The position numbers and the translations under genes were made by a program. A stretch of 64,000 nt of DNA from Roseateles sp. GTDB lineage: Bacteria > Pseudomonadota > Gammaproteobacteria > Burkholderiales > Burkholderiaceae_C. How positions within the stretch are numbered: position 1 is the stretch's first letter; each line of letters begins with the position of its first letter. The stretch spans positions 21,608-85,607 of the forward strand of contig NZ_JBMLSK010000371.1 in assembly GCF_049240545.1 (NCBI RefSeq), given 5' to 3'. Under the pieces are notes generated by a model that saw nothing but the letters and a program-made list of their open reading frames with translations, had not been told where the DNA came from and did not search any database. Shown here piece by piece: positions 1 to 64,000 of the stretch.

Positions 1-1
1 G

Positions 2-559
2 CCAGCCGCGCAGCGCGACATGGGGCGCTGATTCAAACCAAGCCAAATCGACCCGGGCGAACTGGCGAACAAAGGGCATCAAGGCCATATCGGCCCATGA
101 GGGCGATTCGCTCAACAGATAGGGCCGCTCCTGCAAGACCTGCTCCATCGGGGCCAGCATCAAGGACTCGGCCTCGGCGCGCCATTCGGCCTGTGTCGCA
201 GCGGGATGCCGCTCAGGATACTTGTAACGATCCAAGAGCTGTTTGAACGGGCCGTCGTTGCGGGCAATCCAGGCCTGCGCCTCGGTCTCGAACTGCGGCT
301 GCCGCCAGCCCTCGGGGTCCTGCTGCGCCAAGGCCCAGGCCATGATGTCCAGGCTTTGCTCCAACACTTGGCCGTTGGCCAAGACCAGGACCGGCACCGT
401 GCCTTTGGGCGAGGCCTGTAACAGGGCCGCCGGCTTGTCGCGCAATTGAATCTCTCGAATCTCGACGGTGACCCCGGCATAGCGCAAGGCCAGACGAGCC
501 CGCATGGCATAAGGGCAGCGACGGTAGGAGTACAGGATGGGCAGTTCGGTCGTCAGCAT
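2..559 (-). CDS. Glutathione S-transferase family protein (3' end runs off the window edge)
   Basis: Translated by hand from ATG at 559 on the minus strand: MLTTELPILYSYRRCPYAMRARLAL...KPAALLQASPKGTVPVLV...LEQSLDIMAWAL, a typical GST N-domain (CPY, GTVP, ES-like QS). Open to position 2; missing from the ORF track because there is no stop in the window. Confidence 0.9.
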   Translation of the reverse strand, partial: MLTTELPILYSYRRCPYAMRARLALRYAGVTVEIREIQLRDKPAALLQASPKGTVPVLVLANGQVLEQSLDIMAWALAQQDPEGWRQPQFETEAQAWIARNDGPFKQLLDRYKYPERHPAATQAEWRAEAESLMLAPMEQVLQERPYLLSESPSWADMALMPFVRQFARVDLAWFESAPHVALRGW

Positions 560-656
560 GGGCTTGCGATTGTGCCCGCTCCACTACCCCGACTCGCGGG
601 GTTGCCCTCACCCGACCCTGAGGCAAGAATCCGGCCGTTCCCTGTGACCGATCTGC

Positions 657-1325
657 ATGCCTTCCGTCTTCTTGCTGCGCCGCAGCGCTCAATCCATCGC
701 CAAGTCTTGCGCCGCTCTTCTCGGGACGGCGGGCTGGGCTCTGGCGGGCACGAGTGTGCGGGCATCGGAGTGTTTGCCGGCCCTGCATCAGGCCCGTCCG
801 ACCGTGCTGGCCTGTGATCTGCGCATGAGTGATGGTCATGTGGACCGCCTCTTGCACCGGCTACGCATCGAGGGGCAGGCGCCCAAGGTGTTGCTCTTCA
901 CCCCCAGCGCCGATGACCCGCTGCTGTTCCCGACCTTGGCAAACGGTGCGCATGGCTATTGGGTTGAGCCCGAGAAACCCGCCGCAGCCTTGCCGGCCGC
1001 ACTGGCAGCAGCCCAGGCCGACCGGGCGCGCATGTCACCGCAAATCGCCCGCGACACGCTCGCCGCCTTCGACTTGAGCCGCGGCAGCGCCAGCTGTCTG
1101 CACAAACCATCGATCGCACACGATCTCAGCCCGGTGTCTGCCCAAGGCGAAATGCAGCGCTCGGAACAGGCCTTGCTGTCCTTGCTGGCGCATGGCCTCT
1201 TGGCCAGCGAGATAGCCTTGAGTTGGCAATTGGCGGTGGATGAGATTGAGGGCCGGATTGCGGCGATCTACCGAAAGCTGCACTTGTTGAAGGCCGCTTC
1301 GGCCATCGACCTTCAGCTGTCCTGA
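657..1325 (+). CDS. Atypical NarL/LuxR-type response regulator (degenerate REC plus degenerate LuxR HTH)
   Basis: PTVLACDLRMSDG (phospho-Asp region), KVLLFT, GAHGY; C-terminal EQALLSLLAHGLLASEIA...IAAIYRKLH resembles a LuxR HTH. Confidence 0.7.
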   Translation: MPSVFLLRRSAQSIAKSCAALLGTAGWALAGTSVRASECLPALHQARPTVLACDLRMSDGHVDRLLHRLRIEGQAPKVLLFTPSADDPLLFPTLANGAHGYWVEPEKPAAALPAALAAAQADRARMSPQIARDTLAAFDLSRGSASCLHKPSIAHDLSPVSAQGEMQRSEQALLSLLAHGLLASEIALSWQLAVDEIEGRIAAIYRKLHLLKAASAIDLQLS

Positions 1326-1351
1326 ATCAGTCCCGCCTTCTGACGCGGCCC

Positions 1352-1981
1352 TCAGGCCGCAGGCGGCGCGCTATCCACAAAGCTCTGGCGCGCGCTGAGC
1401 TTTTCAAAGTGGCGGGCCAGATTGGGATTTGATTCACGCCACTGAATCGCTGGGAAGCGGAAGTCCACATAGCCCAAAGCGCAGCCGACCGCGATGTCGG
1501 CCAAGGAGAAATGATTGCCCGAGCACCAAGGCTTTTCGCCCAGGCCTTGGTTCATGGCCGCCAAGGCGCCGACCACCTTGTCCAACTGGCGCTGCACCCA
1601 GGCCTCACAGCGTTGCTCGGGCGTCCGCCCGGCAAAGCGGTTCTCCATCAAGGCGGCGACGGCGGCGTCCAGCACGCCATCGGCCAGCGCTTCCCAGGTC
1701 CGCACCTCGGTGCGTTCGCGGCCGCGCTCAGGGATCAGCTTGCCCACGGGCGACAGCGTGTCCACATATTCAACGATGACACGGGAATCGAACACCGCGC
1801 CGGTGATCGAGTCCTGTCCTTCCATCACCAAGCAAGGCACCTTGCCCAGCGGATTCACTTTGAGAATCGCGTCGCTGTTCCAAACGTCCTCGAGAATCAA
1901 CTGATAGTCGAGCTTCTTTTCGGCCATCACGATGCGCACCTTGCGAACGTAAGGGCTGGTGAGTGATCCGATTAATTTCAT
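1352..1981 (-). CDS. Glutathione S-transferase family protein
   Basis: MKLIGSLTSPYVRKVR, NPLGKVPCL, FDSRVIVEY, SLADIAVGCALGY. Confidence 0.92.
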   Translation of the reverse strand: MKLIGSLTSPYVRKVRIVMAEKKLDYQLILEDVWNSDAILKVNPLGKVPCLVMEGQDSITGAVFDSRVIVEYVDTLSPVGKLIPERGRERTEVRTWEALADGVLDAAVAALMENRFAGRTPEQRCEAWVQRQLDKVVGALAAMNQGLGEKPWCSGNHFSLADIAVGCALGYVDFRFPAIQWRESNPNLARHFEKLSARQSFVDSAPPAA

Positions 1982-2143
1982 GGTTGCTGCTGTGAGTTCG
2001 ACTCTGTTGAAACCATTCTAGCCATGGCATTGTTGCAACTCGTCCTGTACAAAAGACCTGATCTCAGGCATACAAGCGGTGATTTTCAGCGCATCAAGTC
2101 TGCGAATCAGCGAGGCAAGAAGCCTGCCATGGCCGGCGCTTAA

Positions 2144-3574
<1,431 letters not shown>

Positions 3575-3595
3575 GTCGGCTGACTCATAGTCAAG

Positions 3596-3622
3596 AAGGC
3601 GCCCACCGGGGCGCCTTTTTTT
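3596..3622 (+). terminator. Intrinsic terminator of purB
   Basis: AAGGCGCCC-accg-GGGCGCCTT followed by a T run; a second small hairpin TGAGTC-ggct-GACTCA lies at 3572-3587. Confidence 0.88.
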
Positions 3623-3764
3623 CGCCTGCCGATCACAAACGGTCACAAAGGCGGCACGCATCAGGCACAGACAGGCGGCAGCACGCTGTCCAGAATGAAG
3701 TCAGACGCATCAAGCCAAGAGCTGCTGCTTTCTTGCCCCGCCTTCCTGTCTCTGGAGTCCCGCC

Positions 3765-4340
3765 ATGCCTTCGTCGCGCCCTCTTCTTGCCGCCGGCCTC
3801 TTGAGCTTGTCATCAGCCTTCAGTTGGGCCGGCCCGGTCGCGCCCACGCCCATTACGCTCAATTTCAACGGCACCGACACCTGGTCGGGCAGCTTCACCG
3901 CGCTCAGCAGCGGCAGCAACAGCTTCGTCTTGGACCTGAGCCCTTTCGCCGGCATGCAGCTCGGTGGCTTGACGGTCTTGCTGTCCTCCAACTTCTTGAG
4001 CAATAGCGGCTATGACATCAGCAGCGCCAGCTTCGGTGGCCAGGCCTTCAAGCCCTTGCTTGATCAGACCTATCCAGGTCTTGGCGGCGCTGATCTGTGG
4101 CTGTTCAGCACCTCCTCATGGAGCCCCGCACCGCAGCTGATCCAAGTGACGGGGCAGTTGCTGGGCGGCACGGTGGGCTTCACCGGCTCGGTCAGCCTGA
4201 TCGCCCAGCCCGTGCCCGAGCCCGCCAGCTATGCGCTCTTGATGCTGGGTCTGGCCGGCATCGCTTGGGTGCGCCGACAACGTCAGCCGCAGAACTATGG
4301 GCGCTTGGTACACCTGCCTGAGCCCAAAGTCCTGCGCTGA
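3765..4340 (+). CDS. PEP-CTERM sorting-domain surface protein
   Basis: Signal peptide (LLAAGLLSLSSAFSWA), beta-rich S/G/T body, VPEPASYALLMLGLAGIAWVRRQR tail; SD GGAG before ATG. Confidence 0.9.
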   Translation: MPSSRPLLAAGLLSLSSAFSWAGPVAPTPITLNFNGTDTWSGSFTALSSGSNSFVLDLSPFAGMQLGGLTVLLSSNFLSNSGYDISSASFGGQAFKPLLDQTYPGLGGADLWLFSTSSWSPAPQLIQVTGQLLGGTVGFTGSVSLIAQPVPEPASYALLMLGLAGIAWVRRQRQPQNYGRLVHLPEPKVLR

Positions 4341-4383
4341 CGCCAGCGCCGTTCCTCGGATGCTGGCTAGCGCCCCAGTGGAC

Positions 4384-5751
4384 TCAAACCGGCCAGCGCA
4401 GCAACAGCCTCGCCCCACCGAGGACCGGCGCGGCCTGAATCAGGGCCACGCCGCCATGGGCCTCGGCCACCCGGCGCACGATGGCCAGGCCCAGGCCAAA
4501 ACCGCGGCTGCCGCGCTCTTTGGCGCGGTCCAGCCGCTTGAAGGGAGTGAAGACCGCTTCGCGCAGGGCTTCGGGCACGCCTTCGCCGTCGTCATCCACG
4601 GCCAAGCACAGCTGCCCGGCTTCGACCCAGGCGCTCAGGGCGATGCGGCTGCGGGCATGGCGTGCGGCGTTGCGCAAGGCGTTGCGCAGACCGTAAGGCA
4701 GCAGTCGAGCATCAAAGCGCACTGCCTCGGACAAGCCCGTCAACTCGGTTTGAAGCTCCCTCCCCTCCAGCAAGGGCGCAAGGCTTTGCGCTTCGCTCAA
4801 AAGCAAGGCGCGCAAATCGCCCGGCTCGCACTGGGCTTGCAAGGCGCCCATATCGAGTCGGGCCAGCATCAGGCTGGCGTCGATCAAGGCATCCAGCTCG
4901 TCGATATCGCGGTCACAGGCCTGCACCGCCAATTCACGCCGAGCCGGGTCGTCTTCTTCCACCAGGGCATCGATAGCAAAACGCAGGCGCGCCAGGGGCG
5001 TTCGCAACTCATGCGAGACCGCACCGGTCAGCTCACGCTGCGTGGCCAAAGCCGCAGCCAAGCGCGCCAGCGTGGCGCGAGCGCCGGCCGCAATCGGCGC
5101 AAACAAACGGCTTTCGGGTTCGGGCACGACGCTGTCAAAGCGGCCGGCCGTCATCTCATCGGCCGTCTGCTGCAAGGCGCGAATGTCGCGCCAGATCGGG
5201 CGCAACAACCACGCCGCCAAACCAAACACCAGCAGCGCCAGGCTCAAGGCCGCGGCCAGTTGCATCCACAGTTCACGCGGCAACTGCAGCTCATTGCCGG
5301 GATGGTTGTCGGCATTCAAGGGCCCCAGGCGCAAGACCTGCTGGACCGGCAAAACCTGACCCTGACCCTCAGCCGCCGGCGCCGGCAAGGCCGCGTAAAC
5401 CTTGCGATTGAAGCCGTGCACCAGCAACTCGCCGGCCTGCAGCTGACGCCGCTCCGACTCTTTCAGCTCGCTGGCCGAAACAATCACCACCGGGTAGGCG
5501 AACAATTCATCCAAGACCTTGACGCGCTTCTGGCGCGCGGCGGCGTCCAGCGGTGCCAGTTCCTTGACCAGCATATCGACGGTGCCGCGCATGAAGCGGC
5601 GCACATAGTCGTCGGTGACACCGTCCACCGCCAGCATCAACAAGGCCTGCACCAGCAGCACCAGGGCCATCACCACCAGGCCGATGCCCAGCGCCACCCG
5701 AGTCATCGGGGAAGCCATGGCCTGACCCAAGGGGCGTTGCGATAGGGCCAT
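4384..5751 (-). CDS. Sensor histidine kinase (HAMP-HisKA-HATPase, RstB-like)
   Basis: Two TM segments, VSHELRTPLARL H-box, NALRNA, DDDGEG, GFGLGLAIV; SD GAGGAGG just upstream of ATG 5751. Confidence 0.93.
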   Translation of the reverse strand: MALSQRPLGQAMASPMTRVALGIGLVVMALVLLVQALLMLAVDGVTDDYVRRFMRGTVDMLVKELAPLDAAARQKRVKVLDELFAYPVVIVSASELKESERRQLQAGELLVHGFNRKVYAALPAPAAEGQGQVLPVQQVLRLGPLNADNHPGNELQLPRELWMQLAAALSLALLVFGLAAWLLRPIWRDIRALQQTADEMTAGRFDSVVPEPESRLFAPIAAGARATLARLAAALATQRELTGAVSHELRTPLARLRFAIDALVEEDDPARRELAVQACDRDIDELDALIDASLMLARLDMGALQAQCEPGDLRALLLSEAQSLAPLLEGRELQTELTGLSEAVRFDARLLPYGLRNALRNAARHARSRIALSAWVEAGQLCLAVDDDGEGVPEALREAVFTPFKRLDRAKERGSRGFGLGLAIVRRVAEAHGGVALIQAAPVLGGARLLLRWPV

Positions 5752-5763
5752 GCGCCTCCTCAC

Positions 5764-6474
5764 TCAGTCTTTGGCGAAAAGATAACCCTGCCCCCGCACG
5801 GTCTTGATGCGCGCGGCCGCCTGGGCGTCATCGCCGATTTTCTTGCGCAAGCGCGAGACCCGGGCGTCGATGGCGCGGTCCAGGCCATCAAACTCGATGC
5901 CGCGCAGGCCTTGCATGATGTCTTCGCGAGTCACGACGGTGCCAGCGCGTTCGGCCAGGAAGAGCAGCAGGTCGTACTCGGCGGTGGTCAACTCGATGGT
6001 GACCTCACCCAAGCGGGCTTCGCGCGCACTCGGCTTGATCAGCAGCTCACCAAAGCGCAACTCATCGGCCGAATCCTCAGCAGCGCCGGCTGGCTCGCGA
6101 CGCAACAAGGCCTTCAGCCGCGCCATCAAGACGCGCGGCGCCACCGGTTTGGTGATGTAGTCGTCGGCACCACCCTCCAAGCCCAACACCTGGTCGATAT
6201 CGTCATCGCGCGCGGTCAGCATGACGATGCGGCCTTTGAAGTCACGCCGTACATCGCGCAGCACATCAAAGCCGTCTTTGCCGGGCAGGTGCCCGTCCAG
6301 CAGCACCACGTCAAAGGCCTCGGCGCGCATGCGGGCCTCGCCCTCCAGGCCGTTGGCGCAATGGCTGACTTCATAGCCGGCGCGCGTCAGGGCCTCCAGA
6401 ACCAATTCGGCCAGGCGCTCATCGTCTTCGATCAAGAGAATTCGGGCGGCGCTGGCCGTGCTTTCAGTGCTCAT
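5764..6474 (-). CDS. OmpR-family response regulator (RstA-like)
   Basis: LLIEDD, VLLDGHLPG, GADDYITKP, C-terminal wHTH IKTVRGQGY. Confidence 0.95.
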   Translation of the reverse strand: MSTESTASAARILLIEDDERLAELVLEALTRAGYEVSHCANGLEGEARMRAEAFDVVLLDGHLPGKDGFDVLRDVRRDFKGRIVMLTARDDDIDQVLGLEGGADDYITKPVAPRVLMARLKALLRREPAGAAEDSADELRFGELLIKPSAREARLGEVTIELTTAEYDLLLFLAERAGTVVTREDIMQGLRGIEFDGLDRAIDARVSRLRKKIGDDAQAAARIKTVRGQGYLFAKD

Positions 6475-6753
6475 GGCTTTGTCTTTGACAGTTCAGACGG
6501 ACGGGGCCAAGCCCCGGATTCGCGCGAGTGTAGTTTCAGCGGAGATCTTCCCATGCCACGGCGGCAACATATATAGGGCAAGGCGGCCAACGCCGGCAGC
6601 CGACCATCCCGCTTGTTGAAGACGCGAAAAAGGCGCCGCGGCCGTCCGCACATGCCGACGCCCAGGGATGCTTCAAGCGCTTTTCCTGCATCCAAAGCCC
6701 CTGCCGACAAAAGCTTGGACAATACGACACCTTCAACGAGCCCCAGGACCGCC

Positions 6754-7581
6754 ATGAATTTCATCCAGCAACTCCACGCCGCCGAACGCCTCAATGACTC
6801 GCTGCTGTGTGTGGGGCTGGACCCGGAACCGGCCAAGTTCCCGGGCGCCTGGAAGGGCGACGCGGGCCGCATCTATGAGTTCTGCGCCGCCATCGTCGAC
6901 GCAACCAAAGACCTGGTCATCGCCTTCAAGCCGCAAATCGCCTACTTCGCCGCCCACCGCGCCGAAGCGCAGTTGGAACAGCTGATGGCCCACATCAAGC
7001 GTGTGGCGCCACAAGTGCCCGTGATTCTGGACGCCAAGCGCGGCGACATCGGTTCCACCGCCGAGCAATACGCCAAAGAAGCCTTCGAGCGCTACCAAGC
7101 CGATGCGGTGACCCTGTCGCCCTTCATGGGCTTTGACACGATTGAGCCTTATCTGCGCTACCCCGATAAAGGCGCGATTCTGCTCTGCCGCACGTCCAAC
7201 CCCGGCGGCAGCGACTGGCAAAACCAGCGCCTCGCCGATGTGCCCGGCAGCCCTAAGCTCTACGAACACCTGGCCCGTTTGGCTCAGACCGACTGGAACA
7301 AGAACGGCCAACTCGGCCTGGTGGTGGGCGCCACCTTCCCGGGCGAAATCGCCCGAGTGCGTGAACTGGCGCCGACGCTGCCGCTGCTGATCCCCGGTGT
7401 CGGCGCTCAGGGTGGCGACGCCGAGGCCACCGTCAAGGCCGGCTGGAAAGCAGGCGCCCCCATCATCGTCAGCAGCTCACGCGCGGTGCTCTACGCCAGC
7501 TCGGGCGAAGACTTTGCGGCCGCGGCCCGCCGGGTGGCACAGCAAACCCGCGAGCAACTGAATCTGGCGCGCAAGGCCTGA
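6754..7581 (+). CDS. pyrF: Orotidine-5'-phosphate decarboxylase
   Basis: LCVGLDP, AFKPQIAYF, LDAKRGDIGST, LLIPGVGAQGG, SSSRAVLYA. Start ATG 6754 (MNFIQQL). Confidence 0.97.
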   Translation: MNFIQQLHAAERLNDSLLCVGLDPEPAKFPGAWKGDAGRIYEFCAAIVDATKDLVIAFKPQIAYFAAHRAEAQLEQLMAHIKRVAPQVPVILDAKRGDIGSTAEQYAKEAFERYQADAVTLSPFMGFDTIEPYLRYPDKGAILLCRTSNPGGSDWQNQRLADVPGSPKLYEHLARLAQTDWNKNGQLGLVVGATFPGEIARVRELAPTLPLLIPGVGAQGGDAEATVKAGWKAGAPIIVSSSRAVLYASSGEDFAAAARRVAQQTREQLNLARKA

Positions 7582-7759
7582 TTCCCAAAAAACGCAAGAC
7601 CCAAGCTGCGCACAATTGCTCACAAAGCAGTCCCGACGCAGATAAGCACCGCTTTTCCGGGCCTGCCCTCATGGTCAAGGCCAGTTTTGTCGGGGAGACT
7701 GCTGGCTTTCGCCAAGGACTGGCCTTGGCATGCGCTGAAGTAGCGGAGCGGTCGGCATT

Positions 7760-10700
7760 GTGAGCAAGGATTCCCTCGATGATTTGAGCAGCCTGGTGGG
7801 GCATGACCTGCCCGCGGGCGAGCAGCACACGATGCTAGAACGCAAGGTGCGCTGGCATTCGATCCGGCTCTTCATCGGGGCCTCGGCCATCATCTTGTTG
7901 TTTGCCTTTGCGGTCTTGCTGTTCGGCCGTCAGGCCAGCGAACCGCTGCAAGGCCTGCTGCCCCCGGCCATGGCCGCGGGTACCGCCTTGATCAGCTTGC
8001 TGTGTTTGTGGAAGCTGCCTCGCCGCCTCGGCTCGGCGGCCGTCGTCACGCTCTTGGGCCTGCTGATGGGCTTGGCGGTCTTGATCGCCGTGTCGCGCGC
8101 CACCGGCTTGTATTCGATCAGCCTGCCGGTGATGGCCCTGCTGGTCGCCTTTGCCACCGCCATGCTGGGGCAACGCACCGGGCTGGCGCTCACGGTGGTC
8201 GGCCTGCTCGGGGTGCTGGGTCTGGCGCTGGCCGAACAAGCCGGCTGGGCCAGCTCTCCGACGGCCCTGAGCTCCCTGCTGCTGCGCACCCTCTCGCATG
8301 CCGTGCTCTTGCTGGCCGGCCTGGTCGTGGGCTATGCCATGCTGCGCATGGTGCAGCGCTCCACCAAAGAAGCCGCCGAACGCAATGCGCGCTTTCGCGG
8401 CCTGCTCAGCATGGCGGCCGATTGGTACTGGGAGATGAACCGCGACTACCGCTTCACCCACCTGGCCGAAGACCGGCCCGGCAAGTCAGGCCTGGACCTG
8501 CAGGCGCGACTGGGCAAAACGCCTTGGGAAGTGGAGCAGATCGGTCTGTCCGACGAGGACATGGACGCCCACCGCGCCGACCTGGAATCGCACCGCCCCT
8601 TTCATGGCCTGGTGGCGCGGCGCCGCGGCAGCGACGGCGATATTCGTTACGTCTCCATCAGCGGCGAGCCCCGCTTTGACGCGCAAGGCAACTTCCGCGG
8701 CTACTGGGGCGTGGGCCGCGATGTGACCGAAGAAGTACAGGCCGAAAAAGCCATTCACGCCACCGAGACCCGTTACCGCGAACTGTTCCGCCGCTCGCCC
8801 AGCCCCTTGGTGCTGCACCGCTGGGGCCGGGTGTTAGACGCCAACCCGGCGGCCATGGCCATGTTTGGCTACACCCAGCGCAGCAGCATGATCGGCCAGG
8901 ACTTGTTCGCCCATTACGAGCCCGGCGACGACGAGCGCGCGCGCCAACGCGCCGGCAAGATCGAAACCATGGCCGTCGGCGCCATGCTGCCGATGGCCGA
9001 ATTCCGCCTGCGCACGCTGTCAAGGCGGCGCCGCCTGGTGTCGGCCACCAGCGTGCGCGTGGACGCCGCCAGCGGCCCGGCCACGCTGAGCTTCTTCATC
9101 GACCAAACCGAGCAATCGCGCGCTCAAGACGCGCTGCGCCGCTCGGAAGGCCTGCTTTCGCACCTGGTGGCCACCAGCCCCGATGTGATCACGCTGACCG
9201 AGCTCAGCTCCGGCCGCTACGCCATGGTCAACAAGACCTTCGAGCGCCTCAGCGGCTACAGCAGCGAAGAGGTGCTGGGCCGCACGGCCGAGGAGTTAGG
9301 CGTCTGGAAAGACCCACGCGACCGCGAGCGGGTGCTGGAAGGCGTGCGGCTGCATGGCCGCGTCACCGAGTTGCCGGTCACCTTTGTGACCAAGTCGGGC
9401 GAGCCGATTTCAATGCTGATGTCGGCCGCGCCCTTCGCCATGGACGGCCAGCAATACCTGGTCATCAATGCCCGCGACGTGTCCGAGGCCGAGCGCACCC
9501 GTCTGGTCCATCAAGCGATTCTGGAGAACGCCTCGATCGGCATCACCCTGACCCGAGACCAGCATTTCGTGCAGGTCAACCGGCTGGTGGAAGAAATGTT
9601 TGGCTGGCCCAGCGGCGCACTGATCGGCCAGCATGGCTCCATCGTCTGGCCCAGCAAGGAAGAGTACGTGGCCGCCGGTGATGAGCTGGGTGCGCGCCTG
9701 GCGGCCGGCGAACAAGTGGAAATCGAACGTCTGATGCGGCGTCGTGATGGCAGCAGCTTTTTGTGCCGCCTGTTGGCCAAGGCGGTGGACCCGAATCACC
9801 CCAGCCGTGGCGGCACGATCTGGATTTTGGAAGACATCACCGAGCGCCGCCGCGTCGAAGCGGCTCTGGCCCAGGCCAAGGACGAGGCTCAAGCCGCCAG
9901 CCGCGCCAAGAGCGCCTTCCTGGCCAATACCAGCCACGAGATCCGCACGCCCTTGAACGGCTTGCTGGGCCTGGCGCGCATGCTGCAACAGCCGGATCTG
10001 AACGAGCAAACCCGGCGCGAGTACCTGGACCAGATGCTGGACAGCGCCGAAAGCCTGTCGGGCCTGATCTCGGACATCTTGGACCTCTCCAAGATCGAAG
10101 CCGGCCGCCTGACGCTGGAAGCGGCACCGTTCGGTTTGCGCGATATGTTGGCCACCATGCGCATGGCCTATCTGACGCTGGCGCAGGCCCACAAGTTGGC
10201 TTTCAAGATCGAGGTCGAGGAAGCGGTGCCGGCCTGGGTGGTGGGCGATCAGGTTCGCATCCGCCAGATCCTCAGCAACTATTTGAGCAATGCGCTGAAA
10301 TTCACCGCCAACGGTTCGGTGGCGGTGCATGTGCGCAGCCTGGGCGATGACAAGATCCGCATCGAAGTCAGCGACACCGGCCCCGGCATCGCCCCCGAGA
10401 TGCACCAGCGCCTGTTCCAAGCCTTCACGCAAGCGGATGAGTCCACCACGCGCCGCTTCGGCGGCACCGGTCTGGGCCTGTCGATCTGCCGTGAGCTGGC
10501 CACCTTGATGGGCGGCGAGGTCGGGGTGCAAAGCGAGCTGGGCCAGGGTTCGACCTTCTGGGCCGAGTTGCCGCTGCCGGCCGCGCCCACGCCGATCAGC
10601 AGCCAGCCACGCGAAGCCCGTAACAACGAGGACCTGCAAGGCCTGCGGGTGCTGATGGTGGAAGACCACCCGGTCAATATGATGATTGCCGTGGCCCAGT

Positions 10701-11044
10701 TGCAGCAATGGGGCATGGAGGTCTCGCAAGCCAATGATGGCAGCCAGGCGGTGGAGGCGATCTTTGCCGCCGCCAGCATGGGCAAGCCTTTTGACGCGGT
10801 CTTGATGGATGTGCAGATGCCGGTCATGAGCGGCCATGAAGCCACCCGCGAGGTGCGCAAACGCTACGACGCCGAAGAGCTGCCCATCGTGGCGCTGACC
10901 GCGGCGGCGCTGGTGTCCGAGCGCGACGAGGCGCTGGCGGCAGGCATGAATGACTTTTTGACCAAGCCCATCGATGCGCCCAAGCTGCGCGCCACCTTGG
11001 TGCGCCTGATCGGCCACCGCGACAACGATCAGACCCGCAGCTGA
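7760..11044 (+). CDS. Membrane-bound multi-PAS hybrid histidine kinase with C-terminal receiver
   Basis: N-terminal TM bundle, about 4 PAS domains (ADWYWE, SPSPL, SPDVIT, ASIGIT), NTSHEIRTPLNG, GGTGLGL, REC VLMDVQMP/FLTKP. Confidence 0.95.
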   Translation: MSKDSLDDLSSLVGHDLPAGEQHTMLERKVRWHSIRLFIGASAIILLFAFAVLLFGRQASEPLQGLLPPAMAAGTALISLLCLWKLPRRLGSAAVVTLLGLLMGLAVLIAVSRATGLYSISLPVMALLVAFATAMLGQRTGLALTVVGLLGVLGLALAEQAGWASSPTALSSLLLRTLSHAVLLLAGLVVGYAMLRMVQRSTKEAAERNARFRGLLSMAADWYWEMNRDYRFTHLAEDRPGKSGLDLQARLGKTPWEVEQIGLSDEDMDAHRADLESHRPFHGLVARRRGSDGDIRYVSISGEPRFDAQGNFRGYWGVGRDVTEEVQAEKAIHATETRYRELFRRSPSPLVLHRWGRVLDANPAAMAMFGYTQRSSMIGQDLFAHYEPGDDERARQRAGKIETMAVGAMLPMAEFRLRTLSRRRRLVSATSVRVDAASGPATLSFFIDQTEQSRAQDALRRSEGLLSHLVATSPDVITLTELSSGRYAMVNKTFERLSGYSSEEVLGRTAEELGVWKDPRDRERVLEGVRLHGRVTELPVTFVTKSGEPISMLMSAAPFAMDGQQYLVINARDVSEAERTRLVHQAILENASIGITLTRDQHFVQVNRLVEEMFGWPSGALIGQHGSIVWPSKEEYVAAGDELGARLAAGEQVEIERLMRRRDGSSFLCRLLAKAVDPNHPSRGGTIWILEDITERRRVEAALAQAKDEAQAASRAKSAFLANTSHEIRTPLNGLLGLARMLQQPDLNEQTRREYLDQMLDSAESLSGLISDILDLSKIEAGRLTLEAAPFGLRDMLATMRMAYLTLAQAHKLAFKIEVEEAVPAWVVGDQVRIRQILSNYLSNALKFTANGSVAVHVRSLGDDKIRIEVSDTGPGIAPEMHQRLFQAFTQADESTTRRFGGTGLGLSICRELATLMGGEVGVQSELGQGSTFWAELPLPAAPTPISSQPREARNNEDLQGLRVLMVEDHPVNMMIAVAQLQQWGMEVSQANDGSQAVEAIFAAASMGKPFDAVLMDVQMPVMSGHEATREVRKRYDAEELPIVALTAAALVSERDEALAAGMNDFLTKPIDAPKLRATLVRLIGHRDNDQTRS

Positions 11045-11088
11045 AATCCTGCCCGGCCGCTTACTGCCGGGCAAGAGACAATTGGGGC

Positions 11089-11814
11089 ATGAGTACGCCC
11101 CAACGCTCCCAAGCCCTCGCCCTGCTGCCCGACAAAGGCCTGCCCGATCTGCTCTTTTTGCTGCTGCACGGCGCCGGCGCCGATGCCTCGCAAATGCGCC
11201 CGCTGGCCCAGGCCTTGCGCGCTCAGTACCCGCAGGCGGCGGTGGTGTCTATCAACGGGCCTGAGGCTTTCGAGCCGCCCTCGTCCGAAGCGCATGCTGA
11301 TGGTGGCCGGCAGTGGTATTCGCTGCAAGGCGCCAATGACGACAACCACCCCGAGCGCGTCGGCGCCGCCCTGCCCGGCTTTATTGCCACGGTGAGAGCC
11401 TGGGCCGAGCAGTTCGACATGGCCTGGGAACGCGTCGCTCTGGCGGGCTTCTCGCAGGGCGCCGTGCTGGCCCTGGAAGCCGTGCAAGCCGAGGCGCAAC
11501 TGGCCGGTCGGGTGCTGGCCTTCTCGGGTGCCTACGCCACGCCGCCGACGCATGCGCCACATGAAGTCAGCCTGCACTTTTTGCACGGCCAACGTGACCC
11601 GGTGCTGCCCTATCAGGACCAGGTCCATGCGGCACGCCGATTGGTGCAGTTAGGCGCCGACATCACCGCCGATGTGCTGCCCGATCTGGGCCATGAATTG
11701 CACCCCGAGTTGATCGAGCGCGCCATGCAGCAGTTGCGAACCTTTGTGCCGGCACGGCTCTGGCGCGAAGCCCAACTGGCTGCAGCCGAACAAGACAAGC
11801 AAGCTCCGCATTGA
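11089..11814 (+). CDS. Phospholipase/carboxylesterase (YpfH-like alpha/beta hydrolase)
   Basis: LLHGAG, GFSQG nucleophile elbow, HGQRDPV, GHEL catalytic triad motifs. Confidence 0.9.
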   Translation: MSTPQRSQALALLPDKGLPDLLFLLLHGAGADASQMRPLAQALRAQYPQAAVVSINGPEAFEPPSSEAHADGGRQWYSLQGANDDNHPERVGAALPGFIATVRAWAEQFDMAWERVALAGFSQGAVLALEAVQAEAQLAGRVLAFSGAYATPPTHAPHEVSLHFLHGQRDPVLPYQDQVHAARRLVQLGADITADVLPDLGHELHPELIERAMQQLRTFVPARLWREAQLAAAEQDKQAPH

Positions 11815-11840
11815 GCTGCCGTTATGGCAAACTCCGGGCA

Positions 11841-11997
11841 CAGCGCCAACCGGGGCGCTGCTGGATCCGCAGACAGGGCTGAGCCCACCCGGGCGGGCGC
11901 GAGTTGAAGACCGCGTCCGAACCATCACTTGCTTGATTGACGCCTTTGTGCGGCCTGATTGCGCGGATCGCAGGCTTACCACGCATGGAGGTTTCCC
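11841..11997 (+). promoter_or_regulatory. Candidate structured RNA leader upstream of the ankyrin gene
   Basis: Several perfect stems: CAGCGCC/GGCGCTG (11841-11860); long-range GATCCGC (11864-70)/GCGGATC (11963-69); GGGC-tga-GCCC; CGGGCGCG/CGCGTCCG; ATCA/TGAT. SD GGAGGT at 11987-92. Confidence 0.5.
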
Positions 11998-13632
11998 TTG
12001 AAGACAAGCCACGACGGGGCCGTGCCCCAACTGCCTGCCAAAGCCAATCTGCAGCAACTCAAACGCCAAGCGCGTGAACTGCTGCGCGCCTGGCAAGCCG
12101 CCGACCCAGCCAGCCTGGCACGCGCCGCCCCTTATCAACGGGCCCACGCCCCCGAGCCACCCAAGCTGAGCCTGGCTCAGCTGGTGATTGCGCGTGAGCT
12201 GGGCTTCCCGAGCTGGCCGGCGCTGCAAGCGGCGGTGTCGACCCAAGAACAAGCGCGCCAGCTGGACAGCGCGGCCCTGGTGCAACGCGTCTTGGCGCTG
12301 AGCCTGGGTCGCGGCTGGGACAGCCCCCAGCCTGAACGCGCCCTGGCCCTGCTGCAGCAAATGCAAGGCGCTTGCCCCCGTGAGTTGCGCCCCGCCCTGG
12401 CCCTGCTGCGCGGCGAATTGGACGCGCTCGAGAGCCCGCCCACGGCCGGGCAGCGTCTGCCGCCCTTCGATGCACCGGCCTTGGCCTATGTCTGCTTCTC
12501 CGGCCTGCACCGGCTGGGCGAGCCCTGGGCCAGCGGCCTGTTGCGCAGCGCCCAGACCCTGCATTCACCGCTGAGCCCGGCCGCCCTGAATGCACTGCGC
12601 ATGCCCGACCCCGATCTGCCCGCTGAAGCCGATTCATCCGATTCAGCCGAAGTGCCCAGTCTGCCGCTGCTGTACGGCGCCATCGCCCGAGCACAAAGCC
12701 CGGCGCTCGCCGCCGCCCTGCTGGCTGCCGGCGCCGAGCCCAACGATGGCGAGTCGCTGTATCACGCTTGCGAAGACCCCGACCGGGCTCGCGCGGCACT
12801 GCAAATCCGCCAACTGATCGCCCATGGCGCGCGCTTGCAGGGCACAAACGCGCTCTTGCGCTTGCTCGACTTTGAGGACCTTGCCGGCCTTGAGTTGGCG
12901 CTGAGCCTGGGGGCCGATGTCAATGAAGCTGGCCCGCAAGGCGGCCATGCCTTGCACCATGCGCTGCGCCGGGGCCGCTCCAGCGCCTGCCTGAAGCTGC
13001 TGATCGCGCAGGGTGCCGATCTTTCGGCACGCGACGCCGAGGGCCGCACGCCGGCCACTTTGGCGGCGCTGCTCGGTGAGCTTGAAGCGCTCAAGTTGTT
13101 CGCGGCACAGGGCGCCCAGCCTGAATTGCCATCCACGCGAGAACGCTTCTTGGCGGCCTGCGCGGCCGCCGATGAACACAGTGCCCGGGCCCTGCTGCAA
13201 GCGCAGCCCGATCTGCTGATTCTGCTCGGCCCACAAGAGCTGCGCCTGCTGCCCGACCAGGCGCAACGCCGCGCACGAGCCTCCGTGGCCTTGATGCTGT
13301 CGCTGGGCTGGCCGATTGCGGTGACAGGCGACTGGGACGCCAGCGCCCTCAACCAAGCGGCCTTCAACGGCGACGCCGGCCTGGTGCAACTGCTGCTGGA
13401 GCACGGCGCCCGCTGGCAAGAGATCAACGGCTTTGGCGGCGATGTGATGGGCAGCTTGCAGCATGCCGCCGTGCATCTGCCGCAGCCCGGCGGCGACTAT
13501 CTGGGCACGCTGCAAGCCTTGTTGGCGGCCGGTGCGCCCTGGCCGACAGAGGATGAGCGGGAGGAATTGCCACCCGTCCTGCAAGCCTGGCTGGATGATT
13601 CGGAGCCGCTGTCGCCAGCGCCCCAAGGCTAG
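11998..13632 (+). CDS. Ankyrin-repeat protein with small N-terminal helical domain
   Basis: N-terminal LPAKANLQQLKRQARELL...AQLVIARELGFPSWPAL; ankyrin repeats (GESLYHA, GGHALHHA..LLIAQGADLSARDAEGRTP, SALNQAAFNGDAGLVQLLLEHGA). TTG start at 11998 sits 5 nt after GGAGGT. Confidence 0.88.
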   Translation: MKTSHDGAVPQLPAKANLQQLKRQARELLRAWQAADPASLARAAPYQRAHAPEPPKLSLAQLVIARELGFPSWPALQAAVSTQEQARQLDSAALVQRVLALSLGRGWDSPQPERALALLQQMQGACPRELRPALALLRGELDALESPPTAGQRLPPFDAPALAYVCFSGLHRLGEPWASGLLRSAQTLHSPLSPAALNALRMPDPDLPAEADSSDSAEVPSLPLLYGAIARAQSPALAAALLAAGAEPNDGESLYHACEDPDRARAALQIRQLIAHGARLQGTNALLRLLDFEDLAGLELALSLGADVNEAGPQGGHALHHALRRGRSSACLKLLIAQGADLSARDAEGRTPATLAALLGELEALKLFAAQGAQPELPSTRERFLAACAAADEHSARALLQAQPDLLILLGPQELRLLPDQAQRRARASVALMLSLGWPIAVTGDWDASALNQAAFNGDAGLVQLLLEHGARWQEINGFGGDVMGSLQHAAVHLPQPGGDYLGTLQALLAAGAPWPTEDEREELPPVLQAWLDDSEPLSPAPQG

Positions 13633-13642
13633 GCCTAAGGCT

Positions 13643-16045
13643 TCAAACCTCCAGGAGCTTGCTGCGCTGGGCCTGATTGGCTTGATCGATGCGGGCCAGC
13701 ACCGCCTTGAAACGGGGCAGTTCCCGCAAGCTTTGCAGCGCCGGGTCCTGCGCCAGCCACCAGCCTCGCCGCCAGCCCAGGCGAACCGCGTCCTCCAAGG
13801 CCGCCAGCGCCGCCTCGGGCTGGCCGCGCATCGCAGCAATGCGGGCGCGGTGATAGCCGATGGCGTGCCAGACATTGCCTTGCTTGGCATAACGCTCGAT
13901 GAAGCTGGAGGCCTGCTCAAGGAAGGGCTCGGCTTGCTCGCGGCGCTCGGTGGCGCAGTAAATGGCGGCCACATCGAGCCAGGCATGCTGGCCCAGAAAG
14001 GTGCTCCAGTCGTCGTACAAGGGCACGGGGTCGGCCAGAACCAGCCCAATCACAGAGCTCAAGGTCTTGTAGGCCTGCTCGGGCTGACCCAGCAAGAGGC
14101 GCAGCAAGGCAGTCTCGATGACCGCATCGCGCTCCTTGCTCTGCACCGGCAAGGCATCGACCGCCTTGCTCAGGGCCGGCCGGTCTTGCGCGCAGACCCA
14201 CAGCCGCGCCGCTGAGACCTGCGCCCAGACCGGCTGCGGGCTTTGCGCCTGGAACTGGGCGAAGGCCTGCCGGGCTTCTTCAATCATTCCCAGATCTAGG
14301 TAGATCCAGGCCAGTTGATCCCAAAAGTAGGCGTCTTTCGGTTTGATCATGAGGGCTTGGCGATAGCCCTGCACCGCTTCATCGAGCCGCCCCCTGGCAA
14401 AGCCAATGATGCCGAAACCCCGAGTGCCGTTGGCATGCTTGGGCGCCAGGCTGAGCGCGCGCCGGTAGGCCTGCTCGGCGAGTTCGTAGCGGCCTGCGTT
14501 GGTGGCGGCCCAGCCCGTTAAGTGCTGGATCTGCGGCGATAGGGGGCTCAGCTCAGCCGCTCGGCTGTAGTAGCCGAGCGCCCGGGCCGGCCAGCCGGCG
14601 CTGTTCTCGGTGCCCCCAGCCCAGAACAGCAGGGTGGCATCGTGCGGCGCCTTGGCCAATGAACGCTCATGCCAAACCCTGGCCTCGTCATGCTGGCCGC
14701 GATGGGACAGCAGACTGCCCTGCGCGCCCAGGGCCAGCGGCAGCTGCGGGTCCAATTGCAAGGCCCGGTCGACCAAGGGCTGGGCACGTGCATCCATGGC
14801 ACGAAAGCTCAGCCCGTTACCGTAGAAATATTCGCCAATCCAGGTCACGGCCTGGCCCACATAGGCCAAGGCGAAGCCGGGATCGGCGTCGATGGCGCGT
14901 TGGAAGTAGGCGCGCGCCTTCAAAATGCCCTCGATCTGAGCGTCGCGCTGATAGTGCAGACCCAGCAGGTAAAACTCATAGGCGTCGGCCAGGGGCACGG
15001 GTGTCGTGTTGGCCGGCAGCGGCGCCACGCCCAGGGCCTGCAAGGCGGCGTTGGCGGCGCTGACAGCCAGGCTGCCCAACGCAGCGGCAGGAGACTCCAG
15101 CACCTGCTGCCAGAGCACTTCGCTGTCCACCGCACGGTGCAGGCTGAGCTTGAGCTGCAGGCCCTGCTGCCAGCGCCGCAGCTCCCCCCAGAGCACATGG
15201 GTCACGGCCAACTGCTTGGCCTGCGGCGCCAGAGCCTGGGCAGTGCGGAATTTGAAAGAAGTGGCGCGGGCCGCCACCCGGATCTGCTGATGGCCGGACA
15301 GCGCGCCGATCACGCTTTCGGCCAGGCCGTCGGCCAACGGCTGCTCCAGCGCCTTGGGCGAGGTGTCATCAAAGGGCAGCACGGCCAGGGTGATATCACC
15401 CGCCGGCATGCGCGCAGCGCGCTGCCAGAGCCACCAGCCGCCCGAGCCCAACATGGCCGCTGCACCGGCTGCCGAACCGCCAAGCAGCAGGCGACGGCGG
15501 CGCGGCGTCGGCGAGGCCGCCAGCGCCAGCGGTGCAACATCGAGCCGCGGAGGCTCCGGTGCCGGCTCCGGGGCAGGCTCGGCCTGCTGTGGCGCTGATG
15601 CCGCGACAGACAAGACTTGGGTTGATGTGGCGGCGGGTGTTGCGGCGGGTGTTGCGACTCGCATGACCTCGGCCTCGGCCGACACCTCGCTGACCGCGGC
15701 CACCAGACGATAGCCCTTGCGCGGCACGGTGACGATGTAGCGCGGCTGGCTGGCCTCATCACCGAGCACGCTGCGCAGCTGCGAGATCGATTGGTACACC
15801 GAACTTGGGGTTACTACCAAGTCCGCCCAGACCTCGTCGAGCAGCTGATCCAGGGTCACCAGCTGTTGCGGCCGGCGCGCCAGTGCCATCAGCAAGCGCA
15901 TCTTGCGCGGTTCCAGCTTGACCACTTGCTCGCCCCGGCGCAGCTCGTCCAACACCGGATCGGCCTGCCATTCGCCGATCTGCACGGTCCGCGCGGCCAG
16001 GGGATCGGCGTCTGCGCCCGGCTTCAGTGACTCGCCCCCGTTCAT
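13643..16045 (-). CDS. CadC/ToxR-like membrane-anchored regulator: OmpR-type wHTH, TM, TolB-like domain, TPR repeats
   Basis: KLEPRKMRLLMALA..VTLDQLLDEVW..SVYQSISQLRSVLGD...YIVTVPRKGYRL; Pro/Ala linker; TM ending GGWWLW; LAVLPF...ADGLAESVIGALS; many TPRs. Start ATG 16045 preferred. Confidence 0.9.
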   Translation of the reverse strand: MNGGESLKPGADADPLAARTVQIGEWQADPVLDELRRGEQVVKLEPRKMRLLMALARRPQQLVTLDQLLDEVWADLVVTPSSVYQSISQLRSVLGDEASQPRYIVTVPRKGYRLVAAVSEVSAEAEVMRVATPAATPAATSTQVLSVAASAPQQAEPAPEPAPEPPRLDVAPLALAASPTPRRRRLLLGGSAAGAAAMLGSGGWWLWQRAARMPAGDITLAVLPFDDTSPKALEQPLADGLAESVIGALSGHQQIRVAARATSFKFRTAQALAPQAKQLAVTHVLWGELRRWQQGLQLKLSLHRAVDSEVLWQQVLESPAAALGSLAVSAANAALQALGVAPLPANTTPVPLADAYEFYLLGLHYQRDAQIEGILKARAYFQRAIDADPGFALAYVGQAVTWIGEYFYGNGLSFRAMDARAQPLVDRALQLDPQLPLALGAQGSLLSHRGQHDEARVWHERSLAKAPHDATLLFWAGGTENSAGWPARALGYYSRAAELSPLSPQIQHLTGWAATNAGRYELAEQAYRRALSLAPKHANGTRGFGIIGFARGRLDEAVQGYRQALMIKPKDAYFWDQLAWIYLDLGMIEEARQAFAQFQAQSPQPVWAQVSAARLWVCAQDRPALSKAVDALPVQSKERDAVIETALLRLLLGQPEQAYKTLSSVIGLVLADPVPLYDDWSTFLGQHAWLDVAAIYCATERREQAEPFLEQASSFIERYAKQGNVWHAIGYHRARIAAMRGQPEAALAALEDAVRLGWRRGWWLAQDPALQSLRELPRFKAVLARIDQANQAQRSKLLEV

Positions 16046-16175
16046 GAGAAATTCCCGTAAACCATTGATTTCATTGAAAAACAAAACCTTGAGAGAAGCG
16101 TAAGAGTTCCATCAGGACTCGCCGGGCGTGGCCGCCGACCATGGCACCACATTGACATCACGCCAGGGAGCCCCG

Positions 16176-17072
16176 ATGCGCAGCAAGCAGACTCAAACAC
16201 CGTTTCAGAGCCACATGCTGGACCCAGCCGGCACGCCGGATGATTGTGCGGGAGCCCGGCTCGCAGCCCGGGGGGATTGCCCCCCTAACTTGAAGTCTCA
16301 TGGCTTCAGCCCGTCTCAACCTGGGTCCGTCGCTGAGTTGCTTTGGCGTCGGTGGCCCAGCACCACCACGGCGCGTCAACCCTGGCGCGTGGCGGCCGTG
16401 GAGAAGCCCAAGCTGAGCCGTCTCGCCTTGCTGGCCGCCCTGTGCACGGCGGCCAACGCCCAGGCCGCGAATGTGACTTTCAACAGCGAGACCAGCTTCC
16501 TGGCAGCAGTAGGCGCGGTCAATGCTGAGACCTTCAACGCCTTCAGCACGGACACTAACAACGACCTGTTTGGCGTACCCAAAGCGCTCACTCTGAGCGG
16601 CTTCACGCTGAAGGGTGCCTGGAACGTGGATGCCCCAGACCCCGGCACAGACCCGCTGCGGACCATCGACGGCAGCACCCATGTGCTCATCGACTTGGCC
16701 TGGGGCGGCGGGACCGACCTGCGATTTGACGCACCCACCAAGGCCTTCGGCGCTTGGTTCCGCGGCGCGCCCACAGCCATCAAGGTGGATGGCGACAGCC
16801 TGGACGGCTTTGGCTCCTACCGCCACGTCGCTGAACTGCGCCCCGAGTTCGCCGCCCAAAGCGCACTGCAATTCATCGGCTTCACGTCGGACCAGACCTT
16901 CAACCGCCTCATCTTCCTTGGGAATGGCTGCTGCCGTTGGAACTTCGCCATCGACAACCTCAGCTACGCCGCCACGCTGGCACCCGTGCCCGAGCCCGAG
17001 AGCTGGGCGCTGATGGCGGCGGGCTTGTTGGGCTTGGGAGCCCGGGCATGGCGCAAAGCAGCGCAGGTCTGA
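16176..17072 (+). CDS. PEP-CTERM sorting-domain protein (beta-sandwich cargo); start uncertain (16176 ATG or 16398 GTG)
   Basis: Signal h-region LSRLALLAALCTAANAQA; tail VPEPESWALMAAGLLGLGARAWRK; SD GGGAG before ATG 16176. Confidence 0.85.
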   Translation: MRSKQTQTPFQSHMLDPAGTPDDCAGARLAARGDCPPNLKSHGFSPSQPGSVAELLWRRWPSTTTARQPWRVAAVEKPKLSRLALLAALCTAANAQAANVTFNSETSFLAAVGAVNAETFNAFSTDTNNDLFGVPKALTLSGFTLKGAWNVDAPDPGTDPLRTIDGSTHVLIDLAWGGGTDLRFDAPTKAFGAWFRGAPTAIKVDGDSLDGFGSYRHVAELRPEFAAQSALQFIGFTSDQTFNRLIFLGNGCCRWNFAIDNLSYAATLAPVPEPESWALMAAGLLGLGARAWRKAAQV

Positions 17073-18552
17073 GGTCTGGGGCTGCGACGCCCGTCCACGC
17101 CCTCATCCGCTGACCCACACGCCTTTTCCTTTTTCTCTCTCTCACTCTTTCACTCAAGGAGTCCCTCATGTCCCTCACCACCCTGATTGCCCGCGCATCC
17201 AGCGCCTTGCTGCTGCTGGCGCTGGCATGGCCTGCCCAGGCCAACAAATTCTTCGTTCAGTTCGACGACATCAAGGGCAGTTCAACCGACCAGGAGCATC
17301 GTTCCTGGACCGAGATCGCATCCTTCGCCTGGGGCCTGAGCAGCGACGGCGCCAGCAAGACAACAGCGATGGACTTCAGCTGGGAACAACTGATGGACAG
17401 CTCCACCGTGCCCCTGCTGCTGGCCGGCGCCAGAAAGCAAGTGCTCAATCCGGTGACCTTCGAGGTCGAGAACAACGCCGGTCAGCAGTTCTTCCAGATG
17501 ATCTTCAGCAATGCCATCGTGAACGGCATGACGGTGGACAGCAACGGCAATGACATCAATGCCGCAGGCAGCTTCAACTTCAGCAAGGTCGTCCTGAACT
17601 ACCGCCCGATTGAAGCCGACGGCAAGCCGGGCAAGGTACTCACCGCCTCGCTGAATTTCAGCACCAATGTGTTCACCGGCGACGCCCTGGCCTTCAACGG
17701 CCTCTTCTTGGCCGGCGGCCAAGTGAGCATCGATGGCGGACTGCCGATCACGAACCCTGTGCCGGAACCCGCAAGCTGGGCGCTGATGGCTGCGGGCCTG
17801 CTGGGCCTGGGCTGGTGGACTCGGCGACGGGCGGGTTGCATCGCAGCTCATGCAGGGCTGTGTGTGAACGCGGCCCGGCCCTTGACAACGAACACCTCTC
17901 AGGAAGCCCGATGAACTCCAACAAACTTCGACATACCGCTCTCGCATTCGCCCTGGCGCTGGCCCTGGCACCCGCCCACGCCGTGGCGACCATCGATGTA
18001 CCCGAGGCGGCCATCGAGTCCATCTTCGCCAATACAGGCCTGTCCATTGACCTGCGTCTTTCGGCGGGCCGCAGCCTGGTGAATGCCAGTTTGCTAGACC
18101 TGAATCGCAACGAGTTCTTCTCGCTGCGTTCGACGCTGGGCTTGGCCGCTGCCAATCCCAGCGTGGCCCTGGTGTTCGTGGACACCCTGAACTTCACTGA
18201 TTTCAGCGCCAACCAGGATGCTGTTGCCGGGGTCGGCTTGGGCGCGACGGCCATCGAAGCCGCGGCCATGGCGAGGCTGTTTGGCGCACACGTCACCGCG
18301 CAGAGCCTGGGCTACAACATGGGTCTGACCACGGTGGCGGGTTCGAACGGCAACCTAATGAACCCGACCTACCTGGACATCGCCAACAACCCGGCGGGCC
18401 TCACCCAGGTGCAAATCCAGAAGATCCTGCTCAGCCCACTGCTGCAGACCGATACGAACGGCCAGCGCTTCATCGACATTCTGCCGGTCTATGTGACGGC
18501 CACGGCTGCGGTGCCCGAGCCCGAGAGCTGGGCGCTGATGGCTGCGGGCCTG
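16986..18552 (+). repeat. Near-identical DNA copies of the PEP-CTERM tail in three adjacent genes
   Basis: 32-nt identity GTGCCCGAGCCCGAGAGCTGGGCGCTGATGGC at 16986-17017 and 18511-18542; 27-nt identity AGCTGGGCGCTGATGGCTGCGGGCCTG at 17774-17800 and 18526-18552. Confidence 0.9.
17168..17914 (+). CDS. Hcp (T6SS tube protein)-like domain with Sec signal peptide and PEP-CTERM anchor
   Basis: FVQFDDIKGSSTDQEHRSWTEIASFAWGL, DFSWEQLMDSSTVPLL, FNFSKVVLNYRPIEADGK parallel Hcp1 motifs; N-terminal LLLLALAWPAQA; tail VPEPASWALMAAGLLGLGWWTRRR; SD AAGGAG. Confidence 0.8.
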   Translation: MSLTTLIARASSALLLLALAWPAQANKFFVQFDDIKGSSTDQEHRSWTEIASFAWGLSSDGASKTTAMDFSWEQLMDSSTVPLLLAGARKQVLNPVTFEVENNAGQQFFQMIFSNAIVNGMTVDSNGNDINAAGSFNFSKVVLNYRPIEADGKPGKVLTASLNFSTNVFTGDALAFNGLFLAGGQVSIDGGLPITNPVPEPASWALMAAGLLGLGWWTRRRAGCIAAHAGLCVNAARPLTTNTSQEAR

Positions 18553-18609
18553 ATAGGTCTGGGTGCGCTGCAGCGCCGTCGCCTTCGCAACTCACAGGCC
18601 GGCGCCTAA
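17911..18609 (+). CDS. PEP-CTERM protein with degenerate metzincin-like domain
   Basis: ATGA overlap with the previous stop; signal ALAFALALALAPAHA; AQSLGYNMGLTT...NLMNP; tail VPEPESWALMAAGLIGLGALQRRR. Confidence 0.82.
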   Translation: MNSNKLRHTALAFALALALAPAHAVATIDVPEAAIESIFANTGLSIDLRLSAGRSLVNASLLDLNRNEFFSLRSTLGLAAANPSVALVFVDTLNFTDFSANQDAVAGVGLGATAIEAAAMARLFGAHVTAQSLGYNMGLTTVAGSNGNLMNPTYLDIANNPAGLTQVQIQKILLSPLLQTDTNGQRFIDILPVYVTATAAVPEPESWALMAAGLIGLGALQRRRLRNSQAGA

Positions 18610-18659
18610 ACACAGCAGTCCATTCACCGCCCACGCTTTCAATGCAACAGGAATAGCCC

Positions 18660-21422
18660 ATGAGCACCCCCTTCAACACCTCGCGCACTGCCCCGGAGCG
18701 CCTGCGCCTGAACACCCTCGCCCTGGCCTGCCTGCTGCTGTCCGGCCCCGCCGCGCTGGCCGCACCCGGCGGCCGCACCACCATCGTCGTCAGCACGGGC
18801 GACAGCCTCAGCGGCTTGGAGGCAGGCACCACAATCAGCCAGGTGCAGGGGCCTCTCTCCTTGGGCGAGGCCGGGGATCTCGGCTTCATGAGCTTACTGG
18901 CCGGCAAGTCGGTCACCAAGGGCAACGATGCCGCCTACTGGCAGGGCACGACGCTGGCCGCGCGGGAAGGCGCGGCCGTCAATGGGCTGGCCAAGGGCCA
19001 GACGCTGTTCGGCTTCAACCCATTGGGTGACGGTAGCTTCATGGGCTTCATCACCGGGCCGGGCACCGTCTCGGGCAACGAGGTGGGTCTGTGGTCCGGC
19101 GGACAGTTGCTGGCACGGACCGGCACCCTGATCAGCAAAGACCTGGCCGGCCGCGCCGTAAACGGCCAGTTGACACGCATCGACAACACCTGGCGCAGCC
19201 GCAGCGGTGCGCTGCTGTACAGCGCACCGCTGCAAAGCAGCAGCACCCCGTCCGACCCGGCCCGCCACAGCCTGTGGCGCGACGGCAGCCTGCTCCGGCT
19301 CAGCGGCGACGCAGCCCCGGGGCTGGCGGGTAGCTTCACCGAGTTCCTCCAAGCCGACAGCAATGCCACTGGAGCGCTGGCCTTCGTCGCCAACCACAAC
19401 GACACCAGCCAGCGCTTCACCGGCGCCACGTCGGGCCTAGTGGTGCAGCAGGGCGTATGGCGCGGCCAGACGCTGCTGGCACGCTCGGGCGGCAGCGCGG
19501 CCGGCACGGGGCAGAGGTTCATCAATTTCAGCCAGGTGATGCTGGCCGACAACGGCCAAGTGGCCTACAGCGCGCGGGTGACGCCACAAGACTTCAACCA
19601 AAGCGAGCTGTCGATCTGGCGGGACAACGCCCTGGTGGCGCTGTCGGGGAGCTTCATCAGCGTGGCGGGACAGAACTTCAGGCTGGGCGACCCCGGCCTG
19701 CACGGCATTGCCCGCGACGGCGCGGTTGTCTATGAAGGCCGACTGATCGGCAACAGCGAAACACTGGACGCCCTGTGGCGCGACCAGGTCGTGCTGGCCC
19801 ACACCGGCCAAGCCAGCAGCGCAGACGGCCTGCAAAACCTGGCGCTGGGCGGCCTGAGCTTCCGCACACTGGCCAAGGGCGGGCAGGTATTGATGCAGAC
19901 ACAGCTGGTGGGCGCAGGCGTGACCACCAGCAATGACCACGCACTCGTGCTGACCGATGGCATCGAGCAGGTGCTGGTGGCCCGCACCGGCGACGCGGTG
20001 GGCAGCAGCGACGTGGTGCTGCGTCTGGGGGCTGCCACCGTTAACGACAAGGGCCAGGTGGCCTACCAGGCTGATCTCACCAAGGGCAAGGAGAACGCCT
20101 CCATCTTCACGCCAACGCTGCGCTGGCGCGGCAGCGGCAGCAGTGGCAGCTGGAGCGACACGGCGAACTGGACGCTCGGCCTCAACCCGGCCGACGTACA
20201 CGACGTAGTGCTGGACGCCAACAGCCGTCTCACCGTGACTGGCCCGACCGGCACGGTGAGCGTGAAGACGCTGCAGCTGGGCGCCGGCGGCGGCACCGGC
20301 CTGACCACGCTGACCATGTCCGGCGGGCGCATCAACGCCGACAGCGTGCGTGTCGGCGCGCTGGGCGTGCTCAGCGGCCACGGCAGCTTCGACGGCTTCG
20401 TGCACAACCAAGGTGTGCTGCAGGTGGAGCATCTGCAGATCACGGGCGGACTGGAGAACGCGGGCAGCGTGCGGGCGTCCACCGGCTTCGGCAGCCGGCT
20501 GGAGGCCAACCTCAACAACAGCAGCACCGGGCGCGTGCGCGTGGGCAGCGGCGAGCTGTTGCAGCTGATCGGTAAGGCGCATCAGAACGCTGGCGTTGTG
20601 GAGGTCAACGGCGGCCGGCTGGAAACCACGGGTGACCTGGCCAACGCCCGGGGTGGCATCGTCGATCTGAAGAACGCCACTGCGGTGGCCGACGGCGCCT
20701 GGCGCAACGACATCGGCGGCCGGCTGTTGATGAACGACGCTCGGCTGAGCACCAGCAGCGGCCTGGCCAACGCCGGCCAGGTGCTGATCACGTCGGGCAG
20801 CAGCGAGTTCTTCGGTGCGGTGACGAACCAAAAGGCCGGCCAGATCCTGCTTTCCGGCCAAGGTACGACCACCTTCTACGACACCGTGGACCTGCAGGCA
20901 AACAGCGAGCTGCGCACCTCGGCCGGCGCCACCGCCGTGTTCTTCGGCGCGGTGGCGCAGCGCAGCGGCGCCTTGCTCACGGGCACGGGCCACAAGTACT
21001 TCGAAGGTGGCTTCAGCGTCGGCAACTCGCCCGGCCTGGGAGAGGATGCAGGCAACGTCAGCTTCGGTCTGGGCAATGTCTACCTGGCCGAGCTCGGCGG
21101 CACCGAGCTGGGAAGCAGTTATGACCATTACCGCGTGGCCGGCACACTGACCCTGGGAGGCACGCTCAAGCTCACCTCCTTCGCCGGCTTCAGCGGCCAG
21201 GCCGGGCAGAGCTTCGACCTGTTCGACTGGGGCACGCTGCAAGGCGAGTTCAGCAGCATCGACAGCAGCGGCTTGCTGCTGGCCGAGGGTGCGCAGTTGG
21301 ATCTGTCGCGGCTGTACATCGATGGTGTGATCGGCGTGACGGCCGTGCCCGAGCCGCAGCAATGGGCCTTGTTGCTGAGCGGGCTGGGGCTATTGGCTTG
21401 GCGGCGACGCCCGGCGCGGTGA
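18660..21422 (+). CDS. Large PEP-CTERM surface protein: repeat (propeller-like) N-half plus autotransporter-passenger-like beta-helix C-half
   Basis: Signal peptide; 7 repeats of the xLWRDxxLLARxG type with N-x-x-G-x-x-A-F/Y motifs; G/N-rich beta-helix; GNSPG, GGTLKL, QSFDLFDW; tail VPEPQQWALLLSGLGLLAWRRR. Confidence 0.88.
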   Translation: MSTPFNTSRTAPERLRLNTLALACLLLSGPAALAAPGGRTTIVVSTGDSLSGLEAGTTISQVQGPLSLGEAGDLGFMSLLAGKSVTKGNDAAYWQGTTLAAREGAAVNGLAKGQTLFGFNPLGDGSFMGFITGPGTVSGNEVGLWSGGQLLARTGTLISKDLAGRAVNGQLTRIDNTWRSRSGALLYSAPLQSSSTPSDPARHSLWRDGSLLRLSGDAAPGLAGSFTEFLQADSNATGALAFVANHNDTSQRFTGATSGLVVQQGVWRGQTLLARSGGSAAGTGQRFINFSQVMLADNGQVAYSARVTPQDFNQSELSIWRDNALVALSGSFISVAGQNFRLGDPGLHGIARDGAVVYEGRLIGNSETLDALWRDQVVLAHTGQASSADGLQNLALGGLSFRTLAKGGQVLMQTQLVGAGVTTSNDHALVLTDGIEQVLVARTGDAVGSSDVVLRLGAATVNDKGQVAYQADLTKGKENASIFTPTLRWRGSGSSGSWSDTANWTLGLNPADVHDVVLDANSRLTVTGPTGTVSVKTLQLGAGGGTGLTTLTMSGGRINADSVRVGALGVLSGHGSFDGFVHNQGVLQVEHLQITGGLENAGSVRASTGFGSRLEANLNNSSTGRVRVGSGELLQLIGKAHQNAGVVEVNGGRLETTGDLANARGGIVDLKNATAVADGAWRNDIGGRLLMNDARLSTSSGLANAGQVLITSGSSEFFGAVTNQKAGQILLSGQGTTTFYDTVDLQANSELRTSAGATAVFFGAVAQRSGALLTGTGHKYFEGGFSVGNSPGLGEDAGNVSFGLGNVYLAELGGTELGSSYDHYRVAGTLTLGGTLKLTSFAGFSGQAGQSFDLFDWGTLQGEFSSIDSSGLLLAEGAQLDLSRLYIDGVIGVTAVPEPQQWALLLSGLGLLAWRRRPAR

Positions 21423-21483
21423 GCCCTGCAGCAGCTAGCTAACTGGGAGGCTGGCTGTCCGGCCGGCCGGCCAGCGAATGATG

Positions 21484-23187
21484 TCAGTCGAGCACGACTT
21501 CCGTGCGCACCGTGCCCGCCCGCTCCGCGCTGGCCGTCAGCGCCAGCCGTGTGCCCTTGGGCGCACGCACCACCCACTCGCCGATGGCACGGTCGGCAGT
21601 CAGTTCACGGGTGGGCAAGAAGGCTTGCTGCGAACTCTTGGGGGCATGACCCTCCAACTGCGGGCCTTCCATGCGTTCTTTGCCGCTGACCAGGCTCACG
21701 GTCGGATCCAGCGCAGGCAAGTGGATCTCGAACATCACGCCGCGCACCACCTTGCGCTCCAGCGCCCGCTTGGTCACATAGGCCGGCAAATAGCCGCTGT
21801 TGGCCACCGCCATGCGGATGCGCCAGCTGTCGGGGCCGAGGGCGCGCACCTCGGTGCGCAGCAACTCCAGCTTGGGCAGGCTCAGGGCGATCTGGTTCAT
21901 CCAGGCCGGGAAGCGCGCCGCCTCGCGTTCGCGCAGAGCGGGTGGCGGATTGCGCCAGTAGTTCATCTTGTCCCAACCGCCAATCTCGACGTCACCGAGC
22001 TGCGGGTGATGAAAGGGCTTCCAGTCCACATAGGCCTGGCCGCCGCATTGCTCATCGCTCCATTTCAAGAGCTTCAAATCGTCTTCCACCGGGTGCTCGC
22101 GGTACCAGTCGATCCATTTGTAGCCTTCGATGCCGGCTTCCTTGTTGGGTGACCAAATTTCCACCACCCAGAACAGCGCGCCCAGATGCTCATAGACCCA
22201 GTCTTGCGTGCCGGTGATGACTTCCTTGGGGTGGTATTTGAAGTCGTGCCAAATGCTGATGGCGGGGTAGCCGCTGTGCTTTTCACCCAGGGCCGAGAAG
22301 CGCTTGTAGCTCCACAAATCCTCGGGAATCATGTCATCGTCGCTCTGCGAACCCATGGGGCGCAGGATCACGCCGCTGTGGGTGTGATAGCTGATGGCCG
22401 CGCCAATATTCGGGTGGGTGGTGATGAAGTCCACCATGGCCCGCACCTCGGGCTCGCTGGTTGGATAAGGCCCGGCGCCCACCTGCTTGTGCTCCTGCCG
22501 CCACTCGCTGGGGAAGTTGCGGTTCAAGTCCAGGCCTTCGCGGTCTTTGTTGACGGTGACGGTCAGGCCGTCATGGTTCTTGATGAAGCCTTCCGGGTAG
22601 AGGCGGTAGTACTCGCCGCCAAACTCGCCCGGCTCGCGCGCCACCAGCAGGCGCGGCTCGGTGGGGTGTTTTTTGTAGGGACCGTGCGGGTCGGGCACAC
22701 GCATGCTGAGCATGCGGCCATCGCCGTCCACGTCTTCGGGCGTGAGGCCATCGACCGGCTCTTCGTCAAAGGGGTAGGGCCGGGTCGAAGAACGGATGTG
22801 ACGCGGCCGGTCGGCCAGCGCCAGCTCGGCACCATCTGGGTTCAGGCGCGGCACCATATAGACCGCCCGGGTGTCCAGCAGCTGCGTCACTTGCGGGTCG
22901 CTGCCATAACCGCTGAGCAGATGGTGCAGGTAGTACAAGCAGGTGGTCGAAGCGGTCAGCTCGGCGGCGTGGATATTGCCGTCCAGCCAGAAGGCGGGCT
23001 TGTCCACATCGGCGCCGGTGACGGTATTGGTCAAGACCAGCACCCAGATGGCGCGCCCCTCGTGGCTGCGGCCGATGGAGCGCACCGACACCAGATTGGG
23101 GCAGGCCTCAGCATAGGCAAACAGCAACTCGGTCAAGGGCTCATAGCGATAGAACTCATCGAATCGAGGGGTCGGGAGTGCAGCCAT
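21484..23187 (-). CDS. M14-family zinc carboxypeptidase (no signal peptide)
   Basis: DGNIHAAE (HxxE), NPDG, DLNRNFP, SYHTHSG (third Zn ligand), VEIWS catalytic Glu. Confidence 0.92.
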   Translation of the reverse strand: MAALPTPRFDEFYRYEPLTELLFAYAEACPNLVSVRSIGRSHEGRAIWVLVLTNTVTGADVDKPAFWLDGNIHAAELTASTTCLYYLHHLLSGYGSDPQVTQLLDTRAVYMVPRLNPDGAELALADRPRHIRSSTRPYPFDEEPVDGLTPEDVDGDGRMLSMRVPDPHGPYKKHPTEPRLLVAREPGEFGGEYYRLYPEGFIKNHDGLTVTVNKDREGLDLNRNFPSEWRQEHKQVGAGPYPTSEPEVRAMVDFITTHPNIGAAISYHTHSGVILRPMGSQSDDDMIPEDLWSYKRFSALGEKHSGYPAISIWHDFKYHPKEVITGTQDWVYEHLGALFWVVEIWSPNKEAGIEGYKWIDWYREHPVEDDLKLLKWSDEQCGGQAYVDWKPFHHPQLGDVEIGGWDKMNYWRNPPPALREREAARFPAWMNQIALSLPKLELLRTEVRALGPDSWRIRMAVANSGYLPAYVTKRALERKVVRGVMFEIHLPALDPTVSLVSGKERMEGPQLEGHAPKSSQQAFLPTRELTADRAIGEWVVRAPKGTRLALTASAERAGTVRTEVVLD

Positions 23188-23277
23188 GAGGTCTCAGATC
23201 AAGTGGAATGGATCGGCCCATTCTGCCCAAACACGGCGGCTTGTATAGCCGGGACTCCCCGCCCCTTGACACCAAGA

Positions 23278-24051
23278 CTATTGGCCCTTGAACAGGCCCT
23301 GGAACTGCCGCGACACCGGCAATTTCTCGTCCCGGCCTTTCAGGGTGATGTGCATGCTGTTTTCGTCCACCCGCACCGCGCTGGCGATATGGCGGCTGTT
23401 GACCAGCACCGAGCGGTGCAGCTGCCAGAACAGTTCGTGATCCAGTTGGGCCAGCATCTCCTTGAGCGGCGTTCGGATCAGCGCCTCGCCGCCTTGGTAG
23501 ACGACACGGGTGTAGCGGTTGTCACTCTCAAAGTAGATCACCTCTTCGGGGGCGATCAGCTTGATCTCACGCCCCAGGGAGGCTTGGATCGGCCGTGAGA
23601 CGGGCCTGGCAGCGGGTAGCAACTCTTTCAGCAGCTTTTGCAAATCCGAGGTGGGTGCAGCAGGGGTCGTGGCGTTAGCCAGGCGGGCGCGAATCCGCTG
23701 CAGCGCCTGCGCCAGCCGCGCGTCTTCCACCGGTTTGACGCAATAGTCCACCGCGCCCGCTTCAAAGGCCGACAAGGCGTGGTCACCATAGGCCGTCACA
23801 AACACCACCTGCGGCGGCGCGGCCAGCTCACTCAGGCGCTTGGCCACCTCCAGGCCGCTGAGGCCCGGCATGCGGATGTCCAGAAAACACAAATCCGGTT
23901 CGTGGGCCAGATAGTCATCCCAGGCGTCGACGCCGTTTTCACTGGCAGCCACGATCTGCAACTCAGGCCACAGGCGCTGGAGCGCGGCGCGCAACTGTTC
24001 GCGCGGACCTTCTTCATCGTCGGCGATCAGGGCTTTGACTGGGTTCATCAT
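23278..24051 (-). CDS. LytTR-family response regulator
   Basis: LIADDE, FLDIRMPG, DYCVKP, LytTR FWQLHRSVLVN...LPVSR; ATGA overlap with the kinase stop. Confidence 0.95.
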   Translation of the reverse strand: MMNPVKALIADDEEGPREQLRAALQRLWPELQIVAASENGVDAWDDYLAHEPDLCFLDIRMPGLSGLEVAKRLSELAAPPQVVFVTAYGDHALSAFEAGAVDYCVKPVEDARLAQALQRIRARLANATTPAAPTSDLQKLLKELLPAARPVSRPIQASLGREIKLIAPEEVIYFESDNRYTRVVYQGGEALIRTPLKEMLAQLDHELFWQLHRSVLVNSRHIASAVRVDENSMHITLKGRDEKLPVSRQFQGLFKGQ

Positions 24052-25208
24052 GCTTGAGTTCCCTCGGTTTCGATGTGGAGTTGTGACAGGCAGCCGGGCG
24101 TCAAAGCCGTCAGGCTCAAGCGTGCCCGTTCGCCATACAGCTGCTGCAGGCGGGCGCGCGAATTGGCCAGCCCGGTGCCGTCTTCGGCTTGCGGACTCAG
24201 GCCGGCACCATCGTCGCCCACCTCGATCAAGACCTGACCCTGCGCCGGACGGCTCGCCCGCACCTCGATGCGGCCGCCTCGCAGCGCCGGCTCAATGCCG
24301 TGACCAATGGCGTTCTCCACCAAAGTCAGCAAGAGGCCAGGTGGCAGCGGCAGCGGCAGCGACTCGTCCACGCCCTCGCCGAGCTCGACGCTCCACTGCA
24401 GCCGGGCCCCCATGCGCGCCTGCATCACCTCCAGATAGCTGCGCACGATTTGCAGCTCTTCTTGCAGCGTCAAGCTCTCGCGCTCAAACATTGGCAAGGT
24501 GGCGCGCAGGTACTGAGTGAAGGAGCGCAAGGTGCTGCCGGCCCGCGGGTCTTGGGTGTCCACCCAATGCTGGACCGAGGCCAGGGTGTTGAACAAAAAA
24601 TGCGGCTGGATCTGCGCGGTAGCGAGGCGGCGAGCCAGCTTCAGGTTCTGTGCCTGCTCCTCCAACTCGCGCAGCTTGGCCTCGATCTGCTGCACCCGAA
24701 TGACGACCAAGAAGAACCAGGCCGTCAAAGCCAACACCACGCCAGCCACAAAGGCGAGCATCAGGCCCCTCGTCTCCGTGTGATCCAAGTCGGGGCCCAA
24801 ACCCAAGGGCTGAAACTTCAGCCACAGCAAGACGCCCAACATCAGCAACACGCAAGCCAGGGTGGACAGATTCAAGCGGGTGCGCGTCGGCTGCCGCCAC
24901 AGGGACTTTGCCACCCAAAGCCCGGCATAGCTCAGGGACAAGGCGCCCAGCACGACCCAGATGACCAAGTTGCGGGGCAACAGGTTGTAGTTGATCGCCA
25001 GCAGCGCCAACACATTGCCATAGACGTAGTGGTCAATCGAGCCCGGCCAAGGCTGGTCGCCAGCGCGCGCCATCTCGTCGGCGCTGAACACCCGGCGCGG
25101 GCCAGGCCAGACCCATTGGCTCCAATCGAGCTTGAGCTTCTGTGCATCCTTGTCGGACGGGGGGGAGGAAGAGCATCGCATGGCCGGCAGTCTAGGCCAG
25201 GCTCGCAA
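24048..25208 (-). CDS. LytS-type sensor histidine kinase (start uncertain, possibly 25181)
   Basis: TM region, AQIQPHFLFNTL, LTLVENAIGHG, DDGAG, GTGLANSRARL. Confidence 0.92.
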   Translation of the reverse strand: MRAWPRLPAMRCSSSPPSDKDAQKLKLDWSQWVWPGPRRVFSADEMARAGDQPWPGSIDHYVYGNVLALLAINYNLLPRNLVIWVVLGALSLSYAGLWVAKSLWRQPTRTRLNLSTLACVLLMLGVLLWLKFQPLGLGPDLDHTETRGLMLAFVAGVVLALTAWFFLVVIRVQQIEAKLRELEEQAQNLKLARRLATAQIQPHFLFNTLASVQHWVDTQDPRAGSTLRSFTQYLRATLPMFERESLTLQEELQIVRSYLEVMQARMGARLQWSVELGEGVDESLPLPLPPGLLLTLVENAIGHGIEPALRGGRIEVRASRPAQGQVLIEVGDDGAGLSPQAEDGTGLANSRARLQQLYGERARLSLTALTPGCLSQLHIETEGTQA

Positions 25209-25258
25209 TGTCGATTGGCCGGATGCGGCGAACTGCGGATCGCCGCGCCGAATGGCGC

Positions 25259-26017
25259 TTAAACCGACATCAACTCACCGCCGACAAACACCTTCAACTC
25301 GCCGGGCTGGAAAGCCACCCAGGGCTCGTCGCGAGTCAGCGGCTCGGTGGCAATGATGGCCACGCGGTCTTGCGAGGTGGTGTGCGCCGCGAAGTCCACG
25401 CTCATGTCTTCGTCTTGCAAATGCACCCGGCCAAAGGGGTGGGCGCGCAGCAAGTAATGCAAATGGGTGGAGCCATGCGCCCACAAGGCCTGACCGTTGG
25501 AGAGCAGCATATTGAAGGTGCCAAAGGCGTTGAGCTGCGGCATCAGCTCGGCCAGCGTGCGGGTCAGCTCGGCAATGCTGGGCACATCGCAATGCGCCTT
25601 GGCCAGCTCCTGCATCAGCCAACAAAAGGCGCGCTCGCTGTCGGTCTGGCCGACCGGCTTGAAGGCCGCATGCAGGCGTGGCTCAAAGTCCTTCAAATTG
25701 CCGTTGTGGGCAAACACCCAGTAGCGGCCCCACAGCTCGCGCTGGAAGGGATGGGTGTTCTCCAGCGAGACCTGGCCCTGCGTGGCCTTGCGGATATGGG
25801 CAATGACGTTATCGCTCTTGATCGGGTAGCGCTGCACCAACTCGGCCAAGGGTGAGACCCGCGCACTGTGGTGGTCGACAAAATGGCGCAGGCCGCGTCC
25901 CTCGAAGAAAGCAATGCCAAAGCCGTCTTTGTGTTCATCGGCGCGATTGGCCAGACCGGTGAAGCTGAACATCACATCGGTGGGCACATTGGCATTCATG
26001 CCGAGCAGTTGGCACAT
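25259..26017 (-). CDS. yafJ: Class II glutamine amidotransferase (YafJ/EgtC-like)
   Basis: N-terminal MCQLLG (Ntn Cys), HKDGFG, IAHIRKAT, ENTHPF, FAHNG, TDSE. Confidence 0.9.
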   Translation of the reverse strand: MCQLLGMNANVPTDVMFSFTGLANRADEHKDGFGIAFFEGRGLRHFVDHHSARVSPLAELVQRYPIKSDNVIAHIRKATQGQVSLENTHPFQRELWGRYWVFAHNGNLKDFEPRLHAAFKPVGQTDSERAFCWLMQELAKAHCDVPSIAELTRTLAELMPQLNAFGTFNMLLSNGQALWAHGSTHLHYLLRAHPFGRVHLQDEDMSVDFAAHTTSQDRVAIIATEPLTRDEPWVAFQPGELKVFVGGELMSV

Positions 26018-26023
26018 CGCAAC

Positions 26024-27286
26024 TCAACCTTCAAAAAACAAACGCTTGATGCCCTTCAGGCTGATCAAGTTGCCGGGATTGCTGGTCTCGTTCAAAACCC
26101 CGCTCATGCGGCGGCGCAGGCGCTCGCTCTTGTTGCCGCGCCAGATCAAGAGATCGATCAACCAGGGGTGCGCGTTGACCTTGTTGGCGCGCTCGTACAG
26201 GTCGAACTTGGGCTTCAGTGCCAGCAGGCTTTGCTCGTAGGCGGCACGCACCTGGGCCTCGTCCCAAGCCTTGCTACGCCCGGCCAGCACCGCGTCGGCC
26301 GCCAGCATGCCGGTCTCCATGGCCTTGCCAATGCCTTCGCCGGTGAAGGAATAAGTGCTGCCAGCGGCCTCGCCCGTGGCCAGCAGACCGGGCCGGCTCC
26401 ACTTGGCGCCACTCAGCGTGCAGCGCAGCGGCGCGCCTTTCAGGTCACCCAGCAACTCGCCCTCGCGCATCAGCTCCGCCGCCGGCGGGTAATGCTCGAC
26501 AAAGGCGTCGAAGATCTTGCGCAGGTTCAACTCTTTTTTGGCACCCTTGCCGCCGACCGCCTTGTGGCTGTCGGTCACGCCCACGCCGATATTGAAGCAG
26601 CCATCCGGCGCGGGGAAGATCCAGCCATAGCCCGGCTGCACCGCTTTGCACCAGACCACTTCCATGGCCTTGATGCGCCCCACCATCGCCGGCGCGCGCA
26701 CATAGCCCCGCAAAGCCACGCCACTGGGGGTGTGGCGTTCGCACAGGCCGGCAGCCGTCAAGGCCTTGGGCACCGCGCCGGTGGCCAGAATCACCCAGTC
26801 GGCGCGCAGCTCCTGCTGCCCATCGCCGACCTTCAGTTGCGCGCCGATGACGCGTTGCTGCGCAGCGTCCAAGAGCGGCGCCTCAAAGCGCACCGGCGCA
26901 AAAAACTTGGCTCCCGCTTCCTGGGCAGCGACGCAGAGGATTTCATCCAGTTGCTGGCGCGGCAACACGGCCAAGGTGCCCGGCACATCGATGCGCCCGC
27001 CACGCGGCCCGATGCAAGCCACATGCGCGACCGGCTCGGCGCGCGCCATGACGCGATCCAAAAGACCCAAACGCGCCAAGGCGGCGTGCGAATCGGGGAT
27101 CAGGCCGTCGCCACAAATCTTGTCGCGGCCCTGCGGCTGCTGGTCCACCAAGACCACATCGACGCCTGCCTGCGCCAAGACCCGCGCACAAGCACTGCCG
27201 GCCGGCCCTGCGCCAATGATCAAAACTTCGCATGCCTGAGGGAGCGCTGCGGGGGAATGCTGGGGAGTGTGTTCTGACTGAGACAT
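26024..27286 (-). CDS. Geranylgeranyl reductase-family FAD oxidoreductase
   Basis: IIGAGPAGS, RDKICGDGL, GYGWIFP, GEAAG, FTGEGIGKAM. Start ATG 27286 preferred. Confidence 0.9.
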   Translation of the reverse strand: MSQSEHTPQHSPAALPQACEVLIIGAGPAGSACARVLAQAGVDVVLVDQQPQGRDKICGDGLIPDSHAALARLGLLDRVMARAEPVAHVACIGPRGGRIDVPGTLAVLPRQQLDEILCVAAQEAGAKFFAPVRFEAPLLDAAQQRVIGAQLKVGDGQQELRADWVILATGAVPKALTAAGLCERHTPSGVALRGYVRAPAMVGRIKAMEVVWCKAVQPGYGWIFPAPDGCFNIGVGVTDSHKAVGGKGAKKELNLRKIFDAFVEHYPPAAELMREGELLGDLKGAPLRCTLSGAKWSRPGLLATGEAAGSTYSFTGEGIGKAMETGMLAADAVLAGRSKAWDEAQVRAAYEQSLLALKPKFDLYERANKVNAHPWLIDLLIWRGNKSERLRRRMSGVLNETSNPGNLISLKGIKRLFFEG

Positions 27287-27375
27287 GACAGGCGGATCGA
27301 TCGAGTTCTTTTTCTTTTCATGCAGGAGATTCATTCTAGGAGGCTTCAGGCCTGCGACCGCTCCAGGCCGACGCC

Positions 27376-27402
27376 AAAAAAAATGGAGCCCGAAGGCTCC
27401 AT
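27376..27402 (-). terminator. Intrinsic terminator after TonB receptor 1
   Basis: ATGGAGCC-cgaa-GGCTCCAT (UUCG loop on the minus strand) with an A run on the + strand, i.e. a U tract on the minus strand. Confidence 0.9.
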
Positions 27403-27424
27403 GCTTGAGTCTATTCAGACGGCA

Positions 27425-30013
27425 TCAATAGCCGAAAGAGTAGCCCAGGTAGTACTGACGGCCGACCGCGCTCATCGAGTTCGGGAAACCAGCATTTTGG
27501 TCGTTGTCGGTCTCGCCCGGCATGGCGTCGAAGGCGTTCTTGACACCGAAGGTCAGCTTGCTGTTCTTGAAGCCCAGGCCTTTGTAGCCCAGTTGCAAGT
27601 CCACGGTGTTGAAGCCCTTGACCTTCTTGGTCGTGGAAGTCACGTCGGCCGGCTCGTTCGCGTCCTTGAAACCGTCCATATAGCGGTCCGACACCGAAGC
27701 CATCCAGGGGCCGAAGTCCCAGTTGACGGTCACGTTGTTGACGTACTTGGGCTTGTCCATCAGACCCACATAGTCCTTCAGCGGCTCGCCAGGGGCGCGG
27801 GCTTGACGGAAGTGCAGGTTGTAGCTGAACTGGTTTTCCAGGGCGAAACGGCCCACGGCGGTAGACAGGCGGTAGCTCAGACCAAACTCCAGGCCTTGCG
27901 CTTCAATCTTGGCCACGTTCAGGATCGGCAAGTCCGCGCCGACCAGATTGCCCACCTTGGAACCTGCGCCAGGAGCGGCACGGGTGACCCAGTCCTTGCC
28001 CAGCTTGCCGCCGATCATCTTGTCCGGGTTGTCCAAGATGTACTGCAGGCTGCGGCCGATCGCGTCGGTCTTGTTGATGGCGTACCAGTCGGCCGACACC
28101 ACCAGATCGCGGTTGACTTCGAACACCGCGCCCAAGGCGAAGTTCTTCGAATGCTCAGGCTTCAGGTTCGGGTTGTTGTGGCGAACCACGTCGTACTGCG
28201 TCTGCACGCACTTGGACTTGTCGATGCCCTTGTCGGCGCAAACCAGATAGTCCTTGGCGAACTCGGCCGACTCTTCGTTGTCCTTCAGCAGGTCTTCGAA
28301 TGCCGGAGCACGGAAGCCTTCGGAGTAAGAACCACGGATCGCCAGGCTGCGCACCGGGGTCCACTTCATGGCCAGCTTAGGCGTCGTAACGGAACCGGCA
28401 TCGCTGTAACGGTCATGACGAACCGCCACTTGCGCGTCCAATGTCTTCAGCAGGGGCAGGCCCAACTCAGCATAGACGGCGTTCAGCTTCCGGCTGCCGT
28501 TGATGGCGGTGACTGGTGCGCCGGTCGCGCTCAGGCGGCCAGCAGCCGACAGTTCATCGGGCTGATAAGAGATCGACTCTTTGTTGTGCGAGTAACCCAC
28601 CGCACCTGCCGCCATGCCGCCGTCCAGCTTGAACAGCTCGCGGGTGGCCTTGGCGTTGAAGAACTGCACCTTGCCCTTGGAGATCGTGGTGCCGCTGACG
28701 TTGTACTTGGCGATGTCGGCGGCATTCGGAACCGTCCATGGCGAGAAGGTGCCTGCAGCGATGTCCTTCTTGGCGGTGGCGTAGTCAAAGAATCCGGTGG
28801 CCTTGTAGTCGGTCTTGCTTTCGCTGCTGCCGATCTCAAAAGTGAAATCGGTATCCATCGCGCGGGTCTCAAAGCCAGCGCCAATGCGGTTGAAGTCGGT
28901 CTGGGGAATCCAGCGACGCACGCCGTTTTGGTCATAGCGGATGCGGATCTTGTCCACCACCTCGCCGGCCGGCAGCTTGGTGCCGTTGGCCAAGGTGATG
29001 CCGCCCGCAGGCACGGTCACGTTGGAGAAGGTGCCGGGAGGGGCCGAGAAGAAGTTGGTGGTCTTGTTGGTGCTGACCAGGGCTTCCAGATATGCGCTGG
29101 ACTCGGCGCCAATCTTCTTGGTCAGCACGCCCAAGACACCGGTACGCTCGGTCGCCGGAAGCAGGTTGATGGCCTTGTTGAAGTAATAAGGGCAATAGGT
29201 GCCGGCGTTGTCGGTGACCAGGTCTTCCGAGCACTTGTTGACGGGCATGGTGGTGCCGCCGGTGCTGGCGGAAATCACGTTGCCGGTGGGCGAGGCATCG
29301 TTGTACATGCCCGGGCCCTTGCGGAAGGTGATCTCGCGATCGCGGCGCAAAATGGGGTCACGCTTCAGGTGATCCAGCGTCACCAAGACGTTGTAGCCGT
29401 CCTTGTCGAAGTCACCAAAACCCAGAGCACCCGAGAAACGCTTTTCTTCGCCGTCGCCGCGCGAAGTCTTGCCGTAAATCACATTGCCTTCGATGCCTTG
29501 GAAATCGCGACGGGTCACGAAATTGACCACGCCGGCAATCGCGTCGCTGCCGTAGATGGCGCTGGCGCCGTCCTTCAGCACTTCAACGCGCTCAATGGCG
29601 GCCAAGGGGATGCTGCTCAGGTCATAGGCGCTGGCATTGGCCGAATTCTTGGCCATGCGGCGGCCATTGATCAGCACCAAGACATCATCGGCCGAGAACT
29701 GGCGGAAGCCCAGGGTGGAGCGGCCGGGCGCGCCGGTGGCATTGGCTTCATCGTTGTAGGAGCTGAAGCCAGGCAGCTTCAGGAACACTTCATTGGCCGT
29801 GGTGGCACCCGAGCGCTCGATGTCTTGCTTGCTGATGACCTGAACAACGGTGGCCTCTTCCGACTGCACGCGCTTGATGTTCGAGCCGGTGACAGTGACA
29901 CGCTCGATCTGCTGTGTCTGTCCGGTGGTTTGGGCCATTGCGCTGGCGCCCATGGCGCTCACCGCGAGGAATGCTGCAGCGCCAATGGCGCTGACTTTGT
30001 ACTGCTTCAACAT
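27425..30013 (-). CDS. TonB-dependent outer-membrane receptor
   Basis: Signal peptide, IERVTVTGS TonB box, IERVEVLKDGASAIYGSDAIAGVVNF plug, C-terminal GRQYYLGYSFGY. Confidence 0.96.
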   Translation of the reverse strand: MLKQYKVSAIGAAAFLAVSAMGASAMAQTTGQTQQIERVTVTGSNIKRVQSEEATVVQVISKQDIERSGATTANEVFLKLPGFSSYNDEANATGAPGRSTLGFRQFSADDVLVLINGRRMAKNSANASAYDLSSIPLAAIERVEVLKDGASAIYGSDAIAGVVNFVTRRDFQGIEGNVIYGKTSRGDGEEKRFSGALGFGDFDKDGYNVLVTLDHLKRDPILRRDREITFRKGPGMYNDASPTGNVISASTGGTTMPVNKCSEDLVTDNAGTYCPYYFNKAINLLPATERTGVLGVLTKKIGAESSAYLEALVSTNKTTNFFSAPPGTFSNVTVPAGGITLANGTKLPAGEVVDKIRIRYDQNGVRRWIPQTDFNRIGAGFETRAMDTDFTFEIGSSESKTDYKATGFFDYATAKKDIAAGTFSPWTVPNAADIAKYNVSGTTISKGKVQFFNAKATRELFKLDGGMAAGAVGYSHNKESISYQPDELSAAGRLSATGAPVTAINGSRKLNAVYAELGLPLLKTLDAQVAVRHDRYSDAGSVTTPKLAMKWTPVRSLAIRGSYSEGFRAPAFEDLLKDNEESAEFAKDYLVCADKGIDKSKCVQTQYDVVRHNNPNLKPEHSKNFALGAVFEVNRDLVVSADWYAINKTDAIGRSLQYILDNPDKMIGGKLGKDWVTRAAPGAGSKVGNLVGADLPILNVAKIEAQGLEFGLSYRLSTAVGRFALENQFSYNLHFRQARAPGEPLKDYVGLMDKPKYVNNVTVNWDFGPWMASVSDRYMDGFKDANEPADVTSTTKKVKGFNTVDLQLGYKGLGFKNSKLTFGVKNAFDAMPGETDNDQNAGFPNSMSAVGRQYYLGYSFGY

Positions 30014-30414
30014 GTGGGACTACTCCGGAATTTTTGGTGGATGACCAAACAAACAATGGGCCGGAACGATTCACCGTCGGATGGACGGCCTGCGCCTCGC
30101 TACCCACTGCCGGAACAAGTCTATGGACTGAACTGGCCCAGTTCCGCGCGGGTCAACACCTGTCGGCGACCCGCTACAGACTTCCTGCAATGCTATTTTT
30201 TTGGTGTAGTCAATCGGTTTTTGCGCGAAGTTCGCACATAGGTTTGCGCGGATTGACGTTTGGCATGACTTTTAGGCCTTGATGTCTACAAAAACTCAAA
30301 ATCTGCTCCGAGTTTTTTGAACCTCGGGCTCCAGCGGGCCTGCATGCCGGCACACTTTCGGTGCGCTGTTCGCACAGACCTTCATCGCAAGCCATGATTT
30401 GGCTTCAAAAAAGC

Positions 30415-30440
30415 AAAAAAAAGGGGCCGAAGCCCCTTTT
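30415..30440 (-). terminator. Intrinsic terminator after TonB receptor 2 (possibly bidirectional)
   Basis: AAAAGGGGC-cgaa-GCCCCTTTT with flanking A and T runs. Confidence 0.9.
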
Positions 30441-30479
30441 GTGGTTTGCGGGTCGATCTCTCGACCCTCTGGCAGCAAA

Positions 30480-33263
30480 TTAGAACTTGTAGCCAGCGCT
30501 CAGGTAGAACGTGCGACCCAGGGAGTCGGTGTAACGTGGGTCGTAGCCCACGTGGTGCGAACCACCTGTACGCAGCGACAGCGGAGGAGCCTTGTCCCAC
30601 AGGTTCTTGACGCCGAACTTGATGTTCAGAGCCTTGTTCCAGTCGTACTGAGTCTGCCAGTCGAAGGTGTAGTAAGCCGGCACTTGCAAAGTCACATTGG
30701 CAAGAATTGGCCGTTTCGCTGCAGCACTTGCGGCAACATCAATCACGTCGCTGCGCGGCATGTCGGTGTAGCCCGAGCGATAGTTCATCGACAAGGTGTT
30801 CTGGAAAGCGCCGGTCTGCATGCTGCTGGTCACGCGGAAGATGTTCCGGAACGACACCGCATTATTGATACCGAACTTGTCCAAGCTTGTTTCGAACTTA
30901 TCACGCGTTCCCGGACGGGTGTAGCTCGACTCGATCAGGTAAGTACCAGCAATCGAGTTGGTCCAACGTCCGAAATCGGTATTGAATCGAGTCGTAAAGT
31001 CCCAATCCACACCCGAGGTCTTCGATTGACCAATGTTGATGGAAGCCAGCTTGTAAGCGTAGTACTTCTTGCCGTCGCCTGGGTCTGTGAACGTGGTGAA
31101 CAGATCAGCATAGGTCTTTGGATCGCCAAACCCAAGGGCCTCGCTGACGCTGGTCACTTGGTCCTTCATCTCGATGTTCCAGTAGTCCATGCCGGCCGAG
31201 AAGGCAGCATTGGGCTCGAAACGCAGACCAAACGAGAACTGAGTCGACTTCTCAGGCTGCAGCAGTGCATTGCCTTCGCTCAAACGCTGGTACTGAGCAC
31301 GACCAGGCTTGCAGAACTCGGTGCCAGGGAAGGGGCAGGTGTAGGGATTGGAGGTCACGCCCGAGGGGGTCTGTGGCCGTGCAATCGCCAACATCGAAGG
31401 TGCCTTGAAGCCTGTTCCGTAAGAACCACGGAACATCAATTGACGCATCGGCTGATACTTGGCCGACAACTTGTAGGTTGTGGCGCTCAGGTCCTCACCC
31501 ACCGTGGCGCCGGACGCCTTGTTGGTGGTTGCGCTGATCGTGTCGTAACGGAAAGCACCCGACACTTCAAGCGCCTTCGTGATCGGGACGATCAACTCAG
31601 AGAAGGCACCCGCTGTCTTGCGCTCCAGATCGAAGGCAGGAATCGCGGCGAAGTTGAACAGGAAGGTCGAGACCTTGCCTGCATCGGTCGGAACCTGCTT
31701 GTAGTGGTAGTTGCGAACGTCGACACCAACGCCCAGCATTGCATCACCACCCGCGACCTTGAACACAGGGCCGGAAGCGCGCAGATCAGCACCGGTCAGT
31801 TCAGTGGACTCAGAACGCACCGAGCCATTGAAAATGCTGTCACGGATCTTGCCCATGGTCTCAGCAGACTGCCCACCGGCAAGCGCGAAAGGATTCAAGG
31901 CACCGGAGCTCAGCAGCGCATTGGTTTCGGTCCGCTTGGAGTAGCCATTGATGTACTGCTCATCCACCTCATTCTTGGAGTAGGTGAAGCCACCCGAGGC
32001 ACTCCACTCGCCGATATCAACTTCTGCGCCGGCGACAAAGTGGTTGGATTCCGTCAGGGTACGCGAAGTGCGGCCACCGAAGTCCATCATGCGATAGGTG
32101 GCGGTCACCGAGCTCACATTGGCCACCGGGATCGTACCCAGATAAGGCTGGATGAAGGTCGCAAATTGCGCTGAATTGGTTGCGATTGGGATGTTGACCG
32201 CATTCGGCGCAATGACAGCGGTCAAGTCGTACTTGGAGTACGCATAGTCCGCAAACAAGCGAGCCTTGGGAGTCAACATGAAGTTGACATTGGTAAAGAA
32301 GCTGTCACGCTTGGATTCGGGGAAGATTTCCAGCGTCGAGGCGAAGTCGAAGTAGCACTGCGCATCCTTGCCGTTGGCTAGCGTATTGGCCTGGATGTAC
32401 AGCTCATGCTTGGGAGCGCACTTGCCTGTCTTTTCGTACTCTGGGTTGAAGGCGGTGTACTGGCCGTCATAAGTTCCGCCCTTGGTATCCTTCAAAGCGA
32501 TGGATGCGTTGGCGGGTACGGCGTGAGGCGCGCCACGGTTGTAGAAGTACTCTTTGCCGCCATTTTCAAAGCGCACAAAAGCCGATTTGGCGAAATCACG
32601 ATCGGTCGCCAGCAGACGCTTTTGCTCATCATGGCGATAGGACAGCATGATGTTGAAGCGATCGGTATCGAGATTCCCGATACCCCAGACCGCGCTGGCG
32701 TTCCAGCTCTGGCCGCCACCCGAAGGCATGTCATAGCGGGCTTCCACATTGCCGCCTTGCAGATTGCGCTTCAAGATGAAGTTGACCACGCCGGCAATCG
32801 CGTCGGAACCATACAGCGCGGACGCGCCGTCCGTCACGATTTCAACACGCTCAATGGCGCTCATCGGAATGGAGTTCAAGTTCACCGCACTGCCTGAACC
32901 TGTCGGGGCAACCCGACGACCGTTCAACAGTGTCAATGTGTACTCTTCGCCGATGTCGTGGATCGAAGCCGAGGTGAAGCCGCCGGAGTTGGTACCCACC
33001 GCAGTTGTCGTCACCGAGAAGCCCTGCATCGCAGGCAGCTTCTGGATCAGTTCGCTCACGGAGGTCGCGCCGGTCTTGGCAATGTCTGCCGAAGTCAGCG
33101 TCTGAACAGGAATGGAGCCTTCGGCCGCAATGCGACGAATGCTCGAGCCCGTCACTTCGATACGTTCCAGCTGAGTCGTCTGGGCATGCGTCACCACAGA
33201 CATGGAACCTAGTGCAGCCAGGACTGCAATGCGCACTGCGCTGACTTTAGGTGTCTTCAACAT
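30480..33263 (-). CDS. TonB-dependent outer-membrane receptor (paralogue)
   Basis: MLKTPKVSAVRIAVLAALG signal, LERIEVTGS, IERVEIVTDGASALYGSDAIAGVVNF, C-terminal GRTFYLSAGYKF. Start ATG 33263. Confidence 0.96.
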   Translation of the reverse strand: MLKTPKVSAVRIAVLAALGSMSVVTHAQTTQLERIEVTGSSIRRIAAEGSIPVQTLTSADIAKTGATSVSELIQKLPAMQGFSVTTTAVGTNSGGFTSASIHDIGEEYTLTLLNGRRVAPTGSGSAVNLNSIPMSAIERVEIVTDGASALYGSDAIAGVVNFILKRNLQGGNVEARYDMPSGGGQSWNASAVWGIGNLDTDRFNIMLSYRHDEQKRLLATDRDFAKSAFVRFENGGKEYFYNRGAPHAVPANASIALKDTKGGTYDGQYTAFNPEYEKTGKCAPKHELYIQANTLANGKDAQCYFDFASTLEIFPESKRDSFFTNVNFMLTPKARLFADYAYSKYDLTAVIAPNAVNIPIATNSAQFATFIQPYLGTIPVANVSSVTATYRMMDFGGRTSRTLTESNHFVAGAEVDIGEWSASGGFTYSKNEVDEQYINGYSKRTETNALLSSGALNPFALAGGQSAETMGKIRDSIFNGSVRSESTELTGADLRASGPVFKVAGGDAMLGVGVDVRNYHYKQVPTDAGKVSTFLFNFAAIPAFDLERKTAGAFSELIVPITKALEVSGAFRYDTISATTNKASGATVGEDLSATTYKLSAKYQPMRQLMFRGSYGTGFKAPSMLAIARPQTPSGVTSNPYTCPFPGTEFCKPGRAQYQRLSEGNALLQPEKSTQFSFGLRFEPNAAFSAGMDYWNIEMKDQVTSVSEALGFGDPKTYADLFTTFTDPGDGKKYYAYKLASINIGQSKTSGVDWDFTTRFNTDFGRWTNSIAGTYLIESSYTRPGTRDKFETSLDKFGINNAVSFRNIFRVTSSMQTGAFQNTLSMNYRSGYTDMPRSDVIDVAASAAAKRPILANVTLQVPAYYTFDWQTQYDWNKALNIKFGVKNLWDKAPPLSLRTGGSHHVGYDPRYTDSLGRTFYLSAGYKF

Positions 33264-33475
33264 ATAAAAAACCTCGGGGTAGTGGGGTTCGTCCAAACCG
33301 CCGCCATCCAACGCTGCCTTTTTCAAACAACTAGGGATGGACTAGCTCCAATTTGTGACAAAACTTTACCTACCAGCTATGACTGTTGACATGGTGGCAT
33401 CCCCCCGTGACTGGGATGCAACACTCCCCCGAAATCATGGGGATGAACAAGCCAAGTACCGCAGACGACCTGCGC

Positions 33476-35653
33476 TCAAGCCTCGCAAGCCTTCACTTTG
33501 AGTCGCCACGCATGCAACAAAGGCTCGGTGTACCCACTCGGTTGCGCCATGCCCTTGAAGACCAAATCCAGCGCGGCCTGGTAGGCGGAAGAAGCCTCAA
33601 AACGCCCAGCCATCGGCTTATAGAGCGCATCGCCGGCGTTCTGCCCGTCCACCACCGCAGCCATGCGCTGAAAGGTCTCGTGAACCTGCGCCGCGGTAGC
33701 TACACCATGATGCAGCCAGTTGGCAATATGTTGGCTTGAAATCCTTAGGGTTGCTCGATCTTCCATCAGCCCCACATTGTGGATATCCGGCACCTTGGAA
33801 CAACCCACGCCCTGATCCACCCAGCGCACCACATAGCCCAAGATGCCTTGCGCGTTGTTATCGAGCTCTTGCTGAATTTCGGCGGCCGTCCACTCGGCCT
33901 TGGCGACCACCGGGATCTGCAGAAGTTTGTCCAAAATGGCGTGACGCCCAGCATCTGCGTCGATCTTCTCCAATTCCTGCTGAACCTCAGCCACATTGAC
34001 CTGGTGGTAATGCAAGGCATGCAGGGTCGCAGCGGTGGGTGACGGCACCCAGGCGGTGTTGGCGCCGGCCTTGGGGTGGCCGATTTTTTGCTCCAGCATG
34101 GCGGCCATCAGATCCGGCATGGCCCACATGCCCTTGCCGATCTGGGCACGGCCGCGCAGACCGCAACTCAGGCCGGTCAGCACATTGCTGCGCTCGTAGG
34201 CGGCAATCCAGGCGCTGGTTTTCATATCGCCCTTGCGGATCATCGGCCCGGCCAACATGGCGGTGTGCATCTCGTCGCCGGTGCGATCCAGGAAGCCGGT
34301 GTTGATAAAGGCCACGCGGGCAGCGGCTGCGGCAATGCAAGCCTTCAAATTGACGCTGGTGCGGCGCTCTTCGTCCATGATGCCCAGCTTGACGGTGTTT
34401 TCGGGCAGACCCAGCATCGCTTCGACGCGACCAAAAATCTCCGAGGCAAAGGCCACCTCGGCCGGGCCGTGCATCTTCGGTTTGACGATGTAGACCGAGC
34501 CGGTGCGGCTATTGCCCTTGCGTTGCAGGTCATGAATCGCAATGGTCGTGGTGATGACCGCGTCCATGATGCCTTCAGGGATCTCGCGGCCATCGGCGTA
34601 AAGAATTGCCGGATTGGTCATCAAATGGCCGACATTGCGCACAAACATCAGCGAACGGCCATGCAAGACCACCTGTCCGCCGGCAGCACCGGTGTAGACA
34701 CGGTCGGGGTTCAGGCTGCGCGAGAAGGTCTTGCCACCCTTGCTGACCTCTTCGGTCAGCGTGCCCTTCAGAATGCCCAGCCAATTGCCATAGGCGAGCA
34801 CCTTGTCGTCGGCGTCGACCACGGCGACCGAATCCTCCAGATCCAAAATGGTCGACAGCGCCGCTTCCAGCACCAGATCACTGACGCCAGCGAGGTCACT
34901 CTTGCCGATGGCAGTACTTCGGTCGATTTGGAGGTCCAGGTGCAGGCCGTTGTGACGCAGCAGCACCGAGCTGGGCGCGCTGGCCTCGCCTTGATAGCCA
35001 ATGAACTGGGCCGGGTCGGCCAGGCCGGTCACGCCAGCGCCCTGAGCCACGACCAGGCGACCGGCTTCCACGCGGTAGCCGGTCGCGTCCTTGTGCGAGC
35101 CTTGTGCCAGCGGCGCCGCCTGGTCCAGCACCTGACGGGCATAGGCGATCACCTTGGCGCCACGCACCGGGTTGTAGCGGCCGGCCTTCTCGGCGCCGTC
35201 GGTCTCGGGGATGGCATCGGTGCCATAGAGCGCGTCATACAGCGAGCCCCAGCGCGCATTGGCGGCATTCAAGGCGTAGCGCGCATTCAGGATCGGCACC
35301 ACCAGTTGCGGGCCGGCTTGCACGGCCAGTTCGGCATCCACATTGGCGGTGCTGATCTGCACCGCGCCGGGTGGCGGCACCAAGTAGCCGATGCGCTCCA
35401 AATGGGCGCGGTAGGCCGGCATGTCGGTGATGGGGCCGGGGTGGGCGCGGTGCCAGGCATCCATCTCGGTCTGCAGACGGTCTCGCTCGGCCAGCAGGGC
35501 GATGTTCTTCGGCGCCAAGTCTCGGACGATGGCATCAAAGCCGGCCCAGAAGGCGGCGCTGGCGACCCCGGTGCCCGGCAGGACGCTGTCTTCAATGAAA
35601 CGGTACAGCGGGGTGGCAATTTGCAGACTGTGGACGGTGGTGCGTGCGGTCAT
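33476..35653 (-). CDS. glcB: Malate synthase G
   Basis: [71 protein letters not shown]. Confidence 0.98.
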
Positions 35654-35710
35654 GGCCTGAGTCCTCGACAGAGATGAAATGAAAACAAGATGGCCCTCAA
35701 TTTATGCCAA

Positions 35711-35752
35711 ATTGAATGACGGATTCATGCGCACGCGCGCATTGAATCCATG
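35711..35752. promoter_or_regulatory. Candidate operator between the divergent glcB and LysR genes
   Basis: Palindrome TGAAT-gacgg-ATTCA (35713-35727); ATTGAAT repeated at 35711 and 35741, 30 bp apart. Confidence 0.45.
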
Positions 35753-35818
35753 ACGAAAATGCACAAATAGATCGAGAAACCAATTTTTTAGCGCGGCGAA
35801 GTAGCAGAATCAGGCCCC

Positions 35819-36742
35819 ATGGATCGCCTCAAGCAAATCGAATCCTTTGTCAGCGTGGCCAGCAAAGGCAGCCTGACCGCTGCCGCCGCACTGGAAGGCG
35901 TGGCCCCGGCGGTGATGGGGCGGCGCATCGATGCGCTCGAGGCCCGCCTCGGCGTCAAGCTGCTGGTGCGCACCACCCGTCGCATCACGCTGACCCACGA
36001 AGGCAGCGCCTTTTTGGAGGACTGCCAACGCCTGCTGGTGGATTTCAACAATGCCGAGGCCAGCGTCAGCGCTGGCGGCATCAAGGCCAGCGGTCATCTG
36101 CGCATCACCGCACCGGCCGGCTTTGGCCGCCGCCATGTGGCGCCGCTGCTGCCGGAGTTTTTGGCCTTGCACCCGGAGGTCAGCGTGTCGCTGAATCTGA
36201 GCGACCGGGTGGTGGACATTGCCGGCGAAGGCTTTGACTGCGCGGTGCGGGTGGGCGACCTGCCCGACTCCAGCCTGGTCAGCATGCGCCTGGCCGACAA
36301 CCGCCGCCTGTGCGTGGGCGCGCCCAGCTACCTGAAGCGCGCCGGCCTGCCGCAGCACCCCAGCGACTTGGCCCGGCATTCCTGCCTAACGCTGAGCTCC
36401 GACGCCAGCCAAACGCGCGGCTGGGCCTTCTTGATCGATGAGCAAGTGGTGTTCTCGCGCCCGACCGGCCGACTCGACTGCAGCGACGGCCAGGTGCTGC
36501 ACGACTGGTGCCTGGCCGGCCTGGGCCTGGCTTGGCGCAGCACTTGGGAGGTCGAGGGTGACATCCAGGCCGGCCGCCTACAAACCGTGCTGGACGCTTT
36601 TGCCGCGCCGCCCAACGGCATCTACGCCCTGGTGCCGCAACGCAAGCATCTGCCGCTGCGGGTGCGGCTGTGGATCGACTTTCTCAAGCACCATTACGCC
36701 CGGCCCGATTACTGGATCAGCGCCGCCCGGCCGCCGGCTTGA
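35819..36742 (+). CDS. LysR-family transcriptional regulator, divergent from glcB
   Basis: GSLTAAA..PAVMGRRIDALEARLGVKLLVRTTRRITLT HTH; LRITAPAGFGRRH substrate-binding domain. Confidence 0.96.
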   Translation: MDRLKQIESFVSVASKGSLTAAAALEGVAPAVMGRRIDALEARLGVKLLVRTTRRITLTHEGSAFLEDCQRLLVDFNNAEASVSAGGIKASGHLRITAPAGFGRRHVAPLLPEFLALHPEVSVSLNLSDRVVDIAGEGFDCAVRVGDLPDSSLVSMRLADNRRLCVGAPSYLKRAGLPQHPSDLARHSCLTLSSDASQTRGWAFLIDEQVVFSRPTGRLDCSDGQVLHDWCLAGLGLAWRSTWEVEGDIQAGRLQTVLDAFAAPPNGIYALVPQRKHLPLRVRLWIDFLKHHYARPDYWISAARPPA

Positions 36743-36763
36743 AGCAGGCGTGCGGCCAGGGCC

Positions 36764-39061
36764 TCAGCAGGGCGGCGAGCCCACCCAAGCCGATTGCGGC
36801 CGCCACTGACGCACCCAAGCGGGCAACAGCGACGCCGGCATCGGCCGCGCAATGCCATAGCCCTGCGCCAGCCTGCAACCCAGGCTGAGCAGCAAGGCGC
36901 CATGCTCGGTCGTCTCCACACCCTCGGCGACCACCTCGCAACCAAAGGCCTGCGCCATGCCGATGACGCTCTTGAGAATGGCGATATCGACCGGGTTGTC
37001 CAACATATCGCGCACAAAGCTTTGGTCGATCTTCAGCTGCGTGACCGGTAACCGCTTCAGATAGGTCAGCGAGGAGTAGCCGGTGCCAAAGTCATCCAGC
37101 GCAAAGTAGACGCCGAAGGCCTTGCACTCATTGACCACTTGCACCACATGAGCCATGTCCTCCAGCGCGGTGGTTTCCAGCACCTCCAGCGCCAGCCCGG
37201 CCGGGTTCACCTCCGGGTGCGCGGCCAGCAAAAACCGCAGCCGCTCGACAAAATTGCTCTGCTGCAACTGCCGCGCGCCCACATTGACGCTGACCGACAG
37301 CTCCAAGCCCTGGGCCTGCCACAACGCCATCTGCTGTAGCGCCGTATCGATCACCCATTCGCCCACCGACACGGCCAGCGGGTGATCCTCGATCGCCGGC
37401 AAGAATTCGGCCGGCGCCAGCAGCCCGCGCTGCGGATGCTGCCAGCGGATCAAGGCCTCGACGCCCACCACCCGACCGGCCCGCATATCGACCTTGGGTT
37501 GGTAGTACAGGACAAATTCTTTGTCTTCGAGCGCCTGTCGGATGCGGTGCAGGCTCTCATGATGGCCGCGCACACTGCGGTCCTGCTCGGCGTCGAAGAC
37601 GTGATAACGGTTCTTGCCCGCCAGCTTGGCTTGATACATGGCCTGGTCGGCCTGACGCAGCAACTGGTCGGCATCAATGTCGACGCCCTGGGGATAAAAG
37701 GTGACGCCCAGGCTGCCGGACACCTGCAGAGTCTTGCCCGCCACTTGCAAGGGCTGGGCCGCCGCGGCCAGCAGCCGGGTCAGCATCGGCAGGCTGGCCG
37801 CCACATCGGCCAGATCCACCAACACCGCCACAAACTCGTCGCCCCCCAGACGCGCCAGCGTATCGCCCTCGCGCAGCGTCTTTTTCATGTGCTCGGCCAA
37901 GGCCACCAACAACTGATCGCCAACCTCATGGCCATGGGCGTCATTGATGCCCTTGAAGCCATCCAAATCCAAAAACGCCACCGCCAGCTGATCGCCGTGG
38001 CGCTGCGCCTGCATCATGGCCTGCTGCAGCCGGTCGGCCAGCAGCAAGCGATTCGGCAGATGAGTCAGCGGATCAAAATGCGCCAGATGACGCAGCTTGT
38101 TCTCCTGCTCGCGCTGCAGCGTCACATCGGAAAACAGCGACACATAGTTGAGGGTAGCTCCCTCCGCATCGCGCACCGCAATGATGGTCTGCATCGAGGC
38201 AAACAACTCCCCGCTCTTGCGCCGGTTCCAGATGTCGACCTGCACATGGCCCAGGCTCCGCAGCTCGGCAAACATGCCGCGGTAAAAAGCCGTGTTCTGC
38301 CGCCCGCTGGCAAGCACGCGTGGGTTGCGCCCAATGATCTCGCTCGGTGCATAGCCGGTGATGCGGCTGAAGGCCTCGTTGACCGTCAGGATGGTGCCGT
38401 CGGGCGCGGTGATCATCATGCCCTCGCGGGCATGGGTGAAGACCTTGGCCGCCAAGGCATTGGCCTGCTCGGCCCGCTTGCGCGCCTCCACGTCCATGAC
38501 CGCCAGATGCATCAAGGTCTCGCTGCCCTCGCCCTGCGCGATCGAGGCTTGGATCTGCACCCAACGCATCCCGCCATTGGGGTCGCGCAATCGCAGCTCA
38601 AAAGACTGCGGCTCCGCGCTGCGCCGCAGCAGCAGGCGGTGGCGGTAAAAAATGTCTTGGTCGTCCGGGCAGATATGGGTCGAGAAGCGGTGGCGCAGCA
38701 GTTGGCTGCGCGGCAGCCCGAGCATCGTACCCAAGGCCAGATTGATACGCTCGATCATGCCCGCCTCGCTCAGGCTGCAATAGCCGACCGGGGCCAGGTC
38801 ATAGAGATCAAAGTAGCGCGAGCGCGAGGCCTCCAGCGCCAGCTGCGCATCGCGCAACTCCTGGTTCTGCATCTCCAACTCGATCTGGTGCACCTGCAAC
38901 TCATGCAGCACCGATTGCGGCACCTGCACCAGCGCCGCGCCCAGCGCATCCATGGGTGACCCGAGTTTCAGCGGGTCGAGAACCCGCGCTTCGGCGCGCT
39001 CACGCAGGCTCGGCAGCGCAGCGGTCGAAGCGGTCGAAGCGGAAGCATCATCAACACTCAT
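36764..39061 (-). CDS. PAS-PAS-GGDEF-EAL diguanylate cyclase/phosphodiesterase
   Basis: HELQVHQIELEMQNQEL coil, two PAS domains, DLDGFK, RLGGDEF, VEALIRW, DDFGTGYSSL, AEGVE, AQGY. Confidence 0.96.
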   Translation of the reverse strand: MSVDDASASTASTAALPSLRERAEARVLDPLKLGSPMDALGAALVQVPQSVLHELQVHQIELEMQNQELRDAQLALEASRSRYFDLYDLAPVGYCSLSEAGMIERINLALGTMLGLPRSQLLRHRFSTHICPDDQDIFYRHRLLLRRSAEPQSFELRLRDPNGGMRWVQIQASIAQGEGSETLMHLAVMDVEARKRAEQANALAAKVFTHAREGMMITAPDGTILTVNEAFSRITGYAPSEIIGRNPRVLASGRQNTAFYRGMFAELRSLGHVQVDIWNRRKSGELFASMQTIIAVRDAEGATLNYVSLFSDVTLQREQENKLRHLAHFDPLTHLPNRLLLADRLQQAMMQAQRHGDQLAVAFLDLDGFKGINDAHGHEVGDQLLVALAEHMKKTLREGDTLARLGGDEFVAVLVDLADVAASLPMLTRLLAAAAQPLQVAGKTLQVSGSLGVTFYPQGVDIDADQLLRQADQAMYQAKLAGKNRYHVFDAEQDRSVRGHHESLHRIRQALEDKEFVLYYQPKVDMRAGRVVGVEALIRWQHPQRGLLAPAEFLPAIEDHPLAVSVGEWVIDTALQQMALWQAQGLELSVSVNVGARQLQQSNFVERLRFLLAAHPEVNPAGLALEVLETTALEDMAHVVQVVNECKAFGVYFALDDFGTGYSSLTYLKRLPVTQLKIDQSFVRDMLDNPVDIAILKSVIGMAQAFGCEVVAEGVETTEHGALLLSLGCRLAQGYGIARPMPASLLPAWVRQWRPQSAWVGSPPC

Positions 39062-39073
39062 CGGTGTGGCAAC

Positions 39074-42000
39074 TCAGCTTTGGGCGGTCAGTGCCCGTTC
39101 GGTGGTCGACACAGCATAGGGCCGACCCGCGCTGTCGCACAAGGGTGAAGACACCACCAGCACTGCCAGCGTCCGGCCGTCCTTGCTGAGGCGCAGGGTC
39201 TGCAGCGGCTGCAGCAGATCGGCCGAGGCCAACTCATCCAGCGCCTGCTCGCGCAAGTCGGCCGGCACCCGGTCGCGCACATTCATGGCCAACGCCTCGG
39301 CCTCGCTCCAGCCATACAAGCGCGTGGCGGCGGGGTTCCAGGCCAAAGTGCGGCCGCTCAGGTCTTGCACAGTGATCGCGTCGGAGGCATCGCGCACCAC
39401 CACGGCCAGGCGCAGCAACTCGTTGGCATCGTGCAGCTGCTGGCGCGCCCGCACCATATCGGTGATGTCCACAAAGGAGATGACCGCACCCTCGATCACG
39501 TTGTCGAGCGTGCGATAGGGCTGGATGCGCATCGTGCACCACTTGCCCTCGCTGGTCTCGACCTCAATGGACTTGGACACCAGGCTGTCAAGCACCGCCT
39601 GCACATCGGGCACCAGGCGGTCATAGCCGACCAGCTTGGACACCAGATGACCGACCGGCCGGCCGGTGTCGCTCTGGATCAGGTTGATGAACTGGGTGGC
39701 CGCCGGCGTGAAGCGCAGGATGCGCAGCTGATGATCGACAAACACGGTGCCGATGCCGGTGCCGGCCAGCAGATTGTTCATGTCGTTGTTGGCACGCGAG
39801 AGGTCCACCACCTTGGTGCTCAGCTCGGTGTTGACGGTGGCCAACTCCTCGTTGACCGACTGCAACTCCTCCTTGGAGGTTTCCAGCTCCTCATTGGCCG
39901 ACTGCAACTCCTCGTTGACCGACTGCATTTCCTCGTTGGCCGATTTCAGTTCCTCGTTGGCGCTCTCCAGCTCCTCCTGGGTGCTCTGCAGATATTCGTC
40001 CTTGGCGCGCAGCTCGCGTTCCAGTTGCTCGACCCGCAAGCGCAACAGGGCCAAGTCGGCCGCTGCGGCGGCCACGGCGCTGGCCGCCGACCCCTCGCCC
40101 AAGCCCTCGGTAGCGGCGATGGCCGACTCCGCCTCACCGGCCAGGCCCGGGGTGAGCGCTGCCGGGGCCAGGTCGGCCGCCCCCAACTCTTCCAAGATGA
40201 CCAGGAACAGCGGCACCTGCCCCGCTGGCAGCGCGCCCGGCTGCACCGGCCGCACCGTCAGGTCGACCCGGCTGAAATGGCCATTCGTGCGCACCCGCAA
40301 ACCGGCCACTTGCACCGTGTCCTTCAACACAGCCGCCTTGTGCAAGGCCATGCTCAGCTCATGCTGCAAGCCTTCGCGCGCCATCTTCAGGATGTTGTTG
40401 ACGCCGGCCTCGCCCGGCGCCAGCTCCAGGAACATGCCGGTGCGCCCGTGCAGATACAGGATGTCGCCCTGCCCATTGACCAGGGCTCCGGCCGGCACCA
40501 CTTGCAAGAGCAAGGCTTGCTCGGTAATTTCTCGCAATGAGGATGACTTCATGAGACTCGCTGACTGAGGGCCGCCACGCAGCGGCCCGGCACTGAAACT
40601 TGCCCCCTGCGCCCCGGGCACTGCCGGACGCTGCGCCGACAACTGCGGCAAGGAGGCCTGGATGCGGCCGCTGCCGGCGCGCGGCTGGCCCGGCACATCG
40701 GGCCGGCGCCGGTACAGCTTGGCCTTGCGGTCGACCGCGCCAAACAAGAGGTCAAACTCGCCGACGCCCTCGCTGGAGCCCAAAAACAGGCTACCGCCCG
40801 GCTTCAGCGCATAGTGAAACAAAGGGATCACCTGCTTTTGCAACTCGGCGCCGAGGTAGATCAGCAGATTGCGGCAGCTGATCAGGTCAAGCTTGGAAAA
40901 CGGAGGGTCTTTGATCAGATTGTGCTCGGAGAACACCAGATGATCGCGCAGGCTTTTGCGCACGCGGTAGGCCGTGCCATCGGCCTCGGCGACGAAGAAG
41001 CGCGCCAAGCGCTCGGCCGACACATCGGTCGCGATGCTGCTGGGGTAGCGGCCCTCGCGTGCGACGGCGATCGCCCGGCTGTCGATGTCGGAGGCAAACA
41101 CCTGCAGGCGGTAGCCGCTGGGCAAGCTGTCCATATGCTCGAGCAAGAGCATTGCGATCGAATAAGCCTCTTCACCGGTGCTGCAGCCGGCCACCCAGAC
41201 GCGGATGGTCGCATCGGCCGGCTTGCCCTCAAACAAGCTCGGGATGCCCTGCTGCGCCAGCACATGAAAGGCCTCCGGATCCCGGAAGAAATTGGTCACG
41301 CCGATCAGCAGGTCGCGGAACAGCGCTTCCACCTCGGCCGGCGACTGCTGCAGATAGCGCGCATAGGCATCGACCGCGTCGATCTGATGCACCGCCATGC
41401 GCCTGTCGATGCGGCGGCAAATGGTGGTCGGTTTGTAATTGGAAAAGTCATGGCCGGTCTGCGCCCGCAGCTGTGCGTAGATCTTGCGCAGCTGCGAGTC
41501 GCTTTTATTGTTCCCTTCGGCCGGCTGCATGGTGGTGGCGCCGCGTCCGGCATAGATCAGCAGCTTGGCGCCCATCTCAGCCGCGTCCAACTCAAAGTCG
41601 ACCAGGCCGGTGGCAAGGGCGGCGCGCGGCATGCCGTCGAACTCGGCCGACTCGGGTGCCTGCACCAGGATCAGGCCGCCATGCGCCTTGATATCCCGCA
41701 GACCCTGGCTGCCGTCGCTGCCGGTGCCCGACAGCAGCACCGCCACCGCCCGCTCGCCCTGATCCTCGGCCAAGGAGCGGAAGAACAGATCGATCGGCAA
41801 GCGATGGCCGCGCTTGGCGCTCGGCTCCAGCAACTGCAGCAGGCCGTTCAGACAGGCCATGTCGCGATTCGGCGGCAGCACATAGACATGGTTGGCACGC
41901 AGCGGCATGCCGTCTTCGGCCTCCTGCACCGGCAGCGTGGTGTAGCGCTGCACCAGATCGCCGAGGATGCTGTTGTAGTCGGGGGACAGGTGTTGCAGCA

Positions 42001-42193
42001 GCACAAAGGCCATGCCGGGTTCGACATCGCTCGGCAAGCCGGCAAAAAAAGCTTCAAAAGCCGCCAAGCCGCCGGCCGAGGCCCCGATCGCCACGATAGG
42101 GAAGGCGCGCAGCTCCGGCGCGCTTGGGTCTGATGCCGCGGGGGGCGGCGAGTTCACCGGCACTGGGGCCGCGGGCGCGATACCGTCGTTCAT
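39074..42193 (-). CDS. CheB methylesterase-CheR methyltransferase fusion with coiled coil and PAS domains
   Basis: CheB triad IGASAGG/QHL/SGTGSDG; CheR LLIGVTNFFRD, WVAGCSTGEEAYS, DLISCRNLLIY; heptad EELQSANEEL; C-terminal PAS; no HisKA. Confidence 0.95.
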   Translation of the reverse strand: MNDGIAPAAPVPVNSPPPAASDPSAPELRAFPIVAIGASAGGLAAFEAFFAGLPSDVEPGMAFVLLQHLSPDYNSILGDLVQRYTTLPVQEAEDGMPLRANHVYVLPPNRDMACLNGLLQLLEPSAKRGHRLPIDLFFRSLAEDQGERAVAVLLSGTGSDGSQGLRDIKAHGGLILVQAPESAEFDGMPRAALATGLVDFELDAAEMGAKLLIYAGRGATTMQPAEGNNKSDSQLRKIYAQLRAQTGHDFSNYKPTTICRRIDRRMAVHQIDAVDAYARYLQQSPAEVEALFRDLLIGVTNFFRDPEAFHVLAQQGIPSLFEGKPADATIRVWVAGCSTGEEAYSIAMLLLEHMDSLPSGYRLQVFASDIDSRAIAVAREGRYPSSIATDVSAERLARFFVAEADGTAYRVRKSLRDHLVFSEHNLIKDPPFSKLDLISCRNLLIYLGAELQKQVIPLFHYALKPGGSLFLGSSEGVGEFDLLFGAVDRKAKLYRRRPDVPGQPRAGSGRIQASLPQLSAQRPAVPGAQGASFSAGPLRGGPQSASLMKSSSLREITEQALLLQVVPAGALVNGQGDILYLHGRTGMFLELAPGEAGVNNILKMAREGLQHELSMALHKAAVLKDTVQVAGLRVRTNGHFSRVDLTVRPVQPGALPAGQVPLFLVILEELGAADLAPAALTPGLAGEAESAIAATEGLGEGSAASAVAAAAADLALLRLRVEQLERELRAKDEYLQSTQEELESANEELKSANEEMQSVNEELQSANEELETSKEELQSVNEELATVNTELSTKVVDLSRANNDMNNLLAGTGIGTVFVDHQLRILRFTPAATQFINLIQSDTGRPVGHLVSKLVGYDRLVPDVQAVLDSLVSKSIEVETSEGKWCTMRIQPYRTLDNVIEGAVISFVDITDMVRARQQLHDANELLRLAVVVRDASDAITVQDLSGRTLAWNPAATRLYGWSEAEALAMNVRDRVPADLREQALDELASADLLQPLQTLRLSKDGRTLAVLVVSSPLCDSAGRPYAVSTTERALTAQS
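39830..39990 (-). repeat. 21-nt-period heptad repeats encoding the CheBR coiled coil
   Basis: EELESAN-EELKSAN-EEMQSVN-EELQSAN-EELETSK-EELQSVN-EELATVN. Confidence 0.85.
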
Positions 42194-42300
42194 GCATTCC
42201 TTTATTGGACGGACATCTTGGCCTTGTCACGGCCTCAAGCGTTGTAACCCGAATTTGACGATAAAAACCAAGCTCAAGTACGCAGCATCACAAGCCAAAA

Positions 42301-42331
42301 CACCGAAGCCCTCTGAGCGAGGGCTTCGGTG
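42301..42331 (-). terminator. Terminator hairpin after the PsiF-repeat gene
   Basis: 13-bp stem CACCGAAGCCCTC-tgagc-GAGGGCTTCGGTG; short U tract on the minus strand. Confidence 0.75.
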
Positions 42332-42355
42332 CCTTCACTTCTGAACTGTGGACGC

Positions 42356-42739
42356 TTACTTGGCCGCGTCAGCCACGCATTTCTTCTCGAAGGCGGTCTT
42401 GGCAGCGCCATGCAGCTTCTTCTCTGCCGACTTGGCTGCGCAACTGGTCGCTGCATCATTGGCCGGTGCAGAGGCTGCGCTGGGGCCGCCATCGGCCACG
42501 CACTTCTTGACGAAGCTGGTCTTGGCCGCGCCATGCAACTTCTTCTCGGCGGCTTGGGCTTCGCAGGCGGGGTTGCCGGCGGCCGGATGATCGGCATTGC
42601 ACTTCTTCAAAAAGCTGGTCTTGGCGGCACCGGCCAGCTTTTTCTCGGCCGCCTGGGCATCACAAGTCGCCTCAGCCGCATGGGCGGCACCGCCGAAAGC
42701 AAGAGCGAGCACGGTCACAAAACCAAACAGCTTTTTCAT
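42356..42739 (-). CDS. Periplasmic PsiF-repeat protein (three repeats)
   Basis: Signal MKKLFGFVTVLALAFGGAAHA; three C-x-A-x-A-A-E-K-K-L-x-G-A-A-K-T-x-F-x-K-K-C repeats. Confidence 0.88.
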   Translation of the reverse strand: MKKLFGFVTVLALAFGGAAHAAEATCDAQAAEKKLAGAAKTSFLKKCNADHPAAGNPACEAQAAEKKLHGAAKTSFVKKCVADGGPSAASAPANDAATSCAAKSAEKKLHGAAKTAFEKKCVADAAK

Positions 42740-42841
42740 AAATGAATCCTTTGGATTGAAGGGAAAGAGTAGCCGCGCAGGGAGTTCGGATTGAACGTTA
42801 GCGACATTCAAGCATGACAACGCGACAGACTCAAGACGGGT

Positions 42842-44221
42842 TTACATGATTCTGCGCGGATGCGCCAAAGCCTCGTGCGCGGCATGCAGGCGCCGCACCA
42901 GCACCTGAATGAAGCCACGGTCAAAACGGTGCTGGCATTCGGGGCTCAACTGGCCCAGCGATTCGGGCGTGAAGGAGATCGTGGTGCAAATTTCACTGAC
43001 CCGCACATCGGTGCTGTGCCGGCGCAAATCGGGGTTAGGCGCCAGATAGGCCATTTCGCCAACCGAGGTACCCTGCCCCAGCGTGGCCACCTTGTTGCCG
43101 TCGCGGAAGACCTCCACCGCGCCTTGGGCAATGATGTGAAAGGTGTTGCCCTCCTGCCCTTTTTTATAGAGCGCATGGTCCAAGGGAAAGCGCCGCCAGC
43201 GCGCCCGGTGCACCACCTCCCAGAGCTCCACATCGCCAAAGTCGGCAAAAAACTCCAGCTCGCGCAACATATTGAAGCGCTCGGAATCCTTCACCTCATA
43301 GAGCCGAGCCAGCGGCACCAGTTGCTTGGCGACGAGTTCCGACAGCGCCCGAGCAAAAGACTCCCAATCGGGGTAACGCTCCTGAGGATGCTTGGACAAG
43401 GCCTTCAGAATCACCGCATCCAGTTCGGCCGTGACACCGCCCCGCAGCCCCACCAGCGTCGGCGCCGCCTGGTGGTAGATCTGGTGCATCAAGGCCATCT
43501 GGCTGGGCGCATCAAAAGGCGGCCGGCCGGCGATCAGGTGATAAAGCACGGCGCCCAGCGCATAGATGTCGGCGCGGCAGTCGACATCGCCGCCCTCGAT
43601 CTGCTCCGGCGGCATGTAGGCGAGGGAACCGACACGGTGCACCTGGGTCGAATCGGAATGCAAATTCAAGGCGCTGCCGAAGTCGCTGACCTTGACATCG
43701 GTGACCTGTCCCTGCGCATCCAGCACGGCCAGCAAATTGGCCGGCTTCACATCACGGTGGATCAAACCCTGCCTGAAGACATAGGACAAGGCCATGGCGC
43801 ACTTGAAACCCAGCTCGACGATTTGATCCAGCGGCAAGAGCCGATCGCTGCGGCAAAAATGCTTCAGCGTGACCCCGGGGACAAACTCCATCACCAAGAA
43901 GGGCGCATCTTGATCCGGCACCGCATCCAGAATCTGCACCACATTGGGATGCTGCAAACGGCCCGCCAAAGCCGCCTCGGCGGCATAAAAGCGCGAGCCA
44001 AAGTCACTTTGCTGGCCGCTGCGGCTGTGCGTGGCCCAAGACCGCATGCGTTTGATCGCCACCTCGGTCTGGCGAAACGCATCCGCCGCCAAGAACACAT
44101 CGCTGGTCGCGCCCTCACCCAGGCGCCGCAGGACCTTGTACTTGCCGATATAGGCGGGCAAGTCGGGGCTGGCTTCGAGGGGGAGGTCGAGGTCCGAGGA
44201 CATGCCGAACATCATACGCAA
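42842..44221 (-). CDS. Hanks-type Ser/Thr kinase with C-terminal cyclic-nucleotide-binding domain (start may be a few codons downstream)
   Basis: LGEGATSDV, VAIK, HRDVKPANLL, DFG, YMPPE; C-terminal LYKKGQEGNTFHIIAQGAVEV...GEMAYL..RHSTDV. Confidence 0.92.
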   Translation of the reverse strand: MRMMFGMSSDLDLPLEASPDLPAYIGKYKVLRRLGEGATSDVFLAADAFRQTEVAIKRMRSWATHSRSGQQSDFGSRFYAAEAALAGRLQHPNVVQILDAVPDQDAPFLVMEFVPGVTLKHFCRSDRLLPLDQIVELGFKCAMALSYVFRQGLIHRDVKPANLLAVLDAQGQVTDVKVSDFGSALNLHSDSTQVHRVGSLAYMPPEQIEGGDVDCRADIYALGAVLYHLIAGRPPFDAPSQMALMHQIYHQAAPTLVGLRGGVTAELDAVILKALSKHPQERYPDWESFARALSELVAKQLVPLARLYEVKDSERFNMLRELEFFADFGDVELWEVVHRARWRRFPLDHALYKKGQEGNTFHIIAQGAVEVFRDGNKVATLGQGTSVGEMAYLAPNPDLRRHSTDVRVSEICTTISFTPESLGQLSPECQHRFDRGFIQVLVRRLHAAHEALAHPRRIM

Positions 44222-44253
44222 GCGGCAGCGGTAGGCACCCGTAGAATTGCTGC

Positions 44254-45972
44254 ATGATCCAAGCCAAGCACGACCTGCTCGCCGCCCTGGGCGAAGCCAT
44301 CCAGGAAAACAGCCCCGGCGCCACGCTGGCGGCCGCCTTTGAATCGCCCAAGCAGGCCAGCCACGGCGACTTCGCCTGCACGGCCGCCATGCAGCTGGCG
44401 AAACCGCTGAAAAAGAACCCCCGAGAGCTGGCTCAGGCGCTGATTGATGCGCTGAATGCCAAGCCCGCCTTCCAAACCTGGGTGGCGGCGCTGGAAATTG
44501 CCGGCCCCGGCTTTATCAATATCCGTCTGAAGGACGCCGCCAAGCAGGCCGTGGTCAGCGAAGTGTTGGGCGCCGCCGAGGCCTTCGGCCAGCAGCCGGC
44601 CAATGATCGCCATGTGATGGTGGAATTTGTCTCCGCCAACCCGACCGGGCCGCTGCATGTGGGCCACGCCCGCCAAGCCGCGCTGGGCGATGCGCTGTGC
44701 AGCTTGTTCAAGACCCAGGGCTCGGACGTCACCCGCGAGTTCTATTACAACGACGCCGGCGTGCAGATCGCCACCCTGGCCAATTCCACCCAGTGCCGCC
44801 TGAAGGGCATCAAGCCCGGCGACGCCGGATGGCCCGAGAGCGCCTACAACGGCGACTACATCCAGGACATCGCCGACGCCTTCCTGGCCAAGAAGACGGT
44901 GGTGGCCGATGACCGCCAGTTCACCGCCTCCGGCGATATCGAAGACCTGGACAGCATCCGCCAGTTCGCCGTGGCCTATCTGCGCCACGAGCAAGACCTG
45001 GACCTGCAGGCCTTCGGCCTCAAGTTCGATAGCTATTTCCTGGAAAGCGGCCTCTACAGCAGCGGCCGGGTCGAAGACACCGTCGCCAAGCTGATCGCCA
45101 ATGGCAAGACCTATGAAGAAGGCGGCGCGCTGTGGCTGCGCACCACCGACTACGGCGATGACAAAGACCGCGTGATGCGTAAAAGCGAGGGCGGCTACAC
45201 CTACTTTGTGCCCGATGTGGCCTATCACATCGACAAGTTCCAGCGCGGCTACAGCAAGTGCATCAATGTGCAGGGCAGCGACCACCACGGCACGATTGCC
45301 CGGGTGCGCGGCGGCTTGCAGGCGGCCGAGGTGGGCATCCCGCAAGGCTTCCCCGACTACATCTTGCACAAGATGGTCACGGTGATGAAGGGCGGCGAGG
45401 AGGTCAAGATCTCCAAGCGCGCCGGCTCTTACGTGACGCTGCGCGACCTGATCGACTGGACCAGCCGCGATGCGGTGCGTTTCTTCCTGATCGGGCGCAA
45501 GGCCGACACCGAGTTCATCTTCGACGTCGACCTGGCGCTGAAGCAAAACGACGAGAACCCGGTGTTCTATGTGCAGTATGCGCACGCCCGCATCTGCTCG
45601 GTGATCCGCAACTGGGTGGCACGCGGCGGCGATGAGTCGACGCTGAAGAGCGCCGACCTGAGCCTGCTGAGCGCGCCGACCGAGGCCGCGCTGATGCTGA
45701 AGCTGGCCGACTACCCGCGCATGCTCAGCAGCGCCGCCGAGTCGCTGGCCCCGCACGATGTGGCCTTTTACCTGCGCGACCTGGCCGGCTGCTATCACAG
45801 CTACTATGCGGCCGAGCGCGTGCTGGACCAGGCGCCCGAGCTGAGCCAGGCCCGGGTCGCCCTGCTGGCCGCCACCCGCCAGGTGCTGCGCAATGCACTG
45901 ACGGTGTTGGGCGTTAGCGCGCCCGAGGTGATGTCGCGCGAAGTCGCCAACGAGTCCACGGAGAACGCATGA
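44254..45972 (+). CDS. argS: Arginine--tRNA ligase
   Basis: [47 protein letters not shown]. Confidence 0.98.
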
Positions 45973-46709
45973 GTCAACAGGGCGCAAAGCCACAACAAAA
46001 GACCGCAGCCAAAGGTCAGGCCAAGAGTCAACGCGGGGGTTTTGTTCTGGGCATGATCGTCGGCCTGCTGCTGGGTCTGGCCGTTGCCCTGGGCGTGGCG
46101 CTCTACATCACCAAGGTGCCGGTGCCCTTCATCAACAAGGTGCCGCAACGTACCGCCGAGAACGACGCCGAAGAAGCCGCCCGCAACAAGAACTGGGACC
46201 CCAACGCGCCCTTGGCCGGCAAGGCCGGCGCCAAGATCTCCAGCGGCGTGGTCGGTGGCGTGGCCCCGGCCCCCAATGGCGCCGCTTCGGCTGCCGTGAT
46301 GCCGGCAGCGACAACAGCCACAACGGCGGCCACACCGGCAGCCTCCAGCGCAGCAGCGACGGCCAGCGCAAAGCCGGCCGAAAAGCCGGTCGAGAAACCC
46401 ATCGACAAGGCCGCCGAGAAGCCCGCAGAGAAGAAGACCGATGCCAAGACGGCAGCCGCCGCTGCGGCCGACCCCTTCATCTACTTTGTGCAAGCCGGGG
46501 CTTTCGTGAAAGCGGAAGACGCCGAGCAGCAACGCGCCAAGCTGGCCATGCTGGGCTTCAGCGCCAAGGTGATGGAGCGCGAACAATCGGGCCGCACCGT
46601 GCTACGGGTGCGCTTGGGCCCGATGGATGTGCGCGATGAGGCCGAAGAATTGCAAAAGAAGGTCGAGGCCGCTGGCATCGAAGCCAATCTGGTCCGCGTG
46701 CAGCGTTGA
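45969..46709 (+). CDS. SPOR-domain cell-division protein (FtsN-like)
   Basis: Single TM, A/P/K-rich linker, FVQAGAF...RVRLGP SPOR domain; ATGA overlap with argS. Confidence 0.92.
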
Positions 46710-46793
46710 AGCCCGGCGGCGCTCCTTGCAGGCGCCCTGAGTACCCCCCCTGATTTCACAGCTGAATTCCACTGTCCGCCCTAGGATTTGAAG

Positions 46794-47480
46794 ATGATCA
46801 AGCGACGCGATTTTTCCGCCACACTGGGCTCATTGGGTCTAGGGACCCTGGCCATCGCTGCGGCCCTGCCCGGCGTGGCGCAGGCCCAAGGCGGCCCGGT
46901 CGAAGGCAAGCAGTTCCTTCGCCTGGCCAAGCCCCTGCCGCTGGCACAACCGGGCAAGGTCGAGGTGATCGAGTTCTTCTGGTACGGTTGCCCGCATTGC
47001 TTCGCCTTTGATCCCACACTCAATGCCTGGGTCAAGCAGTTGCCGGCGGACGTGAGCTTCCGCCGCGTCCACGTCTCCTGGAACGCCTACAACAAGCTGC
47101 ATCAGCGCCTGTTTTTCGCCCTGGAAGCCCTGGGCAAAGAGGCCGAGTTGCATGAGCGGGTGTTCCACGCCTTCCAAGTCGAGCGCCTGCCGCTGGACAG
47201 CGAAAAGTCCATCACCGAACTGGCCGTCAAGCTGGGTTTGGACGGCGCCAAGTTCTCGGCCGCCTTCAACAACTTCGGCATGAACGCCAAGTGCGAGCAA
47301 GCCAACAAGCTGTCCGAGGCTTACCAGATCGATGGTGTGCCGGCCCTGGGTATCGGCGGCATGTTCCTGACCTCGCCATCGAAAGCCGGCGTTCGCGGAC
47401 AGTCCGAACAATTGCAAGGCAAGCAAGCGATTGCCGTTGCTGACCACCTGATCAATCTGGCGCGCCAGCGCAAGGGCTAA
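46794..47480 (+). CDS. dsbA: DsbA-family thiol:disulfide oxidoreductase, copy 1
   Basis: EFFWYGCPHC, cis-Pro loop DGVP. Confidence 0.93.
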   Translation: MIKRRDFSATLGSLGLGTLAIAAALPGVAQAQGGPVEGKQFLRLAKPLPLAQPGKVEVIEFFWYGCPHCFAFDPTLNAWVKQLPADVSFRRVHVSWNAYNKLHQRLFFALEALGKEAELHERVFHAFQVERLPLDSEKSITELAVKLGLDGAKFSAAFNNFGMNAKCEQANKLSEAYQIDGVPALGIGGMFLTSPSKAGVRGQSEQLQGKQAIAVADHLINLARQRKG

Positions 47481-47517
47481 AACCGCCCGGCTCGCAACTC
47501 ACAAGGAAACACAGTCG

Positions 47518-48177
47518 ATGATGAAGATTCCACGCCGCCGTTTCAACGCCAGCCTGCTCGGCTCCGCCGCGCTGACCGCCGCTGGGCTGCCCCAGCTGAG
47601 TTGGGCCCAAGGCGGCACGCCGATCGAAGGCACGCACTACCAACGCCTGGCCCAAGCATTGCCAGCCAGCGCAAGCAACAAGATCGAGGTGTTCGAGTTC
47701 TTTCTCTACACCTGCCCGCACTGCTATGCCCTGGACCCGCTGCTGAGCACCTGGAGCAAGCAATTGCCAGCGGATGTGGTGGTCCGCCGCATCCATGTGG
47801 GCGTTGGCGCCATGCACAAACTGCACCAGCGCATGTTCTACACGCTGGAAGCGATGGGCCGCTTGGGCGATCTGCATGAAGCGGTGTTCAAGGCCATCCA
47901 CGTGGGGCAAGAAAGCTTGAGCGATGAAAAGGCCATCACCGCCTTGATGGCCAGGCTGGGTGTCGATACCGCCAAATTCAGCGCCACCTTCAACTCTTTT
48001 GGCGCCCAAACCCGAATCGGCCAAATGGCCAAGCTGGCCAACGACTACAAGGTTGAAGGCGTGCCCGCGATGGGCGTGGGCGGCCGTTTCCTGACGGCGC
48101 CCAGCATGGCCAAGGGCAATGCACAGGCCTTGGCCGTGACCGATCACCTGATCAAGCTGGTACGCGGCAAGGCTTGA
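47518..48177 (+). CDS. dsbA: DsbA-family thiol:disulfide oxidoreductase, copy 2
   Basis: EFFLYTCPHC, EGVP; SD AAGGA. Confidence 0.92.
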   Translation: MMKIPRRRFNASLLGSAALTAAGLPQLSWAQGGTPIEGTHYQRLAQALPASASNKIEVFEFFLYTCPHCYALDPLLSTWSKQLPADVVVRRIHVGVGAMHKLHQRMFYTLEAMGRLGDLHEAVFKAIHVGQESLSDEKAITALMARLGVDTAKFSATFNSFGAQTRIGQMAKLANDYKVEGVPAMGVGGRFLTAPSMAKGNAQALAVTDHLIKLVRGKA

Positions 48178-48254
48178 GTCATTCGGACAGCGGCGCTCGG
48201 GCTAGAATGAACTGCAAGAATTGTGCCGCCATGCAAAACCCTGAGCTCCGCCCC

Positions 48255-48896
48255 ATGAACCCCGCCACCGAACGCCTGAGCCAACAGGCCTTGGGCTTGG
48301 TTGTGGCCGCCTTGCTGAGCCTGGGAACAGGGACGGCGTCGGCCGAAAAAGCGGACCGCCTCAAGCCGCTGAACATCGCCTCCGAAAGAGGCGGCCGCAT
48401 TGATGTCGCCAATCAGCGCACCGAATTCCTCGGCGATGTGGTGATGAGCAAGGGCAGCATCTTGCTGCGCGCCGAACGCGTCGACTTGCGCGAAACCGGC
48501 GATGGCTATTACCAAGCCTATGCCAGCGGACAGACCGGCAAGCAGGTCAGCTTCCGCCAGGCTCGCGATGTGCCGGGCGAGGCCATCGAAGGCTTTGCCG
48601 ACCAGATCGAATACGACACCCGCAGCGACGCCGTGCGCTTCATCGGCAATGCGGTCGTGCGGCGCACCGTCGGGACGGCGGTCGGAGACGAAGTCACCGG
48701 CGCGGTGATCGTGTACGACAACCGGACCGAGGTGTTCACCGTCGAAGGGGGCCAAAGTTCGCCCCACCCCACTGGACGAGTACGCGTGGTGATGATGCCT
48801 CGCGGTGCCGCAGCCACTGGGGGCGCGGAGGCCAGTGCGCCTGCCTTGCCGCTGAAACCCAGCACCGAGTTGCAGCCGCCCCGCAAGCCCTCATGA
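48255..48896 (+). CDS. lptA: LPS transport periplasmic protein (start 48231 or 48255)
   Basis: Signal peptide, [38 protein letters not shown]; directly upstream of lptB. Confidence 0.9.
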
Positions 48897-49684
48897 ACAG
48901 CGCCGCCGTCTCGCATCCGCCGGCCGCCTTGGAATCCGGCCCGCGCAGCCGCCTTGAAGCCGAAGGCCTGGCCAAAAGCTATGGCGTGCGCCGCGTGGTC
49001 AAGAATGTGCATCTGAGCGTCGGCAGCGGCGAAGTGATCGGGCTCCTGGGCCCCAACGGCGCCGGCAAGACCACCAGTTTTTACATGATCGTCGGCCTGG
49101 TGCGCGCCGATGCTGGCCAGATCCGCATTGACGGCCAGGCCGTCGAACATCTGCCCATCCACCAACGCGCCCGTTTGGGCCTGAGCTATCTGCCTCAGGA
49201 AGCCTCGATTTTTCGCAAGCTGACGACCGAGCAAAACATCCGCGCGGTGCTGGAGTTGCAAGTCGGGCCGGATGGCCGCTCGCTGCCGCCCAAGCGCATC
49301 AATGAATTGCTGGAAGGCCTGCTGCACGACCTCAGCATCGAATCGCTGCGCGACAGCCCGGCGCCCGCCTTGTCGGGCGGAGAACGCCGGCGGGTTGAGA
49401 TCGCCCGCGCTCTAGCTACCCAGCCGCGCTTCATCCTCTTGGACGAGCCCTTTGCCGGGGTGGACCCGATCGCGGTGCTGGAGATCCAGCGCATCATCGG
49501 CTTCCTGAAGGCGCGCGGCATCGGCGTGCTGATCACCGACCACAATGTGCGCGAGACGCTGGGCATCTGCGACCGCGCCTACATCATCAGCGAGGGTTCG
49601 GTGCTGGCCGAAGGCACACCGGACGAGATTGTCGACAACGCCGACGTGCGCAAGGTCTACCTCGGCGAAAACTTCCGCATGTGA
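48893..49684 (+). CDS. lptB: LPS export ABC transporter ATPase
   Basis: [61 protein letters not shown]. Confidence 0.97.
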
Positions 49685-49693
49685 ATGATGGAG

Positions 49694-49842
49694 CCCCCAC
49701 ACTCACTCCGTTCATTGCCAAGCGGCATGCAGGCCGCATGGCGCTCGCCAGCCAAGGACAAGCGCGCAGGCGCTTGTCCTGCGCGGGCTCTCCCCCCCGA
49801 GGGGGCGCAGGCCTGCCTTGGGGCGGCCCGGCGCCAGGCCTG
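49694..49842. repeat. REP/extragenic palindrome-like multi-hairpin element
   Basis: Hairpins GCGGC/GCCGC, AGGACAAGCGC-gcag-GCGCTTGTCCT, CCCCC/GGGGG and AGGCCTG/CAGGCCT packed into the lptB-rpoN spacer. Confidence 0.55.
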
Positions 49843-49854
49843 ACGGGCTGACAA

Positions 49855-51369
49855 ATGAAGCCCTCACTACAGGTTCGGCTGAGCCAGCATCTTTCATTGA
49901 CGCCGCAATTGCAGCAGTCAATTCGGCTCTTGCAGCTATCGACCCTGGAGCTGAACCAAGAAGTCGACCAGATGCTGGCGCAAAACCCGCTGCTGGAGAC
50001 CGAAGAGGACTACAGCGTGGCCGCGCCCGAGTTGGCCGAAATGCGCGGCAGCATCAGTGAAGCCACCGCCGCCGAAGACAGCGGCGCCGATCTGGAAGTG
50101 GGCGGTGGCAGCGAAGGCCCGGCCGAGATTCAGGCCGAAGACTTTGGCAGCACCGAGCGCGAAGACTGGGAGAACGGCACCGAGCGTGACGACTTCGACG
50201 GCATCCGCGAACAACCCGCCAACAGCAGCGGCAGCGGCGGCGATGAAGACGGCGAGCGCCAAGACCAATCGAGCGGCGAGATCAGCTTGCAAGAACATCT
50301 GGTGCAGCAAATGGCGGGCATGGGCTTGTCGGATGCCGACCGCATGGCCTTGCATGTCTTGATCGAATCGCTCAACGACGACGGCTATCTGGAAGACGGC
50401 CTGGACGAGATCGCCGCCTCACTCAGCGAAGACGCTGAGGAACGCGAGGATCTGCTCGACCATCTGCGCATTGCGCTGAAATGGCTGCAACACATGACGC
50501 CCAGCGGCGTTGGCGCCAAGGACTTGTCCGAGTGCCTGGAGTTGCAACTGCGCGCCCTGCCGCGCAGCCAAGCGCAGATGATTGCCATCATCATCTGCAA
50601 GCGCCATCTGGAACTGCTGGCCCGGCGCGACCACAAAAAGCTGATGGCGCTGACCGGCGCCGATGACGCCTTGCTGCGCGAAGCGCAGGCCTTGATCGTC
50701 TCGCTGGAGCCCAAGCCGGGCCGGGCCTTTGCACGCAGCACGGCGGCGGCGGTGATCCCCGATGTGATCGTGCGCAAGGTGGGACGCGAACTGCGCGTCA
50801 TCATCAACCCCGAGGTGGCACCCAAGCTGCGCATCAACGAGATGTACGCCAATGCCCTGCGCCAAACGCGCGGCGGCATCACCAACAGCGCGCTCGGCGG
50901 CCAGTTGCAAGAAGCGCGCTGGTTCATCAAAAACATTCAACAGCGCTTCGACACCATTTTGCGGGTCTCGCAAGCCATTGTGGAGCGGCAAAAAGCCTTC
51001 TTCACCCATGGCGCTTTGGCGATGAAGCCCCTGGTGCTGCGCGAGATTGCCGATGAGCTGGGCCTGCATGAGTCCACCATCTCGCGCGTCACCACCGCCA
51101 AGTACATGGACACGCTGTTCGGCACTTTTGAGCTGAAGTACTTCTTCGGCTCGGGCCTGAGCACCGAGGCCGGCGGCGAAGCCTCCAGCACCGCAGTGCG
51201 GGCGCTGATCAAGCAGTTCATCGAAGCGGAAAACCCGGCCAAGCCGCTGTCCGACAGCGCCATCGCCGGCATGCTGGAAGAACAAGGCATCCAAGTCGCG
51301 CGCCGCACCGTCGCCAAGTACCGCGAAGGCATGAAGATCGGCACCACCACCATGCGCCGGGTCAGCTGA
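49855..51369 (+). CDS. rpoN: RNA polymerase sigma-54 factor
   Basis: LTPQLQQSIRLLQLS, LHESTISR, RpoN box ARRTVAKYRE. Confidence 0.98.
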   Translation: MKPSLQVRLSQHLSLTPQLQQSIRLLQLSTLELNQEVDQMLAQNPLLETEEDYSVAAPELAEMRGSISEATAAEDSGADLEVGGGSEGPAEIQAEDFGSTEREDWENGTERDDFDGIREQPANSSGSGGDEDGERQDQSSGEISLQEHLVQQMAGMGLSDADRMALHVLIESLNDDGYLEDGLDEIAASLSEDAEEREDLLDHLRIALKWLQHMTPSGVGAKDLSECLELQLRALPRSQAQMIAIIICKRHLELLARRDHKKLMALTGADDALLREAQALIVSLEPKPGRAFARSTAAAVIPDVIVRKVGRELRVIINPEVAPKLRINEMYANALRQTRGGITNSALGGQLQEARWFIKNIQQRFDTILRVSQAIVERQKAFFTHGALAMKPLVLREIADELGLHESTISRVTTAKYMDTLFGTFELKYFFGSGLSTEAGGEASSTAVRALIKQFIEAENPAKPLSDSAIAGMLEEQGIQVARRTVAKYREGMKIGTTTMRRVS

Positions 51370-51431
51370 ATTCAAGGGGACGGGGCAAGGCACGCCATGC
51401 TCATGACGACCCAACTCGACGGACACAAGCC

Positions 51432-51938
51432 ATGACACGCCCACTGAAATCGCTTTTCTTGCTGGCCTTTGTGCTCATGAGCTTGATGGGCTGCGCAAGT
51501 CTGGAACCTGCGCGCGGCCTGACGCCGGGCCTGCCGGCGAGCGAAGTGGTGGCGCGGATGGGCCAAGCGGTGCGCGTTTGGACAGATGCCGACGGCGGGC
51601 GCACCTTGGAGTACTCGCAGCAACCGATGGGGCAGCACTGCTTCATGATCAAGATCGGGCCGGATGAGCGACTCATCCGCATCGAAGACACCTTACAGCT
51701 CTCCGGCCGTAACCGCATTCAGCCCGGCATGACACCCGAACAAGTCAGCCGTGTGCTGGGCAAGGAGCGCAGCCGCATGTACTTCAAGCTCAGCGGCGAG
51801 GACGTTTGGGACTGGACCATTCCCAGCGAGCCCGATGGCAAGCGTCAGCGTTTCAATGTGCATTTCAAAGACGGCGTGGTGCTGCGCACCACTTACAGCA
51901 TGATCTTTGACGATGATCGCTTGATGCCCTTTCGCTGA
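51432..51938 (+). CDS. Lipoprotein with two SmpA/OmlA (BamE)-like halves
   Basis: Lipobox LMGC; halves PGLPASEVVARMG and PGMTPEQVSRVLG...VWDW...FNVHFKDGVV. Confidence 0.75.
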   Translation: MTRPLKSLFLLAFVLMSLMGCASLEPARGLTPGLPASEVVARMGQAVRVWTDADGGRTLEYSQQPMGQHCFMIKIGPDERLIRIEDTLQLSGRNRIQPGMTPEQVSRVLGKERSRMYFKLSGEDVWDWTIPSEPDGKRQRFNVHFKDGVVLRTTYSMIFDDDRLMPFR

Positions 51939-51980
51939 GCCAAACTGGCGGCCCGCGAGCTTCCTGGGACAATAGCGCCC

Positions 51981-53279
51981 ATGGCCGCCAAAGAATCCCC
52001 CAAGAACCTGCACTATCTCTTCGTCTCCTGCCCCTCGGGCGTGGAGCGTTTGCTCGACGAAGAAGTGCGGGCCATCCTGCCCAAGACCCATATCGAGGTG
52101 CTGCGCGGCGGCATCGCGCTGAAGAGCGATCTCGAGGGCGTGATGAAGCTCAACCTCGAGTGCCGACTGGCGCAGCGCGTGCTGATCGAGCTGATCTCGG
52201 GCGGCTATCGCCATGAGGACGATATCTACGCTCTGGCGCGCCGCATCGACTGGACGCAGTGGATCACACCGGCGGAGACGATTCGGGTCGACACCACCGC
52301 CCGCCACTCGCCGCTGCAAAGCCTGAACTTCGCCAATCTGCGCGTCAAAGATGCGATCTGCGATGTGCTGCGCGACGCCACCGGCGAGCGCCCCAGCGTG
52401 GACACGCGCTTCCCGGATCTGCCAGTGATGATGCACCTGAGCGAGACCGATGCCACGCTCTATATCGACACCTCGGGCGAGCCGCTGTTCAAGCGCGGCT
52501 GGCGCGAAGACAAGGGCGACGCGCCGCTGAAGGAAACCCTGGCCGCTGCCATGCTGGCCGCCGCCGGCTGGAAAGGCACGCCCGAGACCGGCGGCGCCTT
52601 GCACGACCCCTGCTGCGGCTCCGGCACCATCGCCGTTGAGGCGGCGCAGATCGCTTGCGGCATGGCCGCCGGCATGCAACGCCGCTTCGCCTTTGAAAAG
52701 CAACTCCCCTTCGTGCCGCTGCGCGGTCGCTGGCAAGCCATCAAGCAAGCCGCCAAGGATCGCGAGCATGCGCCAGCGGTGCCGATCTTCTGCAGCGATG
52801 TGTCCTTCCGCATGGTGGACTTCGCGCGCCGCAATGCCGAGCGCGCCGGCGTGGCCCAGTACATCCAATTCAATGGTGGCGATGCCTTGGAGCGGCCGGC
52901 GCCCGAGCTGCCCGAGGGCATGCCCGGCGTCATCATGATGAACCCGCCCTATGGCGAGCGTATCGAGGTGCGCGGCAAGGCCGGCAATGTGCAGATGAGC
53001 CGCGATGCCTATGGCTCTGAGGCCCGCGATGGCGGTGACGACTTCTTCCCCCGCCTGGCCTCGCACTGGAAGCGTGCCTACACGCTGAACCCAGCCGGCT
53101 GGACCGCCTGGTTGCTCTGCCCCGACATGAAGCTGCCCAGCAAGATGCGCCTGAAGGAATCTCGCAAGTTCCCGATGTGGAACGGCCCGATCGAATGCCG
53201 CTTGTTCCGTTTCGACCTGATCAAGGGTTCGGCGCGCAAAGACAAGGCCAGCACAGACGAGGGCAGTGCCCCCGCCTAA
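51981..53279 (+). CDS. THUMP-domain SAM-dependent RNA methyltransferase (RlmL-like)
   Basis: LFKRGWR, APLKETLAAAML, DPCCGSGTI, NPPYGER. Confidence 0.92.
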   Translation: MAAKESPKNLHYLFVSCPSGVERLLDEEVRAILPKTHIEVLRGGIALKSDLEGVMKLNLECRLAQRVLIELISGGYRHEDDIYALARRIDWTQWITPAETIRVDTTARHSPLQSLNFANLRVKDAICDVLRDATGERPSVDTRFPDLPVMMHLSETDATLYIDTSGEPLFKRGWREDKGDAPLKETLAAAMLAAAGWKGTPETGGALHDPCCGSGTIAVEAAQIACGMAAGMQRRFAFEKQLPFVPLRGRWQAIKQAAKDREHAPAVPIFCSDVSFRMVDFARRNAERAGVAQYIQFNGGDALERPAPELPEGMPGVIMMNPPYGERIEVRGKAGNVQMSRDAYGSEARDGGDDFFPRLASHWKRAYTLNPAGWTAWLLCPDMKLPSKMRLKESRKFPMWNGPIECRLFRFDLIKGSARKDKASTDEGSAPA

Positions 53280-53297
53280 GTCACGCTAGCCTGCGTA

Positions 53298-54047
53298 TCA
53301 GGCTTCCGACAACGCCAGCCAGCCCAGCACCGCCAGCGGCGCCGTGTCGGCACGCAGGATGCGTGGGCCGAGTTGCACGGCGACAAAGCCTTGCGCGCGC
53401 GCGGCCTCTTCCTCGGCCGGGCTCAGGCCACCTTCCGGGCCGCTGAGCACCAAGGTGCGGGTGGCCTCGGCCTGAGCTGCGGCCAGGGTTTGCAGGGGTT
53501 GAGCCGCCGTCGGGCTGAGCAGCCAGCGGCGTTGCCCCTCCGGCTGCGGGCCCAAGCCGGCCAGCCATGAGCCCAAGGACTGCACCGCGCCGATCTCGGG
53601 GATGCGGGTGCGGCCGCATTGCTCGGCAGCAGCGACCGCTACGCCGCGCCAATGGGCTTGTTTCTTCTCGGCCCGCTCGCCGCTCAGGCGCAGCACCGAG
53701 CGTTCGCTCATCAAAGGCTGAATGCCGCCAGCGCCCAATTCAGTGGCCTTCTCGACGACGCCGTCCATCCGGTCATTGGCCGGCATGGCCAGGGCCAGGG
53801 TAATGTGTTGGCGCAGTTCGCGCTGCACCAGTTGGCGGGCTTGCAGATGCACACGCACCTCGCTGCGGCCCATGGCGGCGACTTCGGCCTGCCATTCAAA
53901 ACCGGAGCCATCGAACAAGGTGATCGGGCTGCCCGGCTGCAAGCGCAAAACCTGCACATGGCGCGCCGCGGCCGGCGGCAAGCTCAGATCCGAGGTGTCA
54001 ACGGACAACTGAGGCAGCGGGGTGTCGACAAAAAAACGCGGCGGCAT
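53298..54047 (-). CDS. rsmE: 16S rRNA m3U1498 methyltransferase
   Basis: HVQVLRL, VEKATELG, AAAEQCGR, GPEGG, LGPRILRADTA. Confidence 0.96.
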   Translation of the reverse strand: MPPRFFVDTPLPQLSVDTSDLSLPPAAARHVQVLRLQPGSPITLFDGSGFEWQAEVAAMGRSEVRVHLQARQLVQRELRQHITLALAMPANDRMDGVVEKATELGAGGIQPLMSERSVLRLSGERAEKKQAHWRGVAVAAAEQCGRTRIPEIGAVQSLGSWLAGLGPQPEGQRRWLLSPTAAQPLQTLAAAQAEATRTLVLSGPEGGLSPAEEEAARAQGFVAVQLGPRILRADTAPLAVLGWLALSEA

Positions 54048-54293
54048 GGTGAACTCGACTCAGGGCAGACAGACAAGCTCGCAGTGTGCCAGCAAGTTCA
54101 ACGCGTTTTGGTCAGCCTTGCGCGGCATCCTTGATCGACGCAGCGCTTCACCGCCTAGTTCATGCGGCAACCCTTCATCAGCCCCCGGTACCGCTAGGCC
54201 TGCCGGGCCAGGAAACCACAGAGACGCTGCCATTCCAAGGGGCTGATATCGGCTTCGGTCCCGGCTTTGGCATTGCTGGAAGGCGCTGCCGGC

Positions 54294-55967
54294 TCAGCTT
54301 TTGTCTCTGAGTTCGCGGCGCAGGATTTTGCCGACCGGGGTCTTGGGCAACTCATCGCGGAACTCGACGACCTTGGGTCGCTTATAGCCGGTCAGATTGG
54401 CTTCGCAATAGGCGCGCACATCGGCTTCGGTGATGGCCGGGTTCTTGCGAACAATCACCACCTTGACCGCCTCACCGGCCTTGGCATCGGGGATACCGAC
54501 CGAGGCGCACTCCAAGACGCCGTCCATCTGCGTCAGCACATCTTCCACCTCGTTCGGGTAGACGTTGAAGCCGCTGACCAGAATCATGTCCTTCTTGCGG
54601 TCCACGATGCGGAAGAAGCCGCGCTCATCCATGGTGCCGATATCGCCGGTGCGGAAGAAGCCGTCGGCCGTCATGACCTGCGCGGTTTCATCGGGGCGCT
54701 GCCAGTAGCCGGCCATCACCTGCGGGCCACGAATCGCGATCTCACCGCGCTCGCCCGGCGCCACCGGCTGGCCGGCGTCGTCCAGCAAGCACAGCTCGGT
54801 GCTGGGCATGGGCAGGCCGATGGAGCCGGTGTAAGCCGTGCTGTCCGTCGGGTTGCAGCTGGCCACCGGCGAGGTCTCGCTCAGGCCATAGCCCTCGCAG
54901 ATGGGGCAGCCGGTCTTCTCCAGCCACAGCTTGGCGGTGGCTTGCTGCACCGCCATGCCGCCGCCCACCGCGATCACCAAACCGCGCCAATCGACGGTAT
55001 TGAAGTCCGCATGATTGGCCATAGCCATGAACAAGGTGTTGACCGCCGGCAGGCTGTGGAAGCGATGCTTGGCCAGTTCCTTGAAAGTGCCAGGAATATC
55101 GCGCGGGTTCGGGATCAAGACATTGCAGCCGCCCACGTGCATGGACAACATCATGTTCGTGGTGAAACCGAAAATGTGATACAGCGGCAAGGCGCAGACA
55201 CTGACCAATTGCTCACCGGCCGGGATCTTCTTCAGTGCGGGCTGATACCAGGCCGCAGCCTGCATCACATTGGCGACCAGGTTGCGATGCAGCAGCACCG
55301 CGCCCTTGGACACACCGGTGGTACCGCCGGTGTACTGCAGCACCGCGATGTCATTGGGCCCGACGTTAGGCACCTTGTAGCTCAGCTGGCGACCGCGCGA
55401 GACGGCATCGTTGAAGGCCACGGCGCCCGGCAGCTCGAAAGCCGGCACCAGCTTCTTGACCTTGCGCACTACGTAATTGACGATCAAGCCTTTGGGGAAG
55501 CCCAACATATCGCCCATTGAGGCCAGGATGACATGCTTGGTCGGAGTTTGCTGGATCACCTGCTGCAAGGTGGTCGCAAAGTTCTCAAGGATGACGATGG
55601 CCTTGGCGCCGGCGTCTTTGAGCTGATGCTCCAACTCGCGCGGGGTGTACAGCGGGTTGACGTTGACCACCACATAACCAGCACGCAGCACGGCAGCCAC
55701 CGCCACCGGGTACTGCATCACATTGGGCATCATCAACGCGACGCGGTCGCCCTTCTCCAGCCCCAGGCTTTGCAAATAGGCGGCCAAGGCCCGTGAGGCC
55801 TCGTCCAGCTGCGCGAAAGTGATCTGCCGGCCCATCATCTTGTAGGCCGCTTGGCTCGGGTACTTCTTGAACGCCGAGTCCATCATATTCACCAGCGATG
55901 GGTACTCTTCGGCGTGGATCTCGGCAGGAACTCCTTCAGGGTAGTTCTTGAGCCAGGTCTTCTGCAT
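54294..55967 (-). CDS. fadD: Long-chain fatty-acid--CoA ligase
   Basis: WLKNYPEGVP, YTGGTTGVSKG, EGYGLSET, TGDIG, DRKKD, PVGKILRREL. Confidence 0.93.
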   Translation of the reverse strand: MQKTWLKNYPEGVPAEIHAEEYPSLVNMMDSAFKKYPSQAAYKMMGRQITFAQLDEASRALAAYLQSLGLEKGDRVALMMPNVMQYPVAVAAVLRAGYVVVNVNPLYTPRELEHQLKDAGAKAIVILENFATTLQQVIQQTPTKHVILASMGDMLGFPKGLIVNYVVRKVKKLVPAFELPGAVAFNDAVSRGRQLSYKVPNVGPNDIAVLQYTGGTTGVSKGAVLLHRNLVANVMQAAAWYQPALKKIPAGEQLVSVCALPLYHIFGFTTNMMLSMHVGGCNVLIPNPRDIPGTFKELAKHRFHSLPAVNTLFMAMANHADFNTVDWRGLVIAVGGGMAVQQATAKLWLEKTGCPICEGYGLSETSPVASCNPTDSTAYTGSIGLPMPSTELCLLDDAGQPVAPGERGEIAIRGPQVMAGYWQRPDETAQVMTADGFFRTGDIGTMDERGFFRIVDRKKDMILVSGFNVYPNEVEDVLTQMDGVLECASVGIPDAKAGEAVKVVIVRKNPAITEADVRAYCEANLTGYKRPKVVEFRDELPKTPVGKILRRELRDKS

Positions 55968-56065
55968 GGGTCTTGTCTCCGATCGTTTGGGACGGATTCT
56001 CTCCGATGCCAGGCCGCGAATGGCTCAGGGGATTCGATAGCGCAACTAGGGAGCGCACCTTAAAA

Positions 56066-56100
56066 GTGCATGAGCTGCCCCTGTATCGGGGATCATGCAC
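56066..56100. other. Hairpin immediately 3' of pntB (terminator or mRNA-stabilising stem)
   Basis: GTGCATGA..CCCC-tgtatc-GGGG.TCATGCAC; no clear U tract. Confidence 0.45.
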
Positions 56101-56106
56101 AGGCAC

Positions 56107-57534
56107 TCACTCCACCGCCTTCACCAAATCCTCCACCACCTTCTTCGCATCGCCAAAGACCATCATGGTCTTGTCCATGTAGAAGAGTTCGTTGTCCAGA
56201 CCCGCGTAACCCGAGGCCATGGAGCGCTTGTTGACGATGATGGTTTTGGCTTTGTAGGCCTCAAGAATCGGCATGCCGTAGATGGGGCTGCCTTTGACGT
56301 GGGCGGCGGGGTTCACCACATCGTTGGCGCCGAGGATGATGGCCACGTCGGCTTGCGCGAATTCGGCGTTGATGTCTTCCATCTCGAACACCTGCTCATA
56401 CGGCACCTCGGCCTCGGCCAGCAGCACATTCATATGGCCGGGCATGCGGCCCGCCACCGGGTGGATGGCGTATTTGACGGTCACGCCCTTCTCGGTCAGC
56501 TTGTGCGCCAGTTCTTTCACCGCATGCTGGGCGCGCGCCACGGCCAGGCCGTAGCCGGGCACGATGATCACGGTTTCGGCATTGCCCAAGATGAAAGCCG
56601 CATCGTCGGCGCTGCCGCTCTTGACCGAGCGCTGCACCGCCCCGCCCGCCGAGGCTTCTGCGGCGTCGCCTCCAAAGCCACCCAGGATCACATTGAAGAA
56701 ACTGCGGTTCATGGCTTTGCACATGATGTAGCTGAGGATAGCACCCGAGCTGCCCACCAAGGACCCAGCAATGATCAGCATGGCGTTGTTCAGCGAGAAG
56801 CCGATGCCGGCCGCCGCCCAACCCGAATAGCTGTTCAGCATTGAGACCACCACCGGCATATCGGCACCGCCGATGGGGATGATCAGCAAGACGCCCAGCG
56901 CGAAGCCCAGCACAAGAATGGTGATGAAGGCGGCCCAGGATTGGGTTTCCCAGAAGCCGTAGCAACTGATCAGCGCTGCCAAGCCCAGCGCAAGATTGAG
57001 CTTGTGCTGGCCGGCAAAGGACACCGGTGCCCCCTGAAAGAGGCGGAACTTGTACTTGCCCGAGAGCTTGCCAAAGGCGATCACCGAGCCGCTGAAAGTG
57101 ACGGCGCCAATGAAGGCACCCAGCGCCAGCTCGATTCGGTTGCCACCGGGGATGCGCATGCTGCCCGCTGAAGTAATGCCAAAGGCCGCCGGTTCCAACA
57201 CCGCAGTCGCCGCGATGAAAACCGCCGCCAGGCCGATCATGCTGTGCATAAAGGCGACCAACTCGGGCATCTTGGTCATCTCGACTTTTTGCGCCATATA
57301 GGCACCCAAGCCGCCCCCAAGCACCAAGCCGGCCAGCACATAAGTCAAGCCAAAAGCGCTGCCATGGGCCAACTTGACGATCAGCGCGGCCGTGGTCACG
57401 GCGGCAATCGCCATGCCGGCCATGCCAAAGAGATTGCCGCGAATCGAGGTGGTCGGATGCGACAAGCCCTTCAAGGCCTGGATGAAGAAGACGCTGGCGA
57501 CCAGGTACAGCAGGGTGACAAGATTCATGCTCAT
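56107..57534 (-). CDS. pntB: NAD(P) transhydrogenase subunit beta
   Basis: [53 protein letters not shown]. Confidence 0.98.
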
Positions 57535-57848
57535 GGCTTGGCCTCCTCGGACTTCTTCTTGTCCTTCTTCTTGAACATCTCCAGCATGCGGCGCGTCACC
57601 AAGAAGCCGCCGAAGACATTCACCGCCGCCAGCGCCACCGCCAGCGTGCCCATGAGCTTGCCCAAATCGGTGACGGTCAAGGCGGCGGCCAACATGGCAC
57701 CGACGATGACAATGGCCGAGATCGCATTGGTCACAGCCATCAAGGGCGTATGCAAAGCAGGGGTTACCGTCCAGACCACGTGGTAGCCCACATAGATAGC
57801 CAGCACGAAGATGATCAGATTGGTGATGGTGGGATCGACAAATTCCAT
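57531..57848 (-). CDS. pntAB: NAD(P) transhydrogenase subunit alpha, part 2 (membrane)
   Basis: [33 protein letters not shown]. Confidence 0.96.
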
Positions 57849-57852
57849 GGCG

Positions 57853-58971
57853 TCAGGCCTTTCGAGTCACTTCACCGGCCTGGGTCACCAAGCAGGCTGC
57901 AACGATGTCGTCATCCATGGGCACTTGGAAAGTGCCCTCCTTGCTGATGACCAGTTTCAAAAAGTCGAGGATGTTGCGGGCATAAAGCGCCGAAGCATCG
58001 GCCGCCACCAGGGCCGGCAGATTGGTCTCGCCGACCAAGGTCACGCCATGCTTGACCACTGTGGTGCCGGCCTCGGTCAGCGGGCAGTTGCCGCCGTTCG
58101 GCGCGGCCAAGTCCACAATCACCGAGCCGGGCTTCATGCTCTTGACCATGTCTTCGCTGACCAGCACCGGCGCGGCGCGGCCGGGGATCAAGGCGGTGGT
58201 GATGACCACATCGGCCTGCGCCACACGCTTGGCCACTTCGACTTTTTGACGGTCCAGCCAGCTCTGCGGCATCGGCCGGGCATAACCGCCCACACCGACG
58301 GCGGCTTCTTTCTCCTCATCGGTCTCATAAGCCACATCGATGAACTTGGCGCCCAAGGATTCGACCTGTTCCTTGACCGAGGGCCGCACATCCGAGGCCT
58401 CGATCACCGCGCCGAGACGCTTGGCGGTTGCAATCGCCTGCAAGCCGGCCACGCCCACGCCCAAAATGACCACCCGCGCGGCCTTGACCGTGCCGGCCGC
58501 CGTCATCAGCATGGGGAAAAAGCGCTGGTATTTGTCAGCGGCAATCATCACCGCCTTGTAGCCGGCGATATTGGCCTGGCTGGACAAGACATCCATGCTC
58601 TGCGCCCGCGATGTACGCGGCGCTGCTTCCAGGGCAAAAGAGGTCAACCCTGCCGAAGCCATGGCTTGCAAGCCATCTCGGTCAAAGGGATTGAGCATGC
58701 CCACCAAGGCCGTGCCGGTTTTGATCAGGGCCAACTCTTCGGCGTTGGGGCTTTTGACCTTGAGCAGCAAGTCGGCCGCAAAGGCCTGGGCACGATCGAC
58801 AATCTCGGCGCCGACGGCGGTGTAAGCCTCGTCGGTCACGCTGGCGCCCAAACCGGCGCCGCGCTCGATGCGCAAGACATGACCCTGGGCCTTCAGCTTC
58901 TTGACCGTTTCCGGCGTGGCAGCCACGCGCGTCTCTCCGGCCGCACTTTCGCGCGGAACTCCTATCAGCAT
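57853..58971 (-). CDS. pntAA: NAD(P) transhydrogenase subunit alpha, part 1 (dI)
   Basis: [45 protein letters not shown]. Confidence 0.97.
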
Positions 58972-59121
58972 GGACGTTTCCCTCCTGCGCAGCAATGGCG
59001 CCGAACTGTCTTGCAACAAAGGATCATCAAAAGGCGATGCCGCCCCGGATGCTTGCAACGAGCTTACACAATAGAGCCGCTATGTGACACCCGGGCATCC
59101 CTGGGGAACAAGGAGTCGTGA

Positions 59122-59625
59122 ATGTCAAACAACAGCGAACGCTGGAAGCCAGCGGTCACCGTCGCCGCGGTGATTGAAGACCGTGGGCGCTTTCTGTTAG
59201 TAGAAGAAGAAACCCCCGAGGGCCTGCAGCTGAACAACCCGGCAGGCCATCTGGACCCGGGGGAATCGCCCATGCAAGCGGTGGTGCGCGAAGCCTTGGA
59301 AGAGACCGCCCGACACTTCCTGCCCGAGGCTTTGCTGGGCATTTATATGGCCCGCTTCGTGCGCCCGGCACGATTAGAGGATGTCACCTATGTGCGTCTG
59401 GCCTTCACCGGAACGGTGGGTGAGGCCATTGCCGGCCAGGCCTTGGACCGCGGCATTGTGCGCACGGTGTGGATGACAGCCGAAGAATTGCGCGCCAGCG
59501 CCCCTCGGCATCGCAGCCCTTTGGTCTTGCGCTGTGTAGAAGACCATCTGAGCGGGCGCCGCCTGCCGCTGGAGGCGATTCAGGTCGATGCCTCGCTGTA
59601 TGCGCCCTTGATCAAGTCGAACTAG
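59122..59625 (+). CDS. nudJ: NUDIX hydrolase (NudJ-like)
   Basis: WKPAVTVAAV, PAGHLDPGE...REALEETA Nudix box, RHRSPLV; SD AAGGAG. Confidence 0.9.
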   Translation: MSNNSERWKPAVTVAAVIEDRGRFLLVEEETPEGLQLNNPAGHLDPGESPMQAVVREALEETARHFLPEALLGIYMARFVRPARLEDVTYVRLAFTGTVGEAIAGQALDRGIVRTVWMTAEELRASAPRHRSPLVLRCVEDHLSGRRLPLEAIQVDASLYAPLIKSN

Positions 59626-60532
59626 CGGCGGCCGGGCCTGCTTGCAAGCCCTCAAGTCGCTGGGCCAAGCCGGCATACATCTCATCAAAGAGCGCAAACT
59701 TGCGCTTCACCTCGGCGCGCTTCTTCGAGGCCACCTCGGCCAAATCAGGCGCCGGCACCTCGGCGCAGCGCAGCTCGAACTGGCGCGAATCGCCTTGGGT
59801 GGCCCCCAACTCGGTCCACATCGTGTCGTAGTCAGACGTGATCTTGCGGCGACGCCAAGGGTTCAGCGCGATGCGCTCGCGGTTGCTGATCAAGAGCAGC
59901 TTCTCGCAGCCCATCAAGAGCCCGATTTGACGCACCGCCTGCACCAAGACGGCCGAAGGCCGCGCACCGTAAAAGTCGCGCGTGGCCTTCTTCACCGCCT
60001 CGCGCGCACCGTCGGAATTGCCGCCTTGCAAACGGCCAATGGCCACACAAGGACGTCCCTGGCGCTGCAAAAACAAGAAGGAGGCGTTGAACACCATCTC
60101 GGTGCCCAGCATCAGGCGCAAACACAGCTCGCCTTCGCGGTGGCCTTCGTGCACGGCGGACAGCTCCAGCTGAAACTTCTCGCCCGATTTGCCCTCGAAC
60201 TCACACAGGGTCTGGTTCTGCAAAGCCGAGGCGGCCAAGAGATCGGACCAGCCATGATTGATCAAAAAGCTGTAATGCTCGATCAACAGATCCACCCGGC
60301 TGGCGCAGCCCAGCTGGGTCGAGAAATAGGGTCGGTAGATCTTGGTCAGCAGCTTGGGGTGCACGCTCAAGGCGCCGCCCAGCATTGGGTGTTGATCCAC
60401 AAAGGCCAGCCAGCGGCGGGTGGACTCCGGGTGCAGCAGCGCGCCGGCGTAGATCTTGGCCTTGTCCTTGAAGCCAATGCGCTCCCCCAGCGCGGAGATT
60501 CGCGAGGCTATCTTTAAGGGGCGCTGGGTCAT
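59612..60532 (-). CDS. VirK/YbjX (DUF535) family protein
   Basis: [10 protein letters not shown]-x-x-LLIEHY, [41 protein letters not shown]. Confidence 0.82.
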
Positions 60533-60642
60533 GGGGCTGGGCTCGGTGGCTGGGCGCAAAAGACGCGCCTAAGGAAAGTGGCGCGATTGTAGAAGCAGGG
60601 GTCACGGCGCAAAGGCGCAGCCCATGCGGGACAATTCAGGCC

Positions 60643-61785
60643 ATGAACCACAAGCAACGCATCGTCGTCGGGCTCTCCGGCGGCGTGGACTCCGCCGTCA
60701 CCGCCTACCTCTTGAAAAAACAGGGCCATGAGGTGGTCGGCATTTTCATGAAGAACTGGGAAGACGACGACAGCGATGACGAGAACGGCAAGTACTGCTC
60801 GTCCAATATCGACTTCGTTGATGCGGCCGCCGTGGCCGATGTGATCGGGATCGAGATCGAGCATGTCAACTTCGCCGCCGACTACAAAGACCGGGTCTTT
60901 GCCGCATTTCTGAGCGAATACCAGGCCGGGCGCACCCCCAACCCCGACATCCTGTGCAATGCCGAGATCAAGTTCAAAGCTTTTCTCGACCATGCGATGC
61001 GCTTGGGCGCCGACAAGATCGCCACCGGCCACTATGCGCGCGTCCGCGAGTTCGAAGGTCAAACCCAGTTGTTGAAAGGCGTGGACAACAGCAAGGACCA
61101 AAGCTACTTCTTGCACCGCCTGAACCAGGCTCAGCTGGCCAAGACCTTGTTCCCGGTGGGCGAGCTGCACAAGACCGAGGTGCGCCGCATTGCCGAAGAA
61201 ATCGGTCTGCCGAATGCGAAGAAGAAAGACTCCACCGGCATTTGCTTCATCGGCGAGCGGCCATTCCGGGAGTTTTTGAACCGCTATCTGGCCCACAAGC
61301 CCGGCCCCATCAAAGACGAACGCGGCCGCAAGCTGGGCGAGCATCTGGGCCTGTCCTTCTACACCTTGGGCCAGCGTCAGGGCCTGGGCATTGGCGGGGT
61401 CAAAGAAAAAGGCGCGGCGCGCGGCGGCGGCGATCACTCGCCCTGGTTTGTGGCGCGCAAAGACATGGCGAACAACACGCTCTATGTGGTGCAAGGCCAT
61501 GAGCACCCCTGGCTGCTGAGCCAAAGCCTGATCGCCGATGACATCGCTTGGACCAGCGCGCCGCCCAAGTTCGGCGGTTTCGGCGCCAAGAGCCGCTATC
61601 GCCAAGCCGATGCGGCCTGCGCCTTCTCGCCCGACACCCCGGTGCCCGGGCAGTTCCGGCTTGACTTTGCCCAAGCGCAGTGGGCCGTCACGCCGGGCCA
61701 AAGCGCGGTGCTGTATGACGGCGAGGTTTGTTTGGGCGGCGGCGTGATCGCTCAGGCCATACCCTTAGACAAGGGGTCAGCATGA
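60643..61785 (+). CDS. mnmA: tRNA 2-thiouridine(34) synthase
   Basis: [53 protein letters not shown]. Confidence 0.98.
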
Positions 61786-61861
61786 CCAAGGGCACGGGTC
61801 AGCAGCCACGGGCTGTGGCACCCTTGCCGACCCTTTCAGCCTAGCCGCCCCGCTCCCTCTT

Positions 61862-63121
61862 TTGAACACGCTCGATCGCCAGCTTGACCGCATCGCCCAA
61901 CCCGGCGTGGTGCTGCGCATTGCCGTGTTGGCCGTCTGCCTGCTGGAGCTGACGGCCACGGTGGCCAGCCTGCTGGGCTATCGCAGCGATGCCTATGACG
62001 GTGCGGTGGCCGCGATCTATCTGCGCCTGGGCGGAGCCAGCAATGACCCGCAGCTGTTGATCGGCTGCTTCGCGCTGGTGCTCTTGTTCGCCTGGGCTTA
62101 CTGGCGGCTGGCTGTCATCGGCAGCGCCGATCAGCCGCCCCGCCATGCCTTGACGCGCCTCGTCTTGATTGATGTGCTGGCGATCTGCGTGACCCCGGGC
62201 CTTCCTTTCTTGGTCACCGCGCTGGCCGCCGTGGTCTTGCCCTCGCGCGCGGCCTTCCTCTTCGGACTGGCGCAGATCGGCGTCAGCCTACTCTTGAACG
62301 CCCTGTTGCCGCTGGCCGAGCCGGTGGCCGCCAGCGGACCCTCGGCGATTCCGGCCTGGCTGGATGGACTGGGCCTGGTGATGGCCATGGTGGCCCTGCA
62401 TGGCATGGCTTTTGGCCTGGGCCGCATGGCCGCCGCCGAGGCCGAGAAGCGCCGCTGGCTGCAGGTAATGCTGGCCGAACGCATGAGTGCCGAGCAATTG
62501 CAGGCCGAGCAGCTGCGCTACAGCGAACGCACCCTGATGGCGCGCGAGCTGCACGATGTGGTGGGCCACCATCTGACCGCGCTCAATCTGCAGCTGCAGC
62601 TGGGCGGCGCCCTTTTGCACCGAGGCAAGACCGAGGGCGCCGGCCAGGCGGTGGAAAAGGCGCGCGAGTGCGCAGCCCAGCTGCTGGCCGATGTGCGCGA
62701 AGCGGTGTCGCAACAACGTGGCTCCCAGCGCATTGACCTCAGCGCCGCGCTGCAAGCCCTGGCCGAAGGCATTGCGCTGATCCGCATCGAACTCGACATC
62801 GCCCCCGCCGCGCGCGACCTCAGCCCGCGCGTCGCTCATGCGCTCTTGCGCTGCGTGCAAGAGGCGGTCACCAATAGCGTGCGGCATGCGCAAGCGTCCC
62901 GGGTTCACATCGGCTTGAGCGTGCAAACGCGACCGGACGGCAACGCTGCCGAAGAGATCCGCGTCAGCATCGACGATGATGGCAAAGGCGCCCCCCGCCT
63001 GACCCCGGGCAATGGCTTGCAAGGCATGGCCGAACGGATGGCCGAGTTGGGCGGCAGCATGCAAGTGCTGCGCAACCAGCCCGGCTTCAAAATTGAACTG
63101 CGCTGCCCAAGGACTGTATGA
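61862..63121 (+). CDS. DesK/NarX-type (HisKA_3) sensor histidine kinase
   Basis: TM bundle, ERTLMARELHDVVGHHL, QEAVTNSVRHA, DDDGKG, GNGLQGMAER; TTG start uncertain. Confidence 0.9.
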   Translation: MNTLDRQLDRIAQPGVVLRIAVLAVCLLELTATVASLLGYRSDAYDGAVAAIYLRLGGASNDPQLLIGCFALVLLFAWAYWRLAVIGSADQPPRHALTRLVLIDVLAICVTPGLPFLVTALAAVVLPSRAAFLFGLAQIGVSLLLNALLPLAEPVAASGPSAIPAWLDGLGLVMAMVALHGMAFGLGRMAAAEAEKRRWLQVMLAERMSAEQLQAEQLRYSERTLMARELHDVVGHHLTALNLQLQLGGALLHRGKTEGAGQAVEKARECAAQLLADVREAVSQQRGSQRIDLSAALQALAEGIALIRIELDIAPAARDLSPRVAHALLRCVQEAVTNSVRHAQASRVHIGLSVQTRPDGNAAEEIRVSIDDDGKGAPRLTPGNGLQGMAERMAELGGSMQVLRNQPGFKIELRCPRTV

Positions 63122-63783
63122 AAACCACTGAAATCAAACTGCTGCTGGTGGAAGACCAGCAACTGGTGCGCGAAGCCTTGAAGGGCTTGCTGGCCCTCAG
63201 CGATGAAATCCGCATCGTCGGCGAGGCCTGCGACGGCGCCGAAGCCTTGGAGCAAATCACCTCCTTGGGCCTGGAGCAAATGCCCGATGTGATCCTCTCG
63301 GACATGCGCATGCCGCGGCTCGACGGCCTGGGCCTGATCCGCGCCCTGGCGGCGCGCGCGCTGAATGTGCCGGTGGTGCTGCTGACCACGTTTGACGACT
63401 CCAGCGCCTTTGACGAAGCGGTGCGCTCCGGTGCACGCGGCTTCTTGCTCAAGGCCATCAGCCCCGACACCTTGCTGCAAGCGCTGCGCGACGTGGCCGA
63501 TGGCGGCACCGCGCTGCGCCCCTCGCTGACCACCCGCATGGAGCGCCCGGTCAAAGAAGGCGAGCGCGCCTTTGTGGCGACCGAGCAGCCCGATCCGCTC
63601 TCGCCCAAAGAGCTGCAGGTCTTGCGCCTGGTGGCCAGCGGCCGCAGCAATACCGAGATTGCCGCCTTGCTGGGCAATAGCGAAGGCGTGATCAAGAACC
63701 ACTGCTCGGCCATCTTCTCCAAGATGGGCGTGCGCGACCGCACCCAGGCGGTGCTGCGCGCGATTGACCTCGGCTGGATTTGA
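63118..63783 (+). CDS. NarL/LuxR-family response regulator
   Basis: LVEDQ, LSDMRMP, GFLLK, LSPKELQVLRLVASGRSNTEIA...RDRTQA. Confidence 0.95.
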   Translation: MKTTEIKLLLVEDQQLVREALKGLLALSDEIRIVGEACDGAEALEQITSLGLEQMPDVILSDMRMPRLDGLGLIRALAARALNVPVVLLTTFDDSSAFDEAVRSGARGFLLKAISPDTLLQALRDVADGGTALRPSLTTRMERPVKEGERAFVATEQPDPLSPKELQVLRLVASGRSNTEIAALLGNSEGVIKNHCSAIFSKMGVRDRTQAVLRAIDLGWI

Positions 63784-63866
63784 AGGACGCAGGCTGTTCG
63801 CGCGGCGGCCGATTGACTTGCCGACCGCAAGCTACAAAACCTGAATATTTTCGGGCCTCAGGCGAT

Positions 63867-64000
63867 TCAACGCGGCGGCTGCCAAGCCTCTTCCGCCACT
63901 CGCCCCAGATTCATCACCCAATAGCGCTGAAAGCGCCCGGGGCCGAGCACACAGGCCATGCCCACCTCGGTGAACTCGACCTGCATCAAATTGTCGCAAT
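63867..64000 (-). CDS. CAP/SCP-domain protein, C-terminal fragment (5' end outside the window)
   Basis: Translated by hand on the minus strand: CDNLMQVEFTEVGMACV...RYWVMNLGR-stop, matching the CAP C-terminal pattern HC-x-N-L-M...E-V-G...Y-W. Confidence 0.75.
   Translation of the reverse strand, partial: CDNLMQVEFTEVGMACVLGPGRFQRYWVMNLGRVAEEAWQPPR

What the first reader, a model, noticed from the sequence alone, without database searches (positions are those of the whole stretch)
11815..12280. Highly structured, possibly switchable RNA leader in front of an ankyrin gene with a small N-terminal helical domain
Seen in the ~180-nt gap after the esterase: a 7-bp hairpin (11841-60), then a ~105-nt domain closed by GATCCGC (11864-70)/GCGGATC (11963-69). 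Inside it are GGGC-tga-GCCC, an 8-bp stem CGGGCGCG (11894-901)/CGCGTCCG (11912-19) and ATCA/TGAT. The 3' closing strand can instead fold locally (GCCT 11953-56/AGGC 11972-75 plus GCG/CGC), which excludes the long-range stem. A strong SD (GGAGGT) follows, paired with a weak TTG start. The protein opens with a ~65-aa helical module (LPAKANLQQLKRQARELLRA...AQLVIARELGFPSWPAL) distinct from its ankyrin repeats. Inference: an undescribed cis-regulatory RNA or small ncRNA, possibly bound by that module (autoregulation or a ribonucleoprotein), with the ankyrin body as sensor or effector.
Basis: partly seen in the sequence, partly recalled or inferred. Interest (0 to 1): 0.75.

Follow-up and report, generated by a model that had tools for sequence, protein, structure and literature searches.

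The report
New widespread kissing-loop leader RNA
The gap in front of this ankyrin gene holds a real, intricately folded leader RNA, absent from Rfam. It buries the ribosome-binding site and occurs in at least twelve bacterial phyla, always directly before genes that begin with the same small helical protein domain, so it is probably a new translation-control element whose trigger is unknown.

Summary
The single sequence does not fold better than shuffled controls (z -0.63), so the support comes from comparison.

A ~155-nt RNA (window 11838-11994) is conserved upstream of every orthologue in Roseateles/Paucibacter. It is also found in 79 of 80 loci from at least 12 phyla that were chosen only because they encode the protein's N-terminal helical module.

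Six helices covary: 95.7% of cells are paired, 29 of 34 pairs changed on both sides, and 0 of 500 shuffles reached this. They include:
- a hairpin-loop pseudoknot;

In eight whole genomes, 10 RNAs and 10 modules pair one to one. The RNA follows the module, not the ankyrin body; other bodies are methyltransferases, a phosphorylase and unknown domains.

No Rfam family matches and no paper was found. All helices can form at once, and no mutually exclusive fold is supported.

Best reading: a new translational leader that sequesters the SD. The trigger is unknown: the encoded module itself (about 0.4) or a small ligand (about 0.35). RNA-seq could not be consulted.

The parts
11838..11994 (+). Whole conserved leader RNA (covariance-model match)
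   Evidence: R1 gives 168.7 bits, E 1e-39; it is the single copy in the genome. In genome coordinates it is G000:C371:33445-33601.
11841..11860 (+). H1 hairpin: CAGCGCC / loop AACCGG / GGCGCUG
   Evidence: Covaries. Examples: column pair 5-24 has GC 42, AU 12, CG 6, UA 4; pair 10-20 has CG 52, UA 9.
11850..11854 (+). PK1 5' strand (CCGGG), in the 3' half of the H1 loop
   Evidence: Pairs with 11888-92. Variants across lineages: CCGGG/CCCGG, ACGGG/CCCGU, GCAGG/CCUGU, GCAAG/CUUGC, GGAGG/CCUCC. This helix was not in the model used to build the alignment.
11861..11872 (+). Mini-hairpin: 2-bp stem C11861-G11872 and U11862-A11871, closing the 8-nt loop GGAUCCGC that carries the kissing (P1) 5' strand 11864-70
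   Evidence: RNAalifold pairs 26-38 (CG 76, GC 3) and 27-37 (CG 68, UA 11) are never broken. It starts directly after H1.
11876..11886 (+). P2 hairpin GGGC-UGA-GCCC
   Evidence: 99.7% of cells paired. Pair 46-57 has GC 39, AU 35, CG 3; pair 48-55 has CG 68, AU 8, UA 3.
11888..11892 (+). PK1 3' strand (CCCGG)
11894..11919 (+). P3 hairpin, a lineage-specific insertion in the variable linker
   Evidence: Present in Roseateles/Paucibacter. Absent from L018-20, L022 and most other phyla.
11942..11952 (+). Anti-SD strand GCCUUUGUGCG
   Evidence: Pairs with 11982-92. Eight of nine modelled pairs show changes on both sides. Examples: CCCUCAGUC/GACUGGGGG in L043, and CUCUUCCUCG/CGAGGGAGA in Actinomycetota.
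11953..11975 (+). P4 hairpin GCCUG/CAGGC. Its 13-nt apical loop carries the kissing (P1) 3' strand GCGGAUC at 11963-69.
   Evidence: P4: pair 145-166 has UA 46, CG 21, UG 6. P1: pair 31-160 has GC 44, AU 12; pairs 32-159, 33-158 and 34-157 also change on both sides.
11982..11992 (+). SD strand CGCAUGGAGGU; the SD GGAGG is at 11987-91
   Evidence: The 3' hairpin alone averages -16.8 +/- 3.7 kcal/mol over 68 sequences.
11998..12000 (+). TTG start codon of the ankyrin gene
   Evidence: Homologues have TTG, GTG or ATG at this position; the start lies 0-7 nt after the motif in nearly all 79 loci.
12031..12252 (+). Coding region of the N-terminal helical module (LPAKANLQQLKRQARELL...AQLVIARELGFPSWPALQAAV)
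   Evidence: The family has 10,155 clusters at E<=1e-3, nearly always at the N-terminus. The model has four helices at pLDDT 74. There is no Pfam model apart from a weak match to the N-terminal part of Glyoxalase_8.
12253..13632 (+). Ankyrin-repeat body of the protein
   Evidence: Pfam Ank_2 with E 2.6e-14 at residues 312-389 of the long ORF.
11821..11834 (+). Genus-conserved block GTTATGGCA(A/C)ACT, 7 nt upstream of H1; possibly part of a promoter (unverified)
   Evidence: It is conserved even where the upstream gene differs. The sigma-70 consensus scan found nothing.

Best explanation
The region is the 5' leader of the ankyrin-gene mRNA. It folds into one compact structure that controls translation initiation.

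Shown:
- A 5' domain (hairpin H1, a pseudoknot from its loop to the stretch after hairpin P2, and a mini-hairpin stacked next to H1) is joined by a variable linker to a long 3' hairpin.
- The lower stem of the 3' hairpin pairs an anti-SD strand with the Shine-Dalgarno sequence.
- The apical loop of the 3' hairpin kisses the mini-hairpin loop through 7 base pairs.
- The start codon follows 1-7 nt after the structure.

Inferred:
- In the folded state the SD is unavailable, so the default is low translation. Whatever stabilises or loosens the kissing/pseudoknot fold sets the output.
- My preferred trigger is the protein's own N-terminal helical module. It would bind the leader of its own mRNA as it emerges from the ribosome and lock the fold, giving negative autoregulation. 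I prefer it because the RNA and this module are inseparable across phyla and across different protein bodies.
For: Structure:
- All six helices covary in 79 sequences from at least 12 phyla. The mini-stem covaries too.
- PK1 and P1 were not part of the model that made the alignment.
- Abundant G-U pairs fit only the + strand.
- The SD lies inside the helix in all phyla, and the start codon is 0-7 nt downstream.
- The 3' hairpin averages -16.8 kcal/mol.

Coupling to the module:
- 79 of 80 loci picked by the protein alone carry the RNA.
- Three of three further proteins picked from an independent search carry it.
- 10 RNAs match 10 modules in 8 whole genomes.
- All 22 credible RNA hits in 400 genomes of the family, and all 11 in 401 Actinomycetota genomes, precede module genes.
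- The RNA is kept with non-ankyrin bodies.

The module is basic on average: net charge +2.8, pI 9.6, with conserved Arg/Lys.
Against: - No binding data exist, and the module has no recognisable RNA-binding fold (Foldseek and PDB searches found nothing).
- The one-to-one coupling could simply mean that one gene family, defined by its 5' end, keeps one leader while its 3' bodies are swapped.
- A fold this elaborate and this well conserved across phyla is more typical of metabolite riboswitches than of protein operators.
- One module gene (L104) lacks the RNA.
Confidence: 0.4

Rival explanations
1. A new class of small-molecule or ion riboswitch. The 5' pseudoknot domain and the kissing helix would form the ligand pocket, and ligand binding would stabilise (OFF) or perturb (ON) the SD-sequestering hairpin.
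For: - The core nucleotides are highly conserved (UCCGCGG, GAA, GCGGAC) and the double-pseudoknot architecture holds across at least 12 phyla.
- The expression platform is integrated, as in SAM-II or preQ1-type switches.
- In a nested energy model the P1-closed state and the SD-hairpin state are nearly equal in energy: 2.4 +/- 5.7 kcal/mol apart.
- There is precedent for a candidate tied to a single gene of unknown function: the yjdF motif (PMC4793209 abstract).
Against: - The RNA was never found before a transporter, a biosynthesis gene or any gene without the module.
- The gene bodies are functionally unrelated, so no pathway points to a ligand.
- No covariation supports a second, mutually exclusive conformation.
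Confidence: 0.35
2. A ligand-independent leader. It would act as a built-in translational attenuator, an RNA thermometer or an mRNA-stabilising 5' structure that keeps output of this gene family low or condition-dependent without a specific effector.
For: - The SD hairpin is stable and always present.
- In the window the SD helix has 4 G-U pairs out of 11, as thermometers often do.
- All helices are mutually compatible, so no switch is required.
Against: - Simple attenuation or thermosensing needs only the 3' hairpin.
- That would not explain selection for a covarying 5' pseudoknot domain and a 7-bp kissing helix across phyla.
- The G-U content of the SD helix is not conserved; many lineages have C-G at those positions.
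Confidence: 0.12
3. The leader is a functional RNA partner of the protein. It would stay bound to the module, possibly after processing, and take part in the protein's function, as the omega-RNA upstream of iscB does for IscB.
For: - The coupling is strictly one to one and the RNA sits immediately upstream of the ORF.
- The module is basic.
- The module is the only part shared by proteins with different bodies.
Against: - There is no evidence for a stable processed RNA.
- The RNA's 3' half is the ribosome-binding site of the gene, which fits regulation.
- No nucleic-acid-acting domain is seen in the bodies; most are ankyrin repeats.
Confidence: 0.1
4. Chance stems in GC-rich intergenic DNA, or a DNA-level operator made of inverted repeats, rather than an RNA.
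For: The single-sequence folding energy is no better than shuffles (z -0.63).
Against: - Compensatory changes occur in 29 of 34 pairs, with 0/500 shuffles reaching this.
- G-U pairs are allowed only on the gene strand.
- All model hits have a fixed orientation and distance to the start codon.
Confidence: 0.01

Closest known systems
SD-sequestering pseudoknot riboswitches (SAM-II/SAM-V, preQ1-II/III); comparison from established knowledge
   Same: The ribosome-binding site is part of the conserved fold. Pseudoknots rather than a separate terminator make up the expression platform. Control is translational.
   Different: No Rfam model matches. This RNA is larger, with two domains and a loop-loop kissing helix. 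The ligand is unknown. It is tied to a single protein domain family rather than to a pathway.
ZTP riboswitch (pfl motif); comparison from established knowledge
   Same: Two subdomains are separated by a linker of variable length and tied together by a long-range tertiary helix.
   Different: There is no sequence or model similarity. Here the long-range helix joins two hairpin loops. The associated genes are unrelated to purine or folate metabolism.
Autoregulatory mRNA leaders of RNA-binding proteins (ribosomal-protein leaders such as the rpsF/S6:S18 motif, PMC3895269; the thrS operator)
   Same: The leader is found only in front of the gene whose product would bind it. Repression acts at the ribosome-binding site.
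   Different: The module is not a known RNA-binding domain and binding is untested. The distribution spans at least 12 phyla with high sequence conservation. The partner is an N-terminal domain fused to varied bodies.
yjdF motif RNA (PMC4793209)
   Same: A structured leader associated almost exclusively with one gene family of unknown function.
   Different: A different fold with no model match. yjdF binds azaaromatic compounds in vitro; nothing comparable is known here.
HEARO / omega-RNA upstream of iscB; comparison from established knowledge
   Same: A large structured RNA lies immediately 5' of an ORF and is obligatorily coupled to it.
   Different: No nuclease or transposon context. The RNA here contains the gene's SD in a helix, which fits regulation better than a guide role.
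UPD-PK motifs of Weinberg et al. 2017 (recalled from memory only; could not be verified in the held text)
   Same: As I recall, these are pseudoknotted motifs upstream of genes that share an unannotated protein domain.
   Different: If they are in Rfam, they do not match this RNA. I recall them from different lineages (Firmicutes and Gammaproteobacteria).

Membership tests
Any Rfam 15 family | Covariance-model score at or near the family's gathering threshold | tested here: not met
   Window 11000-13000 at E<=10 gave only chance hits of 22 bits or less on other coordinates or the other strand. Twelve diverse loci at E<=1 gave zero hits.
Riboswitch (generic) | Conserved structured aptamer supported by covariation | tested here: met
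Riboswitch (generic) | Expression platform coupled to the aptamer | tested here: met
   The anti-SD:SD helix is part of the conserved fold in all phyla. No terminator is present.
Riboswitch (generic) | Association with genes of a coherent pathway or transport function that points to a ligand | tested here: not met
   Only genes starting with the module were found. The bodies are ankyrin repeats, methyltransferases, PNP_UDP_1 or unknown domains.
Riboswitch (generic) | Direct, selective ligand binding by the RNA | not testable with these tools
   Needs in-line probing, SHAPE or ITC.
Autoregulatory protein-binding leader | Leader found only upstream of the gene for the putative binding protein | tested here: met
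   79 of 80 loci, 10 RNAs for 10 modules, 22 of 22 and 11 of 11.
Autoregulatory protein-binding leader | The encoded protein binds the leader and represses its own translation | not testable with these tools
   Only indirect hints exist: the module is basic (pI 9.6). No known RNA-binding fold was found.
Intrinsic terminator / transcription attenuator | GC-rich hairpin followed by a U-run on the gene strand | tested here: not met
   No + strand terminator-like site in 11600-12100.
RNA thermometer (ROSE / fourU type) | A simple SD-masking hairpin with conserved weak or non-canonical pairs | tested here: inconclusive
   The SD helix in the window has 4 G-U pairs, but these are C-G in many lineages. 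The conserved 5' domain is not needed for a thermometer.
Ankyrin-repeat protein (Pfam Ank clan) | Ank repeat profile matches above the curated cut-off | tested here: met
   Ank_2 scores 54 bits against a cut-off of 27.3.
Glyoxalase_8 (PF20066), for the N-terminal module | Score above the gathering threshold of 23.7 bits | tested here: not met
   15.5 bits, E 0.018, and only the N-terminal part of the profile.

The most novel reading that the evidence does not exclude
The leader and the N-terminal module form an obligate RNA-protein pair. In this reading the module is a new, very large family of RNA-binding domains (more than 10,000 clusters). The leader-derived RNA is not only an operator but stays bound as a structural or functional cofactor of the protein, so the pair is a portable RNA-plus-domain cassette that has been fused to many different bodies.
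Probability: 0.1. Interest if true: 0.9.

Novelty: new member of a known kind. Interest (0 to 1): 0.8.

Why it matters
If confirmed, this adds a widespread structured leader RNA that is missing from Rfam. It occurs in at least 12 phyla, with hundreds of species already visible.

Its architecture is well defined: a pseudoknot, a loop-loop kiss and a buried ribosome-binding site.

It also flags an unannotated N-terminal protein domain family of more than 10,000 sequence clusters, whose only known common property is that its genes carry this leader.

Either outcome is useful:
- a new orphan riboswitch class with an unknown and probably unusual ligand; or
- a new RNA-binding domain with its operator.

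The strict one-to-one pairing makes both readings directly testable with one RNA and one ~70-residue domain.

Tried and rejected
- **Rfam.** Permissive scans of the window and of 12 diverse loci found nothing.
- **Repeats.** The leader is single-copy in its genome, so it is not a REP-like repeat.
- **Promoter and terminator.** The consensus scan gave no sigma-70 site and no + strand terminator. A sigma-54 reading of TGGCAC was rejected by eye because the -12 GC is not conserved.
- **Alternative, mutually exclusive helices.** Two were tested: P1 5' strand with P4 5' strand, and P1 5' strand with PK1 3' strand. Both are complementary only through conserved sequence and show no covariation.
- **Order-level search outside the home family.** R2 found nothing credible. 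That was a sampling and sensitivity limit, not absence, because protein-guided loci in other phyla all carry the RNA.
- **Module identity.** Pfam, NCBIfam, PDB sequence search and Foldseek gave no meaningful match. The only PDB hit is JUBO2 (9s82, E 0.005), which looks like a designed protein.
- **Glyoxalase_8.** The family is absent from the four actinobacterial genomes searched, so it could not be tested for the leader.
- **Viral contigs.** No relatives of the module.
- **Literature.** Searches by gene association, by core sequence and by motif name found nothing.
- **Co-variation of RNA and module subtype.** The short-module variants showed no obvious RNA difference.
Full report
**1. What is in the window.**

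The 183-nt gap lies between an Abhydrolase_2 esterase (11089-11814) and an ankyrin-repeat gene.

On its own the sequence is not unusually structured. The MFE is -76.0 kcal/mol against -73.1 +/- 4.5 for dinucleotide shuffles, z -0.63; the opposite strand gives z +0.52. A permissive Rfam 15 scan (E<=10) finds nothing relevant. The stretch is single-copy in its genome.

**2. Orthologues.**

A whole-genome search found the ankyrin protein in 21 relatives: the same genus, named Roseateles/Paucibacter by the records, plus one other genus. Protein identity ranges from 40 to 90%.

All 21 keep a strongly conserved block upstream, including the eight loci where no esterase homologue was detected upstream. 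The reading frame upstream of 11998 is not conserved as protein. Homologues have TTG, GTG or ATG exactly where the window has TTG 11998, 6 nt after GGAGG. So 11998, not the longer ORF start at 11959, is the start.

On the 21-sequence alignment the helices are 96.6% paired, with 13 pairs changed on both sides and 0/500 shuffles reaching this.

**3. Wider distribution.**

- A covariance model (R1) found one copy per genome in about 22 further genera of the same family. Every credible hit is followed within a few nucleotides by a gene that opens with the same helical module, LPxRPDxxxLKKQAKxLL...AQxxIAREYGFxSW. One of these genes (L053) has a non-ankyrin body.
- Protein homologues of the module from other lineages also have the RNA directly upstream. 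They are an Acidobacteriia ankyrin protein, a metagenomic LCM/TIGR00027 methyltransferase and a SnoaL+ankyrin protein.
- I then selected loci by the protein module alone: 551 or more matching stretches in one genome per species, of which the best 80 loci were kept. The model found the RNA in 79 of the 80, ending 0-7 nt before the start codon.
- The record titles name Pseudomonadota, Actinomycetota, Acidobacteriota, Chloroflexota, Planctomycetota, Armatimonadota, Gemmatimonadota, Verrucomicrobiota, Spirochaetota, Latescibacterota, Dormiibacterota and Eiseniibacteriota.
- The single exception (L104, Chloroflexota) has an N-terminal module but no leader.
- In eight whole genomes, 10 modules and 10 RNAs were found, each RNA immediately upstream of a module.
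- In a sample of 401 Actinomycetota genomes, 11 carry one copy each and all 11 precede module genes. One of those genes is cut by an IS256-like insertion.
- Three more proteins, taken from an independent library-wide profile search, also have the RNA ending 1-2 nt before the called start.
- That profile search counts 10,155 clusters with the module at E<=1e-3, nearly always at the N-terminus and often in two or three tandem copies.

**4. Structure.**

On the 79-sequence cross-phylum alignment, six helices are 95.7% paired. Shuffles give 83.1% and slid partners about 45%. Of 34 pairs, 29 changed on both sides in 341 cells, and all five measures score 0/500. In window coordinates the helices are:

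- H1: 11841-47 / 11854-60.
- PK1: H1 loop 11850-54 with 11888-92. Variants are CCGGG/CCCGG, GCAAG/CUUGC, GCAGG/CCUGU and GGAGG/CCUCC.
- P1: 11864-70 / 11963-69.
- P2: 11876-79 / 11883-86.
- P4: 11953-57 / 11971-75.
- Anti-SD:SD helix: 11942-52 / 11982-92.

PK1 and P1 were not part of the model that made the alignment, so their counts are unbiased.

RNAalifold adds a 2-bp mini-stem (11861-62 / 11871-72) with CG 76 / GC 3 and CG 68 / UA 11, never broken. It encloses the P1 5' strand in an 8-9-nt loop directly after H1.

P1 is therefore a loop-loop kissing helix between this mini-hairpin and the apical loop of P4. The stem 11894-919 is a lineage-specific insertion in a variable linker, and ATCA/TGAT is not conserved. 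Frequent G-U pairs fit only the gene strand.

**5. Is it a switch?**

A systematic scan for other conserved complementarities found two candidates involving the P1 5' strand. Neither exceeds shuffles: 88.8% against 88.3%, and 87.1% against 86.0%.

In a pseudoknot-free energy model the "P1 closed" and "SD hairpin" states differ by only 2.4 +/- 5.7 kcal/mol. The 3' hairpin alone is -16.8 +/- 3.7 kcal/mol. This is compatible with either bistability or coexistence and decides nothing.

What is shown is that the SD is paired within a conserved fold in every phylum. That this sets translation, and how it is relieved, is inference.

**6. The protein partner.**

Of the 79 proteins, 68 have ankyrin bodies. 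The others have PNP_UDP_1, Methyltransf_11, a TIGR00027 methyltransferase or no Pfam match.

The module has no Pfam model of its own. It gives only a sub-threshold match to the N-terminal part of Glyoxalase_8.

AlphaFold2 with 80 sequences gives four helices at pLDDT 74. Foldseek against the PDB finds nothing. The only PDB sequence hit is JUBO2 (9s82, E 0.005), which looks like a designed protein.

The module is basic on average: net charge +2.8, pI 9.6, with conserved Arg/Lys positions.

**7. Interpretation.**

The safe statement, at about 0.85, is this: a new, widespread, structured 5' leader buries the ribosome-binding site and is specific to genes that start with this module.

For the trigger I prefer autoregulation by the module (0.4). 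The reasons are the strict two-way coupling and its persistence with unrelated bodies. A small-molecule riboswitch is nearly as likely (0.35), given the elaborate, cross-phylum-conserved fold and the yjdF precedent of a single-gene association. The coupling could also reflect one gene family keeping its 5' end while bodies are exchanged downstream. A ligand-independent attenuator (0.12) and an RNP role (0.1) remain possible.

**8. Novelty and limits.**

No Rfam 15 family matches. Full-text searches by association, by core sequence and by motif name found no description. Supplements of the large motif surveys were mostly not held, so an earlier listing cannot be fully excluded.

No promoter was identified. 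A genus-conserved block at 11821-34 is the only hint.

Noticed in passing
L155 (actinobacterial genome G1047:C1:1217112-1217233 and downstream): The leader is intact, but the gene behind it stops after about 47 codons. Another frame then reads like an IS256-family transposase, so an insertion sequence appears to have cut the module gene just after its first residues (ELPSQLRQ).
   Followed up: partly
L104:1180-2640 (Chloroflexota MAG): This is the only module gene of 80 without the leader. The protein also carries a second, partial copy of the module (EEDARLVVANEQGYAFWRKYESYLY) further in.
   Followed up: partly
Library-wide protein search: Many module proteins have two or three tandem copies of the module. 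Some records are about 80-130 residues long, so they are either stand-alone modules or fragments. The family has more than 10,000 clusters and no Pfam model of its own.
   Followed up: no
L067:1927-2053: The public gene call starts at 2001, inside the conserved leader RNA. The true start must lie after the SD, near 2050, so the annotated N-terminus (VGFFLGLSSGPQAKEEDA...) is probably spurious. In the window, the longest ORF (TTG 11959) likewise overlaps the RNA.
   Followed up: partly
L124 and L117 (records titled Micrarchaeaceae archaeon and Bifidobacterium sp. MAGs): These contigs have 64-72% GC over the RNA match and an actinobacterial-type leader and module. They look mis-binned rather than being true archaeal or Bifidobacterium sequences.
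   Followed up: no
PDB 9s82 chain A ('JUBO2'): An 89-residue PDB chain aligns to the module profile, including the AQ(I/L)VxxIAxEYGF signature (E 0.005). Its composition looks designed. No paper on it was found.
   Followed up: partly
window 11821-11834: The block GTTATGGCA(A/C)ACT, 7 nt upstream of H1, is conserved across the genus even where the upstream gene differs. More distant relatives have NANNNT hexamers (TAAGAT, CATCAT) at the same distance. It may be a -10 region, but no -35 was recognised.
   Followed up: partly
L154, L156-L158, L153 (Actinomycetota): A short form of the module (about 48 residues, lacking the middle helix and loop) also carries the leader, here with a slightly shorter kissing helix.
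   Followed up: partly

Follow-up and report, generated by a model that had tools for sequence, protein, structure and literature searches.

Roseateles sp. carries a locus in which the gene for a long ToxR/CadC-like regulator lies head-to-head with a row of four genes for PEP-CTERM proteins, and this arrangement raises the question of whether surface proteins of this type can be controlled locally by a dedicated membrane receptor. The locus (Table 1) lies in the 64,000-nucleotide stretch of DNA analyzed here, referred to as the window. The original prediction was that of a one-component transmembrane circuit which senses an envelope or extracellular protein and switches on a co-assembled surface coat. 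Its receptor architecture and the conserved adjacency were borne out, but the fixed four-gene set was not. Instead, we suggest, with a probability of about 0.6, that the locus is a local regulatory module, specific to the Roseateles/Paucibacter lineage (Sphaerotilaceae), with exchangeable PEP-CTERM cargo.

Table 1. Features of the regulator/PEP-CTERM locus in window coordinates
Feature	Coordinates	Strand	Description
ToxR/CadC-like regulator gene	13643..16045	-	800 aa; Pfam and NCBIfam matches, AF2 model
Shared divergent intergenic region	16046..16397	.	352 nt; eight-locus alignment
Candidate upstream ORF	16042..16074	-	10 codons, MKSMVYGNFS, then stop
pep1	16398..17072	+	224 aa; putative Sec signal, CBM-like beta-sandwich, PEP-CTERM
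pep2	17168..17914	+	Putative signal peptide, Hcp-like domain, PEP-CTERM; accessory gene
pep3	17911..18609	+	232 aa; PF07589 PEP-CTERM
pep4	18660..21422	+	920 aa; PEP-CTERM, DUF7453/NxxGxxAF repeats in N-terminal half

Domain architecture and predicted topology of the regulator

The open reading frame of the regulator spans 13643-16084 on the minus strand (813 aa), and the ATG at 16045 yields the 800-aa product. It is composed, in order, of an OmpR/PhoB-type winged helix-turn-helix (wHTH), a Pro/Ala-rich linker, a probable transmembrane (TM) segment, an alpha/beta domain, about 12 TPR-like helix pairs, and a TPR end-of-group domain. Trans_reg_C (PF00486) matches aa 53 to 127 of the 813-aa ORF (E = 3.4e-17; 62.7 bits versus a cutoff of 26.2), and many TPR families in Pfam and NCBIfam match aa ~450 to 800. 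In the AF2 model (pLDDT 86.9), the wHTH (residues 15 to 120; fold modeled at pLDDT >90) is followed by a disordered stretch (124 to 199), a short helix (200 to 211), the alpha/beta domain (218 to 337), and TPR-like helices (353 to 800). These matches and folds agree with the CadC/ToxR-type one-component architecture that had been proposed, with a predicted TM segment. No Response_reg domain was found with Pfam or NCBIfam, and response-regulator equivalogs aligned with the wHTH part only. Among the 20 Trans_reg_C proteins encoded in the genome, this regulator is the sole long one.

The best NCBIfam match was CadC (NF007540; E = 6e-28), and yet only aa 32 to 176 were aligned, at 97.9 bits versus a cutoff of 400; as the score falls below the curated cutoff and the periplasmic sensor of CadC lies outside the aligned part, we rejected the assignment as a CadC equivalog. 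The region previously called TolB-like does contain a modeled alpha/beta domain, and its homologues are so named in their source annotations, but it matched no family. Structural matches to the sensor domain in the PDB were generic TPR superhelices, including the TPR domains of OGT and Tom71, and no specific relative was found.

Whether the protein sits in the membrane depends on the segment RRRR-LLLGGSAAGAAAMLGSGGWWLW-QR, an uncharged Gly/Ala/Leu stretch of 22 aa, on the basis of which a single TM segment is probable. The alternative would be a soluble cytoplasmic wHTH-TPR regulator of the HilA or SARP kind with no periplasmic sensing. Such a protein would account for the low mean hydrophobicity of the stretch (~1.05 on the Kyte-Doolittle scale, calculated by hand, with the best 19-residue window of the regulator, 1.41, located elsewhere), for its appearance in the AF2 model as a 12-residue helix of low confidence, and for the rank of HilA/EilA as the second NCBIfam match. 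However, the HilA match is limited to the wHTH (63 versus 589 bits), and the family alignment retains at this position an uncharged stretch of 20 to 26 residues bordered by Arg clusters, which is plainly hydrophobic in distant homologues; the TolB-like naming of homologues also speaks against a soluble protein. Hence, we consider a soluble regulator very improbable.

Conservation of the pairing with PEP-CTERM genes

The adjacency recurs in relatives, as the prediction demanded: PEP-CTERM genes are divergent from the regulator in 18 of 18 informative clade loci and immediately adjacent in 17. All seven same-genus orthologs (65 to 77% identity) face a PEP-CTERM gene, and in a set of 80 loci drawn from GTDB species genomes, PEP-CTERM ORFs lie divergent to the regulator wherever it is at least 52% identical, one locus on a truncated contig being uninformative. 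No divergent PEP-CTERM partner was found at any of the ~60 loci whose regulator is <48% identical, nor any PF07589 neighbor for metagenome homologues of 41 to 44% identity, and more distant members of the family adjoin other kinds of genes. In the tree, the PEP-CTERM-linked regulators form one Sphaerotilaceae clade (100/100 support) of two subclades, A and B, which are ~52% identical, so the adjacency within the clade partly reflects common ancestry and not many independent events. Subclade B keeps pep1-like and pep4-like partners despite unrelated flanks (P5C reductase and chorismate lyase versus ankyrin, esterase, and M14), and the partner type switches at least four to five times on the regulator tree. 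It is comparative genomics that suggests a regulatory link: the pairing is kept in every regulator-bearing Roseateles/Paucibacter relative, and the regulator probably switches the genes on.

Alternatively, the two could be neighbors without such a link, with the regulator controlling other genes or itself, the PEP-CTERM genes answering to the global PrsK/PrsR-RpoN system or to their own promoters, and the adjacency persisting because the genes are linked in one island, acquired and lost in one piece. As stated in the original prediction, a profile search found neither exosortase nor PrsR above cutoff in the window. The genome encodes an XrtA-EpsI fusion on contig C49 (345.6 bits versus a cutoff of 208), XrtB (354.5 bits versus 275) with EpsI-B on C306, and a bona fide PrsR on C270 (700 bits), and this PrsR could control the pep genes. 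PrsK/PrsR-RpoN is the documented mode of PEP-CTERM control, including in the relative Aquincola (PMC1569441, PMC9850573). Further, about half of the genus lacks both the regulator and pep1, as would be expected of a linked island, and the closest relative of the source genome (G001) retains cargo genes without the regulator. Against this, the pairing outlasts a complete change of flanks and repeated replacement of the cargo, and in G001, both the regulator and the cis-region have given way to new ones, the regulator again being divergent and of the wHTH type. In addition, no -24/-12 element was found before pep1 to pep4, although the scan was no better than background genome-wide (14 of 53 PEP-CTERM genes matched versus ~17 expected). 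On balance, we find neighborhood without regulation rather unlikely. A genome-wide association of OmpR-type regulators with PEP-CTERM genes was also considered, but the coordinate comparison (4 of 20 within ~4 kb versus ~1.6 expected) was unconvincing.

The intergenic region and the exchangeable cargo

The head-to-head distance had been given as ~130 nt, which presumes that pep1 starts at the ATG at 16176. In the alignment of eight loci, the stretch after 16176 is noncoding, with a deletion of 58 to 75 nt in three loci and a frame closed upstream in one ortholog, and the start codons (GTG or ATG) align at 16398, directly 5' of the signal peptide KPKLSRLALLAALCTAANAQA. The GTG at 16398 is thus most likely the pep1 start, and with the upstream stretch noncoding and the starts aligned, the intergenic region therefore extends from 16046 to 16397 (352 nt). 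Long noncoding regions upstream of PEP-CTERM genes have been described previously (PMC1569441). Blocks conserved throughout subclade A comprise 16046-16125, which includes CATTGATTTCATTG and AAGAGTTCCATCAG, as well as GATTGTG at about 16244 and CCCCCCTAACTTGA at 16279-16292; CCCCCCTAAC is named alongside CATTGATTTCATTG and GATTGTG as a block of this region. The intergenic motifs are present in four other subclade A loci, and a related motif occurs in subclade B. A structured stretch (16290-16400; fold z = -2.2) precedes pep1. Searched genome-wide, the motifs were essentially unique to the locus and revealed no wider regulon, the exceptions being a truncated duplicate of the 5' end of the regulator gene on contig C308 and an IS-like terminal repeat on C142.

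A sigma-70 consensus scan of 13400-21700 returned 0 sites, and no recognizable promoter or repeat of the OmpR-family-operator type was identified in the intergenic region. A TGGCAC-N5-TTGAC-like string at 16140-16156 was rejected as a sigma-54 promoter, as its spacing is wrong, the -12 GC is absent, and the string is deleted in three orthologous loci. The best conserved block adjoins the regulator's own start and may serve solely in autoregulation or translation. Here, the TGA of a candidate upstream ORF overlaps the regulator ATG (ATGA); this ORF is open, of equal length, and overlapping in the same way in the subclade A loci inspected, and it may simply be a conserved 5' leader.

The earlier description of the downstream genes was largely accurate. 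PF07589 was matched above cutoff in all four co-oriented ORFs, the ORF coordinates reproduce exactly the gaps of 95, -4, and 50 nt (the -4 being a 4-nt overlap of the pep2 stop with the pep3 start), and site scanning and folding found no terminator-like site in the three gaps; from this spacing and the absence of terminators, pep1 to pep4 are predicted to form one operon. All four N termini show, by eye, typical n-h-c regions of a candidate Sec signal peptide ending in AQA, AHA, or ALA, and all four tails contain the PEP motif, a hydrophobic segment, and a basic cluster. These sorting tails are the sole common part of cargoes that are otherwise unrelated, as proposed. The beta-sandwich of pep1 was recovered by AF2 (pLDDT 74.7), with carbohydrate-binding modules as the nearest structures (Foldseek E ~1e-4, TM 0.45 to 0.53); pep1 has invariant motifs in a nine-sequence alignment, and its orthologs or homologs, adjoining the regulator in 9 of 18 clustered loci (window included), are the commonest partner. 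The Hcp-like assignment of pep2 was upheld (T6SS_HCP PF05638; E = 1.7e-13). The pep1 start, and with it the intergenic length, had to be corrected, and the dead-metzincin label of pep3 found no support in sequence searches, which returned no Pfam peptidase family at E ≤ 5 and no PDB match; the weak match of pep3 to NF038129 (37 bits) is under cutoff. The pep4 product matches DUF7453 (E = 8.9e-40) and the NxxGxxAF repeat and belongs to a pep4-like/giant family recurring beside the regulator.

The four products do not form a fixed, co-assembled set. Among the genomes examined, pep2 occurs in the source genome only and pep3 has an ortholog (90% identity) in G001 only, and pep1-like and pep4-like genes occur alone or together, with homologs of pep4 (48 to 82% identity) adjoining the regulator in five loci. 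The cargo alternates repeatedly between small CBM-like beta-sandwich proteins and giant or pep4-like proteins, whereas the intergenic region and signal peptide are retained. In several species, pep1 is replaced by giant PEP-CTERM proteins of 1,575 to 3,042 aa; homology in the eight-locus alignment persists at these loci through the intergenic region and the signal peptide, and divergence starts right after the latter.

The regulator side is also exchanged. G001 has intact pep1, pep3, and pep4 without a ToxR/CadC-type regulator; in place of exactly 13608-16419 (the regulator, the whole intergenic region, and the first seven pep1 codons) stands a segment whose divergent regulator gene is of the SARP/BTAD-STAND-TPR type. 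The regulator and its cis-region therefore move as a unit, and the regulator is dispensable for maintaining the cargo genes. As a recurring alternative partner, the SARP-like regulator was dismissed, being present in G001 only, among 41 genomes. An AAA_16-TPR gene of R. puraquae is similar, but weakly related, to it. The tail-coding sequences of pep1, pep2, and pep3 are 85 to 90% identical across ~55 nt, the G001 pep1 tail is a pep1/pep2 chimera, and pep2 is absent from G001 through recombination between the tail-coding repeats.

Under the local-module reading, the cytoplasmic wHTH would bind the intergenic region common to the regulator and the divergent PEP-CTERM gene(s) and control transcription of the latter, with activation the most likely mode. 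The trigger would be a periplasmic cue, perhaps a protein sensed through the TPRs, that the TolB-N-like and TPR ectodomain detects. After export by Sec, the cargo would be passed to XrtA or XrtB and end up displayed on the surface or within the EPS matrix. The regulator, intergenic region, and signal-peptide start would act as one fixed expression platform, which here would drive pep1 and probably also, through transcriptional read-through, pep2 to pep4. Behind this platform, cargo would be added, deleted, or swapped by recombination within the near-identical tail-coding stretches and immediately past the signal peptide. In its strongest form, a “display socket” into which unrelated PEP-CTERM proteins are plugged, and from which they are removed, by homologous recombination at these two places, this idea is tentative. 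If true, each species would place its own protein set under the same environmental switch, and cassette exchange would operate on Gram-negative surface proteins, with the sorting signal doubling as the recombination handle.

The sensor could also respond to the cargo itself. In that case, the periplasmic TPRs would bind unprocessed or accumulating PEP-CTERM proteins or tails and tune expression of the adjacent cargo up or down to exosortase capacity rather than to an outside signal. The tail is the one feature that all the varied partners have in common, TPR superhelices such as those matched here bind extended peptides, and a periplasmic TPR protein, PrsT, is likewise part of the canonical PEP-CTERM system (PMC1569441). 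However, the regulator matches PrsT far below cutoff (55 versus 312 bits), and about 49 further PEP-CTERM genes in the genome have no link to such a sensor. As the idea is purely inferential, we regard such feedback as improbable.

Relation to known systems and implications

The ToxR-like regulator MarT activates the adjacent misL surface-protein gene. Other ToxR-like regulators (ToxR, TcpP, CadC, PsaE) combine a wHTH lacking a receiver, one TM segment, an extracytoplasmic sensor, and a neighboring target (PMC5430869, PMC8517210, PMC11358694). The regulator studied here resembles them in that its OmpR/PhoB-type wHTH is N-terminal and no receiver domain accompanies it, in its adjoining candidate target, and probably also in a single TM segment and a C-terminal extracytoplasmic sensor. 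It differs in its ectodomain of ~585 aa (alpha/beta domain plus TPR superhelix), compared with the small periplasmic domains of ToxR and CadC, in having no ToxS-like or PsaF-like partner gene, and in its presumed targets, which are exosortase substrates. HilA/EilA and SARP/AfsR proteins likewise fuse an OmpR-type wHTH to TPR repeats and act on nearby genes, and a SARP-type gene occupies the equivalent position in G001, but they are cytoplasmic and lack a TM segment, and SARPs have BTAD and NTPase domains, both absent from this regulator. The regulator is a new lineage-specific variant within a known regulator type.

With PrsK/PrsR/PrsT (Haft et al. 2006; Zoogloea and Aquincola floc studies), the locus shares the proposed control of PEP-CTERM surface proteins and a TPR component predicted to be periplasmic. 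That two-component, enhancer-binding system, however, acts globally and uses a -24/-12 promoter, whereas at this locus a single protein with an OmpR-type wHTH would act locally, no -24/-12 element was found, and PrsR is encoded separately. Many PEP-CTERM genes lack a PrsR/sigma-54 site, and further regulators are still to be found (Haft et al. 2006, PMC1569441). Full-text searching returned no literature on ToxR-like regulators of PEP-CTERM genes, a negative outcome that does not prove that none exists.

Floc-forming, biofilm, and sediment bacteria are rich in PEP-CTERM proteins, for which no mode of control other than the global PrsK/PrsR-sigma54 system has been described. The scope of the module is narrow, covering essentially one family-level clade, and its regulator class and logic are already familiar. 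If our reading is correct, however, exosortase cargo would for the first time be seen to be under local, signal-specific control, exerted by a ToxR-type receptor dedicated to one exchangeable PEP-CTERM cassette. The regulator would then provide a tractable handle on the purpose of these surface proteins, given cultured Roseateles/Paucibacter, a single-gene knockout, and a strain in which the regulator has been replaced naturally.

The regulator and its four PEP-CTERM neighbors

The window belongs to a contig of 117 kb. Nearest homologues place the draft genome (5.2 Mb) in Roseateles/Paucibacter, family Sphaerotilaceae, and the regulator is the sole long, ToxR-like member among its 20 OmpR-type winged-helix (wHTH) genes. 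Its open reading frame carries a PF00486 winged helix (E 3.4e-17), many TPR families spanning roughly the last 350 residues, and a TPR end-of-group domain; CadC was the top NCBIfam match, with an alignment limited to residues 32-176 and a score well short of the cut-off. Translation that starts at ATG 16045 yields the 800 aa of the original prediction, and the product's AlphaFold model (19 homologues as input) is confident (pLDDT 86.9), with a superhelix that bears structural likeness to generic TPR proteins only. We infer that the protein is anchored by the uncharged stretch RRRR-LLLGGSAAGAAAMLGSGGWWLW-QR, a putative transmembrane segment that keeps its place across the family; it is clearly hydrophobic in the distant members and has a low hydropathy-scale score in the window's regulator.

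The four plus-strand genes divergent from the regulator (pep1 to pep4) were correctly recognized as PEP-CTERM genes, as all four tails score above the Pfam cut-off. The predicted gaps (95, −4, and 50 nt) hold to the nucleotide, no terminator-like site lies within them, and the products share nothing beyond their tails. The model of pep1 agrees with the beta-sandwich and a domain search with the Hcp-like fold proposed for pep2, whereas the reading of pep3 as a dead metzincin found no support in sequence searches. In the pep2 product (17756-17914), a further 27 residues follow the sorting tail's basic cluster (…TRRRAGCIAAHAGLCVNAARPLTTNTSQEAR) and run into the ATGA shared with pep3. An extension of this length is out of the ordinary for PEP-CTERM proteins and probably arose as a side effect of the insertion through which pep2 was acquired.

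Components for sorting and for classical control are encoded outside the window: an XrtA-EpsI fusion (contig C49), XrtB with EpsI-B (C306), and a true PrsR (C270). The genome has a total of 53 PEP-CTERM tails. A fifth PEP-CTERM gene in the window and an OmpR-family response-regulator gene are separated by ~1.5 kb. Across the genome, 4 of the 20 OmpR-type regulators have a PEP-CTERM tail no more than ~4 kb away, versus ~1.6 expected.

Features of the locus and of the compared sites (window coordinates unless stated; clade A, regulators sharing the window's flanking genes)
Feature	Position	Strand	Description
Fifth PEP-CTERM gene	~3640-4280	+	Tail at 4209-4277
Response-regulator gene	5764-6474	-	OmpR family
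Regulator ORF	13643-16084	-	OmpR/PhoB-type winged helix, TPR families, TPR end-of-group domain
Regulator model (AlphaFold)	residues 15-120		wHTH
Regulator model (AlphaFold)	residues 124-199		Disordered Pro/Ala-rich linker, then short helix
Regulator model (AlphaFold)	residues 218-337		Alpha/beta domain
Regulator model (AlphaFold)	residues 353-800		Continuous TPR-like superhelix
Possible uORF	16042-16074	-	MKSMVYGNFS*
Conserved block	16046-16125		Adjoins regulator start; contains CATTGATTTCATTG and AAGAGTTCCATCAG; all clade-A loci
Conserved block	~16244		GATTGTG; all clade-A loci
Conserved block	16279-16292		CCCCCCTAACTTGA; all clade-A loci
pep1	16398-17072	+	Modeled beta-sandwich, carbohydrate-binding-module-like (moderate confidence); tail 16986-17040
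pep2	17168-17914	+	Hcp domain; tail 17756-17812
pep3	17911-18609	+	Peptidase signal absent altogether; tail 18506-18565
pep4	18660-21422	+	DUF7453 and NxxGxxAF repeats
Regulator fragment	G000:C308:644-1111 (L029)		10.7-kb contig of the same genome
Chimeric pep1/pep2 tail, related genome G001	L110 10772-10864		Site compared

The divergent intergenic region

The start of pep1 is almost certainly the GTG at 16398, immediately 5' of the signal peptide, because 16128-16397 aligns as noncoding DNA, of which three loci lack 58-75 nt, the orthologous frame in the related genome G002 is closed upstream, and other loci align GTG or ATG starts there. With this start, the intergenic region would measure 352 nt instead of the ~130 nt originally proposed, in agreement with the long upstream regions reported for PEP-CTERM genes (Haft et al., PMC1569441). 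Conserved blocks within it are common to all clade-A loci, and a related CAAT/GT.AAAACAA motif lies just 5' of the start codon in clade B. The motifs occur nowhere else in the genome besides the regulator fragment on C308, and a wider regulon is therefore not visible; a sigma-70 consensus and a sigma-54 −24/−12 element were both looked for, and neither was found. The C308 fragment is a partial duplication that covers ~160 codons from the 5' end of the regulator gene and ~80 nt upstream, with its start codon lost (CATGAG to GCTGAG) and a 528-aa PEP-CTERM gene 2.7 kb off.

The first conserved block also encodes a possible ten-codon uORF, whose TGA overlaps the regulator ATG. Its length, open frame, and ATGA overlap are identical in all clade-A loci inspected, and conservation extends to the nucleotide level in the first four codons; the uORF may represent a leader peptide, a translational coupling device, or merely a conserved 5' leader.

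Conservation of the pairing

The regulator is present in 8 of 25 genomes of the genus (its own included), and its divergent neighbor is a PEP-CTERM gene in all eight. Scanning GTDB species genomes yielded 80 loci, in which PEP-CTERM ORFs were called with an HMM from this genome's tails. Such ORFs lie on the divergent strand wherever the regulator is at least 52% identical (L037, on a truncated contig, is uninformative) and in none of the ~60 loci below 48% identity, which are mostly from Steroidobacteraceae and other gammaproteobacterial MAGs; only two of these have a PEP-CTERM ORF anywhere in their flanks, ~8 kb from the regulator. A PF07589 neighbor is likewise absent beside metagenomic homologues of 41-44% identity. 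In several distant loci (L061, L063, L073, L074, L081, L090, L091, and L095, from Steroidobacteraceae and other gammaproteobacterial MAGs), a gene for a secreted 115-130-aa protein recurs just upstream (motif SKTV.Y.DLD...GA..LY.RI..AA..VC; no Pfam match), which we take to resemble UrcA-family proteins.

In a maximum-likelihood tree, the PEP-CTERM-linked regulators form one clade (100/100) with two subclades. Subclade A has the flanks of the window, with a hybrid kinase, an esterase, and an ankyrin gene on one side and an M14 peptidase gene on the other; subclade B (~52% identical) is flanked by P5C reductase and chorismate lyase genes and still faces pep1-like (45-50% identity) and pep4-like (48-82% identity) genes. 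The pairing is thus conserved in relatives, as the original prediction required, in 18/18 informative loci (L042 counted) and two flanking contexts; the PEP-CTERM gene is the immediate neighbor in 17, the exception being R. puraquae, where an AAA_16-TPR gene intervenes. PEP-CTERM genes make up ~1% of genes in this genome. Without functional linkage, it is difficult to account for a pairing that outlives a full replacement of its surroundings; however, few of the events are truly independent.

Exchange of cargo and regulator

Three species have pep1 as the regulator's sole partner, several have pep1 with other genes, and in others the partner is a PEP-CTERM protein of 948-3,042 aa, with or without a pep4-like gene. 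On the regulator tree, partner type switches no fewer than four or five times. In loci with a giant protein in place of pep1, homology still covers the intergenic region and the signal-peptide codons, and divergence begins directly after the signal peptide. Among the genomes and loci compared, pep2 is confined to this genome and pep3 is shared solely with G001, the closest relative (~90% nucleotide identity), whose layout is M14, pep4, pep3, pep1, without pep2. Over ~55 nt of tail-coding sequence, pep1, pep2, and pep3 share 85-90% identity, and the G001 pep1 tail is a chimera of the window's pep1 and pep2 tails. Taken with the absence of pep2 from G001, these alignments point to the sorting-tail repeats as recombination sites through which cargo genes would be gained and lost. 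Such turnover argues against an obligate assembly of the four proteins, which had been proposed to co-assemble.

In G001, window positions 13608-16419, exactly the regulator, the entire intergenic region, and the first seven pep1 codons, are exchanged for 6.7 kb (L110 = G001:C5, 11484-18209). The first replacement gene, divergent from pep1, encodes a 1,054-aa BTAD-STAND ATPase-TPR (SARP/AfsR-like) protein and was found in no other of 41 genomes searched; a second ORF (848 aa) has no family match. The cargo genes persist there without the ToxR-like protein, which favors linkage without regulation, with PrsK/PrsR, the global sigma-54 control of PEP-CTERM genes, in charge. We consider this main rival unlikely, as the pairing outlasts a complete change of flanking genes and G001 has exchanged regulator and cis-region as one unit, for another divergent wHTH-type regulator with its own cis-region, as expected if regulator and intergenic region act jointly on pep1.

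At a probability of roughly 0.6, the locus is most likely a local one-component switch of the ToxR/CadC type, specific to a Roseateles/Paucibacter clade, that would control the adjacent, exchangeable PEP-CTERM cassette. Full-text literature searches turned up no published account of this kind of pairing. There are known ToxR-like regulators that act on neighboring surface-protein genes, and the proposed switch follows the same logic; its new features would be a partner class of exosortase substrates, a large TPR ectodomain (of putative membrane topology), and an apparent platform-and-cassette mode of evolution.

What the first reader, a model, noticed from the sequence alone, without database searches (positions are those of the whole stretch)
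17168..17914. T6SS Hcp tube fold apparently repurposed as a Sec-exported, PEP-CTERM-anchored surface protein
Seen: a Sec-type signal peptide (LLLLALAWPAQA), then about 145 residues that align by eye along the length of Hcp1 (F-x-x-x-D-D-I-K-G-x-S-x-D-x-x-H; I-x-S-F-A-W-G; D-F-S-W-x-x-x-x-D-x-S-T-x-x-L; F-N-F-x-K-V-x-L-x-Y-x-P-x-x-A-D-G), then a VPEP-TM-RRR sorting tail. Established: Hcp is a leaderless cytoplasmic protein that forms hexameric rings, stacks into the T6SS/phage-tail-like tube and chaperones effectors; PEP-CTERM tails are cleaved by exosortase for surface display. No other T6SS gene lies in this window. Inference: the tail-tube fold has been domesticated into a surface ring, filament or effector-binding decoy that bypasses the T6SS.
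Basis: partly seen in the sequence, partly recalled or inferred. Interest (0 to 1): 0.85.

Follow-up and report, generated by a model that had tools for sequence, protein, structure and literature searches.

The report
Exported Hcp-fold protein with exosortase tag
This gene encodes a true relative of the type VI secretion "tube" protein Hcp that carries an ordinary export signal and an exosortase sorting tag, sits in a genome with no type VI machine, and belongs to an unstudied family that databases mislabel as a weapon part.

Summary
ORF 17168-17914 (+), 248 aa, reads signal peptide, then a full-length T6SS_HCP domain (Pfam 51.4 bits, E 1.7e-13), then a PEP-CTERM tail (28.3 bits). The AlphaFold model (pLDDT 86) superposes on P. 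aeruginosa Hcp1 (TM 0.88, rmsd 1.8 Å).

The 98.7%-complete genome has no TssC sheath gene and no other Hcp. It does have exosortases XrtA and XrtB and at least 51 PEP-CTERM ORFs.

The protein belongs to a well-supported clade (SH-aLRT 98-99) of Hcp-like proteins that carry a signal peptide and a C-terminal sorting tag. The clade has its own signature (DFSW[TS]QxxDxS) and a conserved post-domain strap. It is found mainly in Betaproteobacteria.

Among 27 carrier genomes, 24 have an exosortase and only 3 have TssC. Among carriers of canonical Hcp, 54 of 64 have TssC (p = 4e-11). All modules are under purifying selection.

So rerouting through Sec and exosortase, independent of T6SS, is well supported. 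Ring, filament or decoy function was not tested.

The architecture is not unseen. Databases call these proteins "T6SS tube protein Hcp", and one Hcp survey discarded them. No study of them was found.

In passing: related secreted proteins carry exactly six tandem Hcp domains.

The parts
17155..17160 (+). Shine-Dalgarno AAGGAG, 7 nt before the ATG
   Evidence: Read directly from the sequence. There is no other in-frame start upstream within the 266-aa open frame.
17168..17242 (+). Sec-type signal peptide, residues 1-25 (MSLTTLIARASSALLLLALAWPAQA, predicted cleavage AQA|NK)
   Evidence: By inspection it has a basic n-region, a hydrophobic h-region and an AxA site. The model predicts a helix at residues 4-19. 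An equivalent leader is present in all 48 aligned relatives and in all 24 GTDB loci whose N-terminus lies within the locus; L035 is cut at the locus edge. dN/dS is 0.05 against the L004 orthologue. SignalP was not run.
17243..17662 (+). Hcp-like beta-barrel domain, residues 26-165
   Evidence: Pfam PF05638 gives 51.4 bits over the full profile. pLDDT exceeds 95 here. Foldseek finds 1y12 with target-normalised TM 0.88 and rmsd 1.8 Å, and the top 50 hits are all Hcp. It carries the family signature DFSWEQLMDSS. It has a 9-residue deletion in the Gly-rich hairpin loop relative to Hcp1.
17663..17755 (+). Family-specific C-terminal strap and linker, residues 166-196 (FTGDALAFNGLFLAGGQVSIDGGLP...)
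   Evidence: The motif FSGDxxVLxGLFxxGG is conserved across the anchored family and absent from canonical Hcp. It is modelled as strand-helix-strand with pLDDT about 95 up to residue 180. dN/dS is 0.17.
17756..17833 (+). PEP-CTERM sorting signal, residues 197-222 (VPEP, a hydrophobic helix, RRR)
   Evidence: PF07589 gives 28.3 bits and TIGR02595 gives 22 bits, both above cut-off. VPEP is invariant in the alignment. dN/dS is 0.09.
17834..17914 (+). Non-conserved 26-residue tail after the basic cluster, plus the stop codon; the stop overlaps the next gene's ATG (ATGA)
   Evidence: The tail differs in P0001 (96% identical) and P0002, which end 8-11 residues after RRR. The overlap was read from the sequence.
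13643..16084 (-). Divergent CadC/ToxR-like winged-helix plus TPR regulator
   Evidence: Pfam finds Trans_reg_C and TPR domains. NCBIfam finds CadC N-terminal similarity. It is conserved next to the cassette in the relative L004.
16400..17072 (+). First PEP-CTERM gene of the cassette (likely GTG start at 16400)
   Evidence: PF07589 gives 25.3 bits. The start was inferred from the signal-peptide-like sequence.
17911..18609 (+). Third PEP-CTERM gene of the cassette
   Evidence: PF07589 gives 24.3 bits. NCBIfam gives only sub-threshold PEP-CTERM family hits.
18660..21422 (+). Fourth PEP-CTERM gene: DUF7453 plus NxxGxxAF repeats plus PEP-CTERM
   Evidence: PF24251 gives 137 bits, TIGR05002 gives 62.9 bits and PF07589 gives 23 bits. 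The orthologue in L004 is 46% identical.

Best explanation
The gene encodes a member of a distinct, apparently single-origin family of Hcp-fold proteins that has left the type VI secretion system.

Proposed route, in three steps:
1. The precursor is exported across the inner membrane by Sec. Signal peptidase I cuts after AQA25, leaving a mature N-terminus that matches the natural N-terminus of Hcp1. This is inferred from sequence and conservation.
2. The C-terminal VPEP-helix-RRR signal holds the protein in the inner membrane until one of the genome's exosortases (XrtA or XrtB) cleaves it and passes it on to the cell surface or exopolysaccharide matrix. This is inferred by homology with the PEP-CTERM/exosortase system.
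3. The roughly 170-residue mature protein is an Hcp beta-barrel plus a family-specific C-terminal strap. It then acts outside the cell, most likely as an oligomeric structural or adhesive component of the matrix or floc. This step is speculative; ring assembly is plausible but untested.

The protein is one of at least 51 PEP-CTERM cargoes in this genome. It sits in a four-gene PEP-CTERM cassette next to a CadC-like wHTH-TPR regulator.
For: Homology to Hcp:
- Pfam, 51.4 bits.
- The family profile against Hcp1 1y12, E 4.8e-38, covering residues 3-163.
- Foldseek, TM 0.88-0.93.

Sorting signals:
- PEP-CTERM scores above cut-off.
- Leader and tail are conserved across 48 relatives and 25 GTDB genomes.
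- dN/dS is 0.05 for the leader, 0.09 for the tail and 0.26 overall.

Independence from T6SS:
- This ORF is the only PF05638 hit in a 98.7%-complete genome.
- The genome has no TssC.
- TssC occurs in 3 of 27 carrier genomes, against 54 of 64 carriers of canonical Hcp (p = 4e-11) and 65 of 301 in the order-level background.

Machinery present:
- XrtA with EpsI (345.7 bits) and XrtB (354.5 bits).
- Exosortase occurs in 24 of 27 carriers, against 122 of 301 in the background (p = 8e-7).

Distinct clade:
- All 50 PEP-CTERM and 13 VPxPA-tailed proteins fall in one set with SH-aLRT 98-99, apart from canonical Hcp.

Synteny:
- The cassette and regulator are conserved in an 86%-identical relative.
Against:
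- The signal peptide was not scored with a dedicated predictor.
- The ORF runs 26 residues past the basic cluster, which is atypical for PEP-CTERM and could affect processing.
- The final location and chemistry of exosortase products are poorly established in general.
- No partner gene is conserved across the family, so function cannot be read from context.
- The window's sub-clade has a shortened Gly-rich hairpin loop. This is the region I recall being described as forming ring-to-ring contacts in assembled Hcp tubes (recalled, not checked here), so tube stacking may be lost.
Confidence: 0.75

Rival explanations
1. The protein stays in the cell envelope, either periplasmic or tethered to the inner membrane by the PEP-CTERM helix. 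There it would act, for example, as an Hcp-like chaperone or ring for other exported cargo. It would not be released to the surface.
For: Canonical Hcp rings are known to chaperone effectors in their lumen (established knowledge). The 26-residue extension after RRR might impair exosortase processing. The gene sits among three other PEP-CTERM cargo genes.
Against: The extension is not conserved, and relatives end 3-14 residues after the basic cluster. The PEP motif is invariant and under strong constraint. Most family members are solitary genes with no conserved neighbouring cargo.
Confidence: 0.12
2. It is a surface or matrix decoy. Displayed Hcp-like rings would sequester incoming T6SS effectors, or phage tail or receptor-binding proteins, from competitors.
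For: The Hcp fold is retained with high confidence. Carriers mostly lack their own T6SS, so a defensive use is conceivable.
Against: There is no direct evidence. No defence-island context was seen. The family-specific surface changes (W-x-Q motif, C-terminal strap) show no known link to effector binding.
Confidence: 0.06
3. It is an ordinary T6SS tube protein, either an orphan hcp or one with a mis-called start. The leader and tail would be annotation artefacts, or the gene would be a decaying relic.
For: Public pipelines name family members 'type VI secretion system tube protein Hcp'. 3 of 27 carriers do have TssC.
Against: - No in-frame start exists between Met1 and Met68, and a good RBS precedes Met1.
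- Leader and tail are conserved family-wide and under purifying selection.
- The genome has no TssC and no second Hcp.
- The score against the TIGR03344 TssD model is 18.4 bits, against a cut-off of 58.9.
Confidence: 0.03

Closest known systems
T6SS tube protein Hcp/TssD, Hcp1 type (P. aeruginosa PA0085, PDB 1y12; B. pseudomallei 4tv4; Edwardsiella EvpC 3eaa)
   Same: It shares the same beta-barrel fold with the extended hairpin over the full length (TM 0.88-0.93, rmsd 1.5-1.9 Å). Sequence homology is clear. The mature N-terminus coincides with the Hcp1 N-terminus.
   Different: - It has a Sec leader, a PEP-CTERM tail and a conserved 30-residue C-terminal strap.
- The motif W-[TS]-Q replaces F-T-K.
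- The Gly-rich loop is shorter.
- It occurs in genomes without a T6SS sheath.
- It scores below the TIGR03344 cut-off.
PEP-CTERM/exosortase cargo proteins (Haft et al. 2006, PMC1569441; floc-forming PepA of Zoogloea/Aquincola, NF033554, PMC9850573)
   Same: It has the same layout: signal peptide, cargo domain, then VPEP-TM-basic tail. The genome has XrtA and XrtB and dozens of such cargoes. It sits in a cluster of PEP-CTERM genes.
   Different: The cargo domain is an Hcp fold. No named NCBIfam PEP-CTERM family reaches its cut-off. No sigma-54 promoter was found nearby, unlike pepA. A 26-residue extension follows the basic cluster.
Other domesticated or extended Hcp homologues: the Salmonella regulator HilE (Hcp-like, PMC8192010) and Hcp with C-terminal toxin extensions (surveyed in PMC8262886)
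   Same: These are precedents for the Hcp fold being reused or extended.
   Different: HilE is a cytoplasmic regulator. Toxin-extended Hcps are still leaderless and T6SS-dependent. Here the export route itself has changed.
VPLPA-CTERM-type sorting signals (XrtD system, TIGR04152)
   Same: 13 members of the same Hcp-like clade carry VPxPA-WLLGSGL-RRK tails in place of PEP-CTERM.
   Different: The window's protein has the classical VPEP form, and its genome has XrtA and XrtB, not XrtD.

Membership tests
T6SS Hcp/TssD tube protein | Sequence and fold homology to Hcp (PF05638) | tested here: met
   PF05638 gives 51.4 bits over the full profile. Foldseek top hits are all Hcp, probability 1.0, target-normalised TM 0.88-0.93. 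phmmer against 1y12 gives E 2.9e-9.
T6SS Hcp/TssD tube protein | Scores as TssD with NCBI's curated model TIGR03344 | tested here: not met
   18.4 bits against a cut-off of 58.9.
T6SS Hcp/TssD tube protein | Leaderless cytoplasmic protein with no Sec signal | tested here: not met
   A 25-residue leader with an AxA site is present, with no alternative start. It is conserved family-wide and has dN/dS 0.05. This is a heuristic judgement; no SignalP was run.
T6SS Hcp/TssD tube protein | Co-occurs with T6SS core genes (sheath TssC) | tested here: not met
   The own genome has no TssC. 3 of 27 carriers have TssC, against 54 of 64 for canonical Hcp, p = 4e-11.
T6SS Hcp/TssD tube protein | Forms hexameric rings that stack into a tube | not testable with these tools
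   Only monomer prediction was available. Indirect hints exist. A member of the same clade has two tandem domains (P0108). Related secreted proteins have exactly six tandem domains, and one of these folds with pTM 0.65.
PEP-CTERM/exosortase cargo | C-terminal PEP motif, hydrophobic helix and basic cluster | tested here: met
   PF07589 gives 28.3 bits (cut-off 20.7) and TIGR02595 gives 22 bits (cut-off 16).
PEP-CTERM/exosortase cargo | The signal lies at the extreme C-terminus | tested here: inconclusive
   26 residues follow RRR in this ORF. Relatives have 3-14 residues, and this tail is not conserved.
PEP-CTERM/exosortase cargo | N-terminal signal peptide | tested here: met
   Judged by inspection and conservation. 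No dedicated predictor was available.
PEP-CTERM/exosortase cargo | Exosortase encoded in the same genome | tested here: met
   There are two PF09721 hits, typed as XrtA with EpsI (345.7 bits, cut-off 208) and XrtB (354.5 bits, cut-off 275). 24 of 27 carriers have an exosortase, against 122 of 301 in the background.
PEP-CTERM/exosortase cargo | Cleavage by exosortase and delivery to the surface or EPS | not testable with these tools
   This needs proteomics or genetics.
Named NCBIfam PEP-CTERM protein families (FxDxF, PepA, XDP1 and others) | Score above the family cut-off | tested here: not met
   The best hit is NF038126 at 33.1 bits (cut-off 50). All hits rest mainly on the tail.

The most novel reading that the evidence does not exclude
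The anchored Hcp-like proteins still assemble into hexameric rings, perhaps short tubes, but outside the cell. They would form a T6SS-independent ring scaffold in the exopolysaccharide or floc matrix. The related secreted proteins with exactly six tandem Hcp domains would be covalent single-chain versions of the same ring. Together these would be a previously unrecognised extracellular radiation of the phage-tail-tube fold.
Probability: 0.3. Interest if true: 0.8.

Novelty: new variant of a known kind. Interest (0 to 1): 0.6.

Why it matters
- The phage-tail/T6SS tube fold has been moved onto a different export route (Sec plus exosortase). It has diversified there in environmental Betaproteobacteria, many from genera known for floc or biofilm growth.
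- It adds a defined, foldable and probably oligomeric cargo to the poorly understood PEP-CTERM system. Such a cargo could serve as a tractable reporter for what exosortases actually do.
- It exposes a systematic annotation error. These proteins are named "T6SS tube protein Hcp" in genomes with no T6SS, which inflates T6SS surveys.
- Together with the six-domain single-chain relatives, it suggests that extracellular Hcp rings may be a wider, unstudied class.

Tried and rejected
- The search for related loci with the family alignments A1 and A2 failed because no conserved 7-10-column stretch was found.
- The search for related loci with the single protein found no close relative among GTDB species genomes.
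A tighter pattern then worked.
- The word-index homologue search with the profile recovered few members.
- I looked for conserved neighbours across 27 family loci. Only shadow ORFs and lineage-specific synteny turned up.
- I looked for a sigma-54 promoter like those of floc pepA genes. None lies near the cassette.
- The sigma-70 and terminator scans were uninformative.
- Rfam found nothing in the window.
- Literature searches for tandem or exported Hcp returned mostly noise, because "HCP" also means healthcare professional and hexagonal close packing. Searches for Hcp with exosortase or signal peptide gave no direct study.
- A mis-called start, an orphan T6SS Hcp and a pseudogene were considered and rejected; see the rival explanations.

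Full report
**The object.** ORF 17168-17914 (+) encodes 248 aa.
- AAGGAG lies 7 nt upstream of the ATG. No other in-frame start exists before Met68, so the N-terminal leader cannot be avoided by re-annotation.
- Pfam gives T6SS_HCP at E 1.7e-13, 51.4 bits (cut-off 23.5), residues 29-145, covering the whole 129-position profile. It gives PEP-CTERM at 28.3 bits (cut-off 20.7), residues 197-220.
- NCBIfam confirms the PEP-CTERM domain (TIGR02595, 22 bits against 16).
- NCBIfam places the protein in no named PEP-CTERM family, and it scores far below the curated TssD model (TIGR03344, 18.4 bits against 58.9).

**Fold.** I built an alignment of 48 relatives and used it for AlphaFold2.
- The model has mean pLDDT 86, with values above 95 across residues 30-180.
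- Foldseek against the PDB returns only Hcp proteins among the top 50 hits. These include P. aeruginosa Hcp1 1y12 (target-normalised TM 0.88, rmsd 1.8 Å) and 8yun, 4tv4 and 7fcf (TM 0.91-0.93).
- In sequence, the protein alone hits 1y12 at E 2.9e-9. The family profile hits it at E 4.8e-38 over Hcp1 residues 3-163.
- After the predicted AQA|NK cleavage, the mature N-terminus therefore coincides with the natural Hcp1 N-terminus. The additions are a leader in front and about 55 residues behind.
- Relative to Hcp1, the window's sub-clade lacks 9 residues in the Gly-rich hairpin loop.

**Genome context.**
- The window is ordinary chromosome. It carries purB, pyrF, argS, rpoN, lptA/B, mnmA, pntAB, two-component systems and two TonB receptors. 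No T6SS family was found.
- The gene is second in a row of four co-oriented PEP-CTERM genes, at about 16400-17072, 17168-17914, 17911-18609 and 18660-21422. They lie divergent from a CadC-like wHTH-TPR protein at 13643-16084.
- The stop codon overlaps the next gene's ATG.
- In the whole assembly (5.22 Mb, 98.7% complete) this ORF is the only PF05638 match, and there is no TssC/VipB.
- There are two exosortases, typed as XrtA fused to EpsI and XrtB.
- A regex count finds at least 51 PEP-CTERM-tailed ORFs.

**The family.** An exhaustive phmmer search with the domain gave 798 representatives at E ≤ 1e-3.
- Among the best 150 are about 50 proteins of 225-250 aa with leader, Hcp and PEP-CTERM.
- Thirteen have VPxPA-WLLGSGL-RRK tails instead.
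- About 30 have a leader but no tail.
- About 15 are leaderless proteins of canonical size.
- About 50 are multi-domain proteins.
- A maximum-likelihood tree of 171 domains puts every tailed protein in one set with SH-aLRT 99, apart from canonical Hcp of the same order. The set stays at 98 when further tandem proteins are added.
- The clade has its own signature, DFSW[TS]QxxDxS, where Hcp1 reads F-T-K at the corresponding positions. It also has a conserved post-domain strap, FSGDxxVLxGLFxxGG.
- An 86%-identical relative on a 55-kb contig keeps the same regulator and PEP-CTERM cassette.
- Across more distant members no neighbour is conserved.
- Against that orthologue, dN/dS is 0.26 overall. 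By module it is 0.05 in the leader, 0.36 in the Hcp domain, 0.17 in the strap and 0.09 in the PEP-CTERM tail. All modules are therefore constrained.

**Co-occurrence.**
- In 301 genomes of the same order, only two carry the full architecture: the window's own genome and G118.
- A degenerate DNA pattern for the family signature, scanned over one genome per GTDB species, gave 39 loci. Of these, 25 are true members.
- The true members come from Pelomonas/Roseateles, Methyloversatilis, Azonexus, Ferribacterium, Azospira, Rhodocyclaceae, Rubrivivax and Burkholderiales MAGs, plus one "delta proteobacterium" MAG.

| Group | TssC present | Exosortase present |
|---|---|---|
| Carriers of the tailed family (26 plus own genome) | 3/27 | 24/27 |
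| Order-level background | 65/301 | 122/301 |
| Carriers of canonical-type Hcp (my tally) | 54/64 | not counted |

- Fisher tests give p = 4e-11 for TssC (family against canonical Hcp carriers) and p = 8e-7 for exosortase (family against background).
- TssC in carriers does not differ from the background rate (p = 0.32).
- The three carriers without an exosortase hit have assemblies of 2.3, 3.1 and 4.5 Mb.
- The family therefore tracks the exosortase system and is independent of T6SS.

**Interpretation.** Two things are shown by computation: a true Hcp homologue carrying conserved Sec and PEP-CTERM signals, and independence from T6SS at the genome level. Three things are inferred: Sec export with SPase I cleavage, exosortase cleavage and delivery to the surface or EPS, and an extracellular structural role.

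Ring formation is untested. Three indirect hints exist:
- The protruding hairpin is modelled with high confidence.
- One member of the same clade, P0108, has a leader, two tandem Hcp domains and a PEP-CTERM tail.
- Neighbouring branches hold proteins with exactly six tandem Hcp domains.

The shortened Gly-rich loop and the extra C-terminal strap could equally mean that tube stacking has been lost.

**What is known.**
- Public pipelines name family members "type VI secretion system tube protein Hcp" (MCC7080794.1) or "Hcp family type VI secretion system effector" (WP_226495086.1, Ferribacterium limneticum).
- The only literature trace found is a Methods sentence in a large Hcp survey. It removed PF05638 genes that carry PF07589 before analysis (PMC8262886).
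- Searches combining Hcp with PEP-CTERM, exosortase or signal peptide found no study of these proteins.
- PEP-CTERM cargoes have been tied to floc formation in Aquincola and Zoogloea (PMC9850573) and to exosortase-dependent phenotypes in Nostoc (PMC12188702).
- A granular-sludge secretome study reports T6SS_HCP-domain proteins in its extracellular proteome data (bioRxiv 10.1101/2024.11.06.622250).
- Earlier notes of this scan record the same architecture in other genomes. These are leads, not evidence.

**Verdict.**
- The protein is a member of an uncharacterised, mis-annotated family, which I class as a new variant of known kinds (Hcp fold and PEP-CTERM cargo).
- Interest is moderate to high, at 0.6.

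**Side finding.**
- Of 54 multi-domain hits, 34 have exactly six tandem Hcp-like domains of about 150 aa joined by linkers of about 20 aa.
- Pfam confirms six PF05638 domains in each of six such proteins that were tested. Some also carry RTX repeats, Ig-like domains or the Planctomycete extracellular motif.
- P0014, at 909 aa, is nothing but six domains. It is a complete gene on a metagenome contig with no T6SS neighbours.
- P0014 folds with pLDDT 76.8 and pTM 0.65. That is high for six domains joined by low-confidence linkers and fits a fixed arrangement. The geometry could not be inspected.

Noticed in passing
off-window: proteins P0005-P0017, P0025, P0035, P0036, P0142 and others; locus L059:312-3041: Many secreted proteins carry exactly six tandem Hcp-like domains: 34 of 54 multi-domain hits. 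Some also have RTX repeats, Ig-like domains or the Planctomycete extracellular motif. P0014 (909 aa) is six domains only and folds with pTM 0.65. These may be single-chain pseudo-hexameric Hcp rings outside T6SS. No literature on them was found.
   Followed up: partly
off-window: P0042, P0043, P0048, P0050, P0057, P0081, P0091, P0093, P0098, P0102, P0109, P0123, P0146; locus L031: Members of the same Hcp-like clade carry VPxPA-WLLGSGL-RRK tails (VPLPA-CTERM-like) instead of PEP-CTERM. The sorting tag has therefore been swapped within the family.
   Followed up: partly
off-window: P0108 (428 aa): This protein has a signal peptide, two tandem Hcp-like domains and a PEP-CTERM tail. Both domains fall inside the anchored clade.
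   Followed up: partly
window 17911-17914: The stop codon of the Hcp-like gene overlaps the ATG of the next PEP-CTERM gene (ATGA), which suggests translational coupling. In the 86%-identical relative the two genes are 35 nt apart and the Hcp-like protein ends 8 residues after RRR. The window's 26-residue tail therefore looks like read-through into the former spacer.
   Followed up: partly
window 3765-4340 (+): This is a further PEP-CTERM protein (PF07589, 33.1 bits). It also continues about 20 residues past its basic cluster.
   Followed up: no
window 27425-30013 (-) and 30480-33326 (-): Two adjacent TonB-dependent receptor genes lie here. The region around the second, 30-34 kb, has 54-57% GC, against about 64% for the window.
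   Followed up: no
own genome: G000 C49:18522-20171 and C306:20461-21381: The genome encodes both XrtA (fused to EpsI) and XrtB. A regex count finds at least 51 ORFs with PEP-CTERM tails, which is a large repertoire.
   Followed up: partly
genomes G035, G090, G181, G223 and G265 (one genus) and G034: These genomes have strong Hcp-like matches but no TssC. Some matches lie inside open frames of 408-615 aa, and one (G034) includes a leader-like N-terminus. They may be further non-T6SS uses of the Hcp fold.
   Followed up: no
public records MCC7080794.1 and WP_226495086.1: Family members are named 'type VI secretion system tube protein Hcp' or 'Hcp family T6SS effector', although most carrier genomes lack a T6SS sheath gene. 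This is a systematic annotation problem.
   Followed up: yes
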